From a virus (taxonomy: Duplodnaviria > Caudoviricetes): 64,000 bases of DNA. Numbering within the stretch: the first letter of the stretch is position 1; every line of letters begins with the position of its first letter. The position numbers were made by a program, and so were the translations under genes. Positions 1 through 64,000 of the stretch are shown here, piece by piece. The stretch covers positions 2,181 through 66,180 of the IMG/VR virus record IMGVR_UViG_2913409695_000001, one strand, 5' to 3'. Under the pieces are notes generated by a model. The model was not told the DNA's origin, ran no database searches, and worked only from the letters and a program-made list of their open reading frames with translations.

Positions 1-2
1 AT

Positions 3-398
3 TTAAATAAAAATTTCATCTCTTTCACTGAGCAGTTCCGTTTCGGTGATTGTAAAAACAAGTCCCCATTGCCTTTTGATTTCGCAGTTGAATGTAAATC
101 ATCATCAGAAGTTACAGTCCTAATTGAGTATGATGGAGAACAACACTTTCGCCCGGTAGACTTCGCAGGTCGCGGTGAAAAGTGGGCGGACCGCCAATTT
201 CGCCAAACTCAACGCAACGACCGCATTAAAACGGATTACTGCCGCGCTAACGGCATCCCGTTAATACGGATCGACTACACGCAGTTCGATGAGATTGAGG
301 CGATATTAACTCGTGAATTAACGAAGTACGGCGTTATATCAGGCGAAACAGGCAATCGCTTGACTGACGAAAATACTACGGAAAAGGTATCCGCATAA
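3..398 (+). CDS. C-terminal part of a Vsr/DUF559-like PD-(D/E)XK endonuclease (5' truncated by window)
   Basis: Frame is open from base 3: FTEQFRFGDCKNKSPLPFDF...LIEYDGEQHF...NDRIKTDYCRANGIPLIRI, typical of phage free-standing endonucleases. Confidence 0.75.
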   Translation, partial: LNKNFISFTEQFRFGDCKNKSPLPFDFAVECKSSSEVTVLIEYDGEQHFRPVDFAGRGEKWADRQFRQTQRNDRIKTDYCRANGIPLIRIDYTQFDEIEAILTRELTKYGVISGETGNRLTDENTTEKVSA

Positions 399-488
399 CT
401 TGCGTTTGCACTATTATACACTTACGAAAGTATAGCGTAAACAATCCGTTTCCAATTCCGTTAAATCAGCGTTCCTTAAATCTCACCG

Positions 489-584
489 TAAAATCACCGT
501 GAAATTAACGTTTAAATTGTCCGAGGGGCATAAACGTACCCCTCACGTACCAAACACGCTAATTTCACGTTGAAATCACGCTAA
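489..584 (+). repeat. first copy of a dispersed, imperfectly palindromic element
   Basis: TAAAATCACCGTGAAAT-N52-GCTAATTTCACGTTGAAATCACGCTAA. Confidence 0.8.
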
Positions 585-904
585 TTTCACGGAGGTGATT
601 CGAAGGTCGGCGGGCGGCGGCGCATCGGGACGGTTTTATCTTTATCTTTTCTTTCTTAACGCGCCACCAATATCTGTGTTATATATCTCGATTCGGTACG
701 GTTTTTGTACCGGAGCGATACGAAGTTATGAACGTAGTGAATAACTGAGTAAAGATATTTAGATCTTTTAAAGACTTTAATATCTTTAAAAGATTTAATA
801 AAATAACACATATTCGCCGAGTTGTCAACTATTATTTTTATCCGCGGTAAAATTGGAAATTAATCATTTGCACTATTTTACACATTATCGAAGGAGGACG
901 CGGT

Positions 905-1300
905 ATGAAGAAATCGGAATTGGAAACGGAACGCCTGCGACTACTCTCGCTCGCCAACGATCTAGCACGCGAACATTGGGACGTTGACTATACGGGAACT
1001 CTCGTCCTACGCGATTACGAGTGGCGTCATCAATGGGCGGCATTTGCGTGGAGTAACGACGGTATTAAGGTTGAAATCCGCATGTCCGCGCCAACTAATG
1101 TGAAACTCGGTCCGGAACTGACACGCGGTAATCTCCTGCACGAACTCGTACACTGGCGGCTGTGGTCGCAGGGTGTCCCGTGTGACGACCGTGACGAGAC
1201 GTTCATAGCCGAGTGCCTACGCGTCGGGGCACCGCTATCCCACGACAGGTATGCGCAGAAGGCGTACGAAGAATATATGCGAAAGGTGGGCGCGGCATGA
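905..1300 (+). CDS. SprT-like zinc metalloprotease
   Basis: AAGGAGG SD; HELVH (HExxH) motif followed by D..F...C..VGA. Confidence 0.65.
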   Translation: MKKSELETERLRLLSLANDLAREHWDVDYTGTLVLRDYEWRHQWAAFAWSNDGIKVEIRMSAPTNVKLGPELTRGNLLHELVHWRLWSQGVPCDDRDETFIAECLRVGAPLSHDRYAQKAYEEYMRKVGAA

Positions 1301-1629
1301 AACTAACGAAGTTTCCCGTAACGGCTCCGGACGGCGCTGAATACCGCGTAACGATTCGCGAAGTTGAGAGCGATATGTTCACCGATTATGTTACCGTCAA
1401 GTTACAGGAAAGACGTAAACGATTCGGTTACCGTACGATTTTCCAACGCGACTATTATGATGGTCACGGCGTATACAGCGCGACCGATCCGGACCTTATC
1501 GGCATTGCCACGCGAGTTGTTATAGGATACACCGCGATGATGGAAGAAAATTTACGTAGGTCCGAAGCTCGCCGCGCATTTACCGAATGGGACGGCCGCA
1601 TCACATTAAACGAGGAGGTTACGCAATGA
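1297..1629 (+). CDS. hypothetical phage protein
   Basis: ATG overlaps previous stop (ATGA); MKLTKFPVTAPDG... Confidence 0.65.
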   Translation: MKLTKFPVTAPDGAEYRVTIREVESDMFTDYVTVKLQERRKRFGYRTIFQRDYYDGHGVYSATDPDLIGIATRVVIGYTAMMEENLRRSEARRAFTEWDGRITLNEEVTQ

Positions 1630-1976
1630 ACGTTAAACTCACGCAAGACTACGCACTCACATCGAATGAATTGAACTTTATCGTACGCGAACGCTACATC
1701 GTTGACCCTACGCGAGCGCCCGGCTATAAAGCGCCCGAGGACGGCAGCATTCCGGAAACACGCGAAAAATGGCGCGATGCCGGTTATTACCCGTTAACGT
1801 CCGCAGGCCTCACCGCGCTAATCGATTCGGTGCGTATGCGAACGGTCGCGCGATCGGATGCGGCGAGCTTGGCGGAATTGCGCGACGTGGTACGGGCGGC
1901 AACTAACGAGATGGTCGCGGCGATTAACGGTGAGCTGACGCTTGAGTTTAAGGTGGCGCAACATTTGTATAATTAA
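1626..1976 (+). CDS. hypothetical phage protein
   Basis: GAGGAGG SD, ATGA overlap; MNVKLTQDY... Confidence 0.65.
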   Translation: MNVKLTQDYALTSNELNFIVRERYIVDPTRAPGYKAPEDGSIPETREKWRDAGYYPLTSAGLTALIDSVRMRTVARSDAASLAELRDVVRAATNEMVAAINGELTLEFKVAQHLYN

Positions 1977-1995
1977 TAGTATAAGGGGTGAACGC

Positions 1996-2445
1996 ATGAC
2001 CGATTATCACCGTCATTTTACCGATGTTGACGCGCAGGAGTGTTGCACTACGCTCCGGACGGATGAGCGAAACGATAGATTGATAGATAGTTTAATAGTT
2101 GAAAGTTCGGATTATGTTATGGAAAGGAGCGGTTCGATTATACAAACTGATACTTCACGCTATGAAATACTGCAAGATATCGATAAAGCGTTAGAACGTA
2201 TGGAAAGAAAGGGATATAGGGATACCGTTCATTATGAGAGGTTGAAGGCTAAAAGAGATGCAATTGCGAGTGGAAAACCATATTTCAAATATGATGTAGC
2301 TCCATTTTTGATTGCTTATGTAGGCTCTTGCATTCCTGAGTGTAACTCCAAAGATGTAGAGCGCAAGAATTTGATTAAGCCCCGTGGCGACAGGACAAAA
2401 GCGGTTGTTTCTACTGTCACAGAAATATCTAAGTATCACCATTAA
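1996..2445 (+). CDS. hypothetical protein
   Basis: AAGGGGTG SD before ATG; AT-richer composition. Confidence 0.55.
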   Translation: MTDYHRHFTDVDAQECCTTLRTDERNDRLIDSLIVESSDYVMERSGSIIQTDTSRYEILQDIDKALERMERKGYRDTVHYERLKAKRDAIASGKPYFKYDVAPFLIAYVGSCIPECNSKDVERKNLIKPRGDRTKAVVSTVTEISKYHH

Positions 2446-2467
2446 GAAATGGCGGAGGTAATTCAAT

Positions 2468-2635
2468 TTGAAAAATAATTATTACGCCTTCTGTAAAACG
2501 GAATGCCTGAAATATAAAAACTGCAAAGGCAAAGACGATTGCTCGGGTTGGGAAGGTAAGTCAGTTCCGATTTGGGCTTGCATAGAAACTGTTAATAAAT
2601 TAACCAAAAGGGCTGCATGTGAAACGGATATGTAA
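2468..2635 (+). CDS. small Cys-rich hypothetical protein (55 aa)
   Basis: GGAGG SD, TTG start; MKNNYYAFCKTECLKYKNCKGKDDC...; below ORF-track cutoff. Confidence 0.5.
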   Translation: MKNNYYAFCKTECLKYKNCKGKDDCSGWEGKSVPIWACIETVNKLTKRAACETDM

Positions 2636-2720
2636 TTATGGGACTTGGTGAATGGTAATGGAAAAGTTTATAGGGAGAGGGATTAAGGCTTAACCTACCC
2701 ATACCAGGAGGGATACAAAG

Positions 2721-3110
2721 ATGACACGCGCTAAAATCACGGCCGAACAACGCGCCGACTGGCGTAACCTCGCGCTCGAACATTGGAACACCCGCACGAT
2801 CCACGCGATGGTCGCCGATCTCAACGCGGAGAAATACGGCGTTGACAAGTACGTTCCTATGCGCGGGTGGACGTTTGAGCAGGCGTTAATCAAGCGGGCT
2901 CTCACCGAATATGGAGCGGAAAATTTACGCGAGACAATCGAGCGCGCATTCGCAGAGCACCGTGTTAGTCGCGAGTATCCGCAACTGACGGCCGGCTTTC
3001 TCATCGCGTATATGTTACCGCGGATTATGCCGCAAGTCTTGGCGGACAGGCAGCGCCGAGACCGGATGGCGGGCGGACCGAGTGATGACGAGATTATCGG
3101 TTATCTTTAA
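2721..3110 (+). CDS. hypothetical protein (replication-associated position)
   Basis: AGGAGG SD; 129 aa. Confidence 0.65.
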   Translation: MTRAKITAEQRADWRNLALEHWNTRTIHAMVADLNAEKYGVDKYVPMRGWTFEQALIKRALTEYGAENLRETIERAFAEHRVSREYPQLTAGFLIAYMLPRIMPQVLADRQRRDRMAGGPSDDEIIGYL

Positions 3111-3306
3111 CGAACTCGACTACGTCTTCAATGCGGCAGTCTAACGCTTCGCAAATGCGCGCGATAACTTCTAACGCGACCCATTCGTTTTTGTTCATTT
3201 TCGTAAACGTGTTCGGTGCGATACCGGTTGCTTCGCGGAGGGAGGCAAACGTCATATCGCGCTGGACTAACGTTATCTTTAATGGTTTATAGCTTGGAAT
3301 TAGCAT
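3094..3306 (-). CDS. Cro/C1-type HTH transcriptional regulator
   Basis: SYKPLKITL...LREATGIAPNTFTKMNKNEWVALEVIARICEALDCRIEDVVE; AAGGAG SD. Confidence 0.85.
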   Translation of the reverse strand: MLIPSYKPLKITLVQRDMTFASLREATGIAPNTFTKMNKNEWVALEVIARICEALDCRIEDVVEFVKDNR

Positions 3307-3642
3307 AGTTTATTCACTCCTTATGTCTTTCTAAATTATAGCATTCCCAACAATACGCAAACAATTCATAACTTCTTGAGATTATATGTTGACATCTCGC
3401 GATTATGAGTATAATATTGGAAATAAGAACAAGCGTCTACAAACGATTGACCATATATACCCTCTCTAATCTACGCCATATAATTCGGACAACCTCTTCG
3501 TCCGACCACACACCAAAACCTCCGCAAAATGTCACGGAAATGAGCGTACCACTTACGTCGATCCGATGATAAGCCTCGCCGACCCATTCGGCAGGCGCGT
3601 GAGGCTGTTTGTGTTTTATATTTAAAAAGGAGCTGACCGCAC

Positions 3643-3789
3643 ATGATGGTCGTTGATTTCACCGAATGTCCTCCACGTATGTTCTTGTTTCTCGCAGATA
3701 TGGCGCAGGACAATCCGAAATTACAACTTATTTGGAAACGCAATTACGAGCGCATAATTAACGGAGGTGATCGACATAAGTCACGCTAA
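3643..3789 (+). CDS. small hypothetical protein (48 aa)
   Basis: AAAAGGAG SD; MMVVDFTECPPRMFLFLADM... Confidence 0.5.
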   Translation: MMVVDFTECPPRMFLFLADMAQDNPKLQLIWKRNYERIINGGDRHKSR

Positions 3790-4537
3790 TAACTGCATAC
3801 TACGCGAACCGTGCAAACTCGCAAACTCCGAAACATGTAACCGGAGGTGTCCGTCATATATCACGTTACACGGTTACGACGGTAGAGGTGGTCGAATTGG
3901 GGCCGCAGGAGTTCCATCCGAATATCGGATGCTCACCGTTAAAAATTCGCCAGCTAGAGCGGAACAGGAACGCGCGTATAAAATAATCGATGCTTACGTC
4001 AGCACATTCGGACGGCAATTTGAAGACAACGCAGACGAGCCGGTTAAATCGCTATATCTTTACTCGGAAGCGCCAGGAACCGGTAAGACAACGACAGCCG
4101 CCGCGGTTCTTAACGAATATCTCATCGCACATTATATCGGATCGCTTAAGCGTAACCGGCAAGCGTTAGAACGTCCCGTATACTTTCTCGATGTGAACGC
4201 GTGGCAGACGGATTTTAACGCGTTTAACAGACCGCGTGTTCCCGAAGAAGTCGCAGCACCCGCGGGTGAACGTTATTACCGCGCACAACGAATCGCGATG
4301 AGCGTGCCGTTTTTGGTCGCCGACGATATTGGCGTTAGGGACGCGACAGATGCGTTCAGAGCGGATTTACACGCGATTATTAACGGACGAGTGACGGCGG
4401 GACTTCCGACCGTATTTACGTCAAACGTCCCACTTACCGAACTCGACCGCGTGTTCGACCCGAGACTATATGACCGTATTCGCGACTTATGCGTAACAAT
4501 ATTGTTCGAAGGCACGTCAAAAAGGGGGATGCGATAA
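3776..4537 (+). CDS. DnaC/IstB-like AAA+ helicase loader (probable ATA start)
   Basis: N-terminal Cys cluster; Walker A PGTGKTT; Walker B LVADDIG; TVFTSN; the GTG at 3767 lies inside the SD, ATA at 3776 is 8 nt after GGAGG. Confidence 0.8.
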   Translation: MSHANNCILREPCKLANSETCNRRCPSYITLHGYDGRGGRIGAAGVPSEYRMLTVKNSPARAEQERAYKIIDAYVSTFGRQFEDNADEPVKSLYLYSEAPGTGKTTTAAAVLNEYLIAHYIGSLKRNRQALERPVYFLDVNAWQTDFNAFNRPRVPEEVAAPAGERYYRAQRIAMSVPFLVADDIGVRDATDAFRADLHAIINGRVTAGLPTVFTSNVPLTELDRVFDPRLYDRIRDLCVTILFEGTSKRGMR

Positions 4538-4539
4538 AA

Positions 4540-5883
4540 ATGTCCGTAGGGGAAACGCTGATCTCGAAGGTACTCGATACAAACGATGTCGCAGCGTTCA
4601 GCCGATTCGGGGTTGACCGTGAGCACTTTGCGACAGAATTGGAACGCGGAATATACGATTTCGTTCGTGAATATGCAGCTACGAACCGAGGGCAGGCGCC
4701 AAGTTATGCGGTCGTTACCGAACAATTTCCGGACTTCGTGTATATCCCGAACGTAACGGACTCATACGAGTACCTTGCGCGAAAATTAAAGGATACGGAA
4801 GGAAAACGGAGAATAGCAGAGTTTATGAACGTAGAAGTACCGAAACTATTCGATTCTTCCGATTCAGAAACGTTCATATCGACTTTGATAGGCGAACTAG
4901 AATCTATTAAAATGAGAACATCAGTTCGCAAAAACGTAGGAACGGACATTAAATATGCCGCAGCCGATTTCCTAGCGGAATTTGAAAGACGTCGCGATGG
5001 AAAGTCATTTAAAATATGGCCGAGTAAATTCCCATCTGTTAATAAAGCGATCGGAGGCGGCTACTTCTCCGGAAACGTATATTCGTGGTTCGGACGGTCG
5101 GGACGCGGTAAATCCGTGTTAACGATGGAGGACGCGCTAGAGGCCGCGTGTAACGGCGCTAACGTTCTCGTATGGGCGATGGAAATGTCTAAATACGAGT
5201 GGATGGCGCGAGCCTATACGTCATTATCAGCGCGTGATGGCATTGTCAAAGCGATGGTCGACGGCGTTGAACATGACGCAGGATTCGAAAATCGCGCGTT
5301 ATTATCCGGCAGTCTATCGGAAGAGTTCGAAGAAGGATTACGCAAATTTGCGTCGGCACTTCCAGAGAATGTGGCAGGACGCATCATACTCCGCGCAGTT
5401 GACGATATTGACTTCCGCGAGAGAAGCCTGCGTCAATTAGAAGCGGACATTATCGAAACGAAGGCGGATGTCGTCGTAATCGATCCAATTTATTATATGG
5501 ATTTCGAAGCGAACACGTCTCGAGTAGCTGGCGGTGACGTTGCGGCAACTTCCAAAGGATTACGTAGAATTGCCGGAGCCACTGGCGCGGTAATACACGT
5601 TATCACACAGGCGGAAGAGAATCCGAATGAGAAGGCAGACGATGGGGCGCGCGAGTTGAAACCGCCGAAACGTGCGGATCTCAAAAAGAGTAAAGCAATT
5701 CTCGAAGACTCTGCGCTCGTTATCGCGATTGATACGTTAGTGCAGGAAGGACGCGGAATTATCGAACTCGGAAAAGGACGTAATGGCGGCGAGGATACGC
5801 GCGTCGAGATTATATACTTACCAAACTTTGGTATCATACGCGAAATCGAACCAAACGCAGATCAATTCGAATCGATTTTCTAA
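4540..5883 (+). CDS. dnaB: replicative DNA helicase, DnaB family
   Basis: Walker A GRSGRGKS; WAMEM; VVVIDPIY; GKGRNGG. Confidence 0.85.
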   Translation: MSVGETLISKVLDTNDVAAFSRFGVDREHFATELERGIYDFVREYAATNRGQAPSYAVVTEQFPDFVYIPNVTDSYEYLARKLKDTEGKRRIAEFMNVEVPKLFDSSDSETFISTLIGELESIKMRTSVRKNVGTDIKYAAADFLAEFERRRDGKSFKIWPSKFPSVNKAIGGGYFSGNVYSWFGRSGRGKSVLTMEDALEAACNGANVLVWAMEMSKYEWMARAYTSLSARDGIVKAMVDGVEHDAGFENRALLSGSLSEEFEEGLRKFASALPENVAGRIILRAVDDIDFRERSLRQLEADIIETKADVVVIDPIYYMDFEANTSRVAGGDVAATSKGLRRIAGATGAVIHVITQAEENPNEKADDGARELKPPKRADLKKSKAILEDSALVIAIDTLVQEGRGIIELGKGRNGGEDTRVEIIYLPNFGIIREIEPNADQFESIF

Positions 5884-5932
5884 TCTGAGGCGGCCTTTGG
5901 TATAATTTTCTAAAGAGGAGGTGGTGGCGTAT

Positions 5933-6091
5933 ATGTTAGGTTTTAAGATTGTATGCAACAGTTGCGGAAAGGAAACACTTTTTATTCCTGGCGACCAGCC
6001 TAAAGAAAAGCCTATCGTCATTCAAACGGAAAAGGATTACCTGGCACTTTCCTGCGGATGCGGGAACATGGCAGGGGATAAAACGGGATAA
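5933..6091 (+). CDS. small zinc-ribbon protein (52 aa)
   Basis: AAGAGGAGG SD, extended -10 TGGTATAAT upstream; CNSC...CGC. Confidence 0.55.
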   Translation: MLGFKIVCNSCGKETLFIPGDQPKEKPIVIQTEKDYLALSCGCGNMAGDKTG

Positions 6092-6186
6092 GAAAGGTGC
6101 GGTAATACGTAGTTCGACTATATAGTGACATAACAAATAAAATGGGTATTCCACCATATAACCCGAATAAAAGGAGGTTCCCCTAA

Positions 6187-7158
6187 ATGCAGATAGACGT
6201 ACGCGAAGAACTGGAACAATTCGAATGGACGCGCGCAACTTGGACGGATGACCGTTTAACCGCAGCCTCTCCGTTCCGTTACGATTCGCACCCGTCATTC
6301 TACGTTTACCTAACAAATACGTCTACCGCAAACGCCGGCAATTGGGGCGACCCAGGCGCGACCGACGCTGAATATCAACGCGGCGGCATCGTTAAGCTAC
6401 TCGCATTCTTGCGGAACGAAACCACGGCGGAAACGCTCGACTATCTGCGGTCGAAGTACGGCAATACCGGTGATAATGCGGAAGAGGAGCCAAAGTTAAG
6501 GCCGCTTAATTTAACGCTTGCTGAGCCGTATCGACCGTTAGATATACGGATGCTGGACGCGTACAATTTCCGCCATCCGTACTTAACCGAGCGCGGCATT
6601 ACGGAGCCTGTTCAAAGGTTGATGCGCATCGGATATGACCGCGATAGAAAAGCGGTAGTCATTCCGTGGTTCAATCCGAATGGAACGCTCGGCGCGATTA
6701 AATTCCGTAAAGTAGGCGAAAAAACGTTTTGGTACGCGAAAGGTGGACGTCCGATCCGCGAAATGGTGTACGGACTTGACGTGATATACCGCAAACGAAT
6801 CCGCCGAGCTGCGATAGTCGAATCGGAAACGGACGCGATGACGCTAATGTCCGCGGGGATTCCTGCGATCGCGACTGGCGGTGCGAAATCGTTCAACGCG
6901 ATTAAACGCGATATGATACTGCGGTCGCCTATCGAAGAGTTAATCGTAATACGCGATAACGATGCGGCGGGGCGTGCGTGGCGGAATCGAGTTGTTGGCG
7001 AATTGGTTGGAAGAATTAGGGTACAAATTGTGTTAATTCCGCTGTTGCATAAAGATGTAAACGAGCTTATGCTAGGATTAGGCATTGATGCTCTAAAAGC
7101 AAAAGTAAATAGGTCTAGGGACATAAACGGTTTTGCGCGACTACGTACAGTTTGTTGA
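6187..7158 (+). CDS. DNA primase (TOPRIM)
   Basis: IVESETDAM; DNDAAG; KDVNE; degenerate zinc domain SPFRYDSHPSF. Confidence 0.85.
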   Translation: MQIDVREELEQFEWTRATWTDDRLTAASPFRYDSHPSFYVYLTNTSTANAGNWGDPGATDAEYQRGGIVKLLAFLRNETTAETLDYLRSKYGNTGDNAEEEPKLRPLNLTLAEPYRPLDIRMLDAYNFRHPYLTERGITEPVQRLMRIGYDRDRKAVVIPWFNPNGTLGAIKFRKVGEKTFWYAKGGRPIREMVYGLDVIYRKRIRRAAIVESETDAMTLMSAGIPAIATGGAKSFNAIKRDMILRSPIEELIVIRDNDAAGRAWRNRVVGELVGRIRVQIVLIPLLHKDVNELMLGLGIDALKAKVNRSRDINGFARLRTVC

Positions 7159-7210
7159 CAATGCGGCTGGACGAGCACTTCGAAGCAGCTTGTAAAAAAT
7201 AATTTGGTAT

Positions 7211-7242
7211 ATGTCCCAATTTTTAAAAAGCTTGTCCGTATA
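7211..7242 (+). promoter_or_regulatory. bipartite motif ATGTCCCAA-N13-TGTCCGTATA, candidate phage-sigma promoter
   Basis: Identical boxes and spacing recur at 21602-21633. Confidence 0.55.
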
Positions 7243-7274
7243 TATGTATAACGAATAAAAGGAGATGATGATCT

Positions 7275-7850
7275 TTGGAAGAACAACAACTGAATATGAT
7301 GGCCCAAAAAGCACAAATGGGTGACGCGGAAGCATTGTGGGGTATAAAGGCACACTTCCAACCGCACATACACCGATTATCTGAGATCAGCCGAAATCAA
7401 ATCAGTAGTCAATGTGACTTCGAGGAAGACTGTTTCAAACGGATTGACGAGGCTGTGAAAATCTTCGACATAGAAAAAGGAAGATTCAGAGCTCTAGTTG
7501 AGGCAAAGTTGCGGGAAAGGTTAAACAGGTGGAAGAAGAGAAACATAACTAAAACAAGAAACTTTACTTCCGTACCAATTATATCTAAAGATGGAGAATG
7601 TTCCATAGATGTTAAAGACGATCGGGCAATTATTGAAGATAATATACTTGTAAATGAAGAAATCGCCTCCTTGGCGGGAGGCGACCTACGGAACTTGGCG
7701 ATTTTAAAATCTTGGACATATACGGGTAACAGCGATACCGCTACCGCTACTTTGTTGGCGCAAAGTTACGGAGGAAATGCGGAGTCGCACCGTAGATATA
7801 TCACCAGATTCAAATCGCAGTGTCAAACCACGTTGTTAAGTGCAGTTTGA
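7275..7850 (+). CDS. phage RNA polymerase sigma-70-family factor
   Basis: AQKAQMGDAEALW...DFEEDCFKRIDEAVKIFDIEKGRFRAL (region 2-like), C-terminal HTH-like; TTG start with AAAGGAG. Confidence 0.7.
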   Translation: MEEQQLNMMAQKAQMGDAEALWGIKAHFQPHIHRLSEISRNQISSQCDFEEDCFKRIDEAVKIFDIEKGRFRALVEAKLRERLNRWKKRNITKTRNFTSVPIISKDGECSIDVKDDRAIIEDNILVNEEIASLAGGDLRNLAILKSWTYTGNSDTATATLLAQSYGGNAESHRRYITRFKSQCQTTLLSAV

Positions 7851-7852
7851 GG

Positions 7853-7895
7853 AAAGCGGCAGTCGGTTCACTATCCGAGTTAGCGACTGCCTTTT
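7853..7895. terminator. probable bidirectional intrinsic terminator
   Basis: GGCAGTCG...CGACTGCC stem, TTTT after, AAAG before. Confidence 0.55.
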
Positions 7896-8024
7896 ACGGA
7901 TATAGGAATAAACCTTCAGGCATGAAGTTTATTCACTATTCCAACAGTAATTATATCATATATGGCAAGTCGTTTTAGTTAAAATAACCAAAATATTACC
8001 AGTTGCATACATCCGACATTTCAA

Positions 8025-8054
8025 ATTATATGCTTTTACGTTGCCTATTGTCAA
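8025..8054 (-). promoter_or_regulatory. sigma-A-type promoter firing leftwards
   Basis: TTGACA-18 nt-TATAAT on minus strand. Confidence 0.6.
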
Positions 8055-8102
8055 CATCAAATTATAACCAACTACTAATTATTATAACCGGAGGTGGCCA
8101 TC

Positions 8103-8261
8103 ATTAAACGTCCATACACGAATATTTTACGCAAGCCCACGCAGATAGTTTCAAAAAATTCACGCATTATTGACGCGCAGTATAGCGGAAGGTTCGAGGA
8201 ATACGAAGACCCTGCGGATTATTTCACGAAGCCGATCGCGATTGGGGTACGCATCGCTTAA
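8103..8261 (+). CDS. small hypothetical protein (probable ATT start)
   Basis: GGAGG 8 nt before ATT; (M)KRPYTNILRKPTQIVSK...IGVRIA. Confidence 0.45.
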   Translation: MKRPYTNILRKPTQIVSKNSRIIDAQYSGRFEEYEDPADYFTKPIAIGVRIA

Positions 8262-8387
8262 GCTTCCTATTCTACGCCGGCCGTGCGGCATCTCCCGAAA
8301 AGGTGCCGCGTTGCGGACGCAGAAATACGAGTCCGAGCGCCTGGCGGAGCGCAATATCCGACTATACCGATAAAGGAACGTGATTAA

Positions 8388-9176
8388 ATGTCAATGTTCA
8401 CAAAAGTAGGCGCAGCGGCTGCGGCAGCAACTAACGGAGATGATGGCGGTAAGGATAGCCCTATCGTGTCATTTAAATCCGGCAGCACGTACAAGGTCGG
8501 CGTCAGGTCAATTAATGATGTCGCGGAATACTTCGGTTATGGCATCTACGGCAAGGTCAACACGTTTGTGCCGAAATCTCCGGCAGTGCGTAACGCGAAA
8601 GGGTCCATACAGTCCGGCCACGGCGTATGGGACCGTGCATCCGACCTGCTATACGCTGACGCCAAAGTAGCAGAGGAGTCCGGTGCGAGCGAGGCTGACG
8701 TTAAGCCGACGAAAGATATGGCGTACTTGCTGCGTGGCAAAAAACGCTACCTGCGCGCCTTCTACGATTTGACGACAGGGCAGGACATTGTCATCGATTT
8801 GTCGCCGAACCAAGAAAAGGTTATCAAGGGCGCGATCGAAGAGAATATCGATGACCTCGACGCTATCGCTTTTAAACTCTCGAAGAAGGGAACGGGGCAA
8901 GGCGCCGTCGTATCGCTCAACGCTATCGTTAAAATGGAGCGTGATTTGACGGATGAGGAACGCGCCAACTTCGCCAAACTCGGTGATGAGCCGTTCGATC
9001 TCGCGGATTTCGAAACGTGCTTGTACGTTGCGGACGAAGATGAGCAGGTGAAGAATCTCGTAATCGCCGGATTCGATATCGCTCGTCTTGGACTGTCTAT
9101 CGGAGCAAGTGCGCAAGTTCCGGCACCTTCTAACGATGACGCGCCGCCTATTCCTGACGAAGACCTACCGTTCTAA
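8388..9176 (+). CDS. ssb: phage single-stranded DNA-binding protein
   Basis: Position between sigma and polymerase; acidic tail ending DEDLPF. Confidence 0.7.
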   Translation: MSMFTKVGAAAAAATNGDDGGKDSPIVSFKSGSTYKVGVRSINDVAEYFGYGIYGKVNTFVPKSPAVRNAKGSIQSGHGVWDRASDLLYADAKVAEESGASEADVKPTKDMAYLLRGKKRYLRAFYDLTTGQDIVIDLSPNQEKVIKGAIEENIDDLDAIAFKLSKKGTGQGAVVSLNAIVKMERDLTDEERANFAKLGDEPFDLADFETCLYVADEDEQVKNLVIAGFDIARLGLSIGASAQVPAPSNDDAPPIPDEDLPF

Positions 9177-9197
9177 TTAACGAAAGGAGGCGCGCCC

Positions 9198-9437
9198 ATG
9201 AACGCGAATAACGCGCAAAACTACCGCAGCGACCGGCGGATTTCCGTCGGCATGACGGTAGACAACGTAAGGGAATTGCCGAAAGCAAGCGCGCAACTTA
9301 AACGCTTCTTAACGGAAATTGACGTCGACCACGGACCGTTCGATTTAAACATCGTCGTGTCCGTCGGTGGCTACGATTTCCCAACGATTGAGATCGTGGC
9401 GGCCGATGTTGTCGCTACGGAAGAGGAGGGCGATTGA
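9198..9437 (+). CDS. hypothetical protein
   Basis: AAAGGAGG SD; 79 aa. Confidence 0.65.
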   Translation: MNANNAQNYRSDRRISVGMTVDNVRELPKASAQLKRFLTEIDVDHGPFDLNIVVSVGGYDFPTIEIVAADVVATEEEGD

Positions 9438-9438
9438 T

Positions 9439-9861
9439 ACGGCACACGTCAGCGAAATTACAGGTAAGTATTCGGAGCTAATCGCAAGGGCGGCGCTACT
9501 GGCGAACGGATGGACGGTGCATCGTGCGGAAACGGACGAGTCGTACGATATACTCGCGACTGACCCCGTAAGCGGCGACCACGTTAAGGTTCAGGTGAAA
9601 ACGATTAGGCAGCGCGAAGACCGCGGGGGCGACCTCGTAGTCTACGCGAAAAAAGGTAACGGAACGGCGTACGATCGAGCCGACGCTGACTATATCGTTG
9701 GCGTATGGGCGGCAGATGGCGAAGTACCGCGCGTGTATATGTTCGAGAATCGCCTGTTAACGGAGTATTGGTGCGCAGAAGCACGCGCAGCCGAGCGGTG
9801 GGTCGAGTTACCGATTGCGTTTAACCGCGCGTTGTTTACGGAGTTACCGGAAGTTGCGTAA
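9439..9861 (+). CDS. PD-(D/E)XK endonuclease-like protein (probable ACG start)
   Basis: GKYSELIA...YDILA...VKVQVKT; GGAGG 9 nt before ACG. Confidence 0.65.
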   Translation, partial: TAHVSEITGKYSELIARAALLANGWTVHRAETDESYDILATDPVSGDHVKVQVKTIRQREDRGGDLVVYAKKGNGTAYDRADADYIVGVWAADGEVPRVYMFENRLLTEYWCAEARAAERWVELPIAFNRALFTELPEVA

Positions 9862-9884
9862 TAAACCGAAAAGGAGACGATAGA

Positions 9885-10838
9885 ATGGCGAAATTAAACG
9901 TAATAATACCGTCGGCTGACGTAGAGGTAATTGGCGCGGACGGTGAGCGTACGAAATATCGAAAGGTTGAGCGGAAGGCGAAGGCGGGGGATATCGTTAA
10001 GGCGCTTAAGTCGTCAATCGACATTGACAAGGGCGCGTTTTACGGCCCTCTGTACGTGAAATATGGCCTAGGTTTCGATGATAACGTAGGCGACTCTCGC
10101 GGTGGACAAATCAGTAACTACGCGAGTGATTACGAAGTCTACGAAAAAGTATCGGAAACAACGTCTAAATACCGCGAGGTCAAGCGTCACGCCAAAGTTG
10201 GCGAGCGGATTAAGATTGTGGACGCACGCGGTAACTTCGATTACGAAGACGGTGACGAGTTTACGGTAACTTCCGTAATCGGTACAAACGGGGGCGTTAT
10301 GTTCATTGACCGCGCAGGGGAAGAAAACTGGGCAGCTGCGTCCGAATACGTAGTCCTCGAACCGGTTGAACGTTTGAAAGTCGGGGAGTATGCGAAGAAA
10401 GTATCCGATGCTGGCGCCGAATCAGTAGGAACTATCTTGAAGATCACGAAGAACGATCGAATTTCGGACTTTGGTTTCATTTACGCCACGGAAGATCTAA
10501 ACGGACAGCGCGGTGATATCTACGCATTAGACCAACTTATCCGCGCAACCGACGAGGAAGTCGCGGCGGCCAAAGAGGAAGCGCGTTGGGCGAGCATTGG
10601 TCGGAAGGTGAACGAGTTTAAGCGAGGCGACTTGGTTGGCATTATCGCGAATACGAATAGCAGCGTTAATGGAGTCGGCGATATCGGAGAGGTTACGTAT
10701 ATCGGAAGTAAGAATATACGTGTAGATGCTGGCAAAGGAGACCGCAATAACTGGTCGATCCCTTCGGAAGTGAAACTCATCGTACCGGTCGAACAACGAT
10801 TCGATCTTCCGAAAGGAGGCGCATCCTCATCGAAATAA
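9885..10838 (+). CDS. protein of four tandem SH3/KOW-like modules
   Basis: Repeated YRxVxRKAKxGx(I/V)KIV ... EYVVLEP modules. Confidence 0.7.
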   Translation: MAKLNVIIPSADVEVIGADGERTKYRKVERKAKAGDIVKALKSSIDIDKGAFYGPLYVKYGLGFDDNVGDSRGGQISNYASDYEVYEKVSETTSKYREVKRHAKVGERIKIVDARGNFDYEDGDEFTVTSVIGTNGGVMFIDRAGEENWAAASEYVVLEPVERLKVGEYAKKVSDAGAESVGTILKITKNDRISDFGFIYATEDLNGQRGDIYALDQLIRATDEEVAAAKEEARWASIGRKVNEFKRGDLVGIIANTNSSVNGVGDIGEVTYIGSKNIRVDAGKGDRNNWSIPSEVKLIVPVEQRFDLPKGGASSSK

Positions 10839-12640
10839 ACCTTTCGCTTAATCGTCCGGACGACAACGCAGCAAGAGACGCGGTCAAATCGGCGGCAAAG
10901 CGGAAGAGTGCGGCGGGCAAAGCGGAAACTCCGGAAGAAGCGTTAGCGCGAATAGGCGCGATGAGTCTTACGGATAAGCAGCGCGAACAATTTGCGGCGT
11001 TTAAGCGCGCGTTCATGAGCGGGGAAACAGGCAATCCTCGCTCAGACGGGCGGTCATGGACGAAGGACGACGTACTCACCGCAGGCGCCGCCATTATCCG
11101 CAAGCAAAGCGAAGCGCTCCGGCAAGAGCGTGTCGCGGAAACGCTGCGGACGAAACCGGCGAACTTTCACATCGTGACGGATGACGCGGAGTTGCCGGCA
11201 GTCGTTGAGCGTATTCGCGAAGAGTGCCGGAGTCAGATGCGTGAGTGGCCGGATAAGTGGGCGAAGTTGGGAGTACGCTCCCTTACCGCGAATGACTTCG
11301 AGGGTACTGGTGTCGATACGTATATTGACGTTTCGATCGGATATTCCGTGTGGCTACCGTTACTTAACGAGGGCTATTATCTACCGTACGGTCACGTTGA
11401 TATGCGCGGTGCTGACGGATTCGATTTCCTGGACAATACGTGTGCGTTCAAGGACGGTGATGCGCAGTTAACGCGCTCTAAAGTGCTGGCCGCGATATCT
11501 CCGTACCTTTCGCAACCTGCGCACGGCAAATCGTTCCACATGGGATCGGCGCGCTACGATCTTCACGTTGCGATAAAGGACGGTTACGAAATTCACGGCT
11601 GCGTTTGGGACTCGCTCGACGCAATGAACTTGCTTAACGAACACGAAGAGTCGTTCGGTCTGAAACCGTTAGTCGCGAAATACGGACGTTATTTCGGCAT
11701 CGATGGTCCGGTCTATACGTTCGAGGACATGTTCGGCAACCGTTCGCCGGCTCCGTTCAGCGTTGAACTCGTCGGAATCTACGCGATAAAGGACGTACTT
11801 TACGGTTGGAAACTAACGGAATGGCAATTCGAACAGATGGCGCAGGCGTCTTCGGGAGAATACCGCGGAAAACTTCTCGACTGCTACGCGCAGATTGACT
11901 CAAAGCTACCGGAGACTGACGTGTTTCTGTCGCGTTCCGGATTCTGCGTTGACCTTGACGGATTGGCCGCGCTCGAAGCCGAGTTCGTGCCGCTATTGGA
12001 GCAGGCGCAGGCCGACGTATTCACCGCATATGATATCGACGCTGAGTTTGTGCGGAAGATGGACCGGACACTCAACGCTAAGAAGATCGCGGAATGGATT
12101 ACGAAGCAGAAGGCGCGATTAGCCCGGAATGTGGAAGCGCAAGAGAAACAACGCGCAGTTATCACGGAGTGCGAAGCGGCCGGCAAGACTGCGCTCAAAA
12201 AGTATACGAACGCAATCGATAGACTACGCGAGTTGGAAGCGGAGGCTGCGGAATTGGCCCCAGCGGACGAGGAACACGCGCCACTTTTCGTAGAGGAATT
12301 TTCGATAACGAACGGAAATCACCTGGCGTACTTGATTTACGATCACCTCGGAATCCGCGACCGAACCGGTCAATTTAAGCGCGGCAAAACGCGGAGCACT
12401 GCGGCCGATGTTCTCGCAGCTTATTACGAAGAAGAGGAAGCGCTCAAGCCGCTCGCGACCGTTGCGGCGTACGAGAAGTTACTTAACACGTATGTAACGA
12501 AGATACCGCACGCGCTCGAAATAGACGGGCGGATTCATTCGGAGTTTAAATCGGGAGGCACCGCGACCGGGCGTTATAGTTCGTCGGGGTATGGCGGACG
12601 GCCGATCGATATATTACGCGAATTTGAAACGGAGGGGTAA
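10829..12640 (+). CDS. polA: family A DNA polymerase, N-terminal part with 3'-5' exonuclease (probable ATC start)
   Basis: Exo I DFEGTG, Exo II ARYDLH, Exo III YAIKD; ends after GTATGRYSSSG; frame open to ATC 9 nt after GGAGG. Confidence 0.85.
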   Translation: MEINLSLNRPDDNAARDAVKSAAKRKSAAGKAETPEEALARIGAMSLTDKQREQFAAFKRAFMSGETGNPRSDGRSWTKDDVLTAGAAIIRKQSEALRQERVAETLRTKPANFHIVTDDAELPAVVERIREECRSQMREWPDKWAKLGVRSLTANDFEGTGVDTYIDVSIGYSVWLPLLNEGYYLPYGHVDMRGADGFDFLDNTCAFKDGDAQLTRSKVLAAISPYLSQPAHGKSFHMGSARYDLHVAIKDGYEIHGCVWDSLDAMNLLNEHEESFGLKPLVAKYGRYFGIDGPVYTFEDMFGNRSPAPFSVELVGIYAIKDVLYGWKLTEWQFEQMAQASSGEYRGKLLDCYAQIDSKLPETDVFLSRSGFCVDLDGLAALEAEFVPLLEQAQADVFTAYDIDAEFVRKMDRTLNAKKIAEWITKQKARLARNVEAQEKQRAVITECEAAGKTALKKYTNAIDRLRELEAEAAELAPADEEHAPLFVEEFSITNGNHLAYLIYDHLGIRDRTGQFKRGKTRSTAADVLAAYYEEEEALKPLATVAAYEKLLNTYVTKIPHALEIDGRIHSEFKSGGTATGRYSSSGYGGRPIDILREFETEG

Positions 12641-12643
12641 TAA

Positions 12644-12853
12644 ATGGAGTTCGAAGTAGGAAAGTATTACGAGCATACCACGGGCGAGCAGATATCAATC
12701 GTCGGGGAGATAGTAACAACGCTATACGGTAAGTGTCTAGTTGCAGAGTCTAGTGAAAGTCCCGATCTCAAACCAGTTGGAAAGGGAGACTATTACGCCG
12801 AAAATTGGCACGAGATTAGCCATGTTGAGTGGATGAGCAACTTCGGTGAATGA
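12644..12853 (+). CDS. hypothetical protein between the two polA halves
   Basis: GGAGG SD; MEFEVGKYYEHTTG... Confidence 0.7.
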   Translation: MEFEVGKYYEHTTGEQISIVGEIVTTLYGKCLVAESSESPDLKPVGKGDYYAENWHEISHVEWMSNFGE

Positions 12854-12867
12854 GGAGTTGATAACCA

Positions 12868-13959
12868 TTGTTAACAGTAACGGACGCTAACTATCACGCG
12901 ATCGTCCGCAAGCTCATCGCCGACGAACGAAAGGTACAACGTGGATTAAACGCTCAAAACCTCCCGTCAAAAGGCGCAGGCAATCGCGTCCGCAATCAGA
13001 TTATACCGCGTCCGGGCTATACGTTTGTCGGCGCCGACCTTGGTCAAATTGAGCCGCGTATTATGGCGCACATCATGTACTCACGGTATGGCGATAACTC
13101 CATGCGGCAAATCTTCGTTGATGGCGTCGACCTTTATACGACGATGGCGATGATGACGTTTAATCTACCGCAAGAGTATTGCGTCGACAAAGCGTACGAT
13201 CCAACTCACACGTTTCAGCCGCGTAAGATGATGAAGACCGGCCAGCTAGCGGTCTCATACGATCAGTCACCGAAATCGTTCGCGAAGAAAATGAACGTTA
13301 CGGAGGATGTTGCGCACATGTTCTTCGAGAACTTTGACCGCACGTTCCCGTCGTTTAAAACGATGGTTGCCGATATCCGTGACGGGATGCGAGCGAATGG
13401 TTACGTGGAAACACTCTTCGGACGTAAGCGCCGGTTTCCGGACTATAAGGCGACGGCCGCCGAGCAAGCGCGGAACGAGCAGCGGTTGATTCGCCTGTTC
13501 ACCGAGCGGAAGCAGTTACGAGGCAAGCCACGCCTATCTGCGGCCGAAGAACGGAAGCTTACCGTTATCCAAGACGAAATCGACACGCTGCAAGAAAAAC
13601 GCGGACTCGTCGGCTATTGGGAGCGCGCGGCATTTAACGCAGTCATTCAAGGTACGGGCGCCGACGTTCTCAAGCGTATTGGTATACGTATCGCGCAAAT
13701 CTGCCGAGAGCGCGGATGGGAGTTTAACGCATCCATCCACGACGAGATTATCGTCAGCATTCCGGATGAGCAGGTAACGCCGGAGACGATCGCGTTGATT
13801 AACGACGTGATGACGAAGACGTCCGAATTTAGCGTGCCGCTGACGACTGATATCGTAATCCAAAAACGCTGGATGATGGAGTACGTGCCTGGCGAGTGGG
13901 ACTTCGATAATAACCGGCCACTGCCGGAGTTCATCGGAAAGTACGGAGAAACCTATTAA
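12868..13959 (+). CDS. polA: family A DNA polymerase, C-terminal catalytic part
   Basis: NAQNLP; motif A ADLGQIEPR; motif B KMMKTGQLAVSY; motif C IHDEI; own SD GAGGAG and TTG. Confidence 0.85.
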   Translation: MLTVTDANYHAIVRKLIADERKVQRGLNAQNLPSKGAGNRVRNQIIPRPGYTFVGADLGQIEPRIMAHIMYSRYGDNSMRQIFVDGVDLYTTMAMMTFNLPQEYCVDKAYDPTHTFQPRKMMKTGQLAVSYDQSPKSFAKKMNVTEDVAHMFFENFDRTFPSFKTMVADIRDGMRANGYVETLFGRKRRFPDYKATAAEQARNEQRLIRLFTERKQLRGKPRLSAAEERKLTVIQDEIDTLQEKRGLVGYWERAAFNAVIQGTGADVLKRIGIRIAQICRERGWEFNASIHDEIIVSIPDEQVTPETIALINDVMTKTSEFSVPLTTDIVIQKRWMMEYVPGEWDFDNNRPLPEFIGKYGETY

Positions 13960-13977
13960 CGAAGGAGACGGTGCTTA

Positions 13978-14232
13978 ATGCTGAACAAAGAACAACAATT
14001 TGCCAGTGACATTTCGGAATTAATCTGGTCCTTGTTTGACGAGGAAAGCGAAAACTATAGATACAATCTCGAAAACATAGATGCGACTGCCTTTTTCACG
14101 GGACTCGCGATGACATTCGGGATTATTTACAACAACTCGGCAGACGCTGACGAAGACTTTATCGGAGGCACACATCTCGCCAACCGTCTCGCGTTTCAAT
14201 ACTTGATGAATAACGGCAAGGAGGCCGCATAA
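13978..14232 (+). CDS. hypothetical protein
   Basis: AAGGAG SD; 84 aa. Confidence 0.6.
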   Translation: MLNKEQQFASDISELIWSLFDEESENYRYNLENIDATAFFTGLAMTFGIIYNNSADADEDFIGGTHLANRLAFQYLMNNGKEAA

Positions 14233-14892
14233 ATGGCGATATCGCAAGCGAAGAAACTCGAACTCATTACGAAGCACGCGAAAAAGTTTACTGCAACTAG
14301 CGAAGCGACACCGGTATTACAAGGCGTTCACTACAGCGCAGATGGCTCCGTAATTGCTACCGACCGTCACACGTTAATCCGCATCGGTGGCGCGCATAAC
14401 TTTACGGAGGCGTTTACGTCACACGCCAAAACAGGCGCAACGATTGACGGAACTTTTCCGGACACTTCGCGCATTATTCCGATGGAGTTACCGACACAGA
14501 TCACGCTTATCCGCGTCGGAGCTAACCGCGATGATATTAACGGAGCTATTGCGCGCACAAAAGTAGCGCTCGAAGCCACGAAACTGTCCGGAAACAAGAC
14601 GTACACTGCGCGCTTAACACTCGTCGGCGCTGACGTCAGGCTGTCCGCGAATAACGACGACACACCGTTTAGGTTCTCGGCCGGAATTAACGCGGACATT
14701 TACGGACCTGACGCCGAGGTATCGTTTAACGCGGAGTATCTTCTTAACGCACTCAACGTATTCAAGGACGCCGGTAGCACGCGAGTAATCATCGGTATTA
14801 TTAGCGCGTCGTCACCGATCGTCCTGCGCGACGAAGAGAACGAGATTGACGTTGTTGTATTGCCGTACCGAGTACCGAAGGAGGCCGCATAA
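14233..14892 (+). CDS. DnaN/beta-clamp-like protein with two domains
   Basis: PVLQGVHY...ATDRHTL...GTFPDTSRIIP (domain II) and FNAEYLLNAL...SPIVL...VVLPYR (domain III). Confidence 0.7.
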   Translation: MAISQAKKLELITKHAKKFTATSEATPVLQGVHYSADGSVIATDRHTLIRIGGAHNFTEAFTSHAKTGATIDGTFPDTSRIIPMELPTQITLIRVGANRDDINGAIARTKVALEATKLSGNKTYTARLTLVGADVRLSANNDDTPFRFSAGINADIYGPDAEVSFNAEYLLNALNVFKDAGSTRVIIGIISASSPIVLRDEENEIDVVVLPYRVPKEAA

Positions 14893-15384
14893 ATGGAACG
14901 CGAAACAACAACGTACACATGTCCGCAATGCCGGCGACAAAGCCGCGTACTCGCGGACGAATACGGCGACCACGGCTGCCCATGCGGGTGGGAACCGGAC
15001 TATGACGAAGGGGGGGATGACGGGCGAGTGGAAAACGTTATTGAGAAACTGCGCGAATTGGAAGCGAAGGTGGACGCAGAGCGCTGGCCGATAGTTGGTG
15101 ACGGTAACTGGCGCGAGATTGCCGATATTCTTGACGCATACGAGCCGGAAGGCTATGAAATAGACGTAGTTGCCGAGAAGTTTGGCGGAGGTGGACGCTG
15201 GTTCACAACGGAGGACATCACGTATAAGGTGACGCAGTCTGACGGGAAGGTCGCGTATTTCTCCGTTAATAGAGAGCGTCCGGCCACGGAAATGCAGGAA
15301 GGCGGAGACTTTTCGTATGGAATCCGCGAAGTCGTACCGAAAGAAGTCACAGTCATCAAATACGTTGCCGGGAGGTCCGCGTAA
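14893..15384 (+). CDS. hypothetical protein with N-terminal zinc ribbon
   Basis: CPQC...CPC then acidic domain; possible internal GTG start at 15028. Confidence 0.6.
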   Translation: MERETTTYTCPQCRRQSRVLADEYGDHGCPCGWEPDYDEGGDDGRVENVIEKLRELEAKVDAERWPIVGDGNWREIADILDAYEPEGYEIDVVAEKFGGGGRWFTTEDITYKVTQSDGKVAYFSVNRERPATEMQEGGDFSYGIREVVPKEVTVIKYVAGRSA

Positions 15385-16020
15385 TGCTCGCACCCGAAAT
15401 CATAACCGTTATCGATATTGAAACGACCGGACTTGACCCGCATCTCGATCACATTACGGAAATCGCCGCTATACGTGCGGAAGTTGGCGCTGATGGCTCG
15501 GTACGCGAAATTGGCCGATTCCAAACGTTTGTTGCGTTGCCGGATGGCGTGAATATTCCGCCAGAGATTACGGAGTTAACGCGCATTAGTGACGATGACT
15601 TGCGCGGGGCTCCGGATATTACAGCGGCCTCGTTAGCTCTAGAATTTTGGCTAGAGGGGTCATTGGTAATTTCGCATAACGCCCCGTTCGATTTGGCGTT
15701 TTTGGGAACGATACATCCGGATTCATTCGCCTGCACTCGTGCCATGTCGCGCCTGGTCGATCCGGACGAAAGCGCACGCCTTGGCGGACTGCTGCACGCG
15801 CTATGGCATCGAATTGAACGGACACCATCGCGCGATGAATGACGTAGAGGCAACATTGCAGCTTTACGTTAATTTGCGGAAGAAGGCGCTAGAGTCCGGT
15901 ATCGACTACCGAAACGTTGTCGTAGACAGTCCGGAGCGCCCACTGACGTATACACCGCTTGGTGCGCGAGTGATTACGATAAATAAAACGAAGGAGATGG
16001 CGAAGAATGAAGATCGTTGA
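15384..16020 (+). pseudogene. DnaQ-like DEDDh 3'-5' exonuclease interrupted by a +1 frameshift
   Basis: DIETTG and HNAPFD in one frame; HHRAMND in the +1 frame from about 15780. Confidence 0.75.
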
Positions 16021-16261
16021 GACGCATAGTATCGACAATAGCGGTTATGAGTATGACGGAAAGGGTTCGCTGACGGTTGACGTAGAGGACGATGCAGGAA
16101 ACAGCGTTAGCGTCGACATTAGCGCGGGCGAGCCGGAAGATGCTGTATTCTTCCGCGATCTTAACGGTGCGTATAAAATATCTCGCGCAATTAAACTTGC
16201 GTATGAGGCCGGCAAGCGTGGCGAGGCGTTTGAATACGAACTTATTAAGGAGGCGGTTTAA
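16007..16261 (+). CDS. hypothetical protein
   Basis: AAGGAG SD; 84 aa. Confidence 0.65.
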   Translation: MKIVETHSIDNSGYEYDGKGSLTVDVEDDAGNSVSVDISAGEPEDAVFFRDLNGAYKISRAIKLAYEAGKRGEAFEYELIKEAV

Positions 16262-17278
16262 ATTACGCAACAAATCGCAGACAAAATCGCGCAAGACTTT
16301 ACGCAGTTTCTTAACGAATGGCATTCCGCGCCCGAAGTGTACGACGACGCACTCGACGCGCAGATACATCGTTGGTACTTCGATTACCTAACGGATAATA
16401 CACGCAAGGTATGGCCTGCGCGGGGTATTCCGTATTTCTCACCGTCGGCCGCCAACGCAGACGCACGCGGACTCTACGAAAAGATGCGCGGCGCGAAGAA
16501 AGAGCAAACGGAGCGACCGGCGCATCAAGGACGTTGGACGCGAATAGGTACGGCTATCGGCGATACGATTCAGCGCGATATTCTATTCGCGGAGGCACAC
16601 GCCAAGAGTCCGAATTTCAGATTCGAGCGAAACGACCGCGGCGAGCCGATGTTCGAGGACTTCGCGAAGATTAACACGGTTATCGAGCATAACGGAAAAG
16701 TGTTCTCGCTATTCGGAACCTGCGACGGAATTATGCGGTACGTGTCGGAGGATGGCGAGGTACTACGTGTCGGACTCGAAGTCAAAAGTAAGCAGACTAC
16801 GTTCTCGATGACGTCGGCGTATTCAACGCGCAATGGTCCGAAAGAGGATCACGTTAAGCAGTGCGTGTGCTATTCGAAAATGTATTGTGTGGACTATTAC
16901 GTAATCCTCTACGTGAACGCGTCGAAAAAGTCGTGGAATATGACCGCGGATGAATTCGAAAAGAGTCCGGATATCGCGGCGTTTGGCGTGTATATTACGG
17001 ACGAGATGCGCGACGAGGTGCTCGATCACTTCGCGGGGATTGTAGACGCGGCGGAAACAGGCAATCCGCCGAAACTCGATCTCGACAAATGGTTATTCAA
17101 CGACTTCAAGCGGGCGATTGCGTTATCCCTTTCGGACGACGAGCTCGTGGCAATCCAACGGGAAGTGACCGCGCTACAACGGTCGGGATTGCCGGATTGG
17201 AAGAAGCGCGGACCAGCGGAAGCGCTCGAATTTATCCTCGCGGTAAGAAGCGAAGACCAAGCGAAGGAGGCGGCGTAA
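16262..17278 (+). CDS. PD-(D/E)XK (RecB/Cas4-like) exonuclease (probable ATT start)
   Basis: GTCDGI...LEVKSK...HVKQCVCY; frame open to ATT 8 nt after GGAGG. Confidence 0.7.
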   Translation: MTQQIADKIAQDFTQFLNEWHSAPEVYDDALDAQIHRWYFDYLTDNTRKVWPARGIPYFSPSAANADARGLYEKMRGAKKEQTERPAHQGRWTRIGTAIGDTIQRDILFAEAHAKSPNFRFERNDRGEPMFEDFAKINTVIEHNGKVFSLFGTCDGIMRYVSEDGEVLRVGLEVKSKQTTFSMTSAYSTRNGPKEDHVKQCVCYSKMYCVDYYVILYVNASKKSWNMTADEFEKSPDIAAFGVYITDEMRDEVLDHFAGIVDAAETGNPPKLDLDKWLFNDFKRAIALSLSDDELVAIQREVTALQRSGLPDWKKRGPAEALEFILAVRSEDQAKEAA

Positions 17279-17491
17279 ATGAAATACGTAAATCGAATCG
17301 TATCATCGTTAGTTTTAACGGGAGTATACGGGGCGGCGGTCGCGTTTTGGTACTTCGTAATCATCGCGATTAAGGAGTCGTCGACGGGAGTAGCGGTTTT
17401 ATTAATCGCAATATTGGCATTATCGACCGGAGTTGTATTCGCATCGCTAAGGGGAGGCGCGGACACTGACGAAGCCAAAACAGGGCGTTAA
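17279..17491 (+). CDS. small membrane protein
   Basis: Two hydrophobic segments. Confidence 0.6.
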   Translation: MKYVNRIVSSLVLTGVYGAAVAFWYFVIIAIKESSTGVAVLLIAILALSTGVVFASLRGGADTDEAKTGR

Positions 17492-18017
17492 AACGCGTCA
17501 CGCCGGACTCGACTTATCGTTAACATCGCCTGGATTCGCGGTAATCGACGTAATCGACCGCGTTCCCTATCTCGTAGCGACTTCGCATGTCAAGACGGAG
17601 CCATCCGATAACGCCGCGTTGCGCTATCGCCTTATCGAGGCGCACGCGCTCCTCTTTTTCCGCGAGCACCGCCCGTTTACTGGCGCTATCGCACGCGAGA
17701 TATGGCCGCCGAGCCGTAACTACGCGCAGAACGATAAGGTGCACGGAGCGTGGTCGGCGGTTGACCGCGCGCTGGCTTCGCTCGGCCTTGCGGTTGCTGC
17801 GAATATTACGCCGACGAGCGTTAAGAAGATCGTAACGGGCAGCGGAAAAGCGGAGAAGGCGGATGTCGCGCAAGCGGTGCGAAAGTGGCTGCGATTACCG
17901 GATGATTACCGATTCGCGACCGATGATGAAAGCGATGCGGCTGCGGTTATTCTAGCGCACTTGATAAGCGAAAATTTAATCGGAGGGATTGCCCCGCGTG
18001 AGCGAACTCGCCCGTAA
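17466..18017 (+). CDS. RuvC-like Holliday junction resolvase (probable CTG start)
   Basis: AGLDLSLTSPGFAV upstream of the tracked ATG; SVKKIVTGSGKAEKADV; DDESDAAAV. Confidence 0.8.
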   Translation: MTKPKQGVKTRHAGLDLSLTSPGFAVIDVIDRVPYLVATSHVKTEPSDNAALRYRLIEAHALLFFREHRPFTGAIAREIWPPSRNYAQNDKVHGAWSAVDRALASLGLAVAANITPTSVKKIVTGSGKAEKADVAQAVRKWLRLPDDYRFATDDESDAAAVILAHLISENLIGGIAPRERTRP

Positions 18018-18168
18018 ACTTCTCGAATTTCAACGTTATGATGTCGTCATGCTCGAACGATCTGTCCGCATACAGCGCGAAATTCTCGCGGACTATGAAG
18101 CGCGGTTAGCACAAGCGCGTAAACGTCTCGCGGAAGCGGAAGATCATCTGATACAGAAAATAGAATAG
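17998..18168 (+). CDS. small coiled-coil hypothetical protein
   Basis: GGAGG SD, GTG start; 56 aa. Confidence 0.5.
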   Translation: MSELARKLLEFQRYDVVMLERSVRIQREILADYEARLAQARKRLAEAEDHLIQKIE

Positions 18169-18180
18169 GAGAGATGTCAT

Positions 18181-20496
18181 ATCAACGTACCTACACTTGT
18201 AACCAAACCGAATAACCGCCAGATGGCGTATGAGCCTGAGCGTATTACCGCGTACGCCAACCGTGTACTTTCCGGCCTCACCAACGTTAACCGTGAGCGC
18301 CTTGTACGCGGAGTATTGTCGAAGATACAGCGCGAATCCATATCAGCGGAGGATATTACGCAGGCGTTCATTATGTCAGCGCTCGAGCTCGTATCACGTG
18401 AGGAACCGGAATGGAAATACGCGGCCGCCCGCGCTCTGTTAACGTCGCTATACAAGAAGGCTGCGGTTAATCGGCGTTATAAATCGTACACGGACCGTCC
18501 GTATGGCGCATTCTATCCGATGGTCGCGGACATGGTACAGCGCGGTCTCTATCGCGAGGAATTAACGCAAGCCTATACGAAGGAGCAAATCGAGGAGCTC
18601 GGCGCAGTTATCGATCCGTCGCGCGACTTACTCTTCGACTATATCGGACTCCTCACGTTGGCTGAGCGTTATTTGACGGGCGACTTCGACGGTAAGACCG
18701 TTGAGCTTCCGCAGGAGCGTTATATGGTAATCGCTATGTTCCTAATGCACACGGAACCGGAAGATAAGCGGATGGAACTCGTTAAGGAAGCGTACTGGGC
18801 GATGAGCAATCTGTATATGACAGCGGCGACTCCGACCATGTCTAACGCGGGTAAAGCAACGGGCGGTCAACTATCATCGTGCTTTATTGATACCGTGGAC
18901 GATTCGCTAGAAGGCATATTCGATTCTAATACGGACGTTGCACGTCTAAGTAAAATGGGCGGCGGTATCGGCGTCTATCTTGGTAAAGTACGGGCACGCG
19001 GATCAGACATTCGCGGACATAAAAACACAAGCTCAGGCGTTATTCCATGGATTCGCCAGCTTAATAATACGGCCGTTAGCGTGGATCAACTAGGAACACG
19101 CAAGGGTGCGATCTCCGTTTATCTCGACGTATTCCATAAAGACATTCTAGCGTTCCTCGACCTCAAGCTAAATAACGGAGACGAACGGTTGAGAGCGCAC
19201 GATATATTTCATGGCGTGTGTATTCCGGATTTGTTTATGGAAGCGGTAGAAGCTCGCGCAGATTGGACGCTATTCTGTCCGCATGAAGTCCGCTCACTCT
19301 TCGGATGGGGACTCGAAGACTTCTACGATGAGAGCGTAGGTAGCGGATCATTCCGAGAGAAGTACGCCGAAGCCGTAGCGCATCCGTTACTTCCGCGAAT
19401 TACCGTGCCGGCAATCGATATTATGAAGCGGATTATGAAATCGCAGCTCGAAACGGGAACCCCGTATATGTTTTATCGCGATACGGTTAACCGCGCGAAC
19501 CCGAATAGCCACCGTGGAATGATTTATTCGTCCAATCTGTGTACGGAGATCATGCAGAACCAATCGCCAACCGTTACCGAATCGGAAGAGCTCGTTACGA
19601 AAGACGGACAGACGCGCATCGTTATTACGAAGATTCCGGGCGACTTCGTTGTCTGTAACTTGAACTCGATTAACCTAGCGCGGGCTATTCCGGACGATAT
19701 ACTAGAACGTTTGATTCCGATTCAGGTCCGCATGCTCGATAACGTGATCGATATCAATAACATCGAAATTCTACAAGCGCAGCATACGAATCAGCAATAT
19801 CGCGCGGTCGGCCTCGGCACGTTCGGACTTCACCATTTACTCGCGCTGAAAGGTATCCGTTGGGAATCCGACGAAGCGGTCGCGTATAACGACGAATTGT
19901 ACGAGCGTATTAATTACCTCGCGATTAAAGCGAGCGCTGAGTTGGCGAAAGAGAAAGGCGCTTACCCTGCGTTCGAGGGGAGCGATTGGCAAACGGGTAA
20001 TTATTTCATGAAACGTTATACGGAGGAGTCCGACGACGGCGAGGTACTAAGCATGGACGGAATGTGGCACGATCTAATGCTCGAAGTAAGGGGCGGCGGT
20101 ATCCGCAACGGTTATCTTATAGCGGTAGCACCAAACGGATCAACGTCCATCATCGCGGGGTCAACCGCAAGTATCGATCCGATATACGAGCAGTTATCGT
20201 ACGAGGAGAAGACAACGTATAAGATTGCGAATCCAGCGCCGGACCTTTCGCCTAAAACGATATGGTTTTATAAAACCGCGTTTACAATCGATCAACACTG
20301 GTCTATTAAAGCGGCGGCTGCACGTCAGCGTCACATTGACCAAGCGCAGTCATTTAACTTATACGTTACGCCGGATATTAAGGCGTCGGCATTCTTAGCG
20401 TTACATATTGACGCGTGGAAAAGCGGTGTGAAATCGACGTATTACGTTAGGAGTCGCGCGTTAACGATCGAAGAGTGCGAGAGCTGCGCGTCTTAA
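18181..20496 (+). CDS. nrdA: ribonucleotide reductase class I alpha subunit with ATP cone (probable ATC start)
   Basis: ATPTMSNAG, LSSCF, GGGIG, SNLCTEI, VCNLNS, APNGS, C-terminal CESCAS. Confidence 0.95.
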   Translation: MNVPTLVTKPNNRQMAYEPERITAYANRVLSGLTNVNRERLVRGVLSKIQRESISAEDITQAFIMSALELVSREEPEWKYAAARALLTSLYKKAAVNRRYKSYTDRPYGAFYPMVADMVQRGLYREELTQAYTKEQIEELGAVIDPSRDLLFDYIGLLTLAERYLTGDFDGKTVELPQERYMVIAMFLMHTEPEDKRMELVKEAYWAMSNLYMTAATPTMSNAGKATGGQLSSCFIDTVDDSLEGIFDSNTDVARLSKMGGGIGVYLGKVRARGSDIRGHKNTSSGVIPWIRQLNNTAVSVDQLGTRKGAISVYLDVFHKDILAFLDLKLNNGDERLRAHDIFHGVCIPDLFMEAVEARADWTLFCPHEVRSLFGWGLEDFYDESVGSGSFREKYAEAVAHPLLPRITVPAIDIMKRIMKSQLETGTPYMFYRDTVNRANPNSHRGMIYSSNLCTEIMQNQSPTVTESEELVTKDGQTRIVITKIPGDFVVCNLNSINLARAIPDDILERLIPIQVRMLDNVIDINNIEILQAQHTNQQYRAVGLGTFGLHHLLALKGIRWESDEAVAYNDELYERINYLAIKASAELAKEKGAYPAFEGSDWQTGNYFMKRYTEESDDGEVLSMDGMWHDLMLEVRGGGIRNGYLIAVAPNGSTSIIAGSTASIDPIYEQLSYEEKTTYKIANPAPDLSPKTIWFYKTAFTIDQHWSIKAAAARQRHIDQAQSFNLYVTPDIKASAFLALHIDAWKSGVKSTYYVRSRALTIEECESCAS

Positions 20497-20520
20497 TATA
20501 TACGAAAAGGGAGCGATTAT

Positions 20521-21552
20521 TTGCGTCTACAAACGATATTCAACACGGAAGCGCCGAATAAATCAACGCGGATTATTAACGGGGAAAACTCCGGCATTCT
20601 AAACTGGAACGATATCCGTATGCCGCATATGTATAAGCTGTATAAAGTCCTGCTGCTCAATCACTGGATCGCGGATGAGATTCCGATGTCTAAGGATGCG
20701 CAGCAGTTTCCGACGCTTGATCCGGAAGAACAGCGCACGTTTAAGATAAACATATCGTTACTAGCCGTTCTCGATTCGATGCAGACGATGTTCGTCGGCG
20801 ATGTTAAGCGTTATTTTACGGATAGCTCACTCGAAGCAATATCCGCAATTATCGGGCAGCAAGAAGTCGTCCACAATCAATCGTATTCATACGTATTGTC
20901 ATCGATAGTTTCCGACAAGGAACAGCGCGAGATATTCGAATACTGGAAACATGATCCGGTATTACTCGAACGGAATACGTTTATCAGCGGTATCTACCAA
21001 GCGTTCCGCGACGATCCGAATCCGCAGACGTTTTTCCAGGCGATGGTCGCCGACCTTATCCTCGAAGGCATTTTCTTCTACAGTACATTTGCGTTCTTCT
21101 ACAACTTGGCGCGCGATCAGAAGATGATGGGGACGTCGCAAATGGTATCTTATATACAAAGAGACGAGAACCAACACTGCTATTTCTTCGCGGAAGTATT
21201 CAAGCAGCTACTAGCGGATTTTCCGGAGCTCGACACGCAGGCTAACCGCTATTACGTATACGCGACGATTGACCGCGCCGTCGAACTCGAAACGAATTGG
21301 GCGCATTATACGCTCGCTAACGTACGCGGCATCGATTTAACGGAGTTGTCCGCTTACATCCGTTACATGGCGAATAGTCGCCTGCGGCTAATGGGGCTCG
21401 ATAAAGCGTACACCGGCGTCGATACGAATCCGATGCCGTGGATTCGTCCGTTTAGTGACGATGCGCTTAACGCAACGAAAACGGATTTCTTCGAAGGGAA
21501 ATCGCGTAACTACGGTAAGGTATCGGACGATAACGGATTCGACGATTTATAA
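20521..21552 (+). CDS. nrdB: ribonucleotide reductase class I beta subunit
   Basis: WIADEI, QEVVHNQSY, LEGIFFY, RDENQH, TKTDFFE. Confidence 0.95.
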   Translation: MRLQTIFNTEAPNKSTRIINGENSGILNWNDIRMPHMYKLYKVLLLNHWIADEIPMSKDAQQFPTLDPEEQRTFKINISLLAVLDSMQTMFVGDVKRYFTDSSLEAISAIIGQQEVVHNQSYSYVLSSIVSDKEQREIFEYWKHDPVLLERNTFISGIYQAFRDDPNPQTFFQAMVADLILEGIFFYSTFAFFYNLARDQKMMGTSQMVSYIQRDENQHCYFFAEVFKQLLADFPELDTQANRYYVYATIDRAVELETNWAHYTLANVRGIDLTELSAYIRYMANSRLRLMGLDKAYTGVDTNPMPWIRPFSDDALNATKTDFFEGKSRNYGKVSDDNGFDDL

Positions 21553-21558
21553 GTAACG

Positions 21559-21594
21559 AAAGCGGAGGGCCTGCGATGGTCTTCCGCTTTTTTT
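21559..21594 (+). terminator. intrinsic terminator
   Basis: AAAGCGGAGGGCC / GGTCTTCCGCTTT stem plus T run. Confidence 0.75.
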
Positions 21595-21601
21595 ATTATC
21601 G

Positions 21602-21633
21602 ATGTCCCAAAACGCGAATGTTCTGTCCGTATA
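21602..21633 (+). promoter_or_regulatory. second copy of ATGTCCCAA-N13-TGTCCGTATA
   Basis: Directly after a terminator, upstream of the phoH-dut-thyX operon. Confidence 0.55.
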
Positions 21634-21673
21634 AAAGTGTAAGACGAAATAACACGGAAAGGAGGCGGAGACT

Positions 21674-21829
21674 ATACGCATATTATTCGGATTTTCTGCG
21701 CTATGGTGGGCGTTAATTTTCATTCTGTTTATTACCGGAGTGTATACGCCAAGCGCGGTTGTAATCGGAATCGGCATGTTGAACTCGGTACTATTATTCG
21801 CAACGCAAGCGCTTGATCGCGACAAATAA
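21674..21829 (+). CDS. small membrane protein (probable ATA start)
   Basis: GGAGG 8 nt before ATA; RILFGFSALWWALIFILFITG... Confidence 0.5.
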   Translation: MRILFGFSALWWALIFILFITGVYTPSAVVIGIGMLNSVLLFATQALDRDK

Positions 21830-21850
21830 ACGGAGGAGGTATACGTATCT

Positions 21851-22504
21851 ATGCCGCTACCAAAAGATTCGATGTTTTTCGGATTCGCTGATAAATTGAC
21901 GGACGAGCAGCGCCGTTACGTTGACTCTATCTTCGATAACCGTATCACCTTCGTCAATGCGCGTGCCGGAACCGGTAAGACTACGTTGGCCGTCGCCGCT
22001 GCGAAGCTTCTCGGCAAGCCGCTCGTCTACGTAATCAGTCCGGTCGAAGAGAAGCGGATGGGCTTCTTGCCCGGCGATCTGAAAGCGAAAGAGTCCGTTT
22101 ACTTCTCACCGTTAGAGGACGCGTTATACGAAATCGGCGAGGACCCACGCAGGGTTATTTACGACAAAGACAACGTAGAAGCGCAGAAACGCGGCGACGT
22201 GTGGGTGTATCCGAAATCTCACGTTTATGTACGTGGCACGAACGTAAAAGGGAAAATGGTCATCATTTCGGAGGCGCAAAACTTTACGCGCGGCGAGCTT
22301 AAAAAAGTTTTAACACGTTTGCACGATGACTGTAGGGTTATCGTTGAAGGGCACGCGGATCAATGCGATTTGCCCGACCCGAAAAAGTCCGGATTCGTCC
22401 CGTACCTCGAACATTTCCGCAATCAACCGTACGCGAACGTCTGCGATTTGACCGTTAATTTCCGCGGGGAGTTGGCGCAACATGCGGATGCGCTGAAATG
22501 GTAA
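21851..22504 (+). CDS. phoH: PhoH-family ATPase
   Basis: AGTGKT, MGFLPGDL, RGTN, ISEAQNFT, LTRL, QCDL. Confidence 0.9.
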   Translation: MPLPKDSMFFGFADKLTDEQRRYVDSIFDNRITFVNARAGTGKTTLAVAAAKLLGKPLVYVISPVEEKRMGFLPGDLKAKESVYFSPLEDALYEIGEDPRRVIYDKDNVEAQKRGDVWVYPKSHVYVRGTNVKGKMVIISEAQNFTRGELKKVLTRLHDDCRVIVEGHADQCDLPDPKKSGFVPYLEHFRNQPYANVCDLTVNFRGELAQHADALKW

Positions 22505-22529
22505 AAATTCCGAAAGGGTGTGCGTTAAG

Positions 22530-22889
22530 GTGAACGACAAACTGGATACTATTTTCGAGATGCAAAAACGTCTTGATGCCCGAATTATAGAAGAGCGCGG
22601 AGTTAATAAGACGGTCGACGAGTGGGTGGTGGGAATCACGCTCGCTATGGAATCGGAAATAGACGAAATCCGACGTGAGGTTAACTGGAAGTGGTGGAAG
22701 AATCCGAAGGAGATCGATTCGGTCGCACTCAAAGACGAGGTTATCGATATGTGGCATTTCCTTGTAAGCCTATCCGATAAGGTCGGTTTAACTCCGCAAG
22801 ACGTACTCGACGTTTATATTGCTAAGAACGCGGAGAATCATTCAAGGCAGACCGGTACGAGTGAGAAGGAAGGGTACGCCATTGGGTAA
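22530..22889 (+). CDS. dut: dimeric all-alpha dUTPase
   Basis: ESEIDE...NWKWWK...DEVIDMWHF...KNAENHSRQ. Confidence 0.85.
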   Translation: MNDKLDTIFEMQKRLDARIIEERGVNKTVDEWVVGITLAMESEIDEIRREVNWKWWKNPKEIDSVALKDEVIDMWHFLVSLSDKVGLTPQDVLDVYIAKNAENHSRQTGTSEKEGYAIG

Positions 22890-23493
22890 ACCTGCCCCTG
22901 ACGTTGGGGTGACCTGTGAAATTTGTGGTAAGAGGGAGACGGTAAAGCCAGGCAGAGCTAAGTCCTACAGGACATGCTCTATTAACTGTAGGGCATCGCT
23001 ATCAAGTAGGACGCTTACAAATAAAGTCTCCTTAATATGTGAGGTGTGCGGGGAGGAGTTTTACAGCAAGCCTTCTGGTGCGTATAGGAGAAAGTGTTGC
23101 AGCATGTCATGTTCCAAGCAATACCGAAAAGTAAAATACGCCGGTGAGAATAACCCAAATTATGGTAATAGGGGCGAAAAGTGTGCCGCATGGCGTGGGG
23201 GTAGAAAGGTCTCCAACTACGGATATGTCCTCATACATATGCCAAAGCATCCTAATGTACGGCCAGATGGATACGTACTTGAACACAGGTTAGTGATGGC
23301 TGAGCACTTAGGTAGACCCCTGAAGGATGATGAGATCGTTCACCACAAGGACGAGAACAAGCAGAATAATGCGATCGAAAACCTTGAAATCATGACCTTG
23401 CCCGAGCACCAAAGACTGCACAATAGGCTCAGAAGTGAGTTACGCCAAGTGACCCGAGATCAGTTAGGCAGATTTATCAAAAAGGAGGCATAA
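22882..23493 (+). CDS. free-standing HNH homing endonuclease
   Basis: Two CxxC...CSxxC repeats; GENNPNY; YVLEHRLVM...VHHKDENKQNN..ENL. Confidence 0.85.
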   Translation: MGKPAPDVGVTCEICGKRETVKPGRAKSYRTCSINCRASLSSRTLTNKVSLICEVCGEEFYSKPSGAYRRKCCSMSCSKQYRKVKYAGENNPNYGNRGEKCAAWRGGRKVSNYGYVLIHMPKHPNVRPDGYVLEHRLVMAEHLGRPLKDDEIVHHKDENKQNNAIENLEIMTLPEHQRLHNRLRSELRQVTRDQLGRFIKKEA

Positions 23494-23498
23494 AACAA

Positions 23499-23627
23499 GT
23501 GACGCAATTTTTGCTCGCACATCCGATACTATTTTCGATACTGGCGATATATGCAATCACGGCATTATTCAACGTGGGCGTAGCGTTCGCTAACGCATTC
23601 GCTTACCGCAAGGAGGACGAAAATTGA
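23499..23627 (+). CDS. small membrane peptide (42 aa)
   Basis: AAGGAGG SD, GTG; hydrophobic LFSILAIYAITALFNV. Confidence 0.45.
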   Translation: MTQFLLAHPILFSILAIYAITALFNVGVAFANAFAYRKEDEN

Positions 23628-24421
23628 ACGTTAAACTAATCGCAAACACGGCGCTATCAACGGAATTTCTCGAAAGTATTCATCCAATCGGGGAGCCCGT
23701 TGGTGTAAATGAACGCGCGGCCATCGCACTCACCGCTATCCGTACGTGCTACTCTCCGCTCAAACCGACGGAAATTATCGTAAAGGAAGGCGCTAAATAC
23801 TTCGGTCAATCCGCGTCAGACGGCGAAAGTGGTACGGAGGCCGACCGGTTGTTCCGCCACATTACGCGGTCAGGTCACAAATCCACGTTGGAGCACATCA
23901 CGTACACGTTCGCAATCGAAGGCGTAAGCCGTGCGTTACTTGCGCAGTTAACACGCCACCGTCACCTATCGTTTAGCGTGCAGAGTCAACGTTATGTACG
24001 GTTCGGTAGCGCGGATAAGAGCGGTGGATTCGATTACGTTAAACCTCCGTCACTGGATGGTAAGACAACGGATGGCCACCGGCTTGTCAGATTTGATGAA
24101 GAGAAAGGCGAGAGTATATGGCGTGACTTAACGGCGAACGACGTGTTTGTTGAGGCTATGCGCGATATTCAAGCGAGTTATGACCGCTTACGTCGCGCGG
24201 GAGTTCCGGCCGAAGATGCCCGCATGGTCTTACCGAACGCCGCAACGTGTAATCTCGTAATGACCGGAAATCTGCGTACGTTCCTCGATTTTTACGCGAA
24301 GAGACGTCCGGGCAACGGCGCGCAGTGGGAAATCGCAGACTTAGCGGTTAAGCTACGCGATGAGATCGTAGAGGTTGATCCGTGGTTGGCTCCGTATTTC
24401 GACGAAAAGGAGGCGGCATAG
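23624..24421 (+). CDS. thyX: FAD-dependent thymidylate synthase
   Basis: GHKSTLEH; QLTRHRHLSFSVQSQRY; EDARMVLP; AQWEI. Confidence 0.95.
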   Translation: MNVKLIANTALSTEFLESIHPIGEPVGVNERAAIALTAIRTCYSPLKPTEIIVKEGAKYFGQSASDGESGTEADRLFRHITRSGHKSTLEHITYTFAIEGVSRALLAQLTRHRHLSFSVQSQRYVRFGSADKSGGFDYVKPPSLDGKTTDGHRLVRFDEEKGESIWRDLTANDVFVEAMRDIQASYDRLRRAGVPAEDARMVLPNAATCNLVMTGNLRTFLDFYAKRRPGNGAQWEIADLAVKLRDEIVEVDPWLAPYFDEKEAA

Positions 24422-24655
24422 TTGGCGGAAGTTATCGCATTCCCAAACGAAATCGCCGCGCAACTTGAAACGCTAGCCGACCGCGCTAGAAACGCAGAAA
24501 TCACCGGAGTTATCGTCGGGGTCATCCGCAGCGATGGCCGTATTGAAACGATATCGATCGGCGCGAACTTGTACGAGCGCGGTACGATGATAACGGCGTT
24601 GCAAGATGCGCGGACGGTCGCACTAATTGACGAAATTATTATCGAAGGAGAGTGA
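24422..24655 (+). CDS. hypothetical protein
   Basis: AAGGAGG SD, TTG start. Confidence 0.6.
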   Translation: MAEVIAFPNEIAAQLETLADRARNAEITGVIVGVIRSDGRIETISIGANLYERGTMITALQDARTVALIDEIIIEGE

Positions 24656-24659
24656 CGCA

Positions 24660-25253
24660 ATGATAGACGGAAGAAAAGCGATTGTGACGAATAAAGGTAA
24701 AGAGTATACGACGTATAAAGGTTTCGCTAATCAACTCGGATATCCAGAAGCTGCCGCATTTTCTGACTCCTCTGACGTTAGGAAAAAACTTCGAAATGGT
24801 GACGAGGTTACGCTGATAGTAAGTGGCGAACACCCTTACGATAGAGATCGTCTAATTTGGGTTATTGAGTCTGGTAATGGAGAAAAACACCTGATTGGGG
24901 GAGCCGGACTCAGCATTCAGCCACATACTCCGCGCACACTCCTCGCCACCAAACGCGCCCAACTCGCACAGTTAACCGCAGAAATCGCGCAGATCGAAGC
25001 GGAACTCACGATTAAGCCCGGCGATTGGGTACGCGTAATTTACCGTAGCCATCACGACGCCTTCTCGGACGGTGACATTGTACGCGTTGTCTTAACGGAC
25101 ACCACAAACATCCCTTACAACGTCGTATCCTTCGATGGTAAAATGTCCGATTGGACCACCGCAGATTCCGTTGTCAAAATCACGCCGACTGAAGCCAAAG
25201 CCGCACTCCTCGCCGAAATCGAAGCGTTGTTTAATCCGCAGGAGGTCGCGTAG
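24660..25253 (+). CDS. hypothetical protein with C-terminal KOW/SH3-like module
   Basis: IKPGDWVRV...GDIVRVV. Confidence 0.6.
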   Translation: MIDGRKAIVTNKGKEYTTYKGFANQLGYPEAAAFSDSSDVRKKLRNGDEVTLIVSGEHPYDRDRLIWVIESGNGEKHLIGGAGLSIQPHTPRTLLATKRAQLAQLTAEIAQIEAELTIKPGDWVRVIYRSHHDAFSDGDIVRVVLTDTTNIPYNVVSFDGKMSDWTTADSVVKITPTEAKAALLAEIEALFNPQEVA

Positions 25254-25300
25254 CAAACGCGAATATTTGGCGCACCGCTTACGGACTCTTTATCACGTTA

Positions 25301-25750
25301 TTGATCGCGATTATCGAACCGGAAGTCTCGGCAAAACAGGCAATTGTCGATCCTTCTTCTAAAATCGTTAAATCTCCGCAAGTAACCGCAAAGTCTGCGG
25401 AAGCGTGCAAAGACGGAGCGGAAGCGCAGTGGGCACCGTTCGAGGCGACCGCTTATATCGCGATGTGCGACGAAGGTTGCACCGGCATTACACGGTCAGG
25501 CTATGACGTGAGGGAAACGCAATATTACGATGGCTACCGCGTCATTGCGGTCGATCCGGACGTTATCACGCTCGGCTCGGTCGTAACGGTGCGGTTGGAT
25601 AACGGATACGAGTTCGAGGCGATTGCGCTCGATACGGGCGGCGGAATTGATGGGCGCGAGATTGACGTATTGACGGCGGATAGGGATAGCGCAATGCAAT
25701 TCGGGAGGCAAACGGTACAAATAAAAATTAACGGTGAGGGAGCGGATTGA
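25301..25750 (+). CDS. 3D-domain peptidoglycan-binding/lytic protein
   Basis: FEATAY...TGIT..G...IAVDP.VI.LGS...ALDTGGGI.G..IDV; start uncertain. Confidence 0.8.
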   Translation: MIAIIEPEVSAKQAIVDPSSKIVKSPQVTAKSAEACKDGAEAQWAPFEATAYIAMCDEGCTGITRSGYDVRETQYYDGYRVIAVDPDVITLGSVVTVRLDNGYEFEAIALDTGGGIDGREIDVLTADRDSAMQFGRQTVQIKINGEGAD

Positions 25751-27022
25751 ATGAACGAACAAATTACGGTATTGAAAGACGAATCACTCGGCGGTGTGTT
25801 GCGGGAATATCGCGAGGTTAAGCGGAAGGCGACCGTTGGGGAACGGATTAAGATCGTAGCCGCATGGTCTACGGAGGGTATGTACGATAACGGTGCCATC
25901 CTTACGGTAGACAGTGAAGAATGCGGGAGGATTTACGTTAGCGCGGTCAAAGCTTTCGGTAATTCCAGCGGGTATATTTCCGCGAAAGAATACGTAGTCC
26001 TCGAACCAACGGAAATCCTCGTTATCGACGGTGAAAGATATCGCATGGTCGACCGTAAGGCTACGGTGGGCGAGCGTGTCGTAATTATTAACGCAAGAAT
26101 CGGATACGGATATGAGAACGGAGATATCTACACTATCGTTTCAATCGACCCGAACGGGGATCGCAATATCCAACCGGACGGCACGCAAAATAGCGAAATC
26201 TTCATTGATCCGGATGAATACCGCGTACTCGAACCGGTTGAGTCTGCGCCTTTATCATCGCGTAGTTCGACCGATCAAATCGCGGAAAATATCGCGACAT
26301 TGGCTGCGCGAGTATCAACGCTTGAAGAAACGGTTAGCAAAATAGCGATTCAGCTCCGCGTTGCGCGTGAAGATATCGTATTAATCGAAGAAGGCGTCGC
26401 TGACGATATCGCGCGACTGAATAAGTGTATGGCGCAGAAATCTCCGCAACAGCTCCGCGACGAGATCGTTGAGCGCGCGAAGGCTGACGTTTCAAACCCG
26501 TACAATTTCGCTGGAACACCGATTCCTGGCGATCCTGACGGAATATCGTTTTGGCCCGAAGGTAGTCCGTGTAAAATGCACGACGTTTCCTACGTTGTCA
26601 ATCGGGAAAAGCGCGCAGTAGTCGCTCTTATCCGATGCACGTCTGACGGATTTACGGTGCGAGGCATCGCAAAATGCGCACCGGACGACGTATTCAACGC
26701 GCATATCGGACGCGCGATAGCGCTACGCCGTGCGCTCGGACTCGAAGTTCCTGCGGAATATATGAGCGTGCCGCAGCCAGAGGAGGTTAACGTTGGGGAT
26801 ATCGTTAGAATTAGCGGTAACAGTATGAGAGGCTTTTGCCACCACTATGACAGTGGCGATATAGGACGCGTTAATAGACATGACTCCTCCGTAGGATACG
26901 CGGTTATTGGCGGACTATGTACGAAGGATATTAGACGGAGCAAGCACGGGTACCAACAAGGCGTAGATGACGCTGACTACGTAATTATCGACGACTCGCG
27001 CGAGGAGGTGTCCGCCCAATGA
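25751..27022 (+). CDS. multi-module protein with SH3/KOW-like repeats and coiled coil
   Basis: YREVKRKATVGERIKIV...EYVVLEP twice; AKCAPDDVFNAHIGRAIAL.RA motif. Confidence 0.7.
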   Translation: MNEQITVLKDESLGGVLREYREVKRKATVGERIKIVAAWSTEGMYDNGAILTVDSEECGRIYVSAVKAFGNSSGYISAKEYVVLEPTEILVIDGERYRMVDRKATVGERVVIINARIGYGYENGDIYTIVSIDPNGDRNIQPDGTQNSEIFIDPDEYRVLEPVESAPLSSRSSTDQIAENIATLAARVSTLEETVSKIAIQLRVAREDIVLIEEGVADDIARLNKCMAQKSPQQLRDEIVERAKADVSNPYNFAGTPIPGDPDGISFWPEGSPCKMHDVSYVVNREKRAVVALIRCTSDGFTVRGIAKCAPDDVFNAHIGRAIALRRALGLEVPAEYMSVPQPEEVNVGDIVRISGNSMRGFCHHYDSGDIGRVNRHDSSVGYAVIGGLCTKDIRRSKHGYQQGVDDADYVIIDDSREEVSAQ

Positions 27023-27624
27023 CGTTACTTCGTTCGCTGCCTAATATCGGACTCATCGGCAAGCTTCGCGCAGGCAAAAACGTTGCCGCCGATTACCTCG
27101 CGTCAAAATACGGCTACACGCAGTTCGCTTTCGGCGACGAGCTTAAACGCTATGCTCACGAAATATTCGGAGAGCCAGCGCCGGGTACGAAGCCGCGCGA
27201 GCTCTACCAATGGTTCGGCCAGACGATGCGTGAACGCGATCCGGACGTGTGGGCGCGGAAGTGTCTCGATGCTATCGATTGGCGCGCGAAGGATATTGAG
27301 GCAGCCAACGTATCATGGCGAAGGTTAGTTCCGCAAGGTGCCGACGTCCCATTCCGCGCCGTCATCTCGGACGTACGCCAGCCTAACGAAGCCACCACGC
27401 TATCGTCCGCCGGCTACGTTTTAATCCGCGTCGAAGCACCGGACGCCGTCCGCATCGACCGCGCAATCAAATCCGGCGACACGTTCGCGTACGCCGACCT
27501 TATGCACGGTACCGAAACGGCGCTCGACGCTTACCCTGCGGACTTTACCGTAGACAATGGCGGTAGCTTAGACGAGTTGTATGCGCAGATTGACGCAATT
27601 TTGGAGGTGCTGCGGATTGACTAA
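27019..27624 (+). CDS. deoxynucleoside monophosphate kinase
   Basis: IGLIGKLRAGKN; FAFGDELK; VISDVRQPNE; VDNGGSLDEL. Confidence 0.8.
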   Translation: MTLLRSLPNIGLIGKLRAGKNVAADYLASKYGYTQFAFGDELKRYAHEIFGEPAPGTKPRELYQWFGQTMRERDPDVWARKCLDAIDWRAKDIEAANVSWRRLVPQGADVPFRAVISDVRQPNEATTLSSAGYVLIRVEAPDAVRIDRAIKSGDTFAYADLMHGTETALDAYPADFTVDNGGSLDELYAQIDAILEVLRID

Positions 27625-27784
27625 CGCGCAGGAAGAGTATCGACGCGGCTTCGAGGCCGGATACATGTACGGACGGATTGACGAATTGCAGGGGCGCGAG
27701 TATGACGATCGCACACCGGCTGGACGAACAGGACAAACGGATAAAACAGGCAATTATCCGTTCGTTGAAAAGGAGGCGGTTTAA
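27617..27784 (+). CDS. small hypothetical protein
   Basis: GGAGG SD, TTG start. Confidence 0.45.
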   Translation: MTNAQEEYRRGFEAGYMYGRIDELQGREYDDRTPAGRTGQTDKTGNYPFVEKEAV

Positions 27785-29274
27785 TGGCGTTTAAGTATAT
27801 CGAACTATTCGCAGGTATCGGAGGATTCCGTTCAGCGTTAGACGCGTTAGGCGGTGATTGCGTATTCGCGTCAGAGATCGATAAATACGCAACTCAGGCG
27901 TACAAAACGCTTTATAACGGAGCACATGAGTTACACGGTGACATAACGAAGATTGACGCGCACGACGTACCGGATCATGACGTATTAGTCGGAGGATTCC
28001 CGTGTCAGGCGTTCTCAGTTGCCGGTCAACGCAAGGGATTCGAGGAAGCGCGCGGTACTTTATTCTTCGAGATAGCCCGTATAGCGAAAACGAAGCAACC
28101 ACGTTTGATGCTGCTTGAGAACGTTAAGGGTCTTTTATCGCATGACGGCGGTAAAACGTTCGATACCATGTGCGCGGTTCTTAACGACATCGGCTACGCA
28201 GTCGATTTCCGCGTACTTAACTCGAAGCATTTCGGAGTACCGCAGAATCGTGAGCGCATTTTTATCGTTGCGGATCGTGACGCAGAACATGCGGAATGGG
28301 ACGTAACAGGTAACGATGTCGGTGCGAAGGCCAAACGTAGGGCTCAGGCGCTCGGAATTAGAACGTTTAACTTCGACTGGCCAACGAATGATACGGTGAC
28401 TATGCGTTTACGCGACGTGTTGGAATCGAACGTAGACGAGAAGTATTACCTATCGGAGGAAAAAACGGCAAAGTTGGTCGCGCAGCTAACGGAGAATAGC
28501 GACATTCGCAAAGTTGGATATATAACCTGTGATAAGCAGCAAAACCGTGTACACGCCGTAGATGGAATTATGCCAACTATTACTGCAAATAACTCAGGGG
28601 GGCGTAATCCTGGCGGACTTATTGCGGACGACAGCCCGATAATCGCTGAATCCGAAGACTGCATAATGGTCGGAATGGTTGATTTGCGTGGTAACGATTC
28701 AATTAGGCGCGTTTACTCGCCGACAGGCGTTGCGCCGACAGGCGTTGCGCCGACATTAACGACAATGGGCGGAGGACATCGCGAGCCTAAGATTGCGGAG
28801 CCGGTTGTAGTACGTGTAGGGAATACTAACCCTTCAGGTAATGGAATGAACGGAAGTGTATACGCAGATGCAGGACTAAGCCCTACGTTAACAACGAACA
28901 AAGGGGAAGGCGTAAAAGTAGCCATAACGCAAAATGCCGTACTCGAAGAAGTCCGCGCAGTCCTCACACCAGAACGTCCAGAGAAACGCCAGAACGGTCG
29001 CCGCTTTAAAGATGACGGAGAAGAATCGTTCACACTTACCGCGCAGGACAAGCACGATCCGCGCTACCGCATACGCAAGTTAACTCCGCTAGAATGCTGG
29101 CGTTTGCAGGGGTTTACCGACGCACAGCACAACGCAGTTAAGGACGCAGGCGTATCGGACTCTCAACGCTATAAACAAGCGGGTAACGCTGTTACGGTTA
29201 ACGTTATCCGTGCGATAGGTGAGCGTTTGGTCGCCCGCCTTCCGCAAGAATCCGGATTACAGGAGGCCGCATAA
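27784..29274 (+). CDS. C5-cytosine DNA methyltransferase with enlarged variable region
   Basis: ELFAGIGG, GGFPCQAFS, LENV, PQNRERIF, KLTPLEC.RLQGF, KQAGNAV. Confidence 0.95.
   Translation: MAFKYIELFAGIGGFRSALDALGGDCVFASEIDKYATQAYKTLYNGAHELHGDITKIDAHDVPDHDVLVGGFPCQAFSVAGQRKGFEEARGTLFFEIARIAKTKQPRLMLLENVKGLLSHDGGKTFDTMCAVLNDIGYAVDFRVLNSKHFGVPQNRERIFIVADRDAEHAEWDVTGNDVGAKAKRRAQALGIRTFNFDWPTNDTVTMRLRDVLESNVDEKYYLSEEKTAKLVAQLTENSDIRKVGYITCDKQQNRVHAVDGIMPTITANNSGGRNPGGLIADDSPIIAESEDCIMVGMVDLRGNDSIRRVYSPTGVAPTGVAPTLTTMGGGHREPKIAEPVVVRVGNTNPSGNGMNGSVYADAGLSPTLTTNKGEGVKVAITQNAVLEEVRAVLTPERPEKRQNGRRFKDDGEESFTLTAQDKHDPRYRIRKLTPLECWRLQGFTDAQHNAVKDAGVSDSQRYKQAGNAVTVNVIRAIGERLVARLPQESGLQEAA
28718..28755 (+). 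repeat. 15-bp in-frame tandem repeat (2.5 copies)
   Basis: CGCCGACAGGCGTTG twice plus CGCCGACA; encodes PTGVA PTGVA PT. Confidence 0.9.
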
Positions 29275-29474
29275 TGTACGATTTTGACCGCTTTAGGTCG
29301 CCAGGCCCGAACGATGAGCCACGAGTTGCCGCCTACTGCGTATGGTGCGACGGAGAGATATACGCCGGCGACGAAATGACGACGTACGCGAACGGCGATC
29401 AGACGCATGACGGACATTGCGAGAACGAATATGTGCGGGCGGAGCTCGGGATTGAACGGGTAACTGCGGAATGA
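29274..29474 (+). CDS. small Cys/His hypothetical protein
   Basis: YCVWC...H..C. Confidence 0.6.
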   Translation: MYDFDRFRSPGPNDEPRVAAYCVWCDGEIYAGDEMTTYANGDQTHDGHCENEYVRAELGIERVTAE

Positions 29475-29493
29475 TACGGGAGGAGACGGTTAC

Positions 29494-29715
29494 GTGGAAT
29501 ATTACGGTGATTTGACGAAGGAGAATACGCGACTGCCGAAGGAGACGATTGTAGCCGCTGAGGAATGGCATAAAACGGCACTACAAGGATGGAAAGAGAA
29601 GCGTGCACTCTCGTTAATACGCGAGACATTAACAAAGGGGCTGGGCGAAGGAGGTCGCGTAATATGGGTCACGTTAAAGTGGATACGGAGAAACAGACGC
29701 GAAATTATACGGTAA
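29494..29715 (+). CDS. possible hypothetical protein
   Basis: GGAGGAG SD, GTG; overlaps next gene. Confidence 0.35.
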   Translation: MEYYGDLTKENTRLPKETIVAAEEWHKTALQGWKEKRALSLIRETLTKGLGEGGRVIWVTLKWIRRNRREIIR

Positions 29716-30062
29716 AATACGCTCTGAACGACGCGGCCGGAGTCAAAGCGCTACTCCGCGACAGGCACCGCATTAGCTCCGCTAGATTTCGCGGCGACAC
29801 GGCGGCCAGCGACATCCTCATCGATTTACACAGCGCGATTAATTCCGCTGGCTTGACGGATAGACAGACGGAGGCCGTTGCGTGGGTTTACGGTGTTGAC
29901 CTGACGCAGGCGAAGGCGGCCGAAATCATGGGGATCGCGCAGCCAACCGTTAAGCAGGCGGTCGACGAGGCCGCGGCTAAGATTGCCAGCGTGTATGAGC
30001 GGTGGGATTACGGGGCGATTGACGTTGAGTACGAAGAGATTACGGAAGGGGAGGCGGCTTGA
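29664..30062 (+). CDS. sigma-70 region 4-like HTH regulator
   Basis: LTDRQTEAVAWVYG.DLTQAKAAEIMGIAQPTV. Confidence 0.7.
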   Translation: MGHVKVDTEKQTRNYTVKYALNDAAGVKALLRDRHRISSARFRGDTAASDILIDLHSAINSAGLTDRQTEAVAWVYGVDLTQAKAAEIMGIAQPTVKQAVDEAAAKIASVYERWDYGAIDVEYEEITEGEAA

Positions 30063-31207
30063 TGACGAAAATTAACACGGTGATTTGCGGAGATAGTGCG
30101 GAGGTTTTGCGTCAGTATCCGGATAACTTTTTCGATAGCGTCGTTTGCGATCCGCCTTACGGATTATCAAAAGAGCCGGACATTGCCGAAGTCCTTACTA
30201 AATGGATCGCGGGTGAACCGTACGATCACGGACACGGCGGATTCATGGGGAAAGCGTGGGATTCGTTCGTGCCGCATCCGGATTTATGGCGCGAGGTATT
30301 CCGCGTGCTTAAGCCGGGTGGCCATGCGTTGGTCTTTGCGGGGACGCGTACGCAGGACTTAATGACGATAGCGCTGCGGCTTGGCGGATTTGAGATTCGT
30401 GACGTAATCGAATGGCTTTATTTTAGCGGATTTCCGAAGAGCCTGGATGTTGGGAAGGTGTTTGATAAACGCGAGGGGATATGGCGCGGACGTGCGGGAG
30501 CAGTCGTTAGCGGGAACGGTTCAATGTCCGCGCCGAATTACGAACGTACGCCGAAAGGCGAAGCCGTAGGCGAACTCGCCCGCAAATGGGATGGATGGGG
30601 AACCGCACTCAAGCCCGCACACGAACCGATTATCGTCGCGCGTAAGCCGCTAGGCGGTACCGTAGCCGAAACGGTCGAAAAGTACGGAACGGGCGCGATT
30701 AATATTGACGGGTGCCGCATTGTCCGTGCTGCAGGTGATCGAACGGAATACGGGGTAACTGGCAATCAGACTGCAACTACTGGGGATAGTGGGATTTTCG
30801 GCCACTATGACGCGGCTGCATATATTCCGCACGAGGCCGGACGATTCCCCGCAAACTGCGTAACGACGGACGAAAACGCGTTCTACTCTCCGTACTTTAA
30901 CGTATCGCCGGCCGAGCTGTCGAAAAAGGCCACGAAGAAAGACCGCAATGCCTGCGTAGATGGCTCGCAAAGCCTCGTTCCCAACACGCATCCAACCGTC
31001 AAGCCAATCGCGCTCATGGCGTGGCTGATTACGCTTGTAACTCCGCATGGAGGCACGGTGCTCGATCCGTTCGCCGGCTCCGGCAGTACGTTGGTCGCTG
31101 CGGCTCAGAACGGATTCAATTACGTAGGCATCGAGATGCTACCGGAACACGTTGCGATTATTAACTCGCGCCTAAATACGCCAGAAGAAACGGAGAGTGC
31201 TGCCTGA
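30062..31207 (+). CDS. N4-C/N6-A DNA methyltransferase, beta class
   Basis: DPPY first, then HPTVKP and VLDPFAGSGST. Confidence 0.9.
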   Translation: MTKINTVICGDSAEVLRQYPDNFFDSVVCDPPYGLSKEPDIAEVLTKWIAGEPYDHGHGGFMGKAWDSFVPHPDLWREVFRVLKPGGHALVFAGTRTQDLMTIALRLGGFEIRDVIEWLYFSGFPKSLDVGKVFDKREGIWRGRAGAVVSGNGSMSAPNYERTPKGEAVGELARKWDGWGTALKPAHEPIIVARKPLGGTVAETVEKYGTGAINIDGCRIVRAAGDRTEYGVTGNQTATTGDSGIFGHYDAAAYIPHEAGRFPANCVTTDENAFYSPYFNVSPAELSKKATKKDRNACVDGSQSLVPNTHPTVKPIALMAWLITLVTPHGGTVLDPFAGSGSTLVAAAQNGFNYVGIEMLPEHVAIINSRLNTPEETESAA

Positions 31208-31208
31208 T

Positions 31209-31889
31209 ATGAAAACATACCGCGAAATCACCGCAGAATTAACGCACGAACTCGAACAAACACTCCGCATCAACTTCAAATCGTCCGACGCGCCTATCAC
31301 GTTTGAATACGGCGGGCGCTCGTACAATATCCGTGATCGAGAAACGCGCATGTTACTGGTCGCGGCGATACAAGACGCATACTATCGTGCGCACGGCGAA
31401 TTTAATCAACGGACGCTCGACGCTTGGGTAGAGCGCGGTTGCCGCGGCGAAAGACCGTCGCCGGCCACGGTTGATGCCGCGCTTATGGACCGGTTGACCG
31501 ACGTTGTGCTATACGAAGAGATTGCGGATGAGAGTGCGGACAAGATCACCAACGCGGAATATTCGTTCATGTCCGAGCGACAACTCGACCGCAGACGCGA
31601 CAAAGAAACGTCAGACACGGCGGCCGAATCGCGCGGGGCTGACGGACGGGATTACCGGACGCCGACGAAAAGAAGGCGCACGCCTTACGAGAATTGGCGC
31701 GTGGATGCTGACGCGAAGATACGTAACAAGGCGAGAGCTGCGCAATATAAACGCGATACGAGTCCGGGCAAAGTTACGGAAGGGGCGAGCGAGTCGTTCG
31801 TCCAGTGCCGCGGAATTGCGCAGAGGTGGGCGAACGATATGAGCGCAGTTAACGATGTGATCGTGGAATCCGCAAGGGAGGCGGCTTAA
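31209..31889 (+). CDS. hypothetical phage protein
   Basis: About 226 aa between two methyltransferases; start uncertain. Confidence 0.65.
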   Translation: MKTYREITAELTHELEQTLRINFKSSDAPITFEYGGRSYNIRDRETRMLLVAAIQDAYYRAHGEFNQRTLDAWVERGCRGERPSPATVDAALMDRLTDVVLYEEIADESADKITNAEYSFMSERQLDRRRDKETSDTAAESRGADGRDYRTPTKRRRTPYENWRVDADAKIRNKARAAQYKRDTSPGKVTEGASESFVQCRGIAQRWANDMSAVNDVIVESAREAA

Positions 31890-33151
31890 TGGGAAAAGCT
31901 GATCGTAAACGGTGGGACGGCAACGTTAAATCGATGGCGATTGTAGCGAAGCCGCGCGAAGATATTACGGAAGATGACGTCGCCTTTTTACGCGATAATT
32001 ACACGTCAACCGGCGGTCTCTTGCCGAACGCATACGCAGGAGGGGCGTTTTACACTCCGACTCACGTTGCGCGGTTTATTATCGAGGCTTTACGCGGTCT
32101 ATCCGGCGGGTCATTTCCGCAGGGCTCGCGTTTTCTCGAACCATCGGCCGGTAGCGGTGTATTTATCGAACACCTGCCGAAAGATGCGGAGGTTACGGCG
32201 CTAGAACTCGATGAGATCAGCGCTAAGGTAACGTCGCTCTTATATCCGCACGCCAACGTTATTAATGACGATGCGTTTCGTCACGCGCTACGTGATTACT
32301 ACGATTATGTGATCGGAAATCCTCCGTACGGCGTAACAATCGATATTGCCGCGGATGATCTTCCGGACAACTATGAGACGCTCAAGGTAACGAAAGGGCG
32401 CGCGAAGGGGAAATCGGAATCCGCGTTTATTGAGCTCGCGATTAAATCGGCCAAGCCTGGCGGATATATTGCGTTTGTGTTGCCGATGGGAATAAACTAC
32501 GCAAATTACGCGGAAAAAGTGCGCCAGCTACTGTACACGACGTGTTGGCACGTTGCGACCGTAATGTTGCCCGGCGAGACGTTCGCATTAACCGGCACGA
32601 CGATACCTACGCAAATATTAATCGTACGCAAGGCGCCACCGGTAACTCCGCTCATACCGTCCGCGACAACGAAGTGGAGTTCTAATTTTAAACGCGGAGG
32701 ACACGAAGATATAACGGACTTTGACGCCAAGTTTCTCGTAGGACAGCCGCCGGCCTACTTCGCGCAGATTACCGATATTGGATACGATAAAGACGGAAAA
32801 TCTACGGATAAGTGGGGCGACGGACGTACGCAGCTTGACGAGTTGCTCAACGATTTTACGGACGATAATTTGACGCGTGAAAACTTATATCCGCATATCC
32901 CGTCGTGGCATAGCGTGAAAGACGTGAGCGCGTTTATGTTCTCGCATGGGAACGGAAGTTGTGACGGCTATCGTGACGCGAGTTATACGTATACTGGCGG
33001 TCCTTACCGTTGGAACGAGTTAACGCTCGGAGCCGGCGAGGAAATAGAGTGGCGCGGCGAGTTCGTCAGCACGTTCGACTTTACGTGGCAGGATCAGATT
33101 GTGGCGGAATATTACGAAGGGCTTGCGGAAAGTCTTCCGGCTGCGGCGTAA
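31889..33151 (+). CDS. N6-adenine DNA methyltransferase, gamma class (DarB-like N-terminus)
   Basis: YTSTGGL, AFYTP, LEPSAGSG, ELDE.SA.V..LLYP, VIGNPPY. Confidence 0.85.
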   Translation: MGKADRKRWDGNVKSMAIVAKPREDITEDDVAFLRDNYTSTGGLLPNAYAGGAFYTPTHVARFIIEALRGLSGGSFPQGSRFLEPSAGSGVFIEHLPKDAEVTALELDEISAKVTSLLYPHANVINDDAFRHALRDYYDYVIGNPPYGVTIDIAADDLPDNYETLKVTKGRAKGKSESAFIELAIKSAKPGGYIAFVLPMGINYANYAEKVRQLLYTTCWHVATVMLPGETFALTGTTIPTQILIVRKAPPVTPLIPSATTKWSSNFKRGGHEDITDFDAKFLVGQPPAYFAQITDIGYDKDGKSTDKWGDGRTQLDELLNDFTDDNLTRENLYPHIPSWHSVKDVSAFMFSHGNGSCDGYRDASYTYTGGPYRWNELTLGAGEEIEWRGEFVSTFDFTWQDQIVAEYYEGLAESLPAAA

Positions 33152-33163
33152 GTTTATTAATTA

Positions 33164-33273
33164 TTTACAACTTATCCCAATATTGTTTATAATACAGGTA
33201 ACACTGCGGAGGCACCGCGAGTGCAATCCGAAAGAATCGGTGAAGACCCAGCCTTAACTGGCGGGGTCTTTTT
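33164..33273 (+). ncRNA. candidate ~75-nt sRNA with own promoter and terminator
   Basis: TTTACA-18-TATAAT at 33164-33193, two hairpins, then AAGACCC..GGGTCTT stem and T run. Confidence 0.4.
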
Positions 33274-33334
33274 CTTATTTCGGGTATTCGCTCGTTTTAC
33301 TTTCCGCATGTACTCACCATATTCAAATGCGGCA

Positions 33335-33574
33335 TTATAGATTATAATTCTTAAAGTTACGATATTCTTCTTTAACGACGCTGATAGAGTGCATTTCTTT
33401 TGAATGTACAAGTGGGTAAACCCTTGAACAGTCTCCGTTTAGACATTTTAATGAGAGTACCCATCCATAACCCGAACCTTCGCCTTTAACTGTATCCCAA
33501 TCTGCGCCTGTGAAGTTATGATGAAGCTCCAAATCAGATTCGCAATACGGGCATTTCAGCAATTTTTTAGCCAT
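33335..33574 (-). CDS. small zinc-finger protein
   Basis: CPYC...CLNGDC; AGGGGAG SD. Confidence 0.7.
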   Translation of the reverse strand: MAKKLLKCPYCESDLELHHNFTGADWDTVKGEGSGYGWVLSLKCLNGDCSRVYPLVHSKEMHSISVVKEEYRNFKNYNL

Positions 33575-33611
33575 TCTAATACACTCCCCTATTCATTAAG
33601 TTTATTTACCC

Positions 33612-34244
33612 TTATTTCTTATGTTTATTGATGTATTGTTGCACTTGCACTCGTTCTTTTGACCACATTGGCGCTTTTCCGTTTGCTTGAGCATAAAAGT
33701 CAGGATCAGGGAAATCAGTACGGCTATTCGGATTCTGTGAACGTTTAAACCGATCGTAGAGTGCTTGCTTCGATATTCCGAGAGCTTCTGCAAAAGATGT
33801 TAAGTTATAATATTTCTGTTTGACTTTACTTTCGTCGATAACGACAAGCGCATCAATGATTTGATCAATAGTCACTCCTGCATTGAGTTCTGACAGATTA
33901 CTAAGTGTTTGCTCTAACTTTTCTGAATCGAGAATGAATCTATAATCATCTTTATCATCGTCAATAGCGGCATATACCGAGTATTCGTCATTGTTGTACG
34001 TTGCTAATATATTCGTTGTTAGCTCATTAAGTTTAGTCGTTATTTTATGAAACAGCAGATGTTCGTCCCAATCGCTTACGATGTTTTCGGGCACGTGATA
34101 ACGCATCTCTAAATCAAATTCTTTGAAAAACTCATCAGCTTCGGTATATCCGCTCACTTTCAAGTTAGTTACTTCCGTAAAAATTGCTCGCCGCGCTTCT
34201 TTGCCACCACGGACAATTGCGTTAAATAAGACTTGTTTATACAT
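33612..34244 (-). CDS. protein with acidic N-terminal domain and C-terminal HTH
   Basis: YNLTSFAEALGISKQALYDR...FPDPD...PMW; AAGGAG SD. Confidence 0.7.
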   Translation of the reverse strand: MYKQVLFNAIVRGGKEARRAIFTEVTNLKVSGYTEADEFFKEFDLEMRYHVPENIVSDWDEHLLFHKITTKLNELTTNILATYNNDEYSVYAAIDDDKDDYRFILDSEKLEQTLSNLSELNAGVTIDQIIDALVVIDESKVKQKYYNLTSFAEALGISKQALYDRFKRSQNPNSRTDFPDPDFYAQANGKAPMWSKERVQVQQYINKHKK

Positions 34245-34289
34245 GAGAACTCACTCCTTTTTAGAGGCGGCACTATGGCCGCCGTGTAT

Positions 34290-34766
34290 TTATTCAGCCG
34301 ATCCAGTTACATCATTACCAAATTCGTATGTAGCGTCTCCACCGAAGTCTATATCAGATTCACGATAAGGTTGTTTAGCAGCCCATAATTGAACTTCTTC
34401 AAGATTTATATATTTAGCCGCTCCGTTTTCGACTTTCATATAACGTTTCTTGCCCAATTCTGATTTTTCGTAGTAACCGTCCTCGACGTCGTATTCCTCA
34501 TGTCCGGCGGAACCTTTCTTATTCCATTCTTCGCGGTCTGCGGCTAAGAATTGACGATCTAATTTATATTGACGATGAGGACCAACAATTTTCGCAACAT
34601 AGTCACGGCCTCCGCGAGCAACTCTAATATCGATCGTAGCTTTCACTTTCTTTACACCCTCCTTGATTCTAGCCCACACCGTTTTTAATGCTAACGCCAT
34701 ACGCGCAACCCAGTCACCCTCATATGTTCTTGCCAGCACCACCGCCTCTTTCATTACGTTTTGCAT
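34290..34766 (-). CDS. hypothetical protein
   Basis: AAAGGAGG SD; MQNVMKEAVVLAR... Confidence 0.7.
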   Translation of the reverse strand: MQNVMKEAVVLARTYEGDWVARMALALKTVWARIKEGVKKVKATIDIRVARGGRDYVAKIVGPHRQYKLDRQFLAADREEWNKKGSAGHEEYDVEDGYYEKSELGKKRYMKVENGAAKYINLEEVQLWAAKQPYRESDIDFGGDATYEFGNDVTGSAE

Positions 34767-34801
34767 CGTTTAATTCCTCCTTTGATTTATCTTATACTTT
34801 T

Positions 34802-34830
34802 ATTATACTCAAATACTTTACTAAGTAAAG
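34802..34830 (-). promoter_or_regulatory. leftward sigma-A promoter overlapped by palindrome CTTTACTAAGTAAAG
   Basis: TATAAT at 34807-34802; TTTACT-like -35 inside the palindrome 34816-34830. Confidence 0.55.
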
Positions 34831-35027
34831 GGGAACAATATACGAACAAATTATGAACTTTAAGGTAATTTACTGTGGATTACCTATAATTTTAGTGTTT
34901 AGCTGGCTATATAATTGAACCCATAAAAATTAAGCTGAGGCCGCCATTGCGCGGCTCATTCCCTTACGGGGCATTGCGCGAGTTATAAGCGGCGAATAAT
35001 AAAAAAAAAAATAAATGGAGTGGTGGA

Positions 35028-35522
35028 GTGATGGCGGAAAGAACATCTTTCTATTTATACGTGGAGCATTACGTTAAAACGCAGGTAGACTTCGAAATTA
35101 TTCTCGGACTAAGTGATGAGGTATACGAACGATTTCTGACCAAAGCTGCGATAGAGATATCCAGACGCACCTCGCCGAAGCAGGTTTACGGGCTGAGCCG
35201 TGAGGATGTGCGCGAAATTGTTCGCGATATGATTAACGATATGCTGCGAAAGAAGTGGATTGTCCCACAAAAAGAACCGCTGTTTTCGTTTATTAACAAC
35301 GTAGGCGAACCGATGTTCATCTTCGCGCGGTTCAAGAAAGATGCGGTCAGCATAGCGAAATCAGCGACACACGTCAGTCTGGCGTATTGGGGAAAATCGA
35401 AATCATTACGAAAAGTAATCGAGATAAACGAGAGTGGGAGAGCCGTTCTTGATAACGGTGAGGAACGCGAAATCGGAACATCGCGAAATTTCGTCAACCT
35501 TTACGGTCATGGGAGGAATTAA
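35028..35522 (+). CDS. hypothetical protein
   Basis: 164 aa ORF with GGAG upstream. Confidence 0.6.
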   Translation: MMAERTSFYLYVEHYVKTQVDFEIILGLSDEVYERFLTKAAIEISRRTSPKQVYGLSREDVREIVRDMINDMLRKKWIVPQKEPLFSFINNVGEPMFIFARFKKDAVSIAKSATHVSLAYWGKSKSLRKVIEINESGRAVLDNGEEREIGTSRNFVNLYGHGRN

Positions 35523-35523
35523 G

Positions 35524-35697
35524 ATGAGTAACGTTTACTTATACTGCTATTCGCCATCAATGTTTCACTTCTTGAGAACAAAGGGCATTCGATATATCTG
35601 CGTGGGTATCAACGAAAAAACAGGCGGACGGTTCTGGCTGTTTGCGAAAGATGACGCGGTTAAACGCGCTTTAGATGAGTATGACGCGAGTAAATAA
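35524..35697 (+). CDS. small phage protein (DUF5659-like)
   Basis: GGAGG SD; YLYCYS...FLRTKGIRYICVGIN.KT...WLF. Confidence 0.6.
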   Translation: MSNVYLYCYSPSMFHFLRTKGIRYICVGINEKTGGRFWLFAKDDAVKRALDEYDASK

Positions 35698-35726
35698 TAT
35701 TAACGTGGAGTGGAGTGTGTTGGAGT

Positions 35727-36185
35727 ATGGGCGAACAATTTCAGCGTTTGGCAAGCGAATCGACACGCAAGAAAACGGAATGTCTGGATCGGGGCTTTTA
35801 CGCTCCGGTTCCGCATGATTTATTTCGCAGGATCGTGCCTATTGCGCGCGAGTACGATAAGGCTAACGTACATATCGTTACGCTGTATACGTACCTGCTA
35901 TCGATGGTTAACGGGCAGCCGGACAACGATCGGTATATGAGCGCGTTCCCTTCGGTAATGCGTATCGCGGACGAAACAGGTATCGGTAGAAATCGGGTCA
36001 AGCGGTTATGCGACGTCCTGGAAGCGGTCGGACTCGTGAAGTCTGCGATGGATTATACGTCGAACAAGCGCGATAAGCTGTATTATCCGCAGTATTATTC
36101 CGCGCTGACTGACGAGGAGATTCGGCGGAATTTGGACGAGATATATCGTTATTCACCGGAGAGTGAATTACCTAAATCACTGTAG
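35727..36185 (+). CDS. winged-HTH replication-initiator-like protein
   Basis: LYTYLL...AFPSVMRIADETGIGRNRVKRLCDVLEAVGLV. Confidence 0.7.
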   Translation: MGEQFQRLASESTRKKTECLDRGFYAPVPHDLFRRIVPIAREYDKANVHIVTLYTYLLSMVNGQPDNDRYMSAFPSVMRIADETGIGRNRVKRLCDVLEAVGLVKSAMDYTSNKRDKLYYPQYYSALTDEEIRRNLDEIYRYSPESELPKSL

Positions 36186-36252
36186 AGTGAATTACCTAAT
36201 TCACCGGAGAGTGACGGTAAAGAAGAATAAACGTGTAATAACAAACGTGTAA
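36153..36252 (+). repeat. iteron-like repeats: 24-bp x2.6 and 10-bp x2
   Basis: TCACCGGAGAGTGA / TCACTGTAGAGTGA / TCACCGGAGAGTGA at 24-bp period; AAACGTGTAA at 36229 and 36243. Confidence 0.8.
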
Positions 36253-36519
36253 GAACAAACAAAACATTACCGCTTCGGTTAATTCGCTACGCTCATGAAC
36301 CTCGCGGACCAAATAAGAACGATATTAATAATACTTTTTGTCGCGTACGAACTCATGCTAATGAGTGAGTTGGGGAGGGGTAAAGCCCGAGCCAAGATGT
36401 CTATGTAGTATCATGAAGCATATTCGAAGAAGTACCTCATGTAGGCAAACCTCAATAAATACGTTACCACGCGTAAAGGTTGCGGACAGCAACCGGAAGA
36501 AGAACGGAGGGACTGCGTT

Positions 36520-36693
36520 ATGAGCGTTGATTTATCGCAAGTATCTACTGCGGATTTACACCGCGAGTTAGCACGCAGGACAGGCGTACGGGAGATCGTG
36601 TATGGTCCGGAGGATAACGTTTATATCTGCGGTAACGATGGCGTTATTATCGACGATTACGGACCTGTTCGCGTATTGATTAACGCTGATTAA
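36520..36693 (+). CDS. small phage protein (BC1881-like)
   Basis: GGAGG SD; MSVDLSQVSTADLHRELARRTGV. Confidence 0.6.
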   Translation: MSVDLSQVSTADLHRELARRTGVREIVYGPEDNVYICGNDGVIIDDYGPVRVLINAD

Positions 36694-36769
36694 TATATGC
36701 GCTACTTGTCCGTCGTGCTTGAACGGATGATTGGCGCGTTTCTTTATTTAAAATACGGAGGTGAATACG

Positions 36770-37162
36770 GTGCTGAAACGGTTGGAGACACACCACATGA
36801 TCGCAGTCAAGTGGCTAGCGTTGCCTAAACGCGGAGGTAAGACGATGGATGAGATCGCGGAAGAGTGCGGAGTTAGCCGCCGTGCCGTGTATGACTGGAT
36901 AAAAGATCCGCTATTTGACCGCGAATTGAAAAAGGAGATTATCCGTCAGACGACCGCAAGACTTCCGGAAGTAATGGATAGTCTAACAGACGCGGTAATT
37001 AAGGAACACAATGCAGCCGCGGCGAAGCTACTACTACAGGTAAACGGTATGTTAACGGATAAAGTTGAGGTAGAAAATAAGGGAACAAGCGAGCCGGACT
37101 TGGATGCGCTGGCTGCTCGGTTACGCGCGCTCAAAGAGAGTAAACGTGAAGTTGACGGTTAA
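36770..37162 (+). CDS. HTH protein, probable terminase small subunit (phBC6A51-like)
   Basis: TMDEIAEECGVSRRAVYDW.KDP.F; NAAAAKLLLQ; directly upstream of terL. Confidence 0.7.
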   Translation: MLKRLETHHMIAVKWLALPKRGGKTMDEIAEECGVSRRAVYDWIKDPLFDRELKKEIIRQTTARLPEVMDSLTDAVIKEHNAAAAKLLLQVNGMLTDKVEVENKGTSEPDLDALAARLRALKESKREVDG

Positions 37163-37290
37163 TTTAACGCATATAATGAAGATACACGTCTAATAAGTAT
37201 GCACGTCACTTCACGTAGGGTACGTTTTACCTACTGCGCGCCTCGGACGCACACCCTCCGCAAATTTTCCGCTTCAATACGTCATTATCT

Positions 37291-37323
37291 ATGCATAAAC
37301 GGTGTATAAACGATGCATAAACG
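37291..37323 (+). repeat. 11-bp tandem repeat x3
   Basis: ATGCATAAACG GTGTATAAACG ATGCATAAACG. Confidence 0.8.
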
Positions 37324-37571
37324 TATAATTGACGTACATGTGCGTGTCGACTACGGAAGGGTGAGCGCCGAGAACGTAGACGTGGCGCGGGGTTCGGGGA
37401 TTTCGGAGGGTACGTAGACTATTGTACAAAACATATATTTTGTGCACATGTAGGTTGCGTTAATGCGTTAAAGTGCGTGACCCCCAAGGCCCCTCTTTCG
37501 AGAGGCCGTTTTAGGCGCAGAGAAAATCCGCGTATCAAAAATAACGTTTGGACTTGCGGAGAGTTTCCGCT

Positions 37572-37667
37572 TAAAATCACCGTGAAATCAGCGGAGTTAT
37601 CACGCAGGGTATACGAACACACCCGTCAGCGGGTAACTGCGCTAATTTCACGTTAAAATCACGCTAA
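37572..37667 (+). repeat. second copy of the dispersed element at 489-584
   Basis: TAAAATCACCGTGAAAT-N52-GCTAATTTCACGTTAAAATCACGCTAA. Confidence 0.8.
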
Positions 37668-37687
37668 AATGAAGGGAGGCGGTATCT

Positions 37688-39469
37688 ATCGCATGGGTTA
37701 ACGGTAAGTGGCTGACGCGACCTGACCGCGAATCGCGCATCAACGAAATCGCAACGCTACTCGACGCGCTCGACGGCGTAGATATTGCCGATTTATCAAC
37801 GGAAGACGCGGCGGACGTTGACGCACAGCTTGCGGAGTATGAGCGCTTAACGAGGATTAACGAAGCCGAGACAGATTTGATCGCGTTCGCTCTCGAATAC
37901 TTTTCGGAGGCGCGTAATCCGGGCAACGCCGGCAACTGGGACGGATTCGATATTACGGATGTCGCGGATGCGCCTTCGTTTCACCGTGAAATTGCCGCCA
38001 TAATGGACGGCGTGAGCAACGTTAAGACAAATGATAAGGTAGCGGTGGCGGCGCCGCGATCTCACGCTAAATCTACGTATCTATCGAAGGCGTTTCCGTT
38101 GCGCGAAATTGTGTACCGGAAGCGTAAATACGAAATCATCATATCGGAGACGCCGGCCGTGTCTAGCGGCAACTTGGACTGGATCGCGCTACAGCTTAAG
38201 CATAACGAGAAGCTGCGCCGCGACTTCGGTCCTTTATTGTCTCCGAAGCAGCAAGAGAATCCGAAAGATAATTCGTCCGAGTTTATCGCATGGGAACCGC
38301 AGGAATCCGGAGTGCCGCGATTACTCACGAAAGTTGAGGCGGCGTCGACCGGACAAGCGCTACGTGGACGTAACTGGAACGGTGTGCGGCCGGACTTAAT
38401 CGTATGTGACGATCTCGAAGATATTAAATCGAATGCCGCGACGCCCGAACTACGGAAGAAGATGCGCGACTGGTTCTCGCAGACTGTTGTGCCGCTTGGC
38501 GATCCGAAAGGGAAACGGACGGCTTTCGTTTACATGGGGACAACGGTGCATCACGAAGCGCTACTCGTCAACGTGTTATATAACCGCGCGGACTTTAAGA
38601 GCCGCGTATATCGCGCGATTATCGAGTGGCCCGAGCGGATGGACTTATGGGAAGCGTGCCGACTCGTATACGCGGACAGGGAACGTCCCGTATCGGAGCG
38701 CGCCGAAGACGCACGCAAGCTATACGAGTTGAACCGCGAGGAAATGGATCGCGGTGCTCGCGTATTGTGGCCGGAAGCACAGCCGATTTGGAAACTTATG
38801 ACGTGGAAATGGGACAACGGTTCGAAAGCGTTCAATACGGAGTATATGAATAATCCGGTCGATGAGGAATCGATGATATTTAATCCGGAGAAATTTACGT
38901 ATTGGGACGATAAGCCGATTCGCGATCTCTTATCGCAGTATCCGCGCCCGATGGACGAGTTTGACGTATTCATGGGCGTAGACTTCGCGATGGGTAAAAC
39001 GCGCGGTGACTATTCGGCAATCGTCACAATCGCGCGCCATAAAGAGACCGGTACCAAGTACGTTATTGACGCGTACGGCGAGCGCGTTAAGCCTGACGAG
39101 TTTATTCGCGTGATTACCGATAAGGTGCTGCGTTATCAGCCGAATGCAATCGCGGCCGAAGCGCAGGCGGCGCAAGAGTTTTTCGTACAGAAACTAAAAG
39201 AAGCGCTACAGGCCGCAGGCTATCCGGCTAGGACGCGCGTTAAAGAGATACATCAAAGGTCGCGTAAGGAATTGCGTATAGAGGCGCTGCTCCCGGATAT
39301 CGAGAGTGGCGCTATTCAATTTACGCGGAAACACGCGCTGTTGCTCGAGCAGTTTGAGACGTATGGAACAGGGAGCCACGATGACTTGCCAGATGCCTTA
39401 GAACAATCAATAAGCATCTGTAGCCAATCCAAACGACAAATAAGACAAAAACCTTCATGGGCCTACTGA
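37688..39469 (+). CDS. terL: terminase large subunit (probable ATC start)
   Basis: APRSHAKS, LIVCDDLED, VDFAMG, HDDLPDA; frame open to ATC-GCA-TGG 8 nt after GGAGG. Confidence 0.9.
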   Translation: MAWVNGKWLTRPDRESRINEIATLLDALDGVDIADLSTEDAADVDAQLAEYERLTRINEAETDLIAFALEYFSEARNPGNAGNWDGFDITDVADAPSFHREIAAIMDGVSNVKTNDKVAVAAPRSHAKSTYLSKAFPLREIVYRKRKYEIIISETPAVSSGNLDWIALQLKHNEKLRRDFGPLLSPKQQENPKDNSSEFIAWEPQESGVPRLLTKVEAASTGQALRGRNWNGVRPDLIVCDDLEDIKSNAATPELRKKMRDWFSQTVVPLGDPKGKRTAFVYMGTTVHHEALLVNVLYNRADFKSRVYRAIIEWPERMDLWEACRLVYADRERPVSERAEDARKLYELNREEMDRGARVLWPEAQPIWKLMTWKWDNGSKAFNTEYMNNPVDEESMIFNPEKFTYWDDKPIRDLLSQYPRPMDEFDVFMGVDFAMGKTRGDYSAIVTIARHKETGTKYVIDAYGERVKPDEFIRVITDKVLRYQPNAIAAEAQAAQEFFVQKLKEALQAAGYPARTRVKEIHQRSRKELRIEALLPDIESGAIQFTRKHALLLEQFETYGTGSHDDLPDALEQSISICSQSKRQIRQKPSWAY

Positions 39470-39492
39470 TTAATCATCGAGGGGGTGTAGCA

Positions 39493-40263
39493 TTGGACAG
39501 GAAAAAATTACATGTCTCATTACTATGTCATAACTGTAGAAAAGAATTTTCAAAGAACTTATATTATCTCATTAAGCGAGTTCGAGAGCAAAAAACAAGG
39601 TTTTTCTGCTCAAGGAAATGTGCGAGCTTACATCATTCACAATGTATGGTAGGAAAAGGTAATCCAAATTTTGGCGGAACATTTCACGGCAAGTTAACAT
39701 CTGATCGAACTACCGAAGAAATGGCTGAATCCGTTAGAAAGATGGTAGCCACACGGGAAGCACGCAAGTCATTACACGGCGAACGAAACGGCAGATGGGC
39801 AGGTGGGTGGAGAGAGGTAACCTGCATTATTTGCAGCAAGACATATAACACACCACCGTATAGGTACCGGCGGATTATGGCCGGAATACAGCAAGCCTGT
39901 TGCGACCACAACTGCGCAAGGCTTTATGCACAGACACAAGTCAAAACGGCGAAGACATCTATAGAAATAAAAATGGCCAACGAGCTGACTAAGAGAGAAA
40001 TTGCATTCGAGGAGCAATACATTCTAGGCAATAAGTTCGCGTTAGATTTTTATCTACCAGAATACAAAATTGTAATTGAATGCGACGGGGACTACTGGCA
40101 CACAAAACCGGACGTGGTTAAACGAGATCGATCCAAAAACGCGTATATAGCCGCCTGCGGACTAACGTTATTCCGCTTTTGGGAGCGTGAAATCAACACA
40201 AGTATTGAAGCCTGCGTCGATTTAGTCTTAGCGGAAATAAACACTAGAGAAATTGCAGCTTAA
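39493..40263 (+). CDS. free-standing DUF559/Vsr-like endonuclease with zinc repeats
   Basis: CHNC...CSRKC; GNPNFGG; SIEIKM...LDFYLPEYKIVIECDGDYWH...FRFWE. Confidence 0.8.
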   Translation: MDRKKLHVSLLCHNCRKEFSKNLYYLIKRVREQKTRFFCSRKCASLHHSQCMVGKGNPNFGGTFHGKLTSDRTTEEMAESVRKMVATREARKSLHGERNGRWAGGWREVTCIICSKTYNTPPYRYRRIMAGIQQACCDHNCARLYAQTQVKTAKTSIEIKMANELTKREIAFEEQYILGNKFALDFYLPEYKIVIECDGDYWHTKPDVVKRDRSKNAYIAACGLTLFRFWEREINTSIEACVDLVLAEINTREIAA

Positions 40264-40283
40264 ACGAAAGGAGGGACGCAATC

Positions 40284-41840
40284 TTGGCTAAATTATTCGA
40301 TGTCGGAGAGCAATATCCTCCGGCTAGTCATATACCGCGGCTCGCACGCTATAAACGCGGCCGTATTATCTTTGACGGACGACACGCGGAAATATACGAA
40401 CGAGCGACGTCGCTGTTAAAGGATACTCCGCACGCATCGCAGCTCAAAACGTTATTTATCGCGGTGAATCTTATGGACATCTTGCTGACGAAGCCGGCCG
40501 ATTTGCTCACGGGAGAGCCGCCGACTTACGAAGCCGGAACCGGTCCGGGAACGCGTGAACAGGAACGACTCGACTCAATCGTTGAGGAAAACGACCTAAC
40601 GCAAATGACGCATGAACTCGTTATCGGCGGTGGCTATCGCGGTGATTCATTCGTTAAATCGCGCTACGGGGCGCGCGCCGATACGTCGGAGACGGAAGCG
40701 CTCGGATTGGACGTGGACGTGACACTAGAGCCGATTATCGAAGCGGTACCGGCAAACATTGTATTTCCGGAGTTATCCGTTGGCTCGCGTAAGAAGTTTA
40801 AAGCAATTAACATCGCGTGGATCGAGTGGGTTGAGGAGACAGGCGGAAAAATTACGCAATGGTTGACGGGTAGCCCCGTAACCGCAACGCCGTATCTCAA
40901 CGTTGAGCGCTACATTCCCGGATACATCGTATATGAGCGATATAAACTCTCGGAACGCGGAGTTGATTCGGAGTGGGGCGTACCAATTAGCACATACTAC
41001 ATCGAGGAGAAGGTCGATACCGGACGCGAGTCTGACGTAGAGGAAACGGGAACCGACCGTTTACTTGTCCACCACATTCCGTATAAATCGGTTGATGACC
41101 GGTGGGAAGGTATCAGCGGAGTTGAGAAGATAGAAAGCGTGTTGAGCGCGATTAACGAACGGCTCGTGCAGATCGATTACATCCTTTGGAAGCATAGTGA
41201 TCCGTGGATGTACGGACCAGGCGACATCGAGGATAGTGGCGACAAGGTGCGCGGGGGCGGCCGATACATTCCGCTTGAAAAAGACGATCCAACGCCGGGC
41301 TATATGACGTGGGAGGGCCAGCTCGAATCCGCGTTCAAAGAGCTCGATATCCTGCTTGGCCTCGTTTATCAGATGAGCGAAACGCCGCAGTGGTTATTCG
41401 GCACTACGCTTGCCAACGATAAAGGCGGAACGGGAACGTCGCACACGGATTCCGGCGCGATTAAGGCGCGTTTTATGCCGATACTAGCGAAAGTCAATCG
41501 GATACGCGCGCACGTTGACCGCGCTCTCCGTGACGCAATTTGGACCGTAATGCAGCTCGAAAACTACGCTAATCGTGGCGTGGCCGGATGGGAACCTTAT
41601 ACTCCGGTTTATCCCGTAATCAGATGGCGCGATGGCGTACCTCAGGACCCTAAAGAGGCCGCAGAAGTAGCGCAAATCCGTACTGGTAATAAGCCGACAC
41701 AATCGGTGGCGGACGCGATTAAAGAGCTCGACGGAGTTAGCGCGGCGCAAGCGGAGGAAATAGTCAAACGTATCGACGCGGATGAGCAACGCGTAAACGG
41801 TACGGTCGATAGTTCGATATTCAACGGTGGTAACGGATGA
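40284..41840 (+). CDS. portal protein, SPP1 family
   Basis: 518 aa after terminase; typical N- and C-terminal motifs. Confidence 0.85.
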   Translation: MAKLFDVGEQYPPASHIPRLARYKRGRIIFDGRHAEIYERATSLLKDTPHASQLKTLFIAVNLMDILLTKPADLLTGEPPTYEAGTGPGTREQERLDSIVEENDLTQMTHELVIGGGYRGDSFVKSRYGARADTSETEALGLDVDVTLEPIIEAVPANIVFPELSVGSRKKFKAINIAWIEWVEETGGKITQWLTGSPVTATPYLNVERYIPGYIVYERYKLSERGVDSEWGVPISTYYIEEKVDTGRESDVEETGTDRLLVHHIPYKSVDDRWEGISGVEKIESVLSAINERLVQIDYILWKHSDPWMYGPGDIEDSGDKVRGGGRYIPLEKDDPTPGYMTWEGQLESAFKELDILLGLVYQMSETPQWLFGTTLANDKGGTGTSHTDSGAIKARFMPILAKVNRIRAHVDRALRDAIWTVMQLENYANRGVAGWEPYTPVYPVIRWRDGVPQDPKEAAEVAQIRTGNKPTQSVADAIKELDGVSAAQAEEIVKRIDADEQRVNGTVDSSIFNGGNG

Positions 41841-42664
41841 TTACGGAGCCTAATTACGACCGTGACGTCGCGAAGTTAGTTGACGCGTATAAACGTGCAA
41901 TTACCGCAATTTTAGCGGAGTTAAACCGCCTCGATCTATCGGAAATATCGCGCGCTAACGCACAGGTCGCACTTTCGGAGGTTACGAAAATATTATCGTC
42001 ACTTAACGAAGAGTCGGCGCAGTGGGTTAAGGCGAACATCCCGAAAGCGGCGACCGACGGAATTATCCGCACACTCATTGATATTGGCGTAGTCAAAACG
42101 GTTGAGGAAGCGCAGAAAATCGTTAAGTTTAACCGCATCAATCGCGAAATGGTTGCGTCAGCCGTTGCGGATACGCAGGCGGATTTACTTGCGGTAACGC
42201 AGAACGTCGACCGCAAAGTTCGCGCCGCCGTCCGCCAAGCGACCGCCGATTCGTTTCGTGCGAATATGACGGCGGGCATTAACGGTCGGCGTACGATAAG
42301 CCGCGATATACTCACGCAAATGCGCAAGACGCTCGGCGACTCCGTGAATACCGGACTTATTGACGCGGCCGGACGACGATGGAAACCGGAAGTTTACGTT
42401 GAAATGATGACGCGTACGAAAATGATGCAAACGCAAATTGACGCAACGATTAACGAAGCGCTCGGTCGCGATGTTCAATACGGAGTCATATCGCGACATG
42501 GCGCTAAAGATGACTGTCAATTATGGGAGGGGCGGGTCATTAAATTAACTCCGGACGCCCCCGGAGATTACCCGTATATTGGCGATTTACCTCGCAGGCA
42601 AATTTTTCACCCCAATTGTAAACATGTTGTTTCGCCAGTGCGCGATCCTGAATCGATGCTCTAG
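41837..42664 (+). CDS. minor capsid protein
   Basis: ISRHGA.D.C..WEG...FHPNCKH. Confidence 0.85.
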   Translation: MITEPNYDRDVAKLVDAYKRAITAILAELNRLDLSEISRANAQVALSEVTKILSSLNEESAQWVKANIPKAATDGIIRTLIDIGVVKTVEEAQKIVKFNRINREMVASAVADTQADLLAVTQNVDRKVRAAVRQATADSFRANMTAGINGRRTISRDILTQMRKTLGDSVNTGLIDAAGRRWKPEVYVEMMTRTKMMQTQIDATINEALGRDVQYGVISRHGAKDDCQLWEGRVIKLTPDAPGDYPYIGDLPRRQIFHPNCKHVVSPVRDPESML

Positions 42665-42751
42665 GCGTTTTTATTTTGTCCAGACGCGGCACGACGTTAA
42701 ACTCTGCGGAAACCATGCGCTACGCGGCGTTAAAACGCGGGAGGATACGAA

Positions 42752-43450
42752 ATGAAAAACGAACAATCTCACTATTATAGATACGCATTGAATCTGCAAA
42801 CCTTCGCGGAAGGTGACCCGGAGCCAATACCGGAACCGCCAGCAGAACCGGAGGACAAGACGTTTACTCAAGCGGAGCTCGACCAAATTGTCGCGGATAG
42901 GCTCGCGCGTGAACGTAAGAAGACCGAAAAGTTTGCGGACTATGACGATATCAAAGCGAAATTGACCGCGCTAGAACAGGCGGAAGAAGAACGTAAGAAA
43001 GCGGAACTAACCGAGGCCGAACGGTTGGCAGCGGAGTTAGAGGAAGCACGGAAGAAAGCGCAAGAAGCGGACGAACGCGGAGCAACCGCGATAACTGCCG
43101 CTAATACACGCGTGATTAACGCAGAGTTTAGAGCGCTCGCGCACGAGAATAAGATTCCGGCTGATCGCGTAGCCGCTGCATTAAAATTGGCTGACTTAAG
43201 CGCGATTACAGTTGATGACGACGGCAACCCCCAAGGCGTAGAGGACGCGGTAAAGGCGCTAATCGCCGCACATCCGTATCTCGCCGAGCAAGCGAAGCCG
43301 AAACCGATTGGTGGCGCTAGTGGCGGAGGGGAACCGCAGGAGAAAACGAAAGAGCAACTATTGAAAGAAGCGGGTGATAAGGCGCGCAGAACCGGAAAAC
43401 CGGAAGACTTCGCGGCATTCGCGGCACTGAAACTTAAACTTGAGAGTTAA
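42752..43450 (+). CDS. capsid scaffolding protein
   Basis: NLQTFAEG; FTQAELDQIVADRLARE; coiled coil; PYL. Confidence 0.85.
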   Translation: MKNEQSHYYRYALNLQTFAEGDPEPIPEPPAEPEDKTFTQAELDQIVADRLARERKKTEKFADYDDIKAKLTALEQAEEERKKAELTEAERLAAELEEARKKAQEADERGATAITAANTRVINAEFRALAHENKIPADRVAAALKLADLSAITVDDDGNPQGVEDAVKALIAAHPYLAEQAKPKPIGGASGGGEPQEKTKEQLLKEAGDKARRTGKPEDFAAFAALKLKLES

Positions 43451-43509
43451 AGGCTGTTCCTAACGGGACGGCCTTTTTATTTTAACAAAAACTAGGAGGA
43501 ATCACTTAA

Positions 43510-44601
43510 ATGCCAAGAATTTATACGACTGATCTAATCGGTAAGAAGCTGTCCGTAGTAGACGAAATCCTGTTGCTTAATCCGCACCAAACGCCACTCC
43601 TGAACCTTATCGGATTTTCCGATGCGGTAACGCAAACATCGCATCAATGGTTTGAAGACGAAATGTTCGGCGACGATTCTACGGTTGTCGGCGCTAAACT
43701 CGCGACTGACACTTCCGTTGTCGTAGCGAACGCAGAACCGTTCCGCGTCGGTCACGTTGTGAAAATCGGAGACGAGTTGCTGTATGTTTCCGCAATTAAT
43801 ACGGGCACTAAAACGCTGACTGTAACGCGTGGTTACGCAAGCACAACGGCTGCTGCGATCGCTGACGGCGCTAAAATCGAAGTTCAATTCGTAGAAGGAA
43901 CCGAGGGAGCTGACGCCCGTTCTGCACGCTTCAAGGCGCGTAATAGCGTTTCGAATTACACACAAATCTTCGACGACTCTGTAGAAATCACCGGCACTGC
44001 TGAAGCTGTTACGCAATACGGAATCAGCGACTTATACGAGTACGAAAAACAAAAGAAACAAGTTGAACTCGCGCTGTCTCTTGAAAAAGCGCTAATCAAC
44101 GGTGTGGCGTATCAAAACGGTAACGTTCGTCAAATGCGCGGTATTCGTAACTTTATTCAAACAAACGTGACTGACGCGGCTGGCGCAGGCATTGACGGCG
44201 GCAAGCTGAACGACGCTCTCCAATCCATCTACGAAAAAGGTGGCTTCGCCTCCGGCGGAAATTACAAGATCATAGTCGGCGCGAAACAAAAACGTGCGAT
44301 CTCGGCACTCGACTCTAATAAAATCCTGATCGCGCAAAGCGAAAACAGCCGCGGTCAAAAGGTTGACCATTTCGTATCTGACTTCGGTCAATTCGAAATC
44401 GTACTGAATAACAACCTTGACGCTAAAGAGGCTATCATCACGGACGTTAACCGTATGGCAATCCGCCCATTGGCAGGCCGCGAGTTCTTCCACAAATACC
44501 TCGGCGAGCAAGGCGACTACACTCGCGGTATCTTGGTCGGTGAGTACACGCTTGAGTTCCGTCAAGAAAAAGCTCACGCGCGCATCAAAGGTTTGGCGTA
44601 A
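43510..44601 (+). CDS. major capsid protein (SU10/DUF5309-like)
   Basis: TSHQWFED; NYTQIF; EKALING; MRGI; GEYTLE. Confidence 0.85.
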   Translation: MPRIYTTDLIGKKLSVVDEILLLNPHQTPLLNLIGFSDAVTQTSHQWFEDEMFGDDSTVVGAKLATDTSVVVANAEPFRVGHVVKIGDELLYVSAINTGTKTLTVTRGYASTTAAAIADGAKIEVQFVEGTEGADARSARFKARNSVSNYTQIFDDSVEITGTAEAVTQYGISDLYEYEKQKKQVELALSLEKALINGVAYQNGNVRQMRGIRNFIQTNVTDAAGAGIDGGKLNDALQSIYEKGGFASGGNYKIIVGAKQKRAISALDSNKILIAQSENSRGQKVDHFVSDFGQFEIVLNNNLDAKEAIITDVNRMAIRPLAGREFFHKYLGEQGDYTRGILVGEYTLEFRQEKAHARIKGLA

Positions 44602-44616
44602 TAGTCCCAATCACGA

Positions 44617-44638
44617 GCCTGCGTTTGCGGGCTCTTTT
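44617..44638 (+). terminator. intrinsic terminator after the capsid gene
   Basis: GAGCCTGC...GCGGGCTC plus TTTT. Confidence 0.6.
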
Positions 44639-44652
44639 AACGGAGGTAACGA

Positions 44653-44865
44653 ATGTCTACGTACACATCACGCTACGCCGAACTCGGCTTTTACGTTAAT
44701 GGCGAATTGAGGCGATTTAGAAACGGTGAGTACCGCACCGACAACGCAGATGAAGCCGCTGTACTTGATGCGTTGGTTGATGCGGTAAAAGAACAAACGG
44801 AGGAATTAGCCGAAAAGCCTGCGTCTAAACAACGCAAAGCAACGAGCGCACCCTCCGAAACATAA
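44653..44865 (+). CDS. small head-associated hypothetical protein
   Basis: GGAGG SD; position after MCP. Confidence 0.6.
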   Translation: MSTYTSRYAELGFYVNGELRRFRNGEYRTDNADEAAVLDALVDAVKEQTEELAEKPASKQRKATSAPSET

Positions 44866-44879
44866 CGGAGGTGGTCCGA

Positions 44880-45278
44880 TTGGCTATTTCGGTAGCACTC
44901 GCGGATTTTTATATCAACGCAAACTGTATCGATATTGACGACTGGACGGACGCAGATACAGCGAAAAAACAACGTATATTAAACGTCGCTGAAAACACGC
45001 TTACCCGCGCCTATTCGCAATATACGATACCAGACGAAGCGGTGTACGAGTTCTCGAATACTTTAGTTGTCGCGTTTAACGACACGAATAAGCTGGCGCA
45101 ACAAGGATTAACCGGATTTACCGTTGATAAAGTCGGCTCGTTCAATTTTAAAGACGCGTTCGTAAACGGAGTTGGCGCAGATTTACGCAAGTTTATTCCG
45201 CAATCAGCGCTCGATCTTATCGGTGACGCGAACGGCGTAACACTTTCGAAGCGCGCGACGAAGTGGGTGACGATGTAA
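44880..45278 (+). CDS. head-tail connector-like protein
   Basis: ADFYI...W..AD...K...L..A; TTG start. Confidence 0.65.
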   Translation: MAISVALADFYINANCIDIDDWTDADTAKKQRILNVAENTLTRAYSQYTIPDEAVYEFSNTLVVAFNDTNKLAQQGLTGFTVDKVGSFNFKDAFVNGVGADLRKFIPQSALDLIGDANGVTLSKRATKWVTM

Positions 45279-45595
45279 TGGCGATAATTCCGCTAAAGCA
45301 AACGGTCACTGTTACGAAGGCTGGCGCGGATTCCGGATGGGGACACACCGATTCCGGCGCGGTCGTTATGTACAAGGCGCGCGTTACCGAACAGACTAGC
45401 GTAGTCATCAATCAATTCGGAGCAGAAGCCGTTTCGAGCATGACGATTATTTTCGATAAGCTACCGGACGTTTCGTACGACGACGTTATAACGTACACGA
45501 ACGAATTGGGCGTTACGATCGCACGAAAACCGCTAGCTATCGAACCTAGACGGATGCTTAACGGTAAGCCGATACTGACGGAAGTGTACGTTTGA
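45278..45595 (+). CDS. head closure-like protein
   Basis: Position; QTVTV...D.GWG...KARV. Confidence 0.6.
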   Translation: MAIIPLKQTVTVTKAGADSGWGHTDSGAVVMYKARVTEQTSVVINQFGAEAVSSMTIIFDKLPDVSYDDVITYTNELGVTIARKPLAIEPRRMLNGKPILTEVYV

Positions 45596-46017
45596 TGGCG
45601 GAAGCACTCGAATTTGACGTCTCCGCGCTGTTGCGTTTAGTTGACGGATCTGCGGACGTTATTGAAGAAGCGGCAAAACGCGGAATGCACGACGCGCTCG
45701 ATGCGTGGAAACGTGAGTCCGTAGACATTGCGCCATTAGACGAAGGAACGTTACGTCGGTCGATTACGGTCGGCGAGATTGAGCGTAATGGAAACGAATT
45801 TACCGGTGAAATTACGGCGAATGCGGTCGTTCAATCGAGTAAAGGGCGTTTTAATTACGCTTATTATATTCACGAAGAAGACGCGGGCGGTAAGAGCCTT
45901 CGCGCTCCTGGAACGGAGAAGAAGTTCCTCGATATTCCTGCGCAACAGAACGGTAAGAAATGGCTCGCGGACATAGAGAACGAAATTAAATCGGAATTGA
46001 AAGGAATGGGGTGGTAA
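45595..46017 (+). CDS. HK97 gp10-like neck protein
   Basis: APLDEGTLRRSI; YAYYIHE; KKFL. Confidence 0.75.
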   Translation: MAEALEFDVSALLRLVDGSADVIEEAAKRGMHDALDAWKRESVDIAPLDEGTLRRSITVGEIERNGNEFTGEITANAVVQSSKGRFNYAYYIHEEDAGGKSLRAPGTEKKFLDIPAQQNGKKWLADIENEIKSELKGMGW

Positions 46018-46018
46018 G

Positions 46019-46441
46019 TTGGCGTTAAACGACGAAATTATTGCGATAGAGTCATTCGTTAAAGCGCAGTTTCCGGACGCTACGACCGGCAAGCAAACCA
46101 TTCCGGCAGTTCCGAAGGCAAACTCGTTCTATGTCCGTTTTCTATCGGAAGAACGCGAGAATGAAACACGCTACCATTACCGGATTGACCGCGAATATCA
46201 AATCGTCTACTTTGCGCAATGGCCGGAACAGGTTATGCCGAAAATGGACGCGTTAGGTCGTGCGTTATACCAAGCGGACTCTATTGATTATATCCGCATC
46301 GAGTCATTCTCATTTTCGCAACCGGTGAAAACGGATAACGACTTATTCGTATCGATCGGAATCCTCGCAACAAGCACTCGTGAATCGCGTGACCAAACGG
46401 CATATCCAAAAATCAACAACGTGACAGTCAAACAACCATAA
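46019..46441 (+). CDS. tail terminator-like protein
   Basis: Position before sheath. Confidence 0.55.
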   Translation: MALNDEIIAIESFVKAQFPDATTGKQTIPAVPKANSFYVRFLSEERENETRYHYRIDREYQIVYFAQWPEQVMPKMDALGRALYQADSIDYIRIESFSFSQPVKTDNDLFVSIGILATSTRESRDQTAYPKINNVTVKQP

Positions 46442-46493
46442 AGAAGGGCGTTCCAAAATGGAGCGCTCTTTTTATTTATAAGGAGGTTATTAC

Positions 46494-47540
46494 ATGCCAG
46501 GAGCTTCATGGGACCCAACCGCGCTTCCAACGCGCCCAGGCATCTACATTAACTTTGTAGAAGCTGCGGCTGCACAAATTCGCGGCGGCGCTCGCGGTAT
46601 TGTCGCTATTCCGCTCTTGACTTACGCAGGTACAGCGGCGACAAAAACGTTCTACACGGTTGAAACGGAAAAGGACGCAACCGATCTATTCGGAGTCGAT
46701 AACGTTGAATCGATTTTACTCGCGCTTCAAGGCGGTGCAAAGCAAGTACTCGTCTACACGATGCCCGCGAATCCATTAACGCAAGATTACGTTGATATGC
46801 GCGCAGCATTCGACGCCTATCCGTTTAACGTTTTCGTATTTGACGGTGAAAGCGATGATACGCAACAAGCCGCAACTAAAACGTGGGTAGCCACAAACCG
46901 CGACGCCGGTAAGAAGTTCATCGTCGTTATCGGCGGTGACGCAACTGATGACGCAGACCCAACATTGGGTAACGCGCGCTCAACGCTAAATAAAGACGAC
47001 TATATCGTTAACTTGATTAACGGGGTAATTGTCGGTGGCAGCACGTATACTTCCGCACAATACGCGCCATTTGTCGCAGGACTTATCGCAGGAACCGCGA
47101 TTAATCGGTCGACGACATACACGGTACTTCCGGTCGATGACGTTACTAAACGGCTGACTAACGCGCAAGTTACCGCGGCACTTGCGGCTGGATCGCTTGT
47201 ATTCGTTAACGATGGCGAGAAAGTTCGATTAGAACAAGGTATCGTCACATCCGGTAAGAAAATCCGTTCGATTCGCGCACGTCAAGCGATCTCGTACGAC
47301 ATTGCGAAGACTGCTGCGGACAATTACATCGGAAAACTCAACAATAATGCGGACGGCCAAGCAACGTTAATGGTCGCGATTAAAGCGTATCTCGAACAGC
47401 TAGAGGTCGATAACGTGTTGACGTCGCCGGTTGTTGCGCTGGATTCGCAAAGACCAAGCGTAGGCGATTCCGTATTCCTTGAAATTAGTTATACGGAAGT
47501 AGACAGCATCGAGCGCGTGTTAATGACAATCAATATCTAA
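46494..47540 (+). CDS. contractile tail sheath protein
   Basis: RPGIYINF...RGIVAIP; C-terminal sheath motifs. Confidence 0.85.
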   Translation: MPGASWDPTALPTRPGIYINFVEAAAAQIRGGARGIVAIPLLTYAGTAATKTFYTVETEKDATDLFGVDNVESILLALQGGAKQVLVYTMPANPLTQDYVDMRAAFDAYPFNVFVFDGESDDTQQAATKTWVATNRDAGKKFIVVIGGDATDDADPTLGNARSTLNKDDYIVNLINGVIVGGSTYTSAQYAPFVAGLIAGTAINRSTTYTVLPVDDVTKRLTNAQVTAALAAGSLVFVNDGEKVRLEQGIVTSGKKIRSIRARQAISYDIAKTAADNYIGKLNNNADGQATLMVAIKAYLEQLEVDNVLTSPVVALDSQRPSVGDSVFLEISYTEVDSIERVLMTINI

Positions 47541-47557
47541 GGACGGTGAGAAAATAG

Positions 47558-48004
47558 ATGGCAGGCCCAATGGACGCGAAAAAGGTAATCAGCGGCAACT
47601 ACGGTTTCGCTTACGATGTCGACGGCAACTGGCTAACAAATGTCACGAAAGTCGAAGCGAACATCGAAATCGGGATGGAAGAAATTAAACTCGCCGGAAC
47701 ACGTTGGCTCGGTAACAAAACAACAACACTAAAAGGCTCCGGTTCACTCGGCGGCTATATGGTCACATCCGAATGGATCGAAAAAATGGCGCAAGTAACC
47801 GACGACATGAGTTCTCCGTTCGTAACGGAACTTGTCGTGAAACTTGACGATCCGGAATCATTCGGCGCGTATCGCGTTCGGTTGAAGAACGTTACGTTCG
47901 ATAACATCCCAGTCGTCAATTATGAAGTAGGCTCTATCGTAGAAAATGAGTTCACTTTTGTATTTTCAGGATACGAAATTCTTGACGCAATTAGACCGCA
48001 ATAA
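47558..48004 (+). CDS. tail tube protein (XkdM-like)
   Basis: VISGNYG; VKLDDPESFGA.RV.L..V.FD. Confidence 0.85.
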   Translation: MAGPMDAKKVISGNYGFAYDVDGNWLTNVTKVEANIEIGMEEIKLAGTRWLGNKTTTLKGSGSLGGYMVTSEWIEKMAQVTDDMSSPFVTELVVKLDDPESFGAYRVRLKNVTFDNIPVVNYEVGSIVENEFTFVFSGYEILDAIRPQ

Positions 48005-48060
48005 TAGCGAGCTTCGGCTCGCTTTTTTAATTATCGAAAACAATCGGAGGTTAATTATAC

Positions 48061-48456
48061 ATGTCTAAAAATGCAGGTAAAGGTTTAGAGGCATTACTCG
48101 GCGCGACACTCGAACTTGAATCGCAAGTGTATATCTCGCGTTTGAAAACGAGTTTCACGGTTAGAGCGCTGACTAACGAAGAACTCCGCAGAGTTGGTGA
48201 ACGCGCAACATTACCTAACGCAAAAGGCGAGAAGAAAACAGATGAGCAAATGTTTAACGCGCTTCTTATCGCGAAGGGCTGCGTTGATCCTAATTTCTCG
48301 GATAAAGCGTTGATTCAACATTACGGCGCGTCCGACGAAGCTGACTGCGTAACTAAAGCGCTTCTGCCCGGCGAGATTGCGAAAGTGTTACAAGCGGTTC
48401 TCGATTTATCCGGATTTGGGAACGAAGACGAACTCATCGAAGAAGCAAAAAACTAA
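48061..48456 (+). CDS. tail assembly chaperone (XkdN-like)
   Basis: LLPGEI...VLDLSGF; ends EAKN* on a slippery site. Confidence 0.85.
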   Translation: MSKNAGKGLEALLGATLELESQVYISRLKTSFTVRALTNEELRRVGERATLPNAKGEKKTDEQMFNALLIAKGCVDPNFSDKALIQHYGASDEADCVTKALLPGEIAKVLQAVLDLSGFGNEDELIEEAKN

Positions 48457-48659
48457 TAAAGGCGGGAGGGATTCCGGCACTTTTGCACGCGATATTCCAA
48501 CGACATCATATACCGCCTGACGAAGTTTACGCGAAAGAAAAGCGACACCAAATGTTTATGTTTGCCTCGATGCTCTTAGTTTTCGAGGAAGAAGAAAAGG
48601 AACAAAAAGAAGCGGAACGTCGCGAGAGAGCGCGAAGGGTTAGCGCAGGAAGGAGGTAA
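48447..48659 (+). other. programmed -1 frameshift site and chaperone extension
   Basis: A AAA AAC before the stop; -1 frame open KLIKAGG...HHIPPDEVY...FASM to 48659. Confidence 0.75.
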
Positions 48660-48662
48660 GTG

Positions 48663-50777
48663 ATGTCCTATGAGTTAGTAGGAAAAATTAAGCTAACAGA
48701 CAACGGCGCTTCATCCACGCTAAAAAAGATAGATCAACAAATGAAACAGTTATCGCGCTCAACTGAGACTACGAAAAAAGCTGTGCAGACATATGTAGCT
48801 GCTAACGGGCGCGCGCGAGATGAGTTCGGAAAATTTGTAAAAGGCGCTAACAGTTCAAAAAAAGCTCTTGATGGGTTAGATACAAGCGCAAAGAAAACAT
48901 TGAAGACGCTCTCTAATTTTGCGAAAAAAACAGCTATGGGTGCTTTGGGTGTTGGGGCAGTCGCAACAGGAGCGGCGGCGGTTGCCGGATACAGCTCGCT
49001 TAAAAAGGCGATGAACTTCGAATCGCAAATGTCGTCCATTCAAGCGCTCACTGGCGCAACAGACGCGCAAATGAAGCAGATGCAGACTCTCGCGCTCCAG
49101 CAAGGCGCTGCCACGAAATATTCCGCTCTAGAAGCCGCGCAAGGTATCGAAGAATTGTTAAAAGCCGGATTAACGCCCGCAACCGTTCAAGCTGGCGGAC
49201 TTAACGCGGCACTAAACCTCGCAACCTCTGGCGGACTAGATCTCGCAAGTGCTGCGGAAATTATGTCGACCGCGCTTAACGCGTTTAAATCGGATGGAAT
49301 GAGCGCAGCGCAAGCGTCGAATATTCTCGCAGGAACGGCGAACGCATCCGCAACAAGCGTGGAGGAATTACGCATGTCACTCGCGGCGGTGTCGTCCGTT
49401 GCGGCAGGACTCGGGTTAACGTTCGAAGATACGAATACTGCGCTTGGCTTATTCGCAAATAACGGACTGAAAGGTTCCGACGCCGGTACGTCACTAAAGA
49501 CGATGTTGCAGAACCTCCAACCGCAAACCAAGACTCAAATTTCGTTGTTTAAAGCGCTCGGATTAATGACCAAGAACGGATCGAACGCATTTTATGACGC
49601 GCATGGAAATATTAAATCACTCGAAGATGTCTCCGGACTACTGCGCAAATCGTTATCGAAACTGACGAATCAGCAACGGTCGCTTGCGCTTGAAACGATG
49701 TTCGGTACTGACGCGATTCGTGCCGGTAACATCCTTTACAAGGAGGGCGCTAAGGGCGTTAAAAACTTCCAGAAGGAAATGAAGAAAGTTACGGCTTTAG
49801 ACGTAGCACGTAAGAAAATGGATAACGCGTCGGGGGCGGTTGAGCAGTTTAAGGGCGCACTCGAAACTCTGCAAATTGCCGGTATGATGCCTACACTACC
49901 GCTCGTAAAGAGATTCGCTAATGCGGCGGCGGATTTTGTAACAAAGTACACACCAAGAATTACAGCGAGTATACAGCGGATGGTCGATAAAGCAAAGGGT
50001 TATCTGAACACACACTTCTTAAAGAATCCCGCTTTTCAAAACCTACCTGATCTTAAAAGCAAAGTTAATTTCGTTATAGGAGAAATCGGACCAGCGTTGT
50101 CAGCATGGCTTAACTCATCTGGAACACAGCAAATTGCATCGTTCGGAACGAAACTCGCAACAAGTCTAGCTGTATCGATGGGCAAGTCAATGGCAACAAG
50201 TGTTTTAAATGACCCATTACTTGCAACAACGCTCGGCGTCGCGGCGTTACTTGTTAATCCAACGCCGATCGGCTTAACTGTTGCATTAAGTATCGCAGCA
50301 CCTGCGTGGTTTAAGAAAATTATTTCTGATAATTCCCCAGTTCTTCAAGCCAAGGCCAAGATTGAACGGCAATACAACAGCACACAAGACTTAACGAGTA
50401 AAGTCGCGACTAATGCCAAAAAGAATCCTAATCAGCCGCTCGTCAAAGGTGGATATATCTCGGCTCCGGATAAAAAGCCGTGGTACGAAAACGCATGGGG
50501 CAGCGTTACTGACGCATACGGCGGACTTAAAAACTTCGTAACATCCGGTAGGGGTTACGCAGGCGGACTCGATCGCGTTCCGTATAACCGGTTTCCGGCG
50601 TATCTGCATAAGGATGAAGCGGTATTGACACGGTCAGAGGCGAACGATTACCGCAACGGTAACGGTAGCAGCACGAAAGGCGGCAACGTAATCATCACGG
50701 GGAACACGTTCCACGTACGGAATGACTCGGATATCGAACGTATTGCGAAACAACTCGCGTACCATCTTGCGAAATAG
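48663..50777 (+). CDS. tail tape measure protein (TP901-family core)
   Basis: FESQMS...ATKYSALEAAQG.EEL.KAG; GSDAGTSLKTML. Confidence 0.9.
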   Translation: MSYELVGKIKLTDNGASSTLKKIDQQMKQLSRSTETTKKAVQTYVAANGRARDEFGKFVKGANSSKKALDGLDTSAKKTLKTLSNFAKKTAMGALGVGAVATGAAAVAGYSSLKKAMNFESQMSSIQALTGATDAQMKQMQTLALQQGAATKYSALEAAQGIEELLKAGLTPATVQAGGLNAALNLATSGGLDLASAAEIMSTALNAFKSDGMSAAQASNILAGTANASATSVEELRMSLAAVSSVAAGLGLTFEDTNTALGLFANNGLKGSDAGTSLKTMLQNLQPQTKTQISLFKALGLMTKNGSNAFYDAHGNIKSLEDVSGLLRKSLSKLTNQQRSLALETMFGTDAIRAGNILYKEGAKGVKNFQKEMKKVTALDVARKKMDNASGAVEQFKGALETLQIAGMMPTLPLVKRFANAAADFVTKYTPRITASIQRMVDKAKGYLNTHFLKNPAFQNLPDLKSKVNFVIGEIGPALSAWLNSSGTQQIASFGTKLATSLAVSMGKSMATSVLNDPLLATTLGVAALLVNPTPIGLTVALSIAAPAWFKKIISDNSPVLQAKAKIERQYNSTQDLTSKVATNAKKNPNQPLVKGGYISAPDKKPWYENAWGSVTDAYGGLKNFVTSGRGYAGGLDRVPYNRFPAYLHKDEAVLTRSEANDYRNGNGSSTKGGNVIITGNTFHVRNDSDIERIAKQLAYHLAK

Positions 50778-50788
50778 GAGGCGGGTAA

Positions 50789-51466
50789 ATGGCGCGGCAG
50801 AAACCGCAGTTTTGGTTAAAGTATAATAACGGAGCGGAAGCGTTATGGTTGCCGGTTAATCCGGAGTCCATTACCGTTACGTCCACGCATGGATACGAAG
50901 ACATCGAAGTTTCTAATCTCGGCGAGTACACCGTTATCGGTAATAATCGTCAGAAGGAATTTTCGTTGTCTTCTTTTTTTCCACGCGACTATAACGCCTC
51001 CTATTGCGAGTATACGAACTTAAAAGATCCGTGGGAGTGCGCAAAGTTAATCGAAGGTTGGCAGAAATCCGGCAAGCCGATCCGCTATATCGTAACGGGT
51101 ACGCCGATTAACATTCCGGTAACTATCCGCTCATTTGAATACGAAGAGCGAGGCGGTGAGCCCGGGGATATTTACTATACGCTCAGTTTAAAAGAGTACA
51201 CGTTCATTGATATCGCGAAAAAAGGAACGCCAGTGAGCGGAAATAGTGGCGCAGTTATGCCGAAGCTCACTACGTCAGCACCGCGTCCAAATACGCATAG
51301 TGTTCCGTCATCTTATACGGTTAAATCCGGCGACTCGCTCTTTAAGATTGCCGCGAAAGTTTACGGTAATGGTAACGACTGGCGGAAGATTTACGATAAG
51401 AATAAAGCGGTAATCGGTCCGAATCCGAACGTCATCAAGGCGGGGCAGAAGTTGGTGATCCCGTAA
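50789..51466 (+). CDS. LysM-domain tail tube initiator (XkdP-like)
   Basis: LPVNPE; YTVKSGDSLFKIA...NPNVIKAGQKL. Confidence 0.85.
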   Translation: MARQKPQFWLKYNNGAEALWLPVNPESITVTSTHGYEDIEVSNLGEYTVIGNNRQKEFSLSSFFPRDYNASYCEYTNLKDPWECAKLIEGWQKSGKPIRYIVTGTPINIPVTIRSFEYEERGGEPGDIYYTLSLKEYTFIDIAKKGTPVSGNSGAVMPKLTTSAPRPNTHSVPSSYTVKSGDSLFKIAAKVYGNGNDWRKIYDKNKAVIGPNPNVIKAGQKLVIP

Positions 51467-52575
51467 TGGCCGTTACAATTTCGTTACTATACGACGGAAA
51501 ATATTACGTTGACCCACTCATTGAACGCGTCGAATGGTCCGGAGATGTTGCGCAGCCATACCGCACACTAACGGTTACGATGTCGAACACGTACAACGGT
51601 GACGAGCCGGCGATTGCGTTCGAACTCGGCAAGGAACTCCGCTTTAGCGTCGATAGTGTCGGACTATTTCGCGGAGTTATATTTTCGTATGATATCGCAC
51701 AAGACGGTAACGCAACGATTATCGCGTATGACGAAAACGTTTATCTAACGAAGAACGAAGATACGCGCAAGTTTGTCGGAATGACCGCGTCATCTATCGT
51801 TAAGGAAATCGCAAAAGCGTTCGAAATTCCGTTAGGCAACATCGCAAATAGCGGATACGTCATTCCGAAAATGATTCTGCGTAATATGACGCTGTGGGAT
51901 ATGATCGTTACCGCGCTAACCGAAACGCGCAAACAAACGGGACGCAAATTCTACGTATACTCTCGCGAAGGAAAGCTGTACATGCGCGAAAAGAAAGACG
52001 AAATCGTGCGATGGATGATCGAAGACGGCGTAAATATTCTTACCGCAAGTCGTTCGCGCTCAATCGATGATATGCGGACGTCCGTAAAAGTTATCGGCGG
52101 AGATGACGAGAATAATCCGATTACTGCGCTCGCAAAAGATACGGCGCTCGCGAATAAGTACGGACTGATGCAGCACTTAGAGCAAGCGGACTTGCAACTC
52201 AATAAATCGCAAATCGACCAACTCGCGAAGCAGCGGTTAAAGGAACTCGGAAAAATAACGGAAGACGTATCGATTGAAGCGCTCGGCATTACGGATGTCG
52301 TCGCAGGAGCAGCGGTTTACGCATTCGAGAGTATGACGGACTTGGTGGGCGGATTTTACGTTAACGCGGATAGACATTCGTTTCAAAACGGCGTTCATCG
52401 TATGGAAATAACGCTGTCTAAAACGGATGATTTACCGAAGATTGAGTACGAGGATGATACCGTCAAAGCGGCCGCTAAGAAAGCTAAGAAAAAAGCCAAG
52501 AAGAAAGCAAGTGGCGCGGCATCTAGCAATAATCCAGTTAATCAACTTATTCAGCAGATTGAAGGAGGGAAGTAA
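51466..52575 (+). CDS. baseplate hub (XkdQ-like)
   Basis: WSGD; AYDEN.YL.KN; YGLMQ. Confidence 0.8.
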   Translation: MAVTISLLYDGKYYVDPLIERVEWSGDVAQPYRTLTVTMSNTYNGDEPAIAFELGKELRFSVDSVGLFRGVIFSYDIAQDGNATIIAYDENVYLTKNEDTRKFVGMTASSIVKEIAKAFEIPLGNIANSGYVIPKMILRNMTLWDMIVTALTETRKQTGRKFYVYSREGKLYMREKKDEIVRWMIEDGVNILTASRSRSIDDMRTSVKVIGGDDENNPITALAKDTALANKYGLMQHLEQADLQLNKSQIDQLAKQRLKELGKITEDVSIEALGITDVVAGAAVYAFESMTDLVGGFYVNADRHSFQNGVHRMEITLSKTDDLPKIEYEDDTVKAAAKKAKKKAKKKASGAASSNNPVNQLIQQIEGGK

Positions 52576-52913
52576 TGGCGCATCAACTTATCGAAGGAAA
52601 CGGATTCAGTCAACTAAAGGACATAGTTAAAAAAGTCGGATACAACAAAGACGTCGATATCGAATTTGCGACGGTTACTTCTCCTCCGCCTTCTCTGCGG
52701 ATTCAAATTGATAACATGAAATTCGAACTCGACGCGGACGATTTCGTCGTATGCGAATCGCTCACGAAACATACACGCAAAGCGTCGATAAGCGGAGGCG
52801 CAACGGTAGACATCGAATTTGAGGACGTACTTACCGCAGGCGACCGCATAGTCGTTGCTTCGATAAATAACGGTCAGCGATACGTAATTATTGACCGGAT
52901 AGGAGGCGCGTAA
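52575..52913 (+). CDS. baseplate protein (DUF2577/XkdR-like)
   Basis: TVTSPPP.L.I; L.AGDRIVV...GQRYVIIDR. Confidence 0.75.
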   Translation: MAHQLIEGNGFSQLKDIVKKVGYNKDVDIEFATVTSPPPSLRIQIDNMKFELDADDFVVCESLTKHTRKASISGGATVDIEFEDVLTAGDRIVVASINNGQRYVIIDRIGGA

Positions 52914-52914
52914 T

Positions 52915-53316
52915 ATGGCGTTAAGTCCGCTCACTCCCGTTGATGATACCGCGACTACCGCAGTTTCACCGCTTAAAACGTACGCGCTCGACATTGATAA
53001 CGGGGTACTCGGCGGGTACGTTGACGGTAAGGATGCGATTAAGCAATTCGCGTATAAAGCGATAAAAACAGCGCGATTTCGGTTCGCGATATATGACGAT
53101 GATTACGGCTGCGAACTCGACGACATCATCGGTCAAGACGTATCGACCGAGTTACTGGAAACGGAGATACCGCGAGTGATTAAAGAAGCGCTAATATATA
53201 ACGAACTCATTGATGACGTTCGAGATTTTATATTGACACGCGATGGCGACCGCCTATACGTGTCTTTTTTTATTGACGTTAACGACGATTCGATACCGAT
53301 GGAGGTGACGATTTAA
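52915..53316 (+). CDS. baseplate wedge (DUF2634/XkdS-like)
   Basis: KAIKTARF..AIY..DYG.EL. Confidence 0.8.
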   Translation: MALSPLTPVDDTATTAVSPLKTYALDIDNGVLGGYVDGKDAIKQFAYKAIKTARFRFAIYDDDYGCELDDIIGQDVSTELLETEIPRVIKEALIYNELIDDVRDFILTRDGDRLYVSFFIDVNDDSIPMEVTI

Positions 53317-54395
53317 TGGCATATGAAGATCAAACGGCCACCGCGATATTACAGCGGATGCTCGACGCGTCACCTGCCGACATCGACAAACGCCAAGGCA
53401 CGCCGACTTACGATTTGCTTTCGCCGGCGGCTATCGAATTTATGCGCGCTTACGTCGAACTCGATAACGTCCTCAACTTCGGATTTGCCGATACAACATA
53501 CGGTGATTACTTAGAGAGACGCGCGGCAGAGTACGGACTAACACGTAAGCCTGCGGTTAAGGCTACCGGAATCTTAACGTTTACCGGACCGGACGGAACG
53601 TTAATTCCCGCGGAAACACTTGCATCGACCGGTGGGGATGCGCCTGTATATTTCGTAACGAATGCGGATGTAACGATAAGCGGAGGAAGCGTATCGGTCG
53701 CGGCAACAGCGCAAGATGCGGGTGCTAACGGTAATGTCGGAATCGGCGCGATTAATACGTTACTCGGCGATTTAGTCGGCATTGTAACGGTAACGAACAC
53801 GGTTAATTTTGAGGGTGGCGTAGATCAAGAATCGGACGCGGCGTTATTAGCGCGTTATCTTGAACGTGCGCAACGTCCGGCAACTAGCGGAAACGCGAAT
53901 CAATATCGTCAATGGGCGCTTGAAATATCCGGTGTATCCGATGCGAAAGTATATCCGATATGGAACGGAAACGGAACGGTAAAAGTCGTATTGCTCGACG
54001 ATAACAAAACTGCGCCTGACGCTTCGGTTGTTACCGCAGTCCAAACGTATATTGACCCGACGATGGACGGAACGGGTCGCGGGATTGCTCCGGTCGGCGC
54101 GACTGTAACGGTAGTTGGCGCGGTAGAGGTTCCGATTGACGTAAGTGTCGACGTTGACCTCGCACCAGGCGCAACGCTTGCGGACGTACAAGCGCAGTTC
54201 ACCGACGGGATTAACGCGTATCTTAAAACGCTCGCATTCGCCGATCCGCTCGTTCGGATTACGCGCATCGCAAACGTATTGCTCGACATTCCGCCGGTTG
54301 TTGACTATCGCAATTTAACGGTAAACGGAGGAACGGCGAATATCGTTATCGCTGACGGTTCGGTTGCGGTATTAGGGACGGTGACGGTTACGTAA
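53316..54395 (+). CDS. baseplate J-like protein (XkdT-like)
   Basis: DKRQG; GGVDQESD..L..R; SGNANQY..WA. Confidence 0.9.
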   Translation: MAYEDQTATAILQRMLDASPADIDKRQGTPTYDLLSPAAIEFMRAYVELDNVLNFGFADTTYGDYLERRAAEYGLTRKPAVKATGILTFTGPDGTLIPAETLASTGGDAPVYFVTNADVTISGGSVSVAATAQDAGANGNVGIGAINTLLGDLVGIVTVTNTVNFEGGVDQESDAALLARYLERAQRPATSGNANQYRQWALEISGVSDAKVYPIWNGNGTVKVVLLDDNKTAPDASVVTAVQTYIDPTMDGTGRGIAPVGATVTVVGAVEVPIDVSVDVDLAPGATLADVQAQFTDGINAYLKTLAFADPLVRITRIANVLLDIPPVVDYRNLTVNGGTANIVIADGSVAVLGTVTVT

Positions 54396-54952
54396 TGACG
54401 ACGATTAATTTACACGATTATGTTCCGCGCTATTACGAGGAGGTGCGCGTAGCCGTCAACGTCCTCGACCGTGAGGCTGACGAACTAGCGCAATTAAACG
54501 CGGACATTTACGATGTGCTTGCGCAATTCTTTATCGAGACAGCGACGTGGGGGCTTGACCGGTGGGAGCGCATATTCGGAATAGCGACGGATAGTACGAA
54601 GTCTTACGCGCAAAGACGCGAGGTTTTATTGGGTAAATTGCGCGGAGTCGGGACGGTAACTGGCGATCTGATCGATAACGTTGCGTCGGCATATGCGAAT
54701 GGGAACGTTGACGTAACGGCGAATCCCGCAAATTACGAAATCATTATAACGTTCGTGGACGCGTACGGAGTTCCCGCGCAAATTAACGAGCTTAAAGCGG
54801 CTGTGCGCGATATTACTCCGGCTCACATGGCGATTACATACGTGTTCCGTTTCTATTCGTACGACGAGTTAAAGGCGAGCGGAAAGACGTACGCGCAGAT
54901 TGCCGCGACGGGATTAACGTACAATGACGTTTACAATAGGGGGTTAGCGTAA
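54395..54952 (+). CDS. baseplate protein (DUF2313/XkdU-like)
   Basis: FIETATWGLDRWE; PAHM. Confidence 0.85.
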   Translation: MTTINLHDYVPRYYEEVRVAVNVLDREADELAQLNADIYDVLAQFFIETATWGLDRWERIFGIATDSTKSYAQRREVLLGKLRGVGTVTGDLIDNVASAYANGNVDVTANPANYEIIITFVDAYGVPAQINELKAAVRDITPAHMAITYVFRFYSYDELKASGKTYAQIAATGLTYNDVYNRGLA

Positions 54953-54955
54953 TAA

Positions 54956-56008
54956 ATGGCGAATACAACGAATCTTAATCTTCCGTTAATCGACGGAACG
55001 ATGACCGCGGACGTTCCGCGTGACATTAATGCGCTCGCGAACGCGGTTGATGAAAAGGCAGGCGCGGCGAACGGACTCGCAACGTTAGGAGCTGACGGGA
55101 AGGTTCCTGCGGGACAATTAAACGTACAGCCGCCGGCTGATGCGTCGCTAACGCAGAAGGGCATTGTGAAACTAAACAGCGCAACAAATAGCACAGACGA
55201 AACGACAGCAGCTACACCAAAAGCGGTTAAAACTGCGTATGACCTAGCGTCAGCAGCGGAAACACCGGCCGGCGCGCAGACGAAAGCCGATACCGCGCTA
55301 AACTCAGCGAAATCTTACGTTGACGCGAAGCCGTGGCAGAAAGCAAAATTGACGAATGACGACGGGACTACAATGTATTTATCAAATGTTGATGTAAATA
55401 CACTCGTAACCGCCGGAAGATACCTAGTTGATACTCCAATTAACGGCCCAAGTGTTCCGTCAGGCGGCGGAAATATATGGTATGTAAACGTAAATCCTAG
55501 CCTTAATCCATTATTTGTGACACAAGAGTTCGTTAACTATTACGTAAACTCTTATATTCAGCGGAAAAAAAATAATGGTATATGGTCTGCATGGAGCGCA
55601 GACCTTTTTCAATCTGTCGTTGACGGCAAGAATAGCGTAGAAAACGCTATCGAGGCAAAGGGCGGTACTGTCAGCGACGTTAATAACCCGCCAACTTTTC
55701 AAGATTTGATCGACGGTGTGAATAGTATCCCGATGGGCAAGGCGTTTGCTACGGGTACGACGACTACGGACGCTAGCGGTAACTTAACCATATCAGGACT
55801 AAGTTTTACACCGAGATTGCTAGTCTATAATAACGGTAACAATACCTACCGAGGATTTTATAGTAATATGCCGACTGAATTAGGAGTTGCTGGCGGTATG
55901 CAAGGTGGAGGCAGCGTTAATTATAACGCAGGTTCATTTACATCAGGCGGAGGTACATTTCAAGGGCTTCCAGCCTCAACAACTCTGAAATGGATAGCTA
56001 TCGCATAG
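54956..56008 (+). CDS. tail fibre protein
   Basis: TTNLNLP; ASLTQKGIVKLNSATNSTDET.AATPKAVK repeat; knob-like domain. Confidence 0.85.
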   Translation: MANTTNLNLPLIDGTMTADVPRDINALANAVDEKAGAANGLATLGADGKVPAGQLNVQPPADASLTQKGIVKLNSATNSTDETTAATPKAVKTAYDLASAAETPAGAQTKADTALNSAKSYVDAKPWQKAKLTNDDGTTMYLSNVDVNTLVTAGRYLVDTPINGPSVPSGGGNIWYVNVNPSLNPLFVTQEFVNYYVNSYIQRKKNNGIWSAWSADLFQSVVDGKNSVENAIEAKGGTVSDVNNPPTFQDLIDGVNSIPMGKAFATGTTTTDASGNLTISGLSFTPRLLVYNNGNNTYRGFYSNMPTELGVAGGMQGGGSVNYNAGSFTSGGGTFQGLPASTTLKWIAIA

Positions 56009-56022
56009 AAAGGAGCAACAAA

Positions 56023-56394
56023 ATGGAAATAGGAAGAAAAATATATTTTGATAAAGCTAGCGGAAATATTCTCGTTGACACCGGAGAGCGTTCCGGTGCA
56101 GTCGTCGAAACAACGCAAGAAGAAGATTTCGCGGTATATACAGCGTTAAGCGAACGCAATCCCGCTACGGTCGGAGTTATCGAACTCGCTTACGGAGATT
56201 ATGCGCAAGACTTCGCGGGGTGTAGCGGATACCGTGTTAATACGTCTACACTTGCGTTAGAGTTTTCGTATCCCGACCCGAGCGCACCGCAAACGCCTAC
56301 TGCGTATCAGCCTCCGCTGACGGAACAAGTTTCCGATTTACAGCAAACCGTTATCGCAATGCAGGACGCCGTTAATATGGTATTGGGGGTATAA
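56023..56394 (+). CDS. tail fibre-associated protein
   Basis: MEIGRKIYFDK..GNI...GER.G; coiled-coil end. Confidence 0.65.
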   Translation: MEIGRKIYFDKASGNILVDTGERSGAVVETTQEEDFAVYTALSERNPATVGVIELAYGDYAQDFAGCSGYRVNTSTLALEFSYPDPSAPQTPTAYQPPLTEQVSDLQQTVIAMQDAVNMVLGV

Positions 56395-56397
56395 AAT

Positions 56398-56538
56398 ATG
56401 AGCCGATTATACAATTATTTTTTGTCATACTGGAAGTACAATACCGCCGACACGGAAACAAAGCGAACAACGTTACAAAATGCCGTAACTAAGGGTTACA
56501 TCACGCAAACAGAAGCAGATGAAATAATGGCAAGTTAA
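56398..56538 (+). CDS. XkdX-like small protein
   Basis: NAVTKGYITQTEADEI. Confidence 0.65.
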   Translation: MSRLYNYFLSYWKYNTADTETKRTTLQNAVTKGYITQTEADEIMAS

Positions 56539-56616
56539 TCTACTCTTGGACTAGGCGTATTTTTATGCCCTCGAATCATCGGGGGCTATTTTTATTTAAA
56601 GGGGGAACAACGCATC

Positions 56617-57018
56617 ATGGAACGACTTGATATCGTAATAAAAAGCGCAGTCGCTTTCGGTGGCTCGTTGGTAACGTACTTAACCGGAGGGTGGTCGGAA
56701 TCATTGTCGTTTTTACTATTTGTTATCGCGGTCGACGTCATATCGGGTGTATCGGCATCCGTTAAGGAAGGAAAAGGATTATCGAGCGCGGTAGGTTCGG
56801 CTGGACTCGCGAAGAAAGGACTTATGCTTCTCGTTATTTTACTCGCACACCGCATGGACGTTCTGCTCGGAACTGACATCGCAATGAGCGGCGCAGTCTA
56901 CTTTTATATCGCGAACGAACTTATCTCTATCGTAGAAAACTACGGAAGGATCGGATTGCCTTTGCCGGAAAAGATGCGCGACATTATCGCGGTACTTAAA
57001 AATAAAGGCGGTGAGTAA
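56617..57018 (+). CDS. holin (phage holin family 4-like)
   Basis: D.ISG; SS..G..GLAKK; YIANE.ISI.EN..R.GLP.P. Confidence 0.9.
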   Translation: MERLDIVIKSAVAFGGSLVTYLTGGWSESLSFLLFVIAVDVISGVSASVKEGKGLSSAVGSAGLAKKGLMLLVILLAHRMDVLLGTDIAMSGAVYFYIANELISIVENYGRIGLPLPEKMRDIIAVLKNKGGE

Positions 57019-57020
57019 CG

Positions 57021-57710
57021 ATGATAACGCTCGACCAAGTACGCGCTAAATCAGCAAGCAAGCTCGCCGGACTACATCCGGTAGTTTTATCGGCAACTCA
57101 ACGCTTAATCGAACGGACGTACGCGCGCGGCATTCCGATTGTTATTACGCAAGGTCTACGCACGATTGCGGAACAGGACGCACTATACGCGCAAGGCCGA
57201 ACGAAGCCAGGCGCGATTGTTACGAATGCGCGCGGTGGGGAGTCGTTCCATAACTTCGGAGTTGCGGTTGACTTCGCGTTACTGTTACCGGATGGTCGAA
57301 CGTTATCTTGGGATACGTTGCGCGACGGTAATCTCGACTTGTTGCCGGACTGGTCTGAAGTCGTTGACGAAGCCAAAGCGCTCGGATTTGCGTGGGGCGG
57401 CGACTGGCGTTCATTTAAAGACCTACCGCATTTCGAAATGACATTCGGATTGACGACCGCGCAATACAGAAGTGGAGCCATACCGGACAAAACGAAAGTT
57501 GACGCGGTGTTAGCGATACTGAATCCAGTGGAGGACGATGAAGACGTGAAACTCGATAACGCGAATGTAATCGTAAATGGAACGAAGGTAAAAGACGGAT
57601 TTCTTATGAACGGTTCTGTGTACGTTCCATTGCGTGACGTGGCGGATAGATTCGGCGCCACTATTGCGTGGGATAACGCGACTAAGACTGCGACAGTTAA
57701 GACGAAATGA
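57021..57710 (+). CDS. endolysin, M15 L-Ala-D-Glu peptidase with C-terminal copper-amine-oxidase-like domain
   Basis: GLRTIAEQDALYAQGRT; S.HNFG.AVD; WGGDW...D.PHFE; YVPLR.VA...GA.I.WD. Confidence 0.9.
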   Translation: MITLDQVRAKSASKLAGLHPVVLSATQRLIERTYARGIPIVITQGLRTIAEQDALYAQGRTKPGAIVTNARGGESFHNFGVAVDFALLLPDGRTLSWDTLRDGNLDLLPDWSEVVDEAKALGFAWGGDWRSFKDLPHFEMTFGLTTAQYRSGAIPDKTKVDAVLAILNPVEDDEDVKLDNANVIVNGTKVKDGFLMNGSVYVPLRDVADRFGATIAWDNATKTATVKTK

Positions 57711-57724
57711 ATTTCGGAATATTT

Positions 57725-57790
57725 GCGCCCGTTGGCGAGTAATTTACGTATAAATAATTACGTAGATAATTCGTCGGCGGGCGCTTTTTT
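57725..57790 (+). terminator. long hairpin terminator
   Basis: GCGCCCG...TACGTA/TACGTA...CGGGCGC plus T6. Confidence 0.65.
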
Positions 57791-57863
57791 GTTTCGTATA
57801 TCAAATTATTACATAATGATGTAAACTATTTATAAATATATTTCTAATTAAGGGGGATTTTGT

Positions 57864-58490
57864 ATGGATTCAGAGGAGATTGTATTAACAGAAAATGACG
57901 GGTCAACCGCGGTACAACCAAAACAACGCGTTAACGCACTTACGATTACAACAGCTGTTCTATCAATATTTGCTTTGTGTATCTCAGTTGCCGCTCTTGT
58001 AATCATCCTTACGTTACATAGCGAAATATCAGACCTAAAGAGTCAAAATACAGAATTAAGCGCAGTAAATAATCAACTTCAAAAAGATCAAACCGCATTA
58101 AACGATCAGCAAGAGAAATATAGATCATATTTATTACTTTCTTCCATACAGCATGATATTGAGGATGGTGTAGTAACTGATGATTTTGTCGCTAAAAAAG
58201 TATCGTTTGGATTCGGAAAAGAAGGTAATGATCTGACGCATGTTGTAATTGACCTCAGTAATCAACCTGATATGACGGTGGCCTACAGCGGTAAAGGTAT
58301 ATATTCTATCGCGGACAGAGAGCTAAGAGCTAAATGCAATAGCATAATAAAAGCAGTAAAAGATTATTACGTAAGTGAAGGGTCCGGTGCGCCAGTTTGG
58401 GACGATGATACAAAAGTATCTTTAACAGTTCAAAATTACGAAATTGGAAAAAGTGAAGCCGGAGACTTTAAATTAGTAGGTGAAAAATAA
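57864..58490 (+). CDS. AT-rich moron: single TM, coiled coil, extracellular domain
   Basis: TM ITTAVLSIFALCISVAALVIILTL; own SD and terminator. Confidence 0.7.
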   Translation: MDSEEIVLTENDGSTAVQPKQRVNALTITTAVLSIFALCISVAALVIILTLHSEISDLKSQNTELSAVNNQLQKDQTALNDQQEKYRSYLLLSSIQHDIEDGVVTDDFVAKKVSFGFGKEGNDLTHVVIDLSNQPDMTVAYSGKGIYSIADRELRAKCNSIIKAVKDYYVSEGSGAPVWDDDTKVSLTVQNYEIGKSEAGDFKLVGEK

Positions 58491-58595
58491 AAGTTGAGAA
58501 CCCCGCGTGGCTAATACGTCGGCGGGGCTTTTCTTTTTATATATGTTTACATGAAAATTTTGGTATACTCTAGTCAATAATGACTATTAAAAAGG

Positions 58596-58787
58596 ATGGT
58601 GTTATTAATGAATCAAGAACCGAAAAAAGAGGAAGATGAGGATTTAAGTTATTGGGAAATGTTTACATCAAATAAAAACGTTGCTTCGGTAGTAGTCGGA
58701 ATCGTTGCAAGCATCTTAATTTTATTCGTACTATACGCGTTAGTGAACGGAATCGCGTTTAACGTCGAGATTACTCCGCAACAATAG
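58596..58787 (+). CDS. small membrane moron protein
   Basis: One TM; extended -10 TGGTATACT upstream; terminator at 58803-58840. Confidence 0.55.
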   Translation: MVLLMNQEPKKEEDEDLSYWEMFTSNKNVASVVVGIVASILILFVLYALVNGIAFNVEITPQQ

Positions 58788-58955
58788 AACGCGCAAGAAT
58801 CGGAAGACCCTGCTGGCTTATTGCTCGCAAGGTCTTTTTATTTAATCGTAGACATGCATTATGTACAAGCCCGTACGCATACGCTAGGGTAAAGCGGTCG
58901 CCTACGCGATCCGCGCTTTGGGAGCGACGGTGAGAAACTGCGCTCCTTTTCTCGT

Positions 58956-59171
58956 TTACATTGGCCAAAAGTCGTTTTGACTGACGTTATCACCCGTTAA
59001 TTTCCTCGCCGCATCTATTAACCTCCTCATCGTTGTCCCACTCGGATAATACCCCGGATTACTACATACTCGCGTAAGTGTGTCGCGGCTTACCTTCGAT
59101 ATTTCACGTATCCTCTCTTGTTCTATCCCGTTCCTATCCAGATAACTCCCGAATTTACTTCGCTTTTTCAC
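58956..59171 (-). CDS. XRE-family HTH regulator
   Basis: RSKFGSYLDRNGIEQERIREISKVSRDTLTRVC...DFWPM. Confidence 0.8.
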   Translation of the reverse strand: MKKRSKFGSYLDRNGIEQERIREISKVSRDTLTRVCSNPGYYPSGTTMRRLIDAARKLTGDNVSQNDFWPM

Positions 59172-59336
59172 GCGTCCTCACTCCTTTTATACGAGTTTGG
59201 ACGAGTCTAGCAAAATTTATACGTATCTTTCGGCATTTTTGCGGAAAGTTACGCAAGCCCTCGCGCATAACATCAAACATACGTAAAACGTGACGCATTA
59301 TACGTTTTACCTACGTTATACGGGAGGTGATGCGAA

Positions 59337-60131
59337 GTGGGCGTTAGCCACATTGGATTAGACGTAGGACGAAACGGAGTCAAATCGTTTGATGGCGTCA
59401 GCACGCGGTTTATTCCGTCGGTTGTAGGCGAGTGGCGTGATCGGAGACTTCAATCGCGCAGCAACGACGATATCGAAGTGCTATTCCGCGGTGAGCGCAG
59501 TTTCGTCGGCAACTTGGCGCTAAATGAATCGGAGTTTTGGCGTTATATGATGACGGACGATAAAGCGCACGCAGATACACGGTTACTCGCGCTAGTAGCA
59601 ATACATCGCGCAGGATTAACGGACGACGTAGTGGTAACAACGGGCTTACCGGTTGAACTCCATACGCCAGAGGCAAAAGCGGCTATGCGTAATCTTTTAC
59701 TCGGGCGGTGGGAAATCGAAGTTAATGGCGATCCGCGCGTCATCCGCATACATGACGTTAAAGTTGCGGTAGAAGGCGGAGGGGCATTCTGGTCCGCGCC
59801 AGCCGACGGATTAATACGGGTTATCGACGCAGGAAGTAAAACGGTCAATTACGTAACGATGCGTAATAAGCGCTATGTCGACCGTGATTCCGGCACATTA
59901 CCATTCGGTTTCAATACGAATAAGACGGATAATCCGCGTCAAATGACCGCGCGCATCGCGGGAGAACTCGGCAAGAAATGGAGCGCGAGTGATGACGTGC
60001 GAATATGCGGAGGGCGTGCGGAAGAATTAGCGAAATTACTCCGCGATTACTTCGTTAATGCGCGCGCGATGGCAAATCCGCTATATGCGAATGCGATCGG
60101 ATTCTATCGCGTAGGGAGTGGGACGACGTGA
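59337..60131 (+). CDS. ParM/StbA-family actin-like ATPase
   Basis: Phosphate-1 GLDVGRNGVK; TGLP; VAVEG; phosphate-2 IDAGSKTVN; ICGG; NAIG. Confidence 0.85.
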   Translation: MGVSHIGLDVGRNGVKSFDGVSTRFIPSVVGEWRDRRLQSRSNDDIEVLFRGERSFVGNLALNESEFWRYMMTDDKAHADTRLLALVAIHRAGLTDDVVVTTGLPVELHTPEAKAAMRNLLLGRWEIEVNGDPRVIRIHDVKVAVEGGGAFWSAPADGLIRVIDAGSKTVNYVTMRNKRYVDRDSGTLPFGFNTNKTDNPRQMTARIAGELGKKWSASDDVRICGGRAEELAKLLRDYFVNARAMANPLYANAIGFYRVGSGTT

Positions 60132-60349
60132 ACAATTTCGTTAGGAAAGCGGTAAGTTTTAACGTAGATAACGCTCATCAACGTGAACTTTACGAATGGG
60201 TTACGTTACAGAGCGTCGGTAATTTTAGCGGATATGTGAAAACGGTTCTTTACGCAGCAATGACGGCGAAAATAAGCGGTGCGCCGATGGCTACGCATGT
60301 GATTGCGTCAGGTGACGACGATTCAGACGCGATGAACGATATTTTATAA
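60128..60349 (+). CDS. small ParR-like / ribbon-helix-helix protein
   Basis: KAVSFN beta strand then two helices (NFSGYVK); coupled to parM. Confidence 0.55.
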   Translation: MNNFVRKAVSFNVDNAHQRELYEWVTLQSVGNFSGYVKTVLYAAMTAKISGAPMATHVIASGDDDSDAMNDIL

Positions 60350-60406
60350 AAGATACGTAAGCGCGCCGATAGCTCCGCCGATAATTAGTCCGATAACAAA
60401 AGACAT
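60344..60406 (-). CDS. 20-aa hydrophobic peptide MSFVIGLIIGGAIGALTYLL
   Basis: AAAGGAG SD 9 nt upstream of ATG; one TM with GxxxG. Confidence 0.55.
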   Translation of the reverse strand: MSFVIGLIIGGAIGALTYLL

Positions 60407-60460
60407 TAAAATCAACTCCTTGTGCATTAGTTAAACTTATTATGTCCGACTTAGAGAGGA

Positions 60461-60814
60461 ATGATTCATATGAAAACAGTCACGCTTGAGTGGGGCGCAT
60501 TTATGGACGGTTCAATCGTTACGCGAGAAAACGCGAAGCATCTCGTTACCAAAACGGCGTCCGCAGTCCATCTCGCGTTAATCCCGAAAACTGCGCTAGC
60601 ATCCGCAGTAGCCGGTAGCCAAACGTGGTCGACCGTATTCAGCACGGTGCTCGGCATTGCCGACTGGCTCTGCGTTGGAATTATCGTTTACGCCGGTATA
60701 ACGTGGATGTTCGGTAATCGTACGAAGGCGATCGAGTTCTTGATGGGCGGTGGCATCGGCTATATCATCGTTCGCCATGCGGTTGATATTCGGAATTGGC
60801 TGCGAACTTTATAA
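60461..60814 (+). CDS. TrbC/VirB2 pilin-like membrane protein
   Basis: Signal-like leader ending ALA, then two hydrophobic helices (IIVYAGITWMFGN...GGGIGYII). Confidence 0.55.
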   Translation: MIHMKTVTLEWGAFMDGSIVTRENAKHLVTKTASAVHLALIPKTALASAVAGSQTWSTVFSTVLGIADWLCVGIIVYAGITWMFGNRTKAIEFLMGGGIGYIIVRHAVDIRNWLRTL

Positions 60815-60827
60815 AGGGGTGAGCGCG

Positions 60828-61103
60828 ATGATATTACGGATTAATGGCGCCGCGGTAACAGAGCCGGAGTTATGGAAAGGACCGTTAACGCGCGTAATAG
60901 AGAACGGAGCGTCGAATTTATTTTTTGGAAAATTGGCGGATTTATTCGCGAGTCTTAACGCATTCTCTCCGGAAATTATTACGCTTGGCGTCGTCACATG
61001 CGCGATTGGAATGATGGTAGGGCCGCTCGTTGGTAACGGAAAATGGCTCGGACGTTTGTTTATCACGTTTTGGTTCGGAATTATATGGCGCGTATTAACA
61101 TAG
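60828..61103 (+). CDS. small two-TM membrane protein
   Basis: PEIITLGVVTCAIGMM...LFITFWFGIIW. Confidence 0.65.
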   Translation: MILRINGAAVTEPELWKGPLTRVIENGASNLFFGKLADLFASLNAFSPEIITLGVVTCAIGMMVGPLVGNGKWLGRLFITFWFGIIWRVLT

Positions 61104-61119
61104 AGGGGCGGGTTGTTAT

Positions 61120-61260
61120 ATGGAATCGCGGAGGAACCGGATTGAGAAAAAGCGATTGAAACGCCAAGAACGCAATAAGAAACGGTTTAAAACAGCTAAG
61201 AAAGTAGTCGCCAAAACAGATAAATTAGCTTCAAAAATACTAAGCGGACTAAAGTGGTGA
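61120..61260 (+). CDS. 46-aa very basic protein
   Basis: MESRRNRIEKKRLKRQERNKKRFK...; in operon position. Confidence 0.45.
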   Translation: MESRRNRIEKKRLKRQERNKKRFKTAKKVVAKTDKLASKILSGLKW

Positions 61261-61265
61261 GTTAA

Positions 61266-63716
61266 ATGATCGTACGTGAACGCACGGAACACGCAGTCTT
61301 CCGCATCATTCCGCACCAGTCCGTCCTTAACTCGTCATCGCGCAATTTTCAGCGCGCCCTCTACGAACTGTTCTCCGCACGCACGAAGCCGCGGCGCGAG
61401 GGATACCGCATCATCACGCAGCCAGCGCCGGACTTTTGGTGGATTACGCAAATGACCGCGGACTCGATTACGTTTTACTGCGCAATGCCTGCGGAGTTTG
61501 CGGACGCGTTTCGTATCAAATTTAATAACCACGAGCAATGGCGTAAGTCGACGCTTGAGCTTGCGGACGATTACGAGTTTATCGCGGACAATAATAATAC
61601 GGAGCTATACGCGTTTAAATATCGCCGTCACGACATGTTCTCGCTTGATTTCCGCTATAACGAACAGAATACGCCGGTGCGCGATTTGCTCGGAGTGACG
61701 AACGAATTATCGGATGGCGACGCAATAGCATTATTCATCCGCATGGAAACGATAAGACGCGCTAAGTGGAAGAAACTCGCGGATTACGCGTGGGAAACGT
61801 GGGATAAAGGCGGAGTGCCGTACCGTCCTGGCTTTGATCCGTTGCGGTTACTGCGTAATATTGCGAACGGCATAACGTACGTATTTTACGAAGCTAAAAC
61901 GTTAGTGGAAGACGTACTCACCGGAATTGAGCGCACATTTTATCACGGCGGGTCTGAACGCAAACAATCCGATAAACCGACGCTTCCTAACGCGGACCGT
62001 GCGGAAATCCTCGTTAACGGCGACCTCTCTACGCAGACAAAAAACAAGCGCAATCTGCCCGTGTTCAAAACGTCGATACGTTGCGCCGTCACTTCGGCTG
62101 ACCCCGTTAAGCGCGAAATGCTTGCGCGGTCAGTCGCCGGCGCTTACGGTAACTTAGCGGGAGATAATCGGCTAGAACTCGTAAAGATTAACGTGAGGGC
62201 ACGCCAAGCTACGGAAGATTTACGAAACTGGAAGATACGTGAAATCGCGCCCAACGTAATGAGCGTCGATGAGGTCGGAAAGTTAACGCAGCTACCAACC
62301 GCCGACGTTCAAGCGGAGTTTGCGGACGTCCTCACGGCTAATCGGCGCGTTGAAATCGAGATACCGCGCGTATTCCTTGATGACCGCGGCATATTGGCGG
62401 GCGTGGCTTCGGATAGGGGAACGGAACATCCGATTTATATACCGACGAATCAACCGGATAAGTTATACACGGCGCGAGTAGTTAACGGGTCGCCGCGCAT
62501 GGGTAAGGATCAGCACGTTATCAATCTCGTCGTCGAGGCGAAGCGCAAGCGCGGTATCGGCGCGGTCATTCCGGACTTTATCGACGAACACAACCGCGAT
62601 AAAGCGGGCAATCAACGCGGCATGGCCGACGCAATTCGCGACCATCTATCGCCGGATGACATTATCGACATCAACTTAGCGGACACAGCCTACGCGCCAT
62701 ATCTCGGACTACAAACGATATTGCATAACGTCGCGGACAAACGGATAGCGGCCGATGTGATCGCGGAATATCTAACGGATTTTCTACTATCGGAAGGTGA
62801 CGAGGATAAGTTTCAGACGGCGGAATTTACGCGTGACGCGGCGAAGGTGTGTAGCGGGGATTTAACGGATATGAAGGCGATGTTTACTGACGCGGCATTC
62901 CGTAAGCGTAAGATAGCGGAGTTAGACGACGTATTCGATATGGACGTGTGGCGCGACTTCGATAGGATGAGCGAGGGGAAGCAGGGGCAAATATACGGTC
63001 CGGTCATGCGGCGCATCGGGCAGATTACGAGCAGCGAGTTTTTGAAGCCGATGTTTTGCCAAGCGCATAATCCGGCGATGGATCTATACGGATGGATTGC
63101 GGCAGGCAAAGTCGTAATCATACGTTGCAAAATGCCGGACGGTGTTCCGATGCCTGAGCGCATAAAACAGCTTCTCGGTTATTGGATCGTAATGCTCGCG
63201 TTTCTAATTAAGCTCGCGCAAGGCGGTTCCGGCGCCGGCACATTTCTCGTACTCAACGAGCCTCACCAGTTTATGTCGCGCGGCCTCGTTCATTTTACGA
63301 AACGGATGTTGCGCGAAGGTCCGAAGTATAAATGCGCGCCGATCATCGTATTTCACGACTTTAGCGCATTCCGCGAGTATTCCGGCTTTGTCGATACGTT
63401 ACTGTCCGCGTCCGTTAACTGGCACATATTCCGCAACACGCACGTTGATACCTACGTGAAATTGATGCCGTATTTATCGCGTACATTTGCCGACGCGCAG
63501 ATGGCATTCGAGGCGACGCGCCAATACCAGTTTATCGCGTGTTGGTTAGCGCAAGGCGAGTACGAAGCGCCGTTCGTATGTGACGCGCTAGAGCCGGTAG
63601 GTAAGCGGTATGAGAGCGCCGATAATTCGAAGCTGACGCGGGAACATGCGCGCAAATATGGGCGGCCGATTGCGGACGTGTTGGCGGAGATAAAAAGGCG
63701 TGTACCACAACGATAA
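61266..63716 (+). CDS. VirB4/TrwB/HerA-FtsK superfamily ATPase-like protein
   Basis: Walker A-like GSPRMGKD; Walker B-like LVLNEPHQ; REGPKY. Confidence 0.7.
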   Translation: MIVRERTEHAVFRIIPHQSVLNSSSRNFQRALYELFSARTKPRREGYRIITQPAPDFWWITQMTADSITFYCAMPAEFADAFRIKFNNHEQWRKSTLELADDYEFIADNNNTELYAFKYRRHDMFSLDFRYNEQNTPVRDLLGVTNELSDGDAIALFIRMETIRRAKWKKLADYAWETWDKGGVPYRPGFDPLRLLRNIANGITYVFYEAKTLVEDVLTGIERTFYHGGSERKQSDKPTLPNADRAEILVNGDLSTQTKNKRNLPVFKTSIRCAVTSADPVKREMLARSVAGAYGNLAGDNRLELVKINVRARQATEDLRNWKIREIAPNVMSVDEVGKLTQLPTADVQAEFADVLTANRRVEIEIPRVFLDDRGILAGVASDRGTEHPIYIPTNQPDKLYTARVVNGSPRMGKDQHVINLVVEAKRKRGIGAVIPDFIDEHNRDKAGNQRGMADAIRDHLSPDDIIDINLADTAYAPYLGLQTILHNVADKRIAADVIAEYLTDFLLSEGDEDKFQTAEFTRDAAKVCSGDLTDMKAMFTDAAFRKRKIAELDDVFDMDVWRDFDRMSEGKQGQIYGPVMRRIGQITSSEFLKPMFCQAHNPAMDLYGWIAAGKVVIIRCKMPDGVPMPERIKQLLGYWIVMLAFLIKLAQGGSGAGTFLVLNEPHQFMSRGLVHFTKRMLREGPKYKCAPIIVFHDFSAFREYSGFVDTLLSASVNWHIFRNTHVDTYVKLMPYLSRTFADAQMAFEATRQYQFIACWLAQGEYEAPFVCDALEPVGKRYESADNSKLTREHARKYGRPIADVLAEIKRRVPQR

Positions 63717-63780
63717 AATATGTCCCGCTCGGCTTAATTTTTTGTAATATTTTAACACTGGCGCGCATACCTATATTTTC

Positions 63781-63809
63781 TTGACTTAACGTTGTCCGCG
63801 TGTTATTAT
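63781..63809 (+). promoter_or_regulatory. sigma-A promoter upstream of the tRNA
   Basis: TTGACT-17-TATTAT with extended TG. Confidence 0.65.
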
Positions 63810-63961
63810 AACTTCCGTCGGTAGCGAGGTACGCACGACTAAAATATTGCGCGGTTAAACGGTTGCCTACCGTTAGCCTACCGCATAGCCTAACGGAAAC
63901 GGTAATGCGCGATGTAACGAATAAAACGCGGAGCAAAATCGCGAAAACCCGCGTCATACTT

Positions 63962-64000
63962 GCGGTCGTGGCGGAATTGGCAGACGCGCACGGTTCAGGT
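63962..64000 (+). tRNA. tRNA-Leu(CAG), 5' part, cut by window end
   Basis: GCGGTCGTGGCGGAATTGGCAGACGCG CACGG TT-CAG-GT; leucine D-arm and anticodon loop. Confidence 0.85.

Follow-up and report, generated by a model that had tools for sequence, protein, structure and literature searches.

What could a phage gain from carrying an actin-like gene, a pilin-like gene, and the gene for a large ATPase behind its lysis genes? The question arises from a 64,000-nt stretch of viral DNA, here called the window, belonging to a 66-kb prophage that is integrated in a tRNA-Leu gene. The original prediction had listed here a ParM-like ATPase, a small RHH-like protein, a VirB2/TrbC-like pilin, a 2-TM protein, a basic peptide, and a VirB4-like ATPase, and had proposed that together they position or translocate the phage genome. 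All of the listed reading frames exist on the + strand, downstream of the holin (PF05105) and endolysin (Peptidase_M15_4) genes, where they form the right end of the prophage (Table 1); the exceptions to this orientation are a divergent HTH-like gene and an antisense peptide gene. The start proposed for the module, 59254, had to be revised, as it lies in the upstream control region and the ParM-like gene begins at 59337. The cassette genes are the final genes ahead of attR. ARAGORN found no tRNA within the 64,000-nt window; the 5′ end of tRNA-Leu(CAG) is at 63963, and the window stops inside the tRNA, the rest of which is on an adjoining contig. The same 44 bp found at attR, identical in sequence, opens contig C11 as attL. 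Contig C7 joins the start of C11, which carries the integrase gene (237-1217), and the end of C11 joins C10, which completes the tRNA. The 5′ half of the tRNA-Leu comes from the phage end, and a sigma-70-like promoter lies between the ATPase stop codon and the tRNA, 154 nt 5′ of the latter.

Table 1. Features of the cassette and its flanks, in window positions
Feature	Position	Strand	Remarks
Holin	56617-57018		PF05105
Endolysin	57021-57710		Peptidase_M15_4
HTH-like regulator, 71 aa	58956-59171	-	Divergent from cassette
Control region	59172-59336	.	Inverted repeat 59276-59291/59302-59317 (repeats I4, I7) and two shared blocks
AlfA/ParM-like actin, 264 aa	59337-60131	+	PF17989 ALP_N, E 1e-25; phrog_691 "partition protein"
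RHH-like DNA-binding protein, 73 aa	60128-60349	+	SPP1 gp31 homologue; start overlaps ParM stop (GTGA)
Glycine-zipper membrane peptide, 20 aa	60344-60406	-	Antisense, between RHH-like and pilin-like genes
Forespore (sigma-G/F)-type promoter-like element	60438-60467	-	GAATC-N18-CATAATA, for peptide gene
VirB2/TrbC-like pilin, 114 aa	60470-60814 (alternative start 60461)	+	SPP1 gp31.1 homologue
2-TM protein, 91 aa	60828-61103	+	Counterpart of SPP1 gp31.2
Very basic ORF, 46 aa	61120-61260	+	19 K+R
VirB4-type ATPase, 816 aa	61266-63716	+	Homologue of SPP1 gp32, SPO1 gp27.4
Sigma-70-like promoter	63781-63809	+	TTGACT-17-TATTAT with TG; 10/12 matches
attR core, 44 bp	63956-63999	+	Spans 5′ part of tRNA-Leu(CAG)

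Analysis of the 816-aa ATPase showed a strong match to phrog_5156 (E 1e-160) and no sequence match in Pfam (all VirB4 models included), NCBIfam, or the PDB. The VirB4-like character that had been predicted was borne out by the AlphaFold2 model (pLDDT 88), in both domains. The C-terminal domain matched VirB4 (4ag5) with a Z score of 25.7, tied with TrwB, DndH-C, and HerA. The N-terminal domain was VirB4-specific: taken alone, it matched TrwK/VirB4 (7o42_A) with a Z score of 16.6 and an rmsd of 3.4 over 248 aa, compared to 9.4 for the next-best match, and its best 13 Foldseek matches were VirB4 throughout. The homologue alignment gave G413, K414, and D415 and N664 and E665 as invariant residues. 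The Walker A sequence GKD was paired with the Walker B sequence NE in six homologues, whereas GKT or GKS was paired with DE in SPO1 and a Clostridium botulinum plasmid. This co-variation, which is new in this analysis, is compensatory and argues for an active site. The ATPase is a VirB4-type motor of two domains whose catalytic site is intact but charge-swapped.

Of the genes preceding it, one encodes a VirB2-like pilin and another the part of an M23 wall hydrolase that anchors it in the membrane. The pilin-like protein scored 29.9 bits against PF04956 (TrbC/VirB2), above the cutoff of 27.9 bits. It shares 43% identity with SPP1 gp31.1 (E 4e-22), and its sole PDB profile match was Agrobacterium tumefaciens VirB2 (8exh; E 1.4). 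A conserved leader ending in P-x4-A is followed by two hydrophobic helices with the loop GNRTKA between them. The 2-TM protein matched gp31.2 weakly (E 5e-5). Its homologues in three related loci are 221 to 244 aa long and carry an N-terminal M23 domain (PF01551) in front of the same C-terminal hairpin, and MMB025 likewise has an M23-fused homologue. The window copy retains the sequence MILRING and the hairpin only; its recognition as the leftover anchor of a wall hydrolase of the M23 type is new here. As for the predicted basic peptide, the reading frame is present, but no homologue was found in any related locus, which makes it doubtful as a gene. It is out of frame with the ATPase gene, and basic N-terminal extensions are present on some homologous ATPases.

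The RHH, pilin-like, 2-TM/M23, and ATPase genes were syntenic in 49 of the 52 related loci with an upstream flank, and the proposal of one co-conserved module therefore held. Given that the T4SS gene set is incomplete and that the M23 domain has been lost from the window 2-TM gene, the cassette might instead be what is left, in decay and without a present function, of a conjugative element that phages had captured. This is highly improbable, as it is already contradicted by the conservation pattern. First, full-length intact reading frames are kept across 23% to 80% identity, and 58 columns are invariant among the aligned ATPases. Second, the catalytic changes are compensated, and 217 clusters were found at E < 1e-30. 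Third, the gene order is kept in virulent phages with compact genomes.

The first conserved gene of the cassette encodes the small RHH-like protein, and a ParR-like tail is found on it only where the actin-like gene is present. The N-terminal 48 residues of the 73-aa window protein align with SPP1 gp31 and GBK2_29 and also with the first cassette gene in 18 other loci. There was no Pfam or PDB match, and the atlas gave leads only; that no profile or structure confirms the RHH fold counts against the DNA-handling role favored below. The window protein ends in ..DSDAMNDIL, a C-terminal tail of the ParR-like type, which is hydrophobic and usually acidic. Such tails were present in all 10 of the cassettes that have ParM compared to 0 of 13 without it, an association that is new in this analysis, and the window protein is thus a putative ParR-like adaptor. 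The adjacent ParM-like protein was correctly predicted, its nearest solved chains being AlfA (6f95; E 9e-5) and Clostridium ParMs. An actin-like gene accompanies the ATPase module in 17 of the loci fetched, among them those of SPO1 (gp27.9), a virulent phage, and Basilisk (gp106). Many ParM matches also agreed with ATPase matches in the length of the longest contig listed, which speaks for the actin link.

ParM is absent from about two-thirds of the cassettes, however, and an unrelated ∼100-aa reading frame takes its place in 14 loci. Furthermore, many carriers are Bacillus cereus and C. botulinum phage-plasmids, which need partition. These observations would fit independent neighbors, i.e., a ParM/RHH partition pair beside a separate envelope machine (pilus, adhesion, or protein secretion) that has no DNA role. 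We consider this unlikely. The RHH gene stays the first cassette gene where ParM is missing and is orthologous between both kinds of cassette, and ParM is linked both in this integrating prophage (integrase, att) and in the strictly virulent SPO1, neither of which needs plasmid partition.

Upstream of the actin-like gene, the control region is a candidate promoter, operator, or centromere. Its blocks TTTGGACGAGTCTA..CAAAAT and CATAACATCAAACATACGTAAAACGT reappear 5′ of the first cassette gene in five related loci. The divergent 71-aa gene on its other side had been overlooked in the original prediction. Its product has no Pfam match and is called HTH-like by sequence pattern only. Homologues occupy the same place, likewise transcribed divergently, in 16 related loci, and on a plasmid of the B. 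cereus group a homologue adjoins the ATPase gene.

A further mini-gene, for the 20-aa membrane peptide, runs antisense to the cassette; it had been listed previously as a separate finding outside the module. A reading frame of 17 to 26 aa with a ribosome-binding site was found at the same place and in the same orientation in 32 of 45 loci. These include SPP1 (positions 4068-4121 of its locus, unannotated), GBK2, and a B. cereus plasmid. The consensus is MxFxIGLIxGGxIG, in which G10 is invariant and G14 nearly so. The element in front of the gene matches 10 of 11 positions of the forespore consensus known from the literature, and its general form is G[TA]AT[AC]-N17/18-CATA[CA]TA. A score of at least 10 was reached in 15 of 27 distinct loci, compared to 1.5 to 2% of shuffled or random 75-mers. 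The promoters of the host SASP (ssp) genes, which are of the sigma-G type, score 10 to 11 with the same layout in 5 of 5 cases. The SPP1 copy of the motif is weak (8/11), which counts against a link to sporulation. Judged by its sequence, the antisense mini-gene bears a forespore (sigma-G/F)-type promoter motif; both the conserved peptide and this motif are new in this analysis. A forespore promoter requires that the phage DNA already be in the forespore, which argues for a role after entry rather than in the entry step.

The distribution of the cassette bears on the same point. With three divergent ATPases as queries, homologues were found in ∼150 phages and ∼50 plasmids, whose hosts belong to Bacillus, Geobacillus, Lysinibacillus, Alicyclobacillus, Brevibacillus, Clostridium, and Terrisporobacter; the only other record was from Microcystis. 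As to the comparison of spore formers with non-spore formers that had been suggested, all carriers are elements of endospore formers except the one Microcystis phage, whereas a control search with the holin of the same prophage yielded phages of Streptococcus (120) and Staphylococcus (104). However, this restriction could stem from gene-pool boundaries instead of sporulation. Also counting against a sporulation role, there is no Spo0A box in the cassette and there are 4 in the window compared to 12.8 expected.

The endospore-former host range, the forespore-type promoter within the cassette, and the ParM-tied RHH tail all fit a role in DNA positioning or translocation. The explanation that we tentatively prefer, at somewhat less than an even chance, is a self-contained accessory cassette of a temperate phage, derived from a T4SS/conjugation core and coupled to a ParM/ParR-type pair, that would handle the phage genome when its host sporulates. 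A sporulation-linked role in phage DNA handling is plausible but unproven. A soluble VirB4-like hexamer would dock on the membrane proteins and power the building of a conduit or polymer of pilin that passes the wall where this has been opened locally. The RHH-like protein would tag phage DNA, and the actin-like filament would move the tagged DNA. A copy of the phage genome might in this way land, and stay quiet, in the spore of the sporulating host, and the peptide, expressed in the forespore, would act together with its antisense transcript as a compartment-specific switch. That the 2-TM protein is almost without a cytoplasmic part counts against this explanation, in which it would be a membrane contact of the soluble ATPase. 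So does the absence of relaxase, VirD4, VirB6, and VirB8 domains from the cassette, in view of which a DNA substrate pathway is not evident.

The place of the cassette suggests another possibility. Being the last genes before attR and having their own divergent regulator, these genes occupy a classic moron position, and the SPP1 version is early and non-essential (PMC6316719). ATPases of the HerA, VirB4, and FtsK types, as in the fold matches, occur in defense systems. The envelope proteins and ATPase of a lysogen or newly infected cell might therefore block or expel foreign phage or conjugative DNA, as a superinfection-exclusion or competitor-blocking device. This has a low probability, since the PADLOC models matched none of the cassette proteins, and it leaves unexplained the recurrent actin link with the matched ParR-like tail, the forespore-type promoter, and the restriction to sporulating hosts.

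Conjugation-like, virion-free transfer of phage DNA or protein from cell to cell in vegetative chains or biofilms is a third alternative to sporulation-linked DNA handling, and about as improbable as exclusion. As in conjugation, a wall hydrolase is combined with parts that resemble VirB2 and VirB4, and the RHH-like protein and ParM could bring DNA to the machine, much as VirC1/VirC2 or R1 ParM/ParR deliver DNA to conjugation machinery. On the other hand, the cassette is without a coupling protein or VirB6-like channel, and no relaxase was found in this prophage or in other SPP1-type loci. Non-sporulating Bacillota also conjugate and form chains, yet they are without the cassette, judging by the holin control. 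The idea of "propagation by translocation" was raised by Pathria et al. in 2012 (PMC3357382), and the SPO1 and 0305phi8-36 versions, which add a MobC-like relaxase, speak for it (PMC3357382).

The cassette had also been put forward as an undescribed system. This was not the case, as the module has been described bioinformatically, without a function, in SPP1 (genes 31, 31.1, 31.2, and 32) by Godinho et al. in 2018 (PMC6316719) and in 0305phi8-36 and SPO1 by Pathria et al. (PMC3357382). In SPP1 the module belongs to the early genes, neither 31.2 nor 32 is essential, and a transmembrane translocon was proposed (PMC6316719). By sequence comparison, the window cassette is orthologous to SPP1 genes 31 to 32: the four homologues are in the same order, the ATPase shares 30% identity with gp32 over the full length, and the antisense mini-ORF is common to both. 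In contrast to SPP1, the window cassette is in an integrated prophage, last before attR and with its own divergent regulator, and only here are there an actin-like gene and a ParR-like RHH tail. Another relative of the cassette is the "DNA translocation operon" of 0305phi8-36 (orf200-207), which could be deleted with no laboratory phenotype, and of SPO1 (gp27.3-27.9) (PMC3357382). The SPO1 ATPase gp27.4 is of the same family (23% identity over the full length), is linked to the actin-like gp27.9, and retains the canonical GKT and DE motifs. Those operons differ in having a VirB6-like protein in addition to the MobC-like relaxase, which was not found in this prophage. SPO1 forms virospores, for which ParM gp27.9 was suggested as an entrapment aid (PMC12991052).

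Among other systems, the VirB2-VirB3-VirB4 core of T4SSs (R388 TrwL/TrwM/TrwK, A. tumefaciens VirB) has the same order of pilin, small membrane protein, and VirB4-type ATPase; both ATPase domains are common to TrwK, and the pilin matches Pfam TrbC. Unlike this core, the cassette is phage-borne and without VirB6, VirB8, VirB10, VirD4, and relaxase, its ATPase is missed by all Pfam VirB4 models, and its small membrane protein is an M23 hydrolase anchor, not VirB3. A minimal DNA-moving machine without relaxase is exemplified by the archaeal Ced DNA-import system, which has a VirB2-like subunit (CedA1), small membrane proteins including CedA, and one VirB4/HerA-class ATPase (CedB). The comparison is an analogy only, and Ced is cellular and has a polytopic channel protein, whereas none was seen in the viral cassette. 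Finally, ParMRC and AlfA/AlfB resemble the 5′ part of the cassette, where an actin-like ATPase nearest to AlfA precedes a small DNA-binding protein with a ParR-like tail. In contrast to these systems, no parC-type iteron array was found, only inverted repeats; the carrier integrates into the chromosome; and the adaptor doubles as the conserved first gene of a VirB4-like cassette.

The cassette at the right end of the prophage is securely identified as a T4SS-derived VirB2/VirB4 set, orthologous to SPP1 genes 31 to 32 and joined here to a ParM/ParR-like pair. Its features are listed in the table below. The baseplate, tail fibre, holin, and endolysin genes all precede it, and the original prediction had correctly placed it at the phage end, after lysis. 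Contig C11 (66,180 bp) of the prophage-bearing genome is the entire integrated prophage, and the window corresponds to G000:C11:2181-66180. An identical 44-bp sequence occurs at the start and end of C11; contig C7 joins the start, and the end joins contig C10, which completes a tRNA-Leu(CAG) gene (G000:C10:1-144). The integration point is the anticodon loop of this tRNA, the 5′ half of which is duplicated (44-bp core, G000:C11:1-44). This means that the intact tRNA gene at attR owes both its 5′ half and its strong sigma-70-like promoter to the phage (window 63781-64000); the original tRNA promoter now faces attL and the integrase. As in the window, prophage contigs usually end with the ATPase gene. 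The best ATPase matches were from Paenibacillus and Cohnella, the genome carries five SASP (host spore protein) genes, and the host is a Paenibacillaceae-like endospore former. Two membrane proteins are encoded between the endolysin and the cassette. The first (208 aa) combines an N-terminal TM segment with a coiled coil and gave weak Rz-like spanin and SLATT-like matches; the second (63 aa) has a single TM segment. Both may be accessories of lysis, or morons in their own right.

Features of the prophage right end and of the integrase region (window positions unless a contig is named)
Feature	Position	Strand	Remarks
Tyrosine integrase	C11:237-1217		
Holin	56617-57018		
Endolysin	57021-57710		
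Membrane protein, 208 aa	57864-58490		
Membrane protein, 63 aa	58596-58787		
HTH-like gene, 71 aa	58956-59171	minus	divergent from cassette; position conserved
ParM-like gene	59337-60131		PF17989, phrog_691; closest solved relatives AlfA and Clostridium ParMs
RHH-like protein, 73 aa	60128-60349		no family match
20-aa ORF	60344-60406	minus	between RHH and pilin-like genes
Bipartite element GAATC-N18-CATAATA	60467-60438	minus	upstream of 20-aa ORF
Pilin-like protein	60470-60814		PF04956 TrbC/VirB2; 43% identity to SPP1 gp31.1
2-TM protein	60828-61103		counterpart of SPP1 gp31.2
ATPase, 816 aa	61266-63716		phrog_5156; 30% identity to SPP1 gp32 over full length
Sigma-70-like promoter TTGACT-17-TATTAT	63781-63809		phage-supplied

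Sequence models were silent on the ATPase. No Pfam, NCBIfam, or PDB sequence match was found at E values up to 0.1 to 1, including CagE_TrbE_VirB and AAA_10, and the sole family match was phrog_5156, the function of which is unknown. Therefore, a fold search was needed. The full-length AlphaFold2 model (pLDDT 88) matched TrwK/VirB4 along its whole length in Foldseek (E = 1e-14). The C-terminal domain aligned with VirB4 (4ag5) at Z 25.7 (rmsd 3.9, 341 aa), in a tie with TrwB, DndH-C, and HerA, and this domain alone is thus insufficient to decide the family. The N-terminal 366 residues were modelled separately (pLDDT 88), and here the top 13 Foldseek matches were all VirB4, followed by unrelated folds. 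An exhaustive structural search with this domain gave TrwK/VirB4 (7o42_A) at Z 16.6 (rmsd 3.4, 248 aa) compared to Z 9.4 for the runner-up. On these models, it is the N-terminal domain that decides membership in the VirB4 family, and the predicted two-domain VirB4 architecture bears out the earlier description of a VirB4/TrwB/HerA-like ATPase. The P-loop GSPRMGKD and the Walker B motif LVLNE were invariant in 33 homologues, the canonical forms being GxxGxGK[ST] and hhhhDE. GKD was paired with NE in the window, SPP1, GBK2, MMB025, Basilisk, and a Bacillus cereus plasmid, whereas GKT or GKS was paired with DE in SPO1 gp27.4 and a Clostridium botulinum plasmid. This shift of the carboxylate between the Walker A and Walker B motifs argues for a working active site.

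The VirB2/TrbC-like pilin also stood, with a PF04956 score of 29.9 bits against a gathering score of 27.9; the precomputed PF04956 label is carried by most close homologues. In the alignment of pilin-like proteins (A2), a conserved leader ..P-x4-A ahead of the mature part is followed by hydrophobic helix 1, a short basic loop GNRTKA, and hydrophobic helix 2. The calls of the leader and helix 2 rest on this alignment, and a hydropathy scan (19-aa window, KD ≥1.6) detected the first helix only (residues 54 to 81). A profile search of the PDB gave VirB2 (8exh) as the sole match (E = 1.4). Homologues of the 2-TM protein in three related loci (L009, L011, and L015) are 221 to 244 aa long and have an N-terminal M23 peptidase domain with the same C-terminal hairpin, and Alicyclobacillus phage MMB025 likewise has an M23 gene at this position. 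The window copy consists of the first residues and the hairpin only. In Gram-positive conjugation systems, a membrane-anchored wall hydrolase replaces VirB1. The 46-aa basic ORF had no homologue in any related locus in an ORF scan of the fetched loci. Some RefSeq and UniRef records label the pilin-like gene "glycosyltransferase", and the ATPase is found under the names "lipid A export ATP-binding/permease MsbA" and "VFDB virulence factor". Such labels, noted for B. cereus-group plasmid locus L019 and a Collibacillus record, are probably misannotations that hide the module.

The actin-like gene was confirmed as ParM-like by its ALP N-terminal domain (PF17989, E = 1e-25) and by D9, G11, D164, and G166 of the nucleotide-binding motifs, which are invariant in 26 homologues. 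It was linked to the cassette in 17 loci, nearly always immediately upstream of the RHH gene, and at least 16 ParM matches share the listed longest-contig size with ATPase matches. In SPO1, about 2 kb separate gp27.9 (three Pfam actin domains) from the ATPase gene that follows it, and in Basilisk, gp106 lies on the other side, downstream of the ATPase gene. In MMB025, the closest cultured-phage relative, the actin-like gene (L002, 2779-3553) is broken into two frames near residue 123 and annotated as two "partition protein" genes, reflecting either a frameshift or a sequencing error. The RHH-like protein was silent in Pfam, its profile matched only a nanobody in the PDB (E = 0.96), and the nearest named atlas clusters, Plasmid_stab_B and TacA (0.82 to 0.83), are leads only. 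Over its N-terminal 48 residues, it could be aligned to the first cassette gene of 19 other loci, including SPP1 gp31 and GBK2_29 (alignment A6), from which the strand-helix-helix pattern was read.

The RHH proteins with and without ParM are orthologous, but their tails differ. A short hydrophobic, usually acidic C-terminal tail was present in all 10 ParM-linked RHH proteins (e.g., ..DAMNDIL, ..EAMVSLL, and ..DFSPDGFI) and in none of the 13 ParM-less ones. ParR-type adaptors contact the filament by such a tail, and the label "adaptor" in the original prediction therefore appears right for this phage. In 14 Paenibacillus-type loci (L007:7704-7997, L008:7717-8022, and 12 others), the place of ParM upstream of the RHH gene is taken by an unrelated ORF of about 100 aa. 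This conserved ORF (MSKxLLKxMAGEVS..) has a basic tail, and it had no Pfam or NCBIfam match. That the ParM/RHH and envelope genes are "two unrelated neighbours" remains a rival explanation, with which such a replacement would agree; it has to be weighed against the finding that the RHH protein, the putative ParR-like partner, is also encoded by the first gene conserved in the VirB4-like cassette. Plasmid-prophage partition cannot explain the actin gene because the window phage integrates and SPO1 is strictly virulent. A centromere-iteron reading of the region upstream of parM was rejected, since a repeat search found inverted repeats only and no parC-like iteron array. The stretch that separates the divergent regulator from the first cassette gene (window 59172-59336; related loci L007, L008, L010, L028, and L037) contains two conserved blocks, TTTGGACGAGTCTA..CAAAAT and CATAACATCAAACATACGTAAAACGT, which are a candidate promoter, operator, or centromere. 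Their sequences match neither sigma-70 nor the phage sigma motif present at 7211 and 21602. The phage sigma-factor motif ATGTCCCAA..GTCCGTATA, found elsewhere in the window, was discarded as the cassette driver because it is absent upstream of the cassette.

The distribution of the cassette was examined in loci fetched from 9 genome, 16 IMG/VR, 25 metagenome, and 7 phage or plasmid records, all ORFs of which were scanned with the window's proteins. The genes proved to be co-conserved: in 49 of the 52 loci with upstream sequence, the pilin-like gene directly preceded the ATPase, in most cases separated from it by the 2-TM gene. When the ATPases of the window, the C. botulinum plasmid, and SPO1 (gp27.4) were used as tblastn queries, 112, 91, and 146 phage records were matched, respectively. 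The hosts were Bacillus, Geobacillus, Lysinibacillus, Alicyclobacillus, Brevibacillus, Clostridium, and Terrisporobacter, plus one Microcystis record, the only match in the phage collection outside endospore-forming hosts. The holin of the same prophage, used as a control, matched 413 phage records, with Streptococcus (120) and Staphylococcus (104) as the most frequent hosts. This means that the collection is rich in phages of nonsporulating Bacillota and that the absence of the ATPase there is real at the sensitivity of the search. Altogether, about 150 sequenced phages carry the cassette, among them SPP1, SPO1, SP-10, CP-51, phage G, and 0305phi8-36; B. cereus and C. botulinum phage-plasmids have it too. 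The ATPase gave 50 plasmid matches, 22 from Bacillus, 27 from Clostridium, and 1 from Alicyclobacillus; 42 of them are nonmobilizable. The family comprises 217 clusters (E <1e-30) among 1.84 billion representatives. It is rare per genome, and the 2 carriers among 400 genomes sampled from the phylum are too few for cross-tabulation with sporulation genes.

A second conserved feature lies on the opposite strand. An ORF of 17 to 26 aa with a ribosome-binding site occurs at the same place and in the same orientation in 32 of 45 loci, including SPP1, GBK2, and the B. cereus plasmid. In their alignment, the peptides share the pattern MxFxIGLIxGGxIG, including a conserved GxxxG, and they matched no Pfam or NCBIfam family, giving weak glycine-zipper matches only. 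The peptide gene is convergent with the RHH gene and overlaps it at its 3′ end. It may be compared with type I toxin-antitoxin loci, where an antisense transcript overlaps the gene of a small hydrophobic peptide. In SPP1, an unannotated hydrophobic ORF of 17 aa, MHFFISLLIGYIVGVLV, lies on the minus strand (L001:4068-4121) in the interval from gene 31 to gene 31.1, with AAAGGAGGG as its ribosome-binding site. By position and sequence it is a homologue of the window's peptide, and it sits in the noncoding gap remarked on by the 2018 re-annotation.

Upstream of the peptide gene is a bipartite element of the general form G[TA]AT[AC]-N17/18-CATA[CA]TA. It was scored at 11 positions against the sigma-G consensus (−35 GHATR, spacer 17 to 18, −10 CATnHTA). 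The window element matched 10 of the 11 positions, and at least 10 were matched in 15 of 27 distinct loci compared to 1.5 to 2% of shuffled or random 75-mers. As a positive control, all five host SASP genes carried the same motif at the same distance to the start codon (e.g., GCATA-N17-CATACTA); SASP genes are classic sigma-G targets. The spacing of the −35 to the −10 is kept, whereas the position of the −35 relative to the pilin start codon varies, and the conservation is thus not explained by translation signals on the opposite strand. An alternative reading of the conserved TAnTATG as a plus-strand sigma-A −10 of the pilin operon was rejected because there is no −35 at 16 to 18 nt and the minus-strand −35 keeps its spacing. 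By these sequence comparisons, the element is predicted to be a forespore (sigma-G/F)-type promoter. Spo0A boxes (TGTCGAA) numbered 4 in the window compared to 12.8 expected, with none in the cassette.

Two independent observations, the host range and the conserved forespore-type promoter, make a link to sporulation plausible. In mechanical terms, a soluble VirB4-like hexamer would work on membrane-embedded pilin-like subunits via a wall opened by the M23 partner, while the RHH protein would tag DNA and the actin-like filament would move the tagged DNA. If the forespore promoter fires, the DNA must already be in the forespore, which favours silencing or maintenance in that compartment over entry as the role. 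A two-compartment, sporulation-coupled device, by which virulent and temperate phages of endospore formers place and keep their genomes in the spore, is an unlikely proposal. In the mother or predivisional cell, the RHH protein would mark phage DNA and the filament would push it poleward, and the VirB4-like, pilin-like, and wall-hydrolase machine would act at the septal or engulfing membranes. In the forespore, sigma-F/G RNA polymerase would fire the antisense promoter, giving the glycine-zipper peptide and silencing the cassette. If true, this would make the cassette the first viral machinery known to be dedicated to forming virospores (spores carrying an infective phage genome). An exclusion device remains a rival to such a sporulation role; however, no PADLOC model matched any cassette protein, and a known defence system is therefore unsupported. 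How lytic phage genomes enter spores and persist as virospores is an old question lately revived for SPO1 and SPP1; SPO1 forms virospores, and its ParM gp27.9 was mentioned as a possible entrapment aid (PMC12991052, Magalie et al. 2026). The restriction to spore formers, the ParM/ParR-like pair, and the forespore-type promoter make the cassette a concrete candidate that is testable by existing Bacillus subtilis genetics. If the sporulation link fails, the cassette would still be the most reduced VirB2/VirB4 system known, showing what the pair alone can do.

Compared with known systems, VirB4 of T4SS has VirB3, VirB6, and VirB8 as partners in a membrane complex, whereas a Pfam search found none of these domains in any cassette ORF. 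The "DNA translocation operon" of 0305phi8-36 and SPO1 contains a relaxase, an ATPase of the same family, a VirB6-like protein, and an actin-like protein; its deletion had no laboratory phenotype, and cell-to-cell DNA translocation was proposed (PMC3357382, Pathria et al. 2012). Vegetative cell-to-cell transfer remains a rival explanation for the present cassette as well. In that operon, however, a MobC-like relaxase (orf200/gp27.3) adjoins the ATPase, whereas the cassette has none: neither the prophage contig nor the genome nor any of the related loci gave a tblastn match to SPO1 gp27.3, in agreement with the original prediction. In SPP1, genes 31.1 and 31.2 encode membrane proteins, the gp32 C terminus resembles TrwB, VirB4, and FtsK, genes 31.2 and 32 are nonessential, the genes belong to the early PE5 unit, and the products were suggested to form a translocon (PMC6316719, Godinho et al. 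2018). Homologues of gp31, gp31.1, gp31.2, and gp32 are all present in the window, in the same order.
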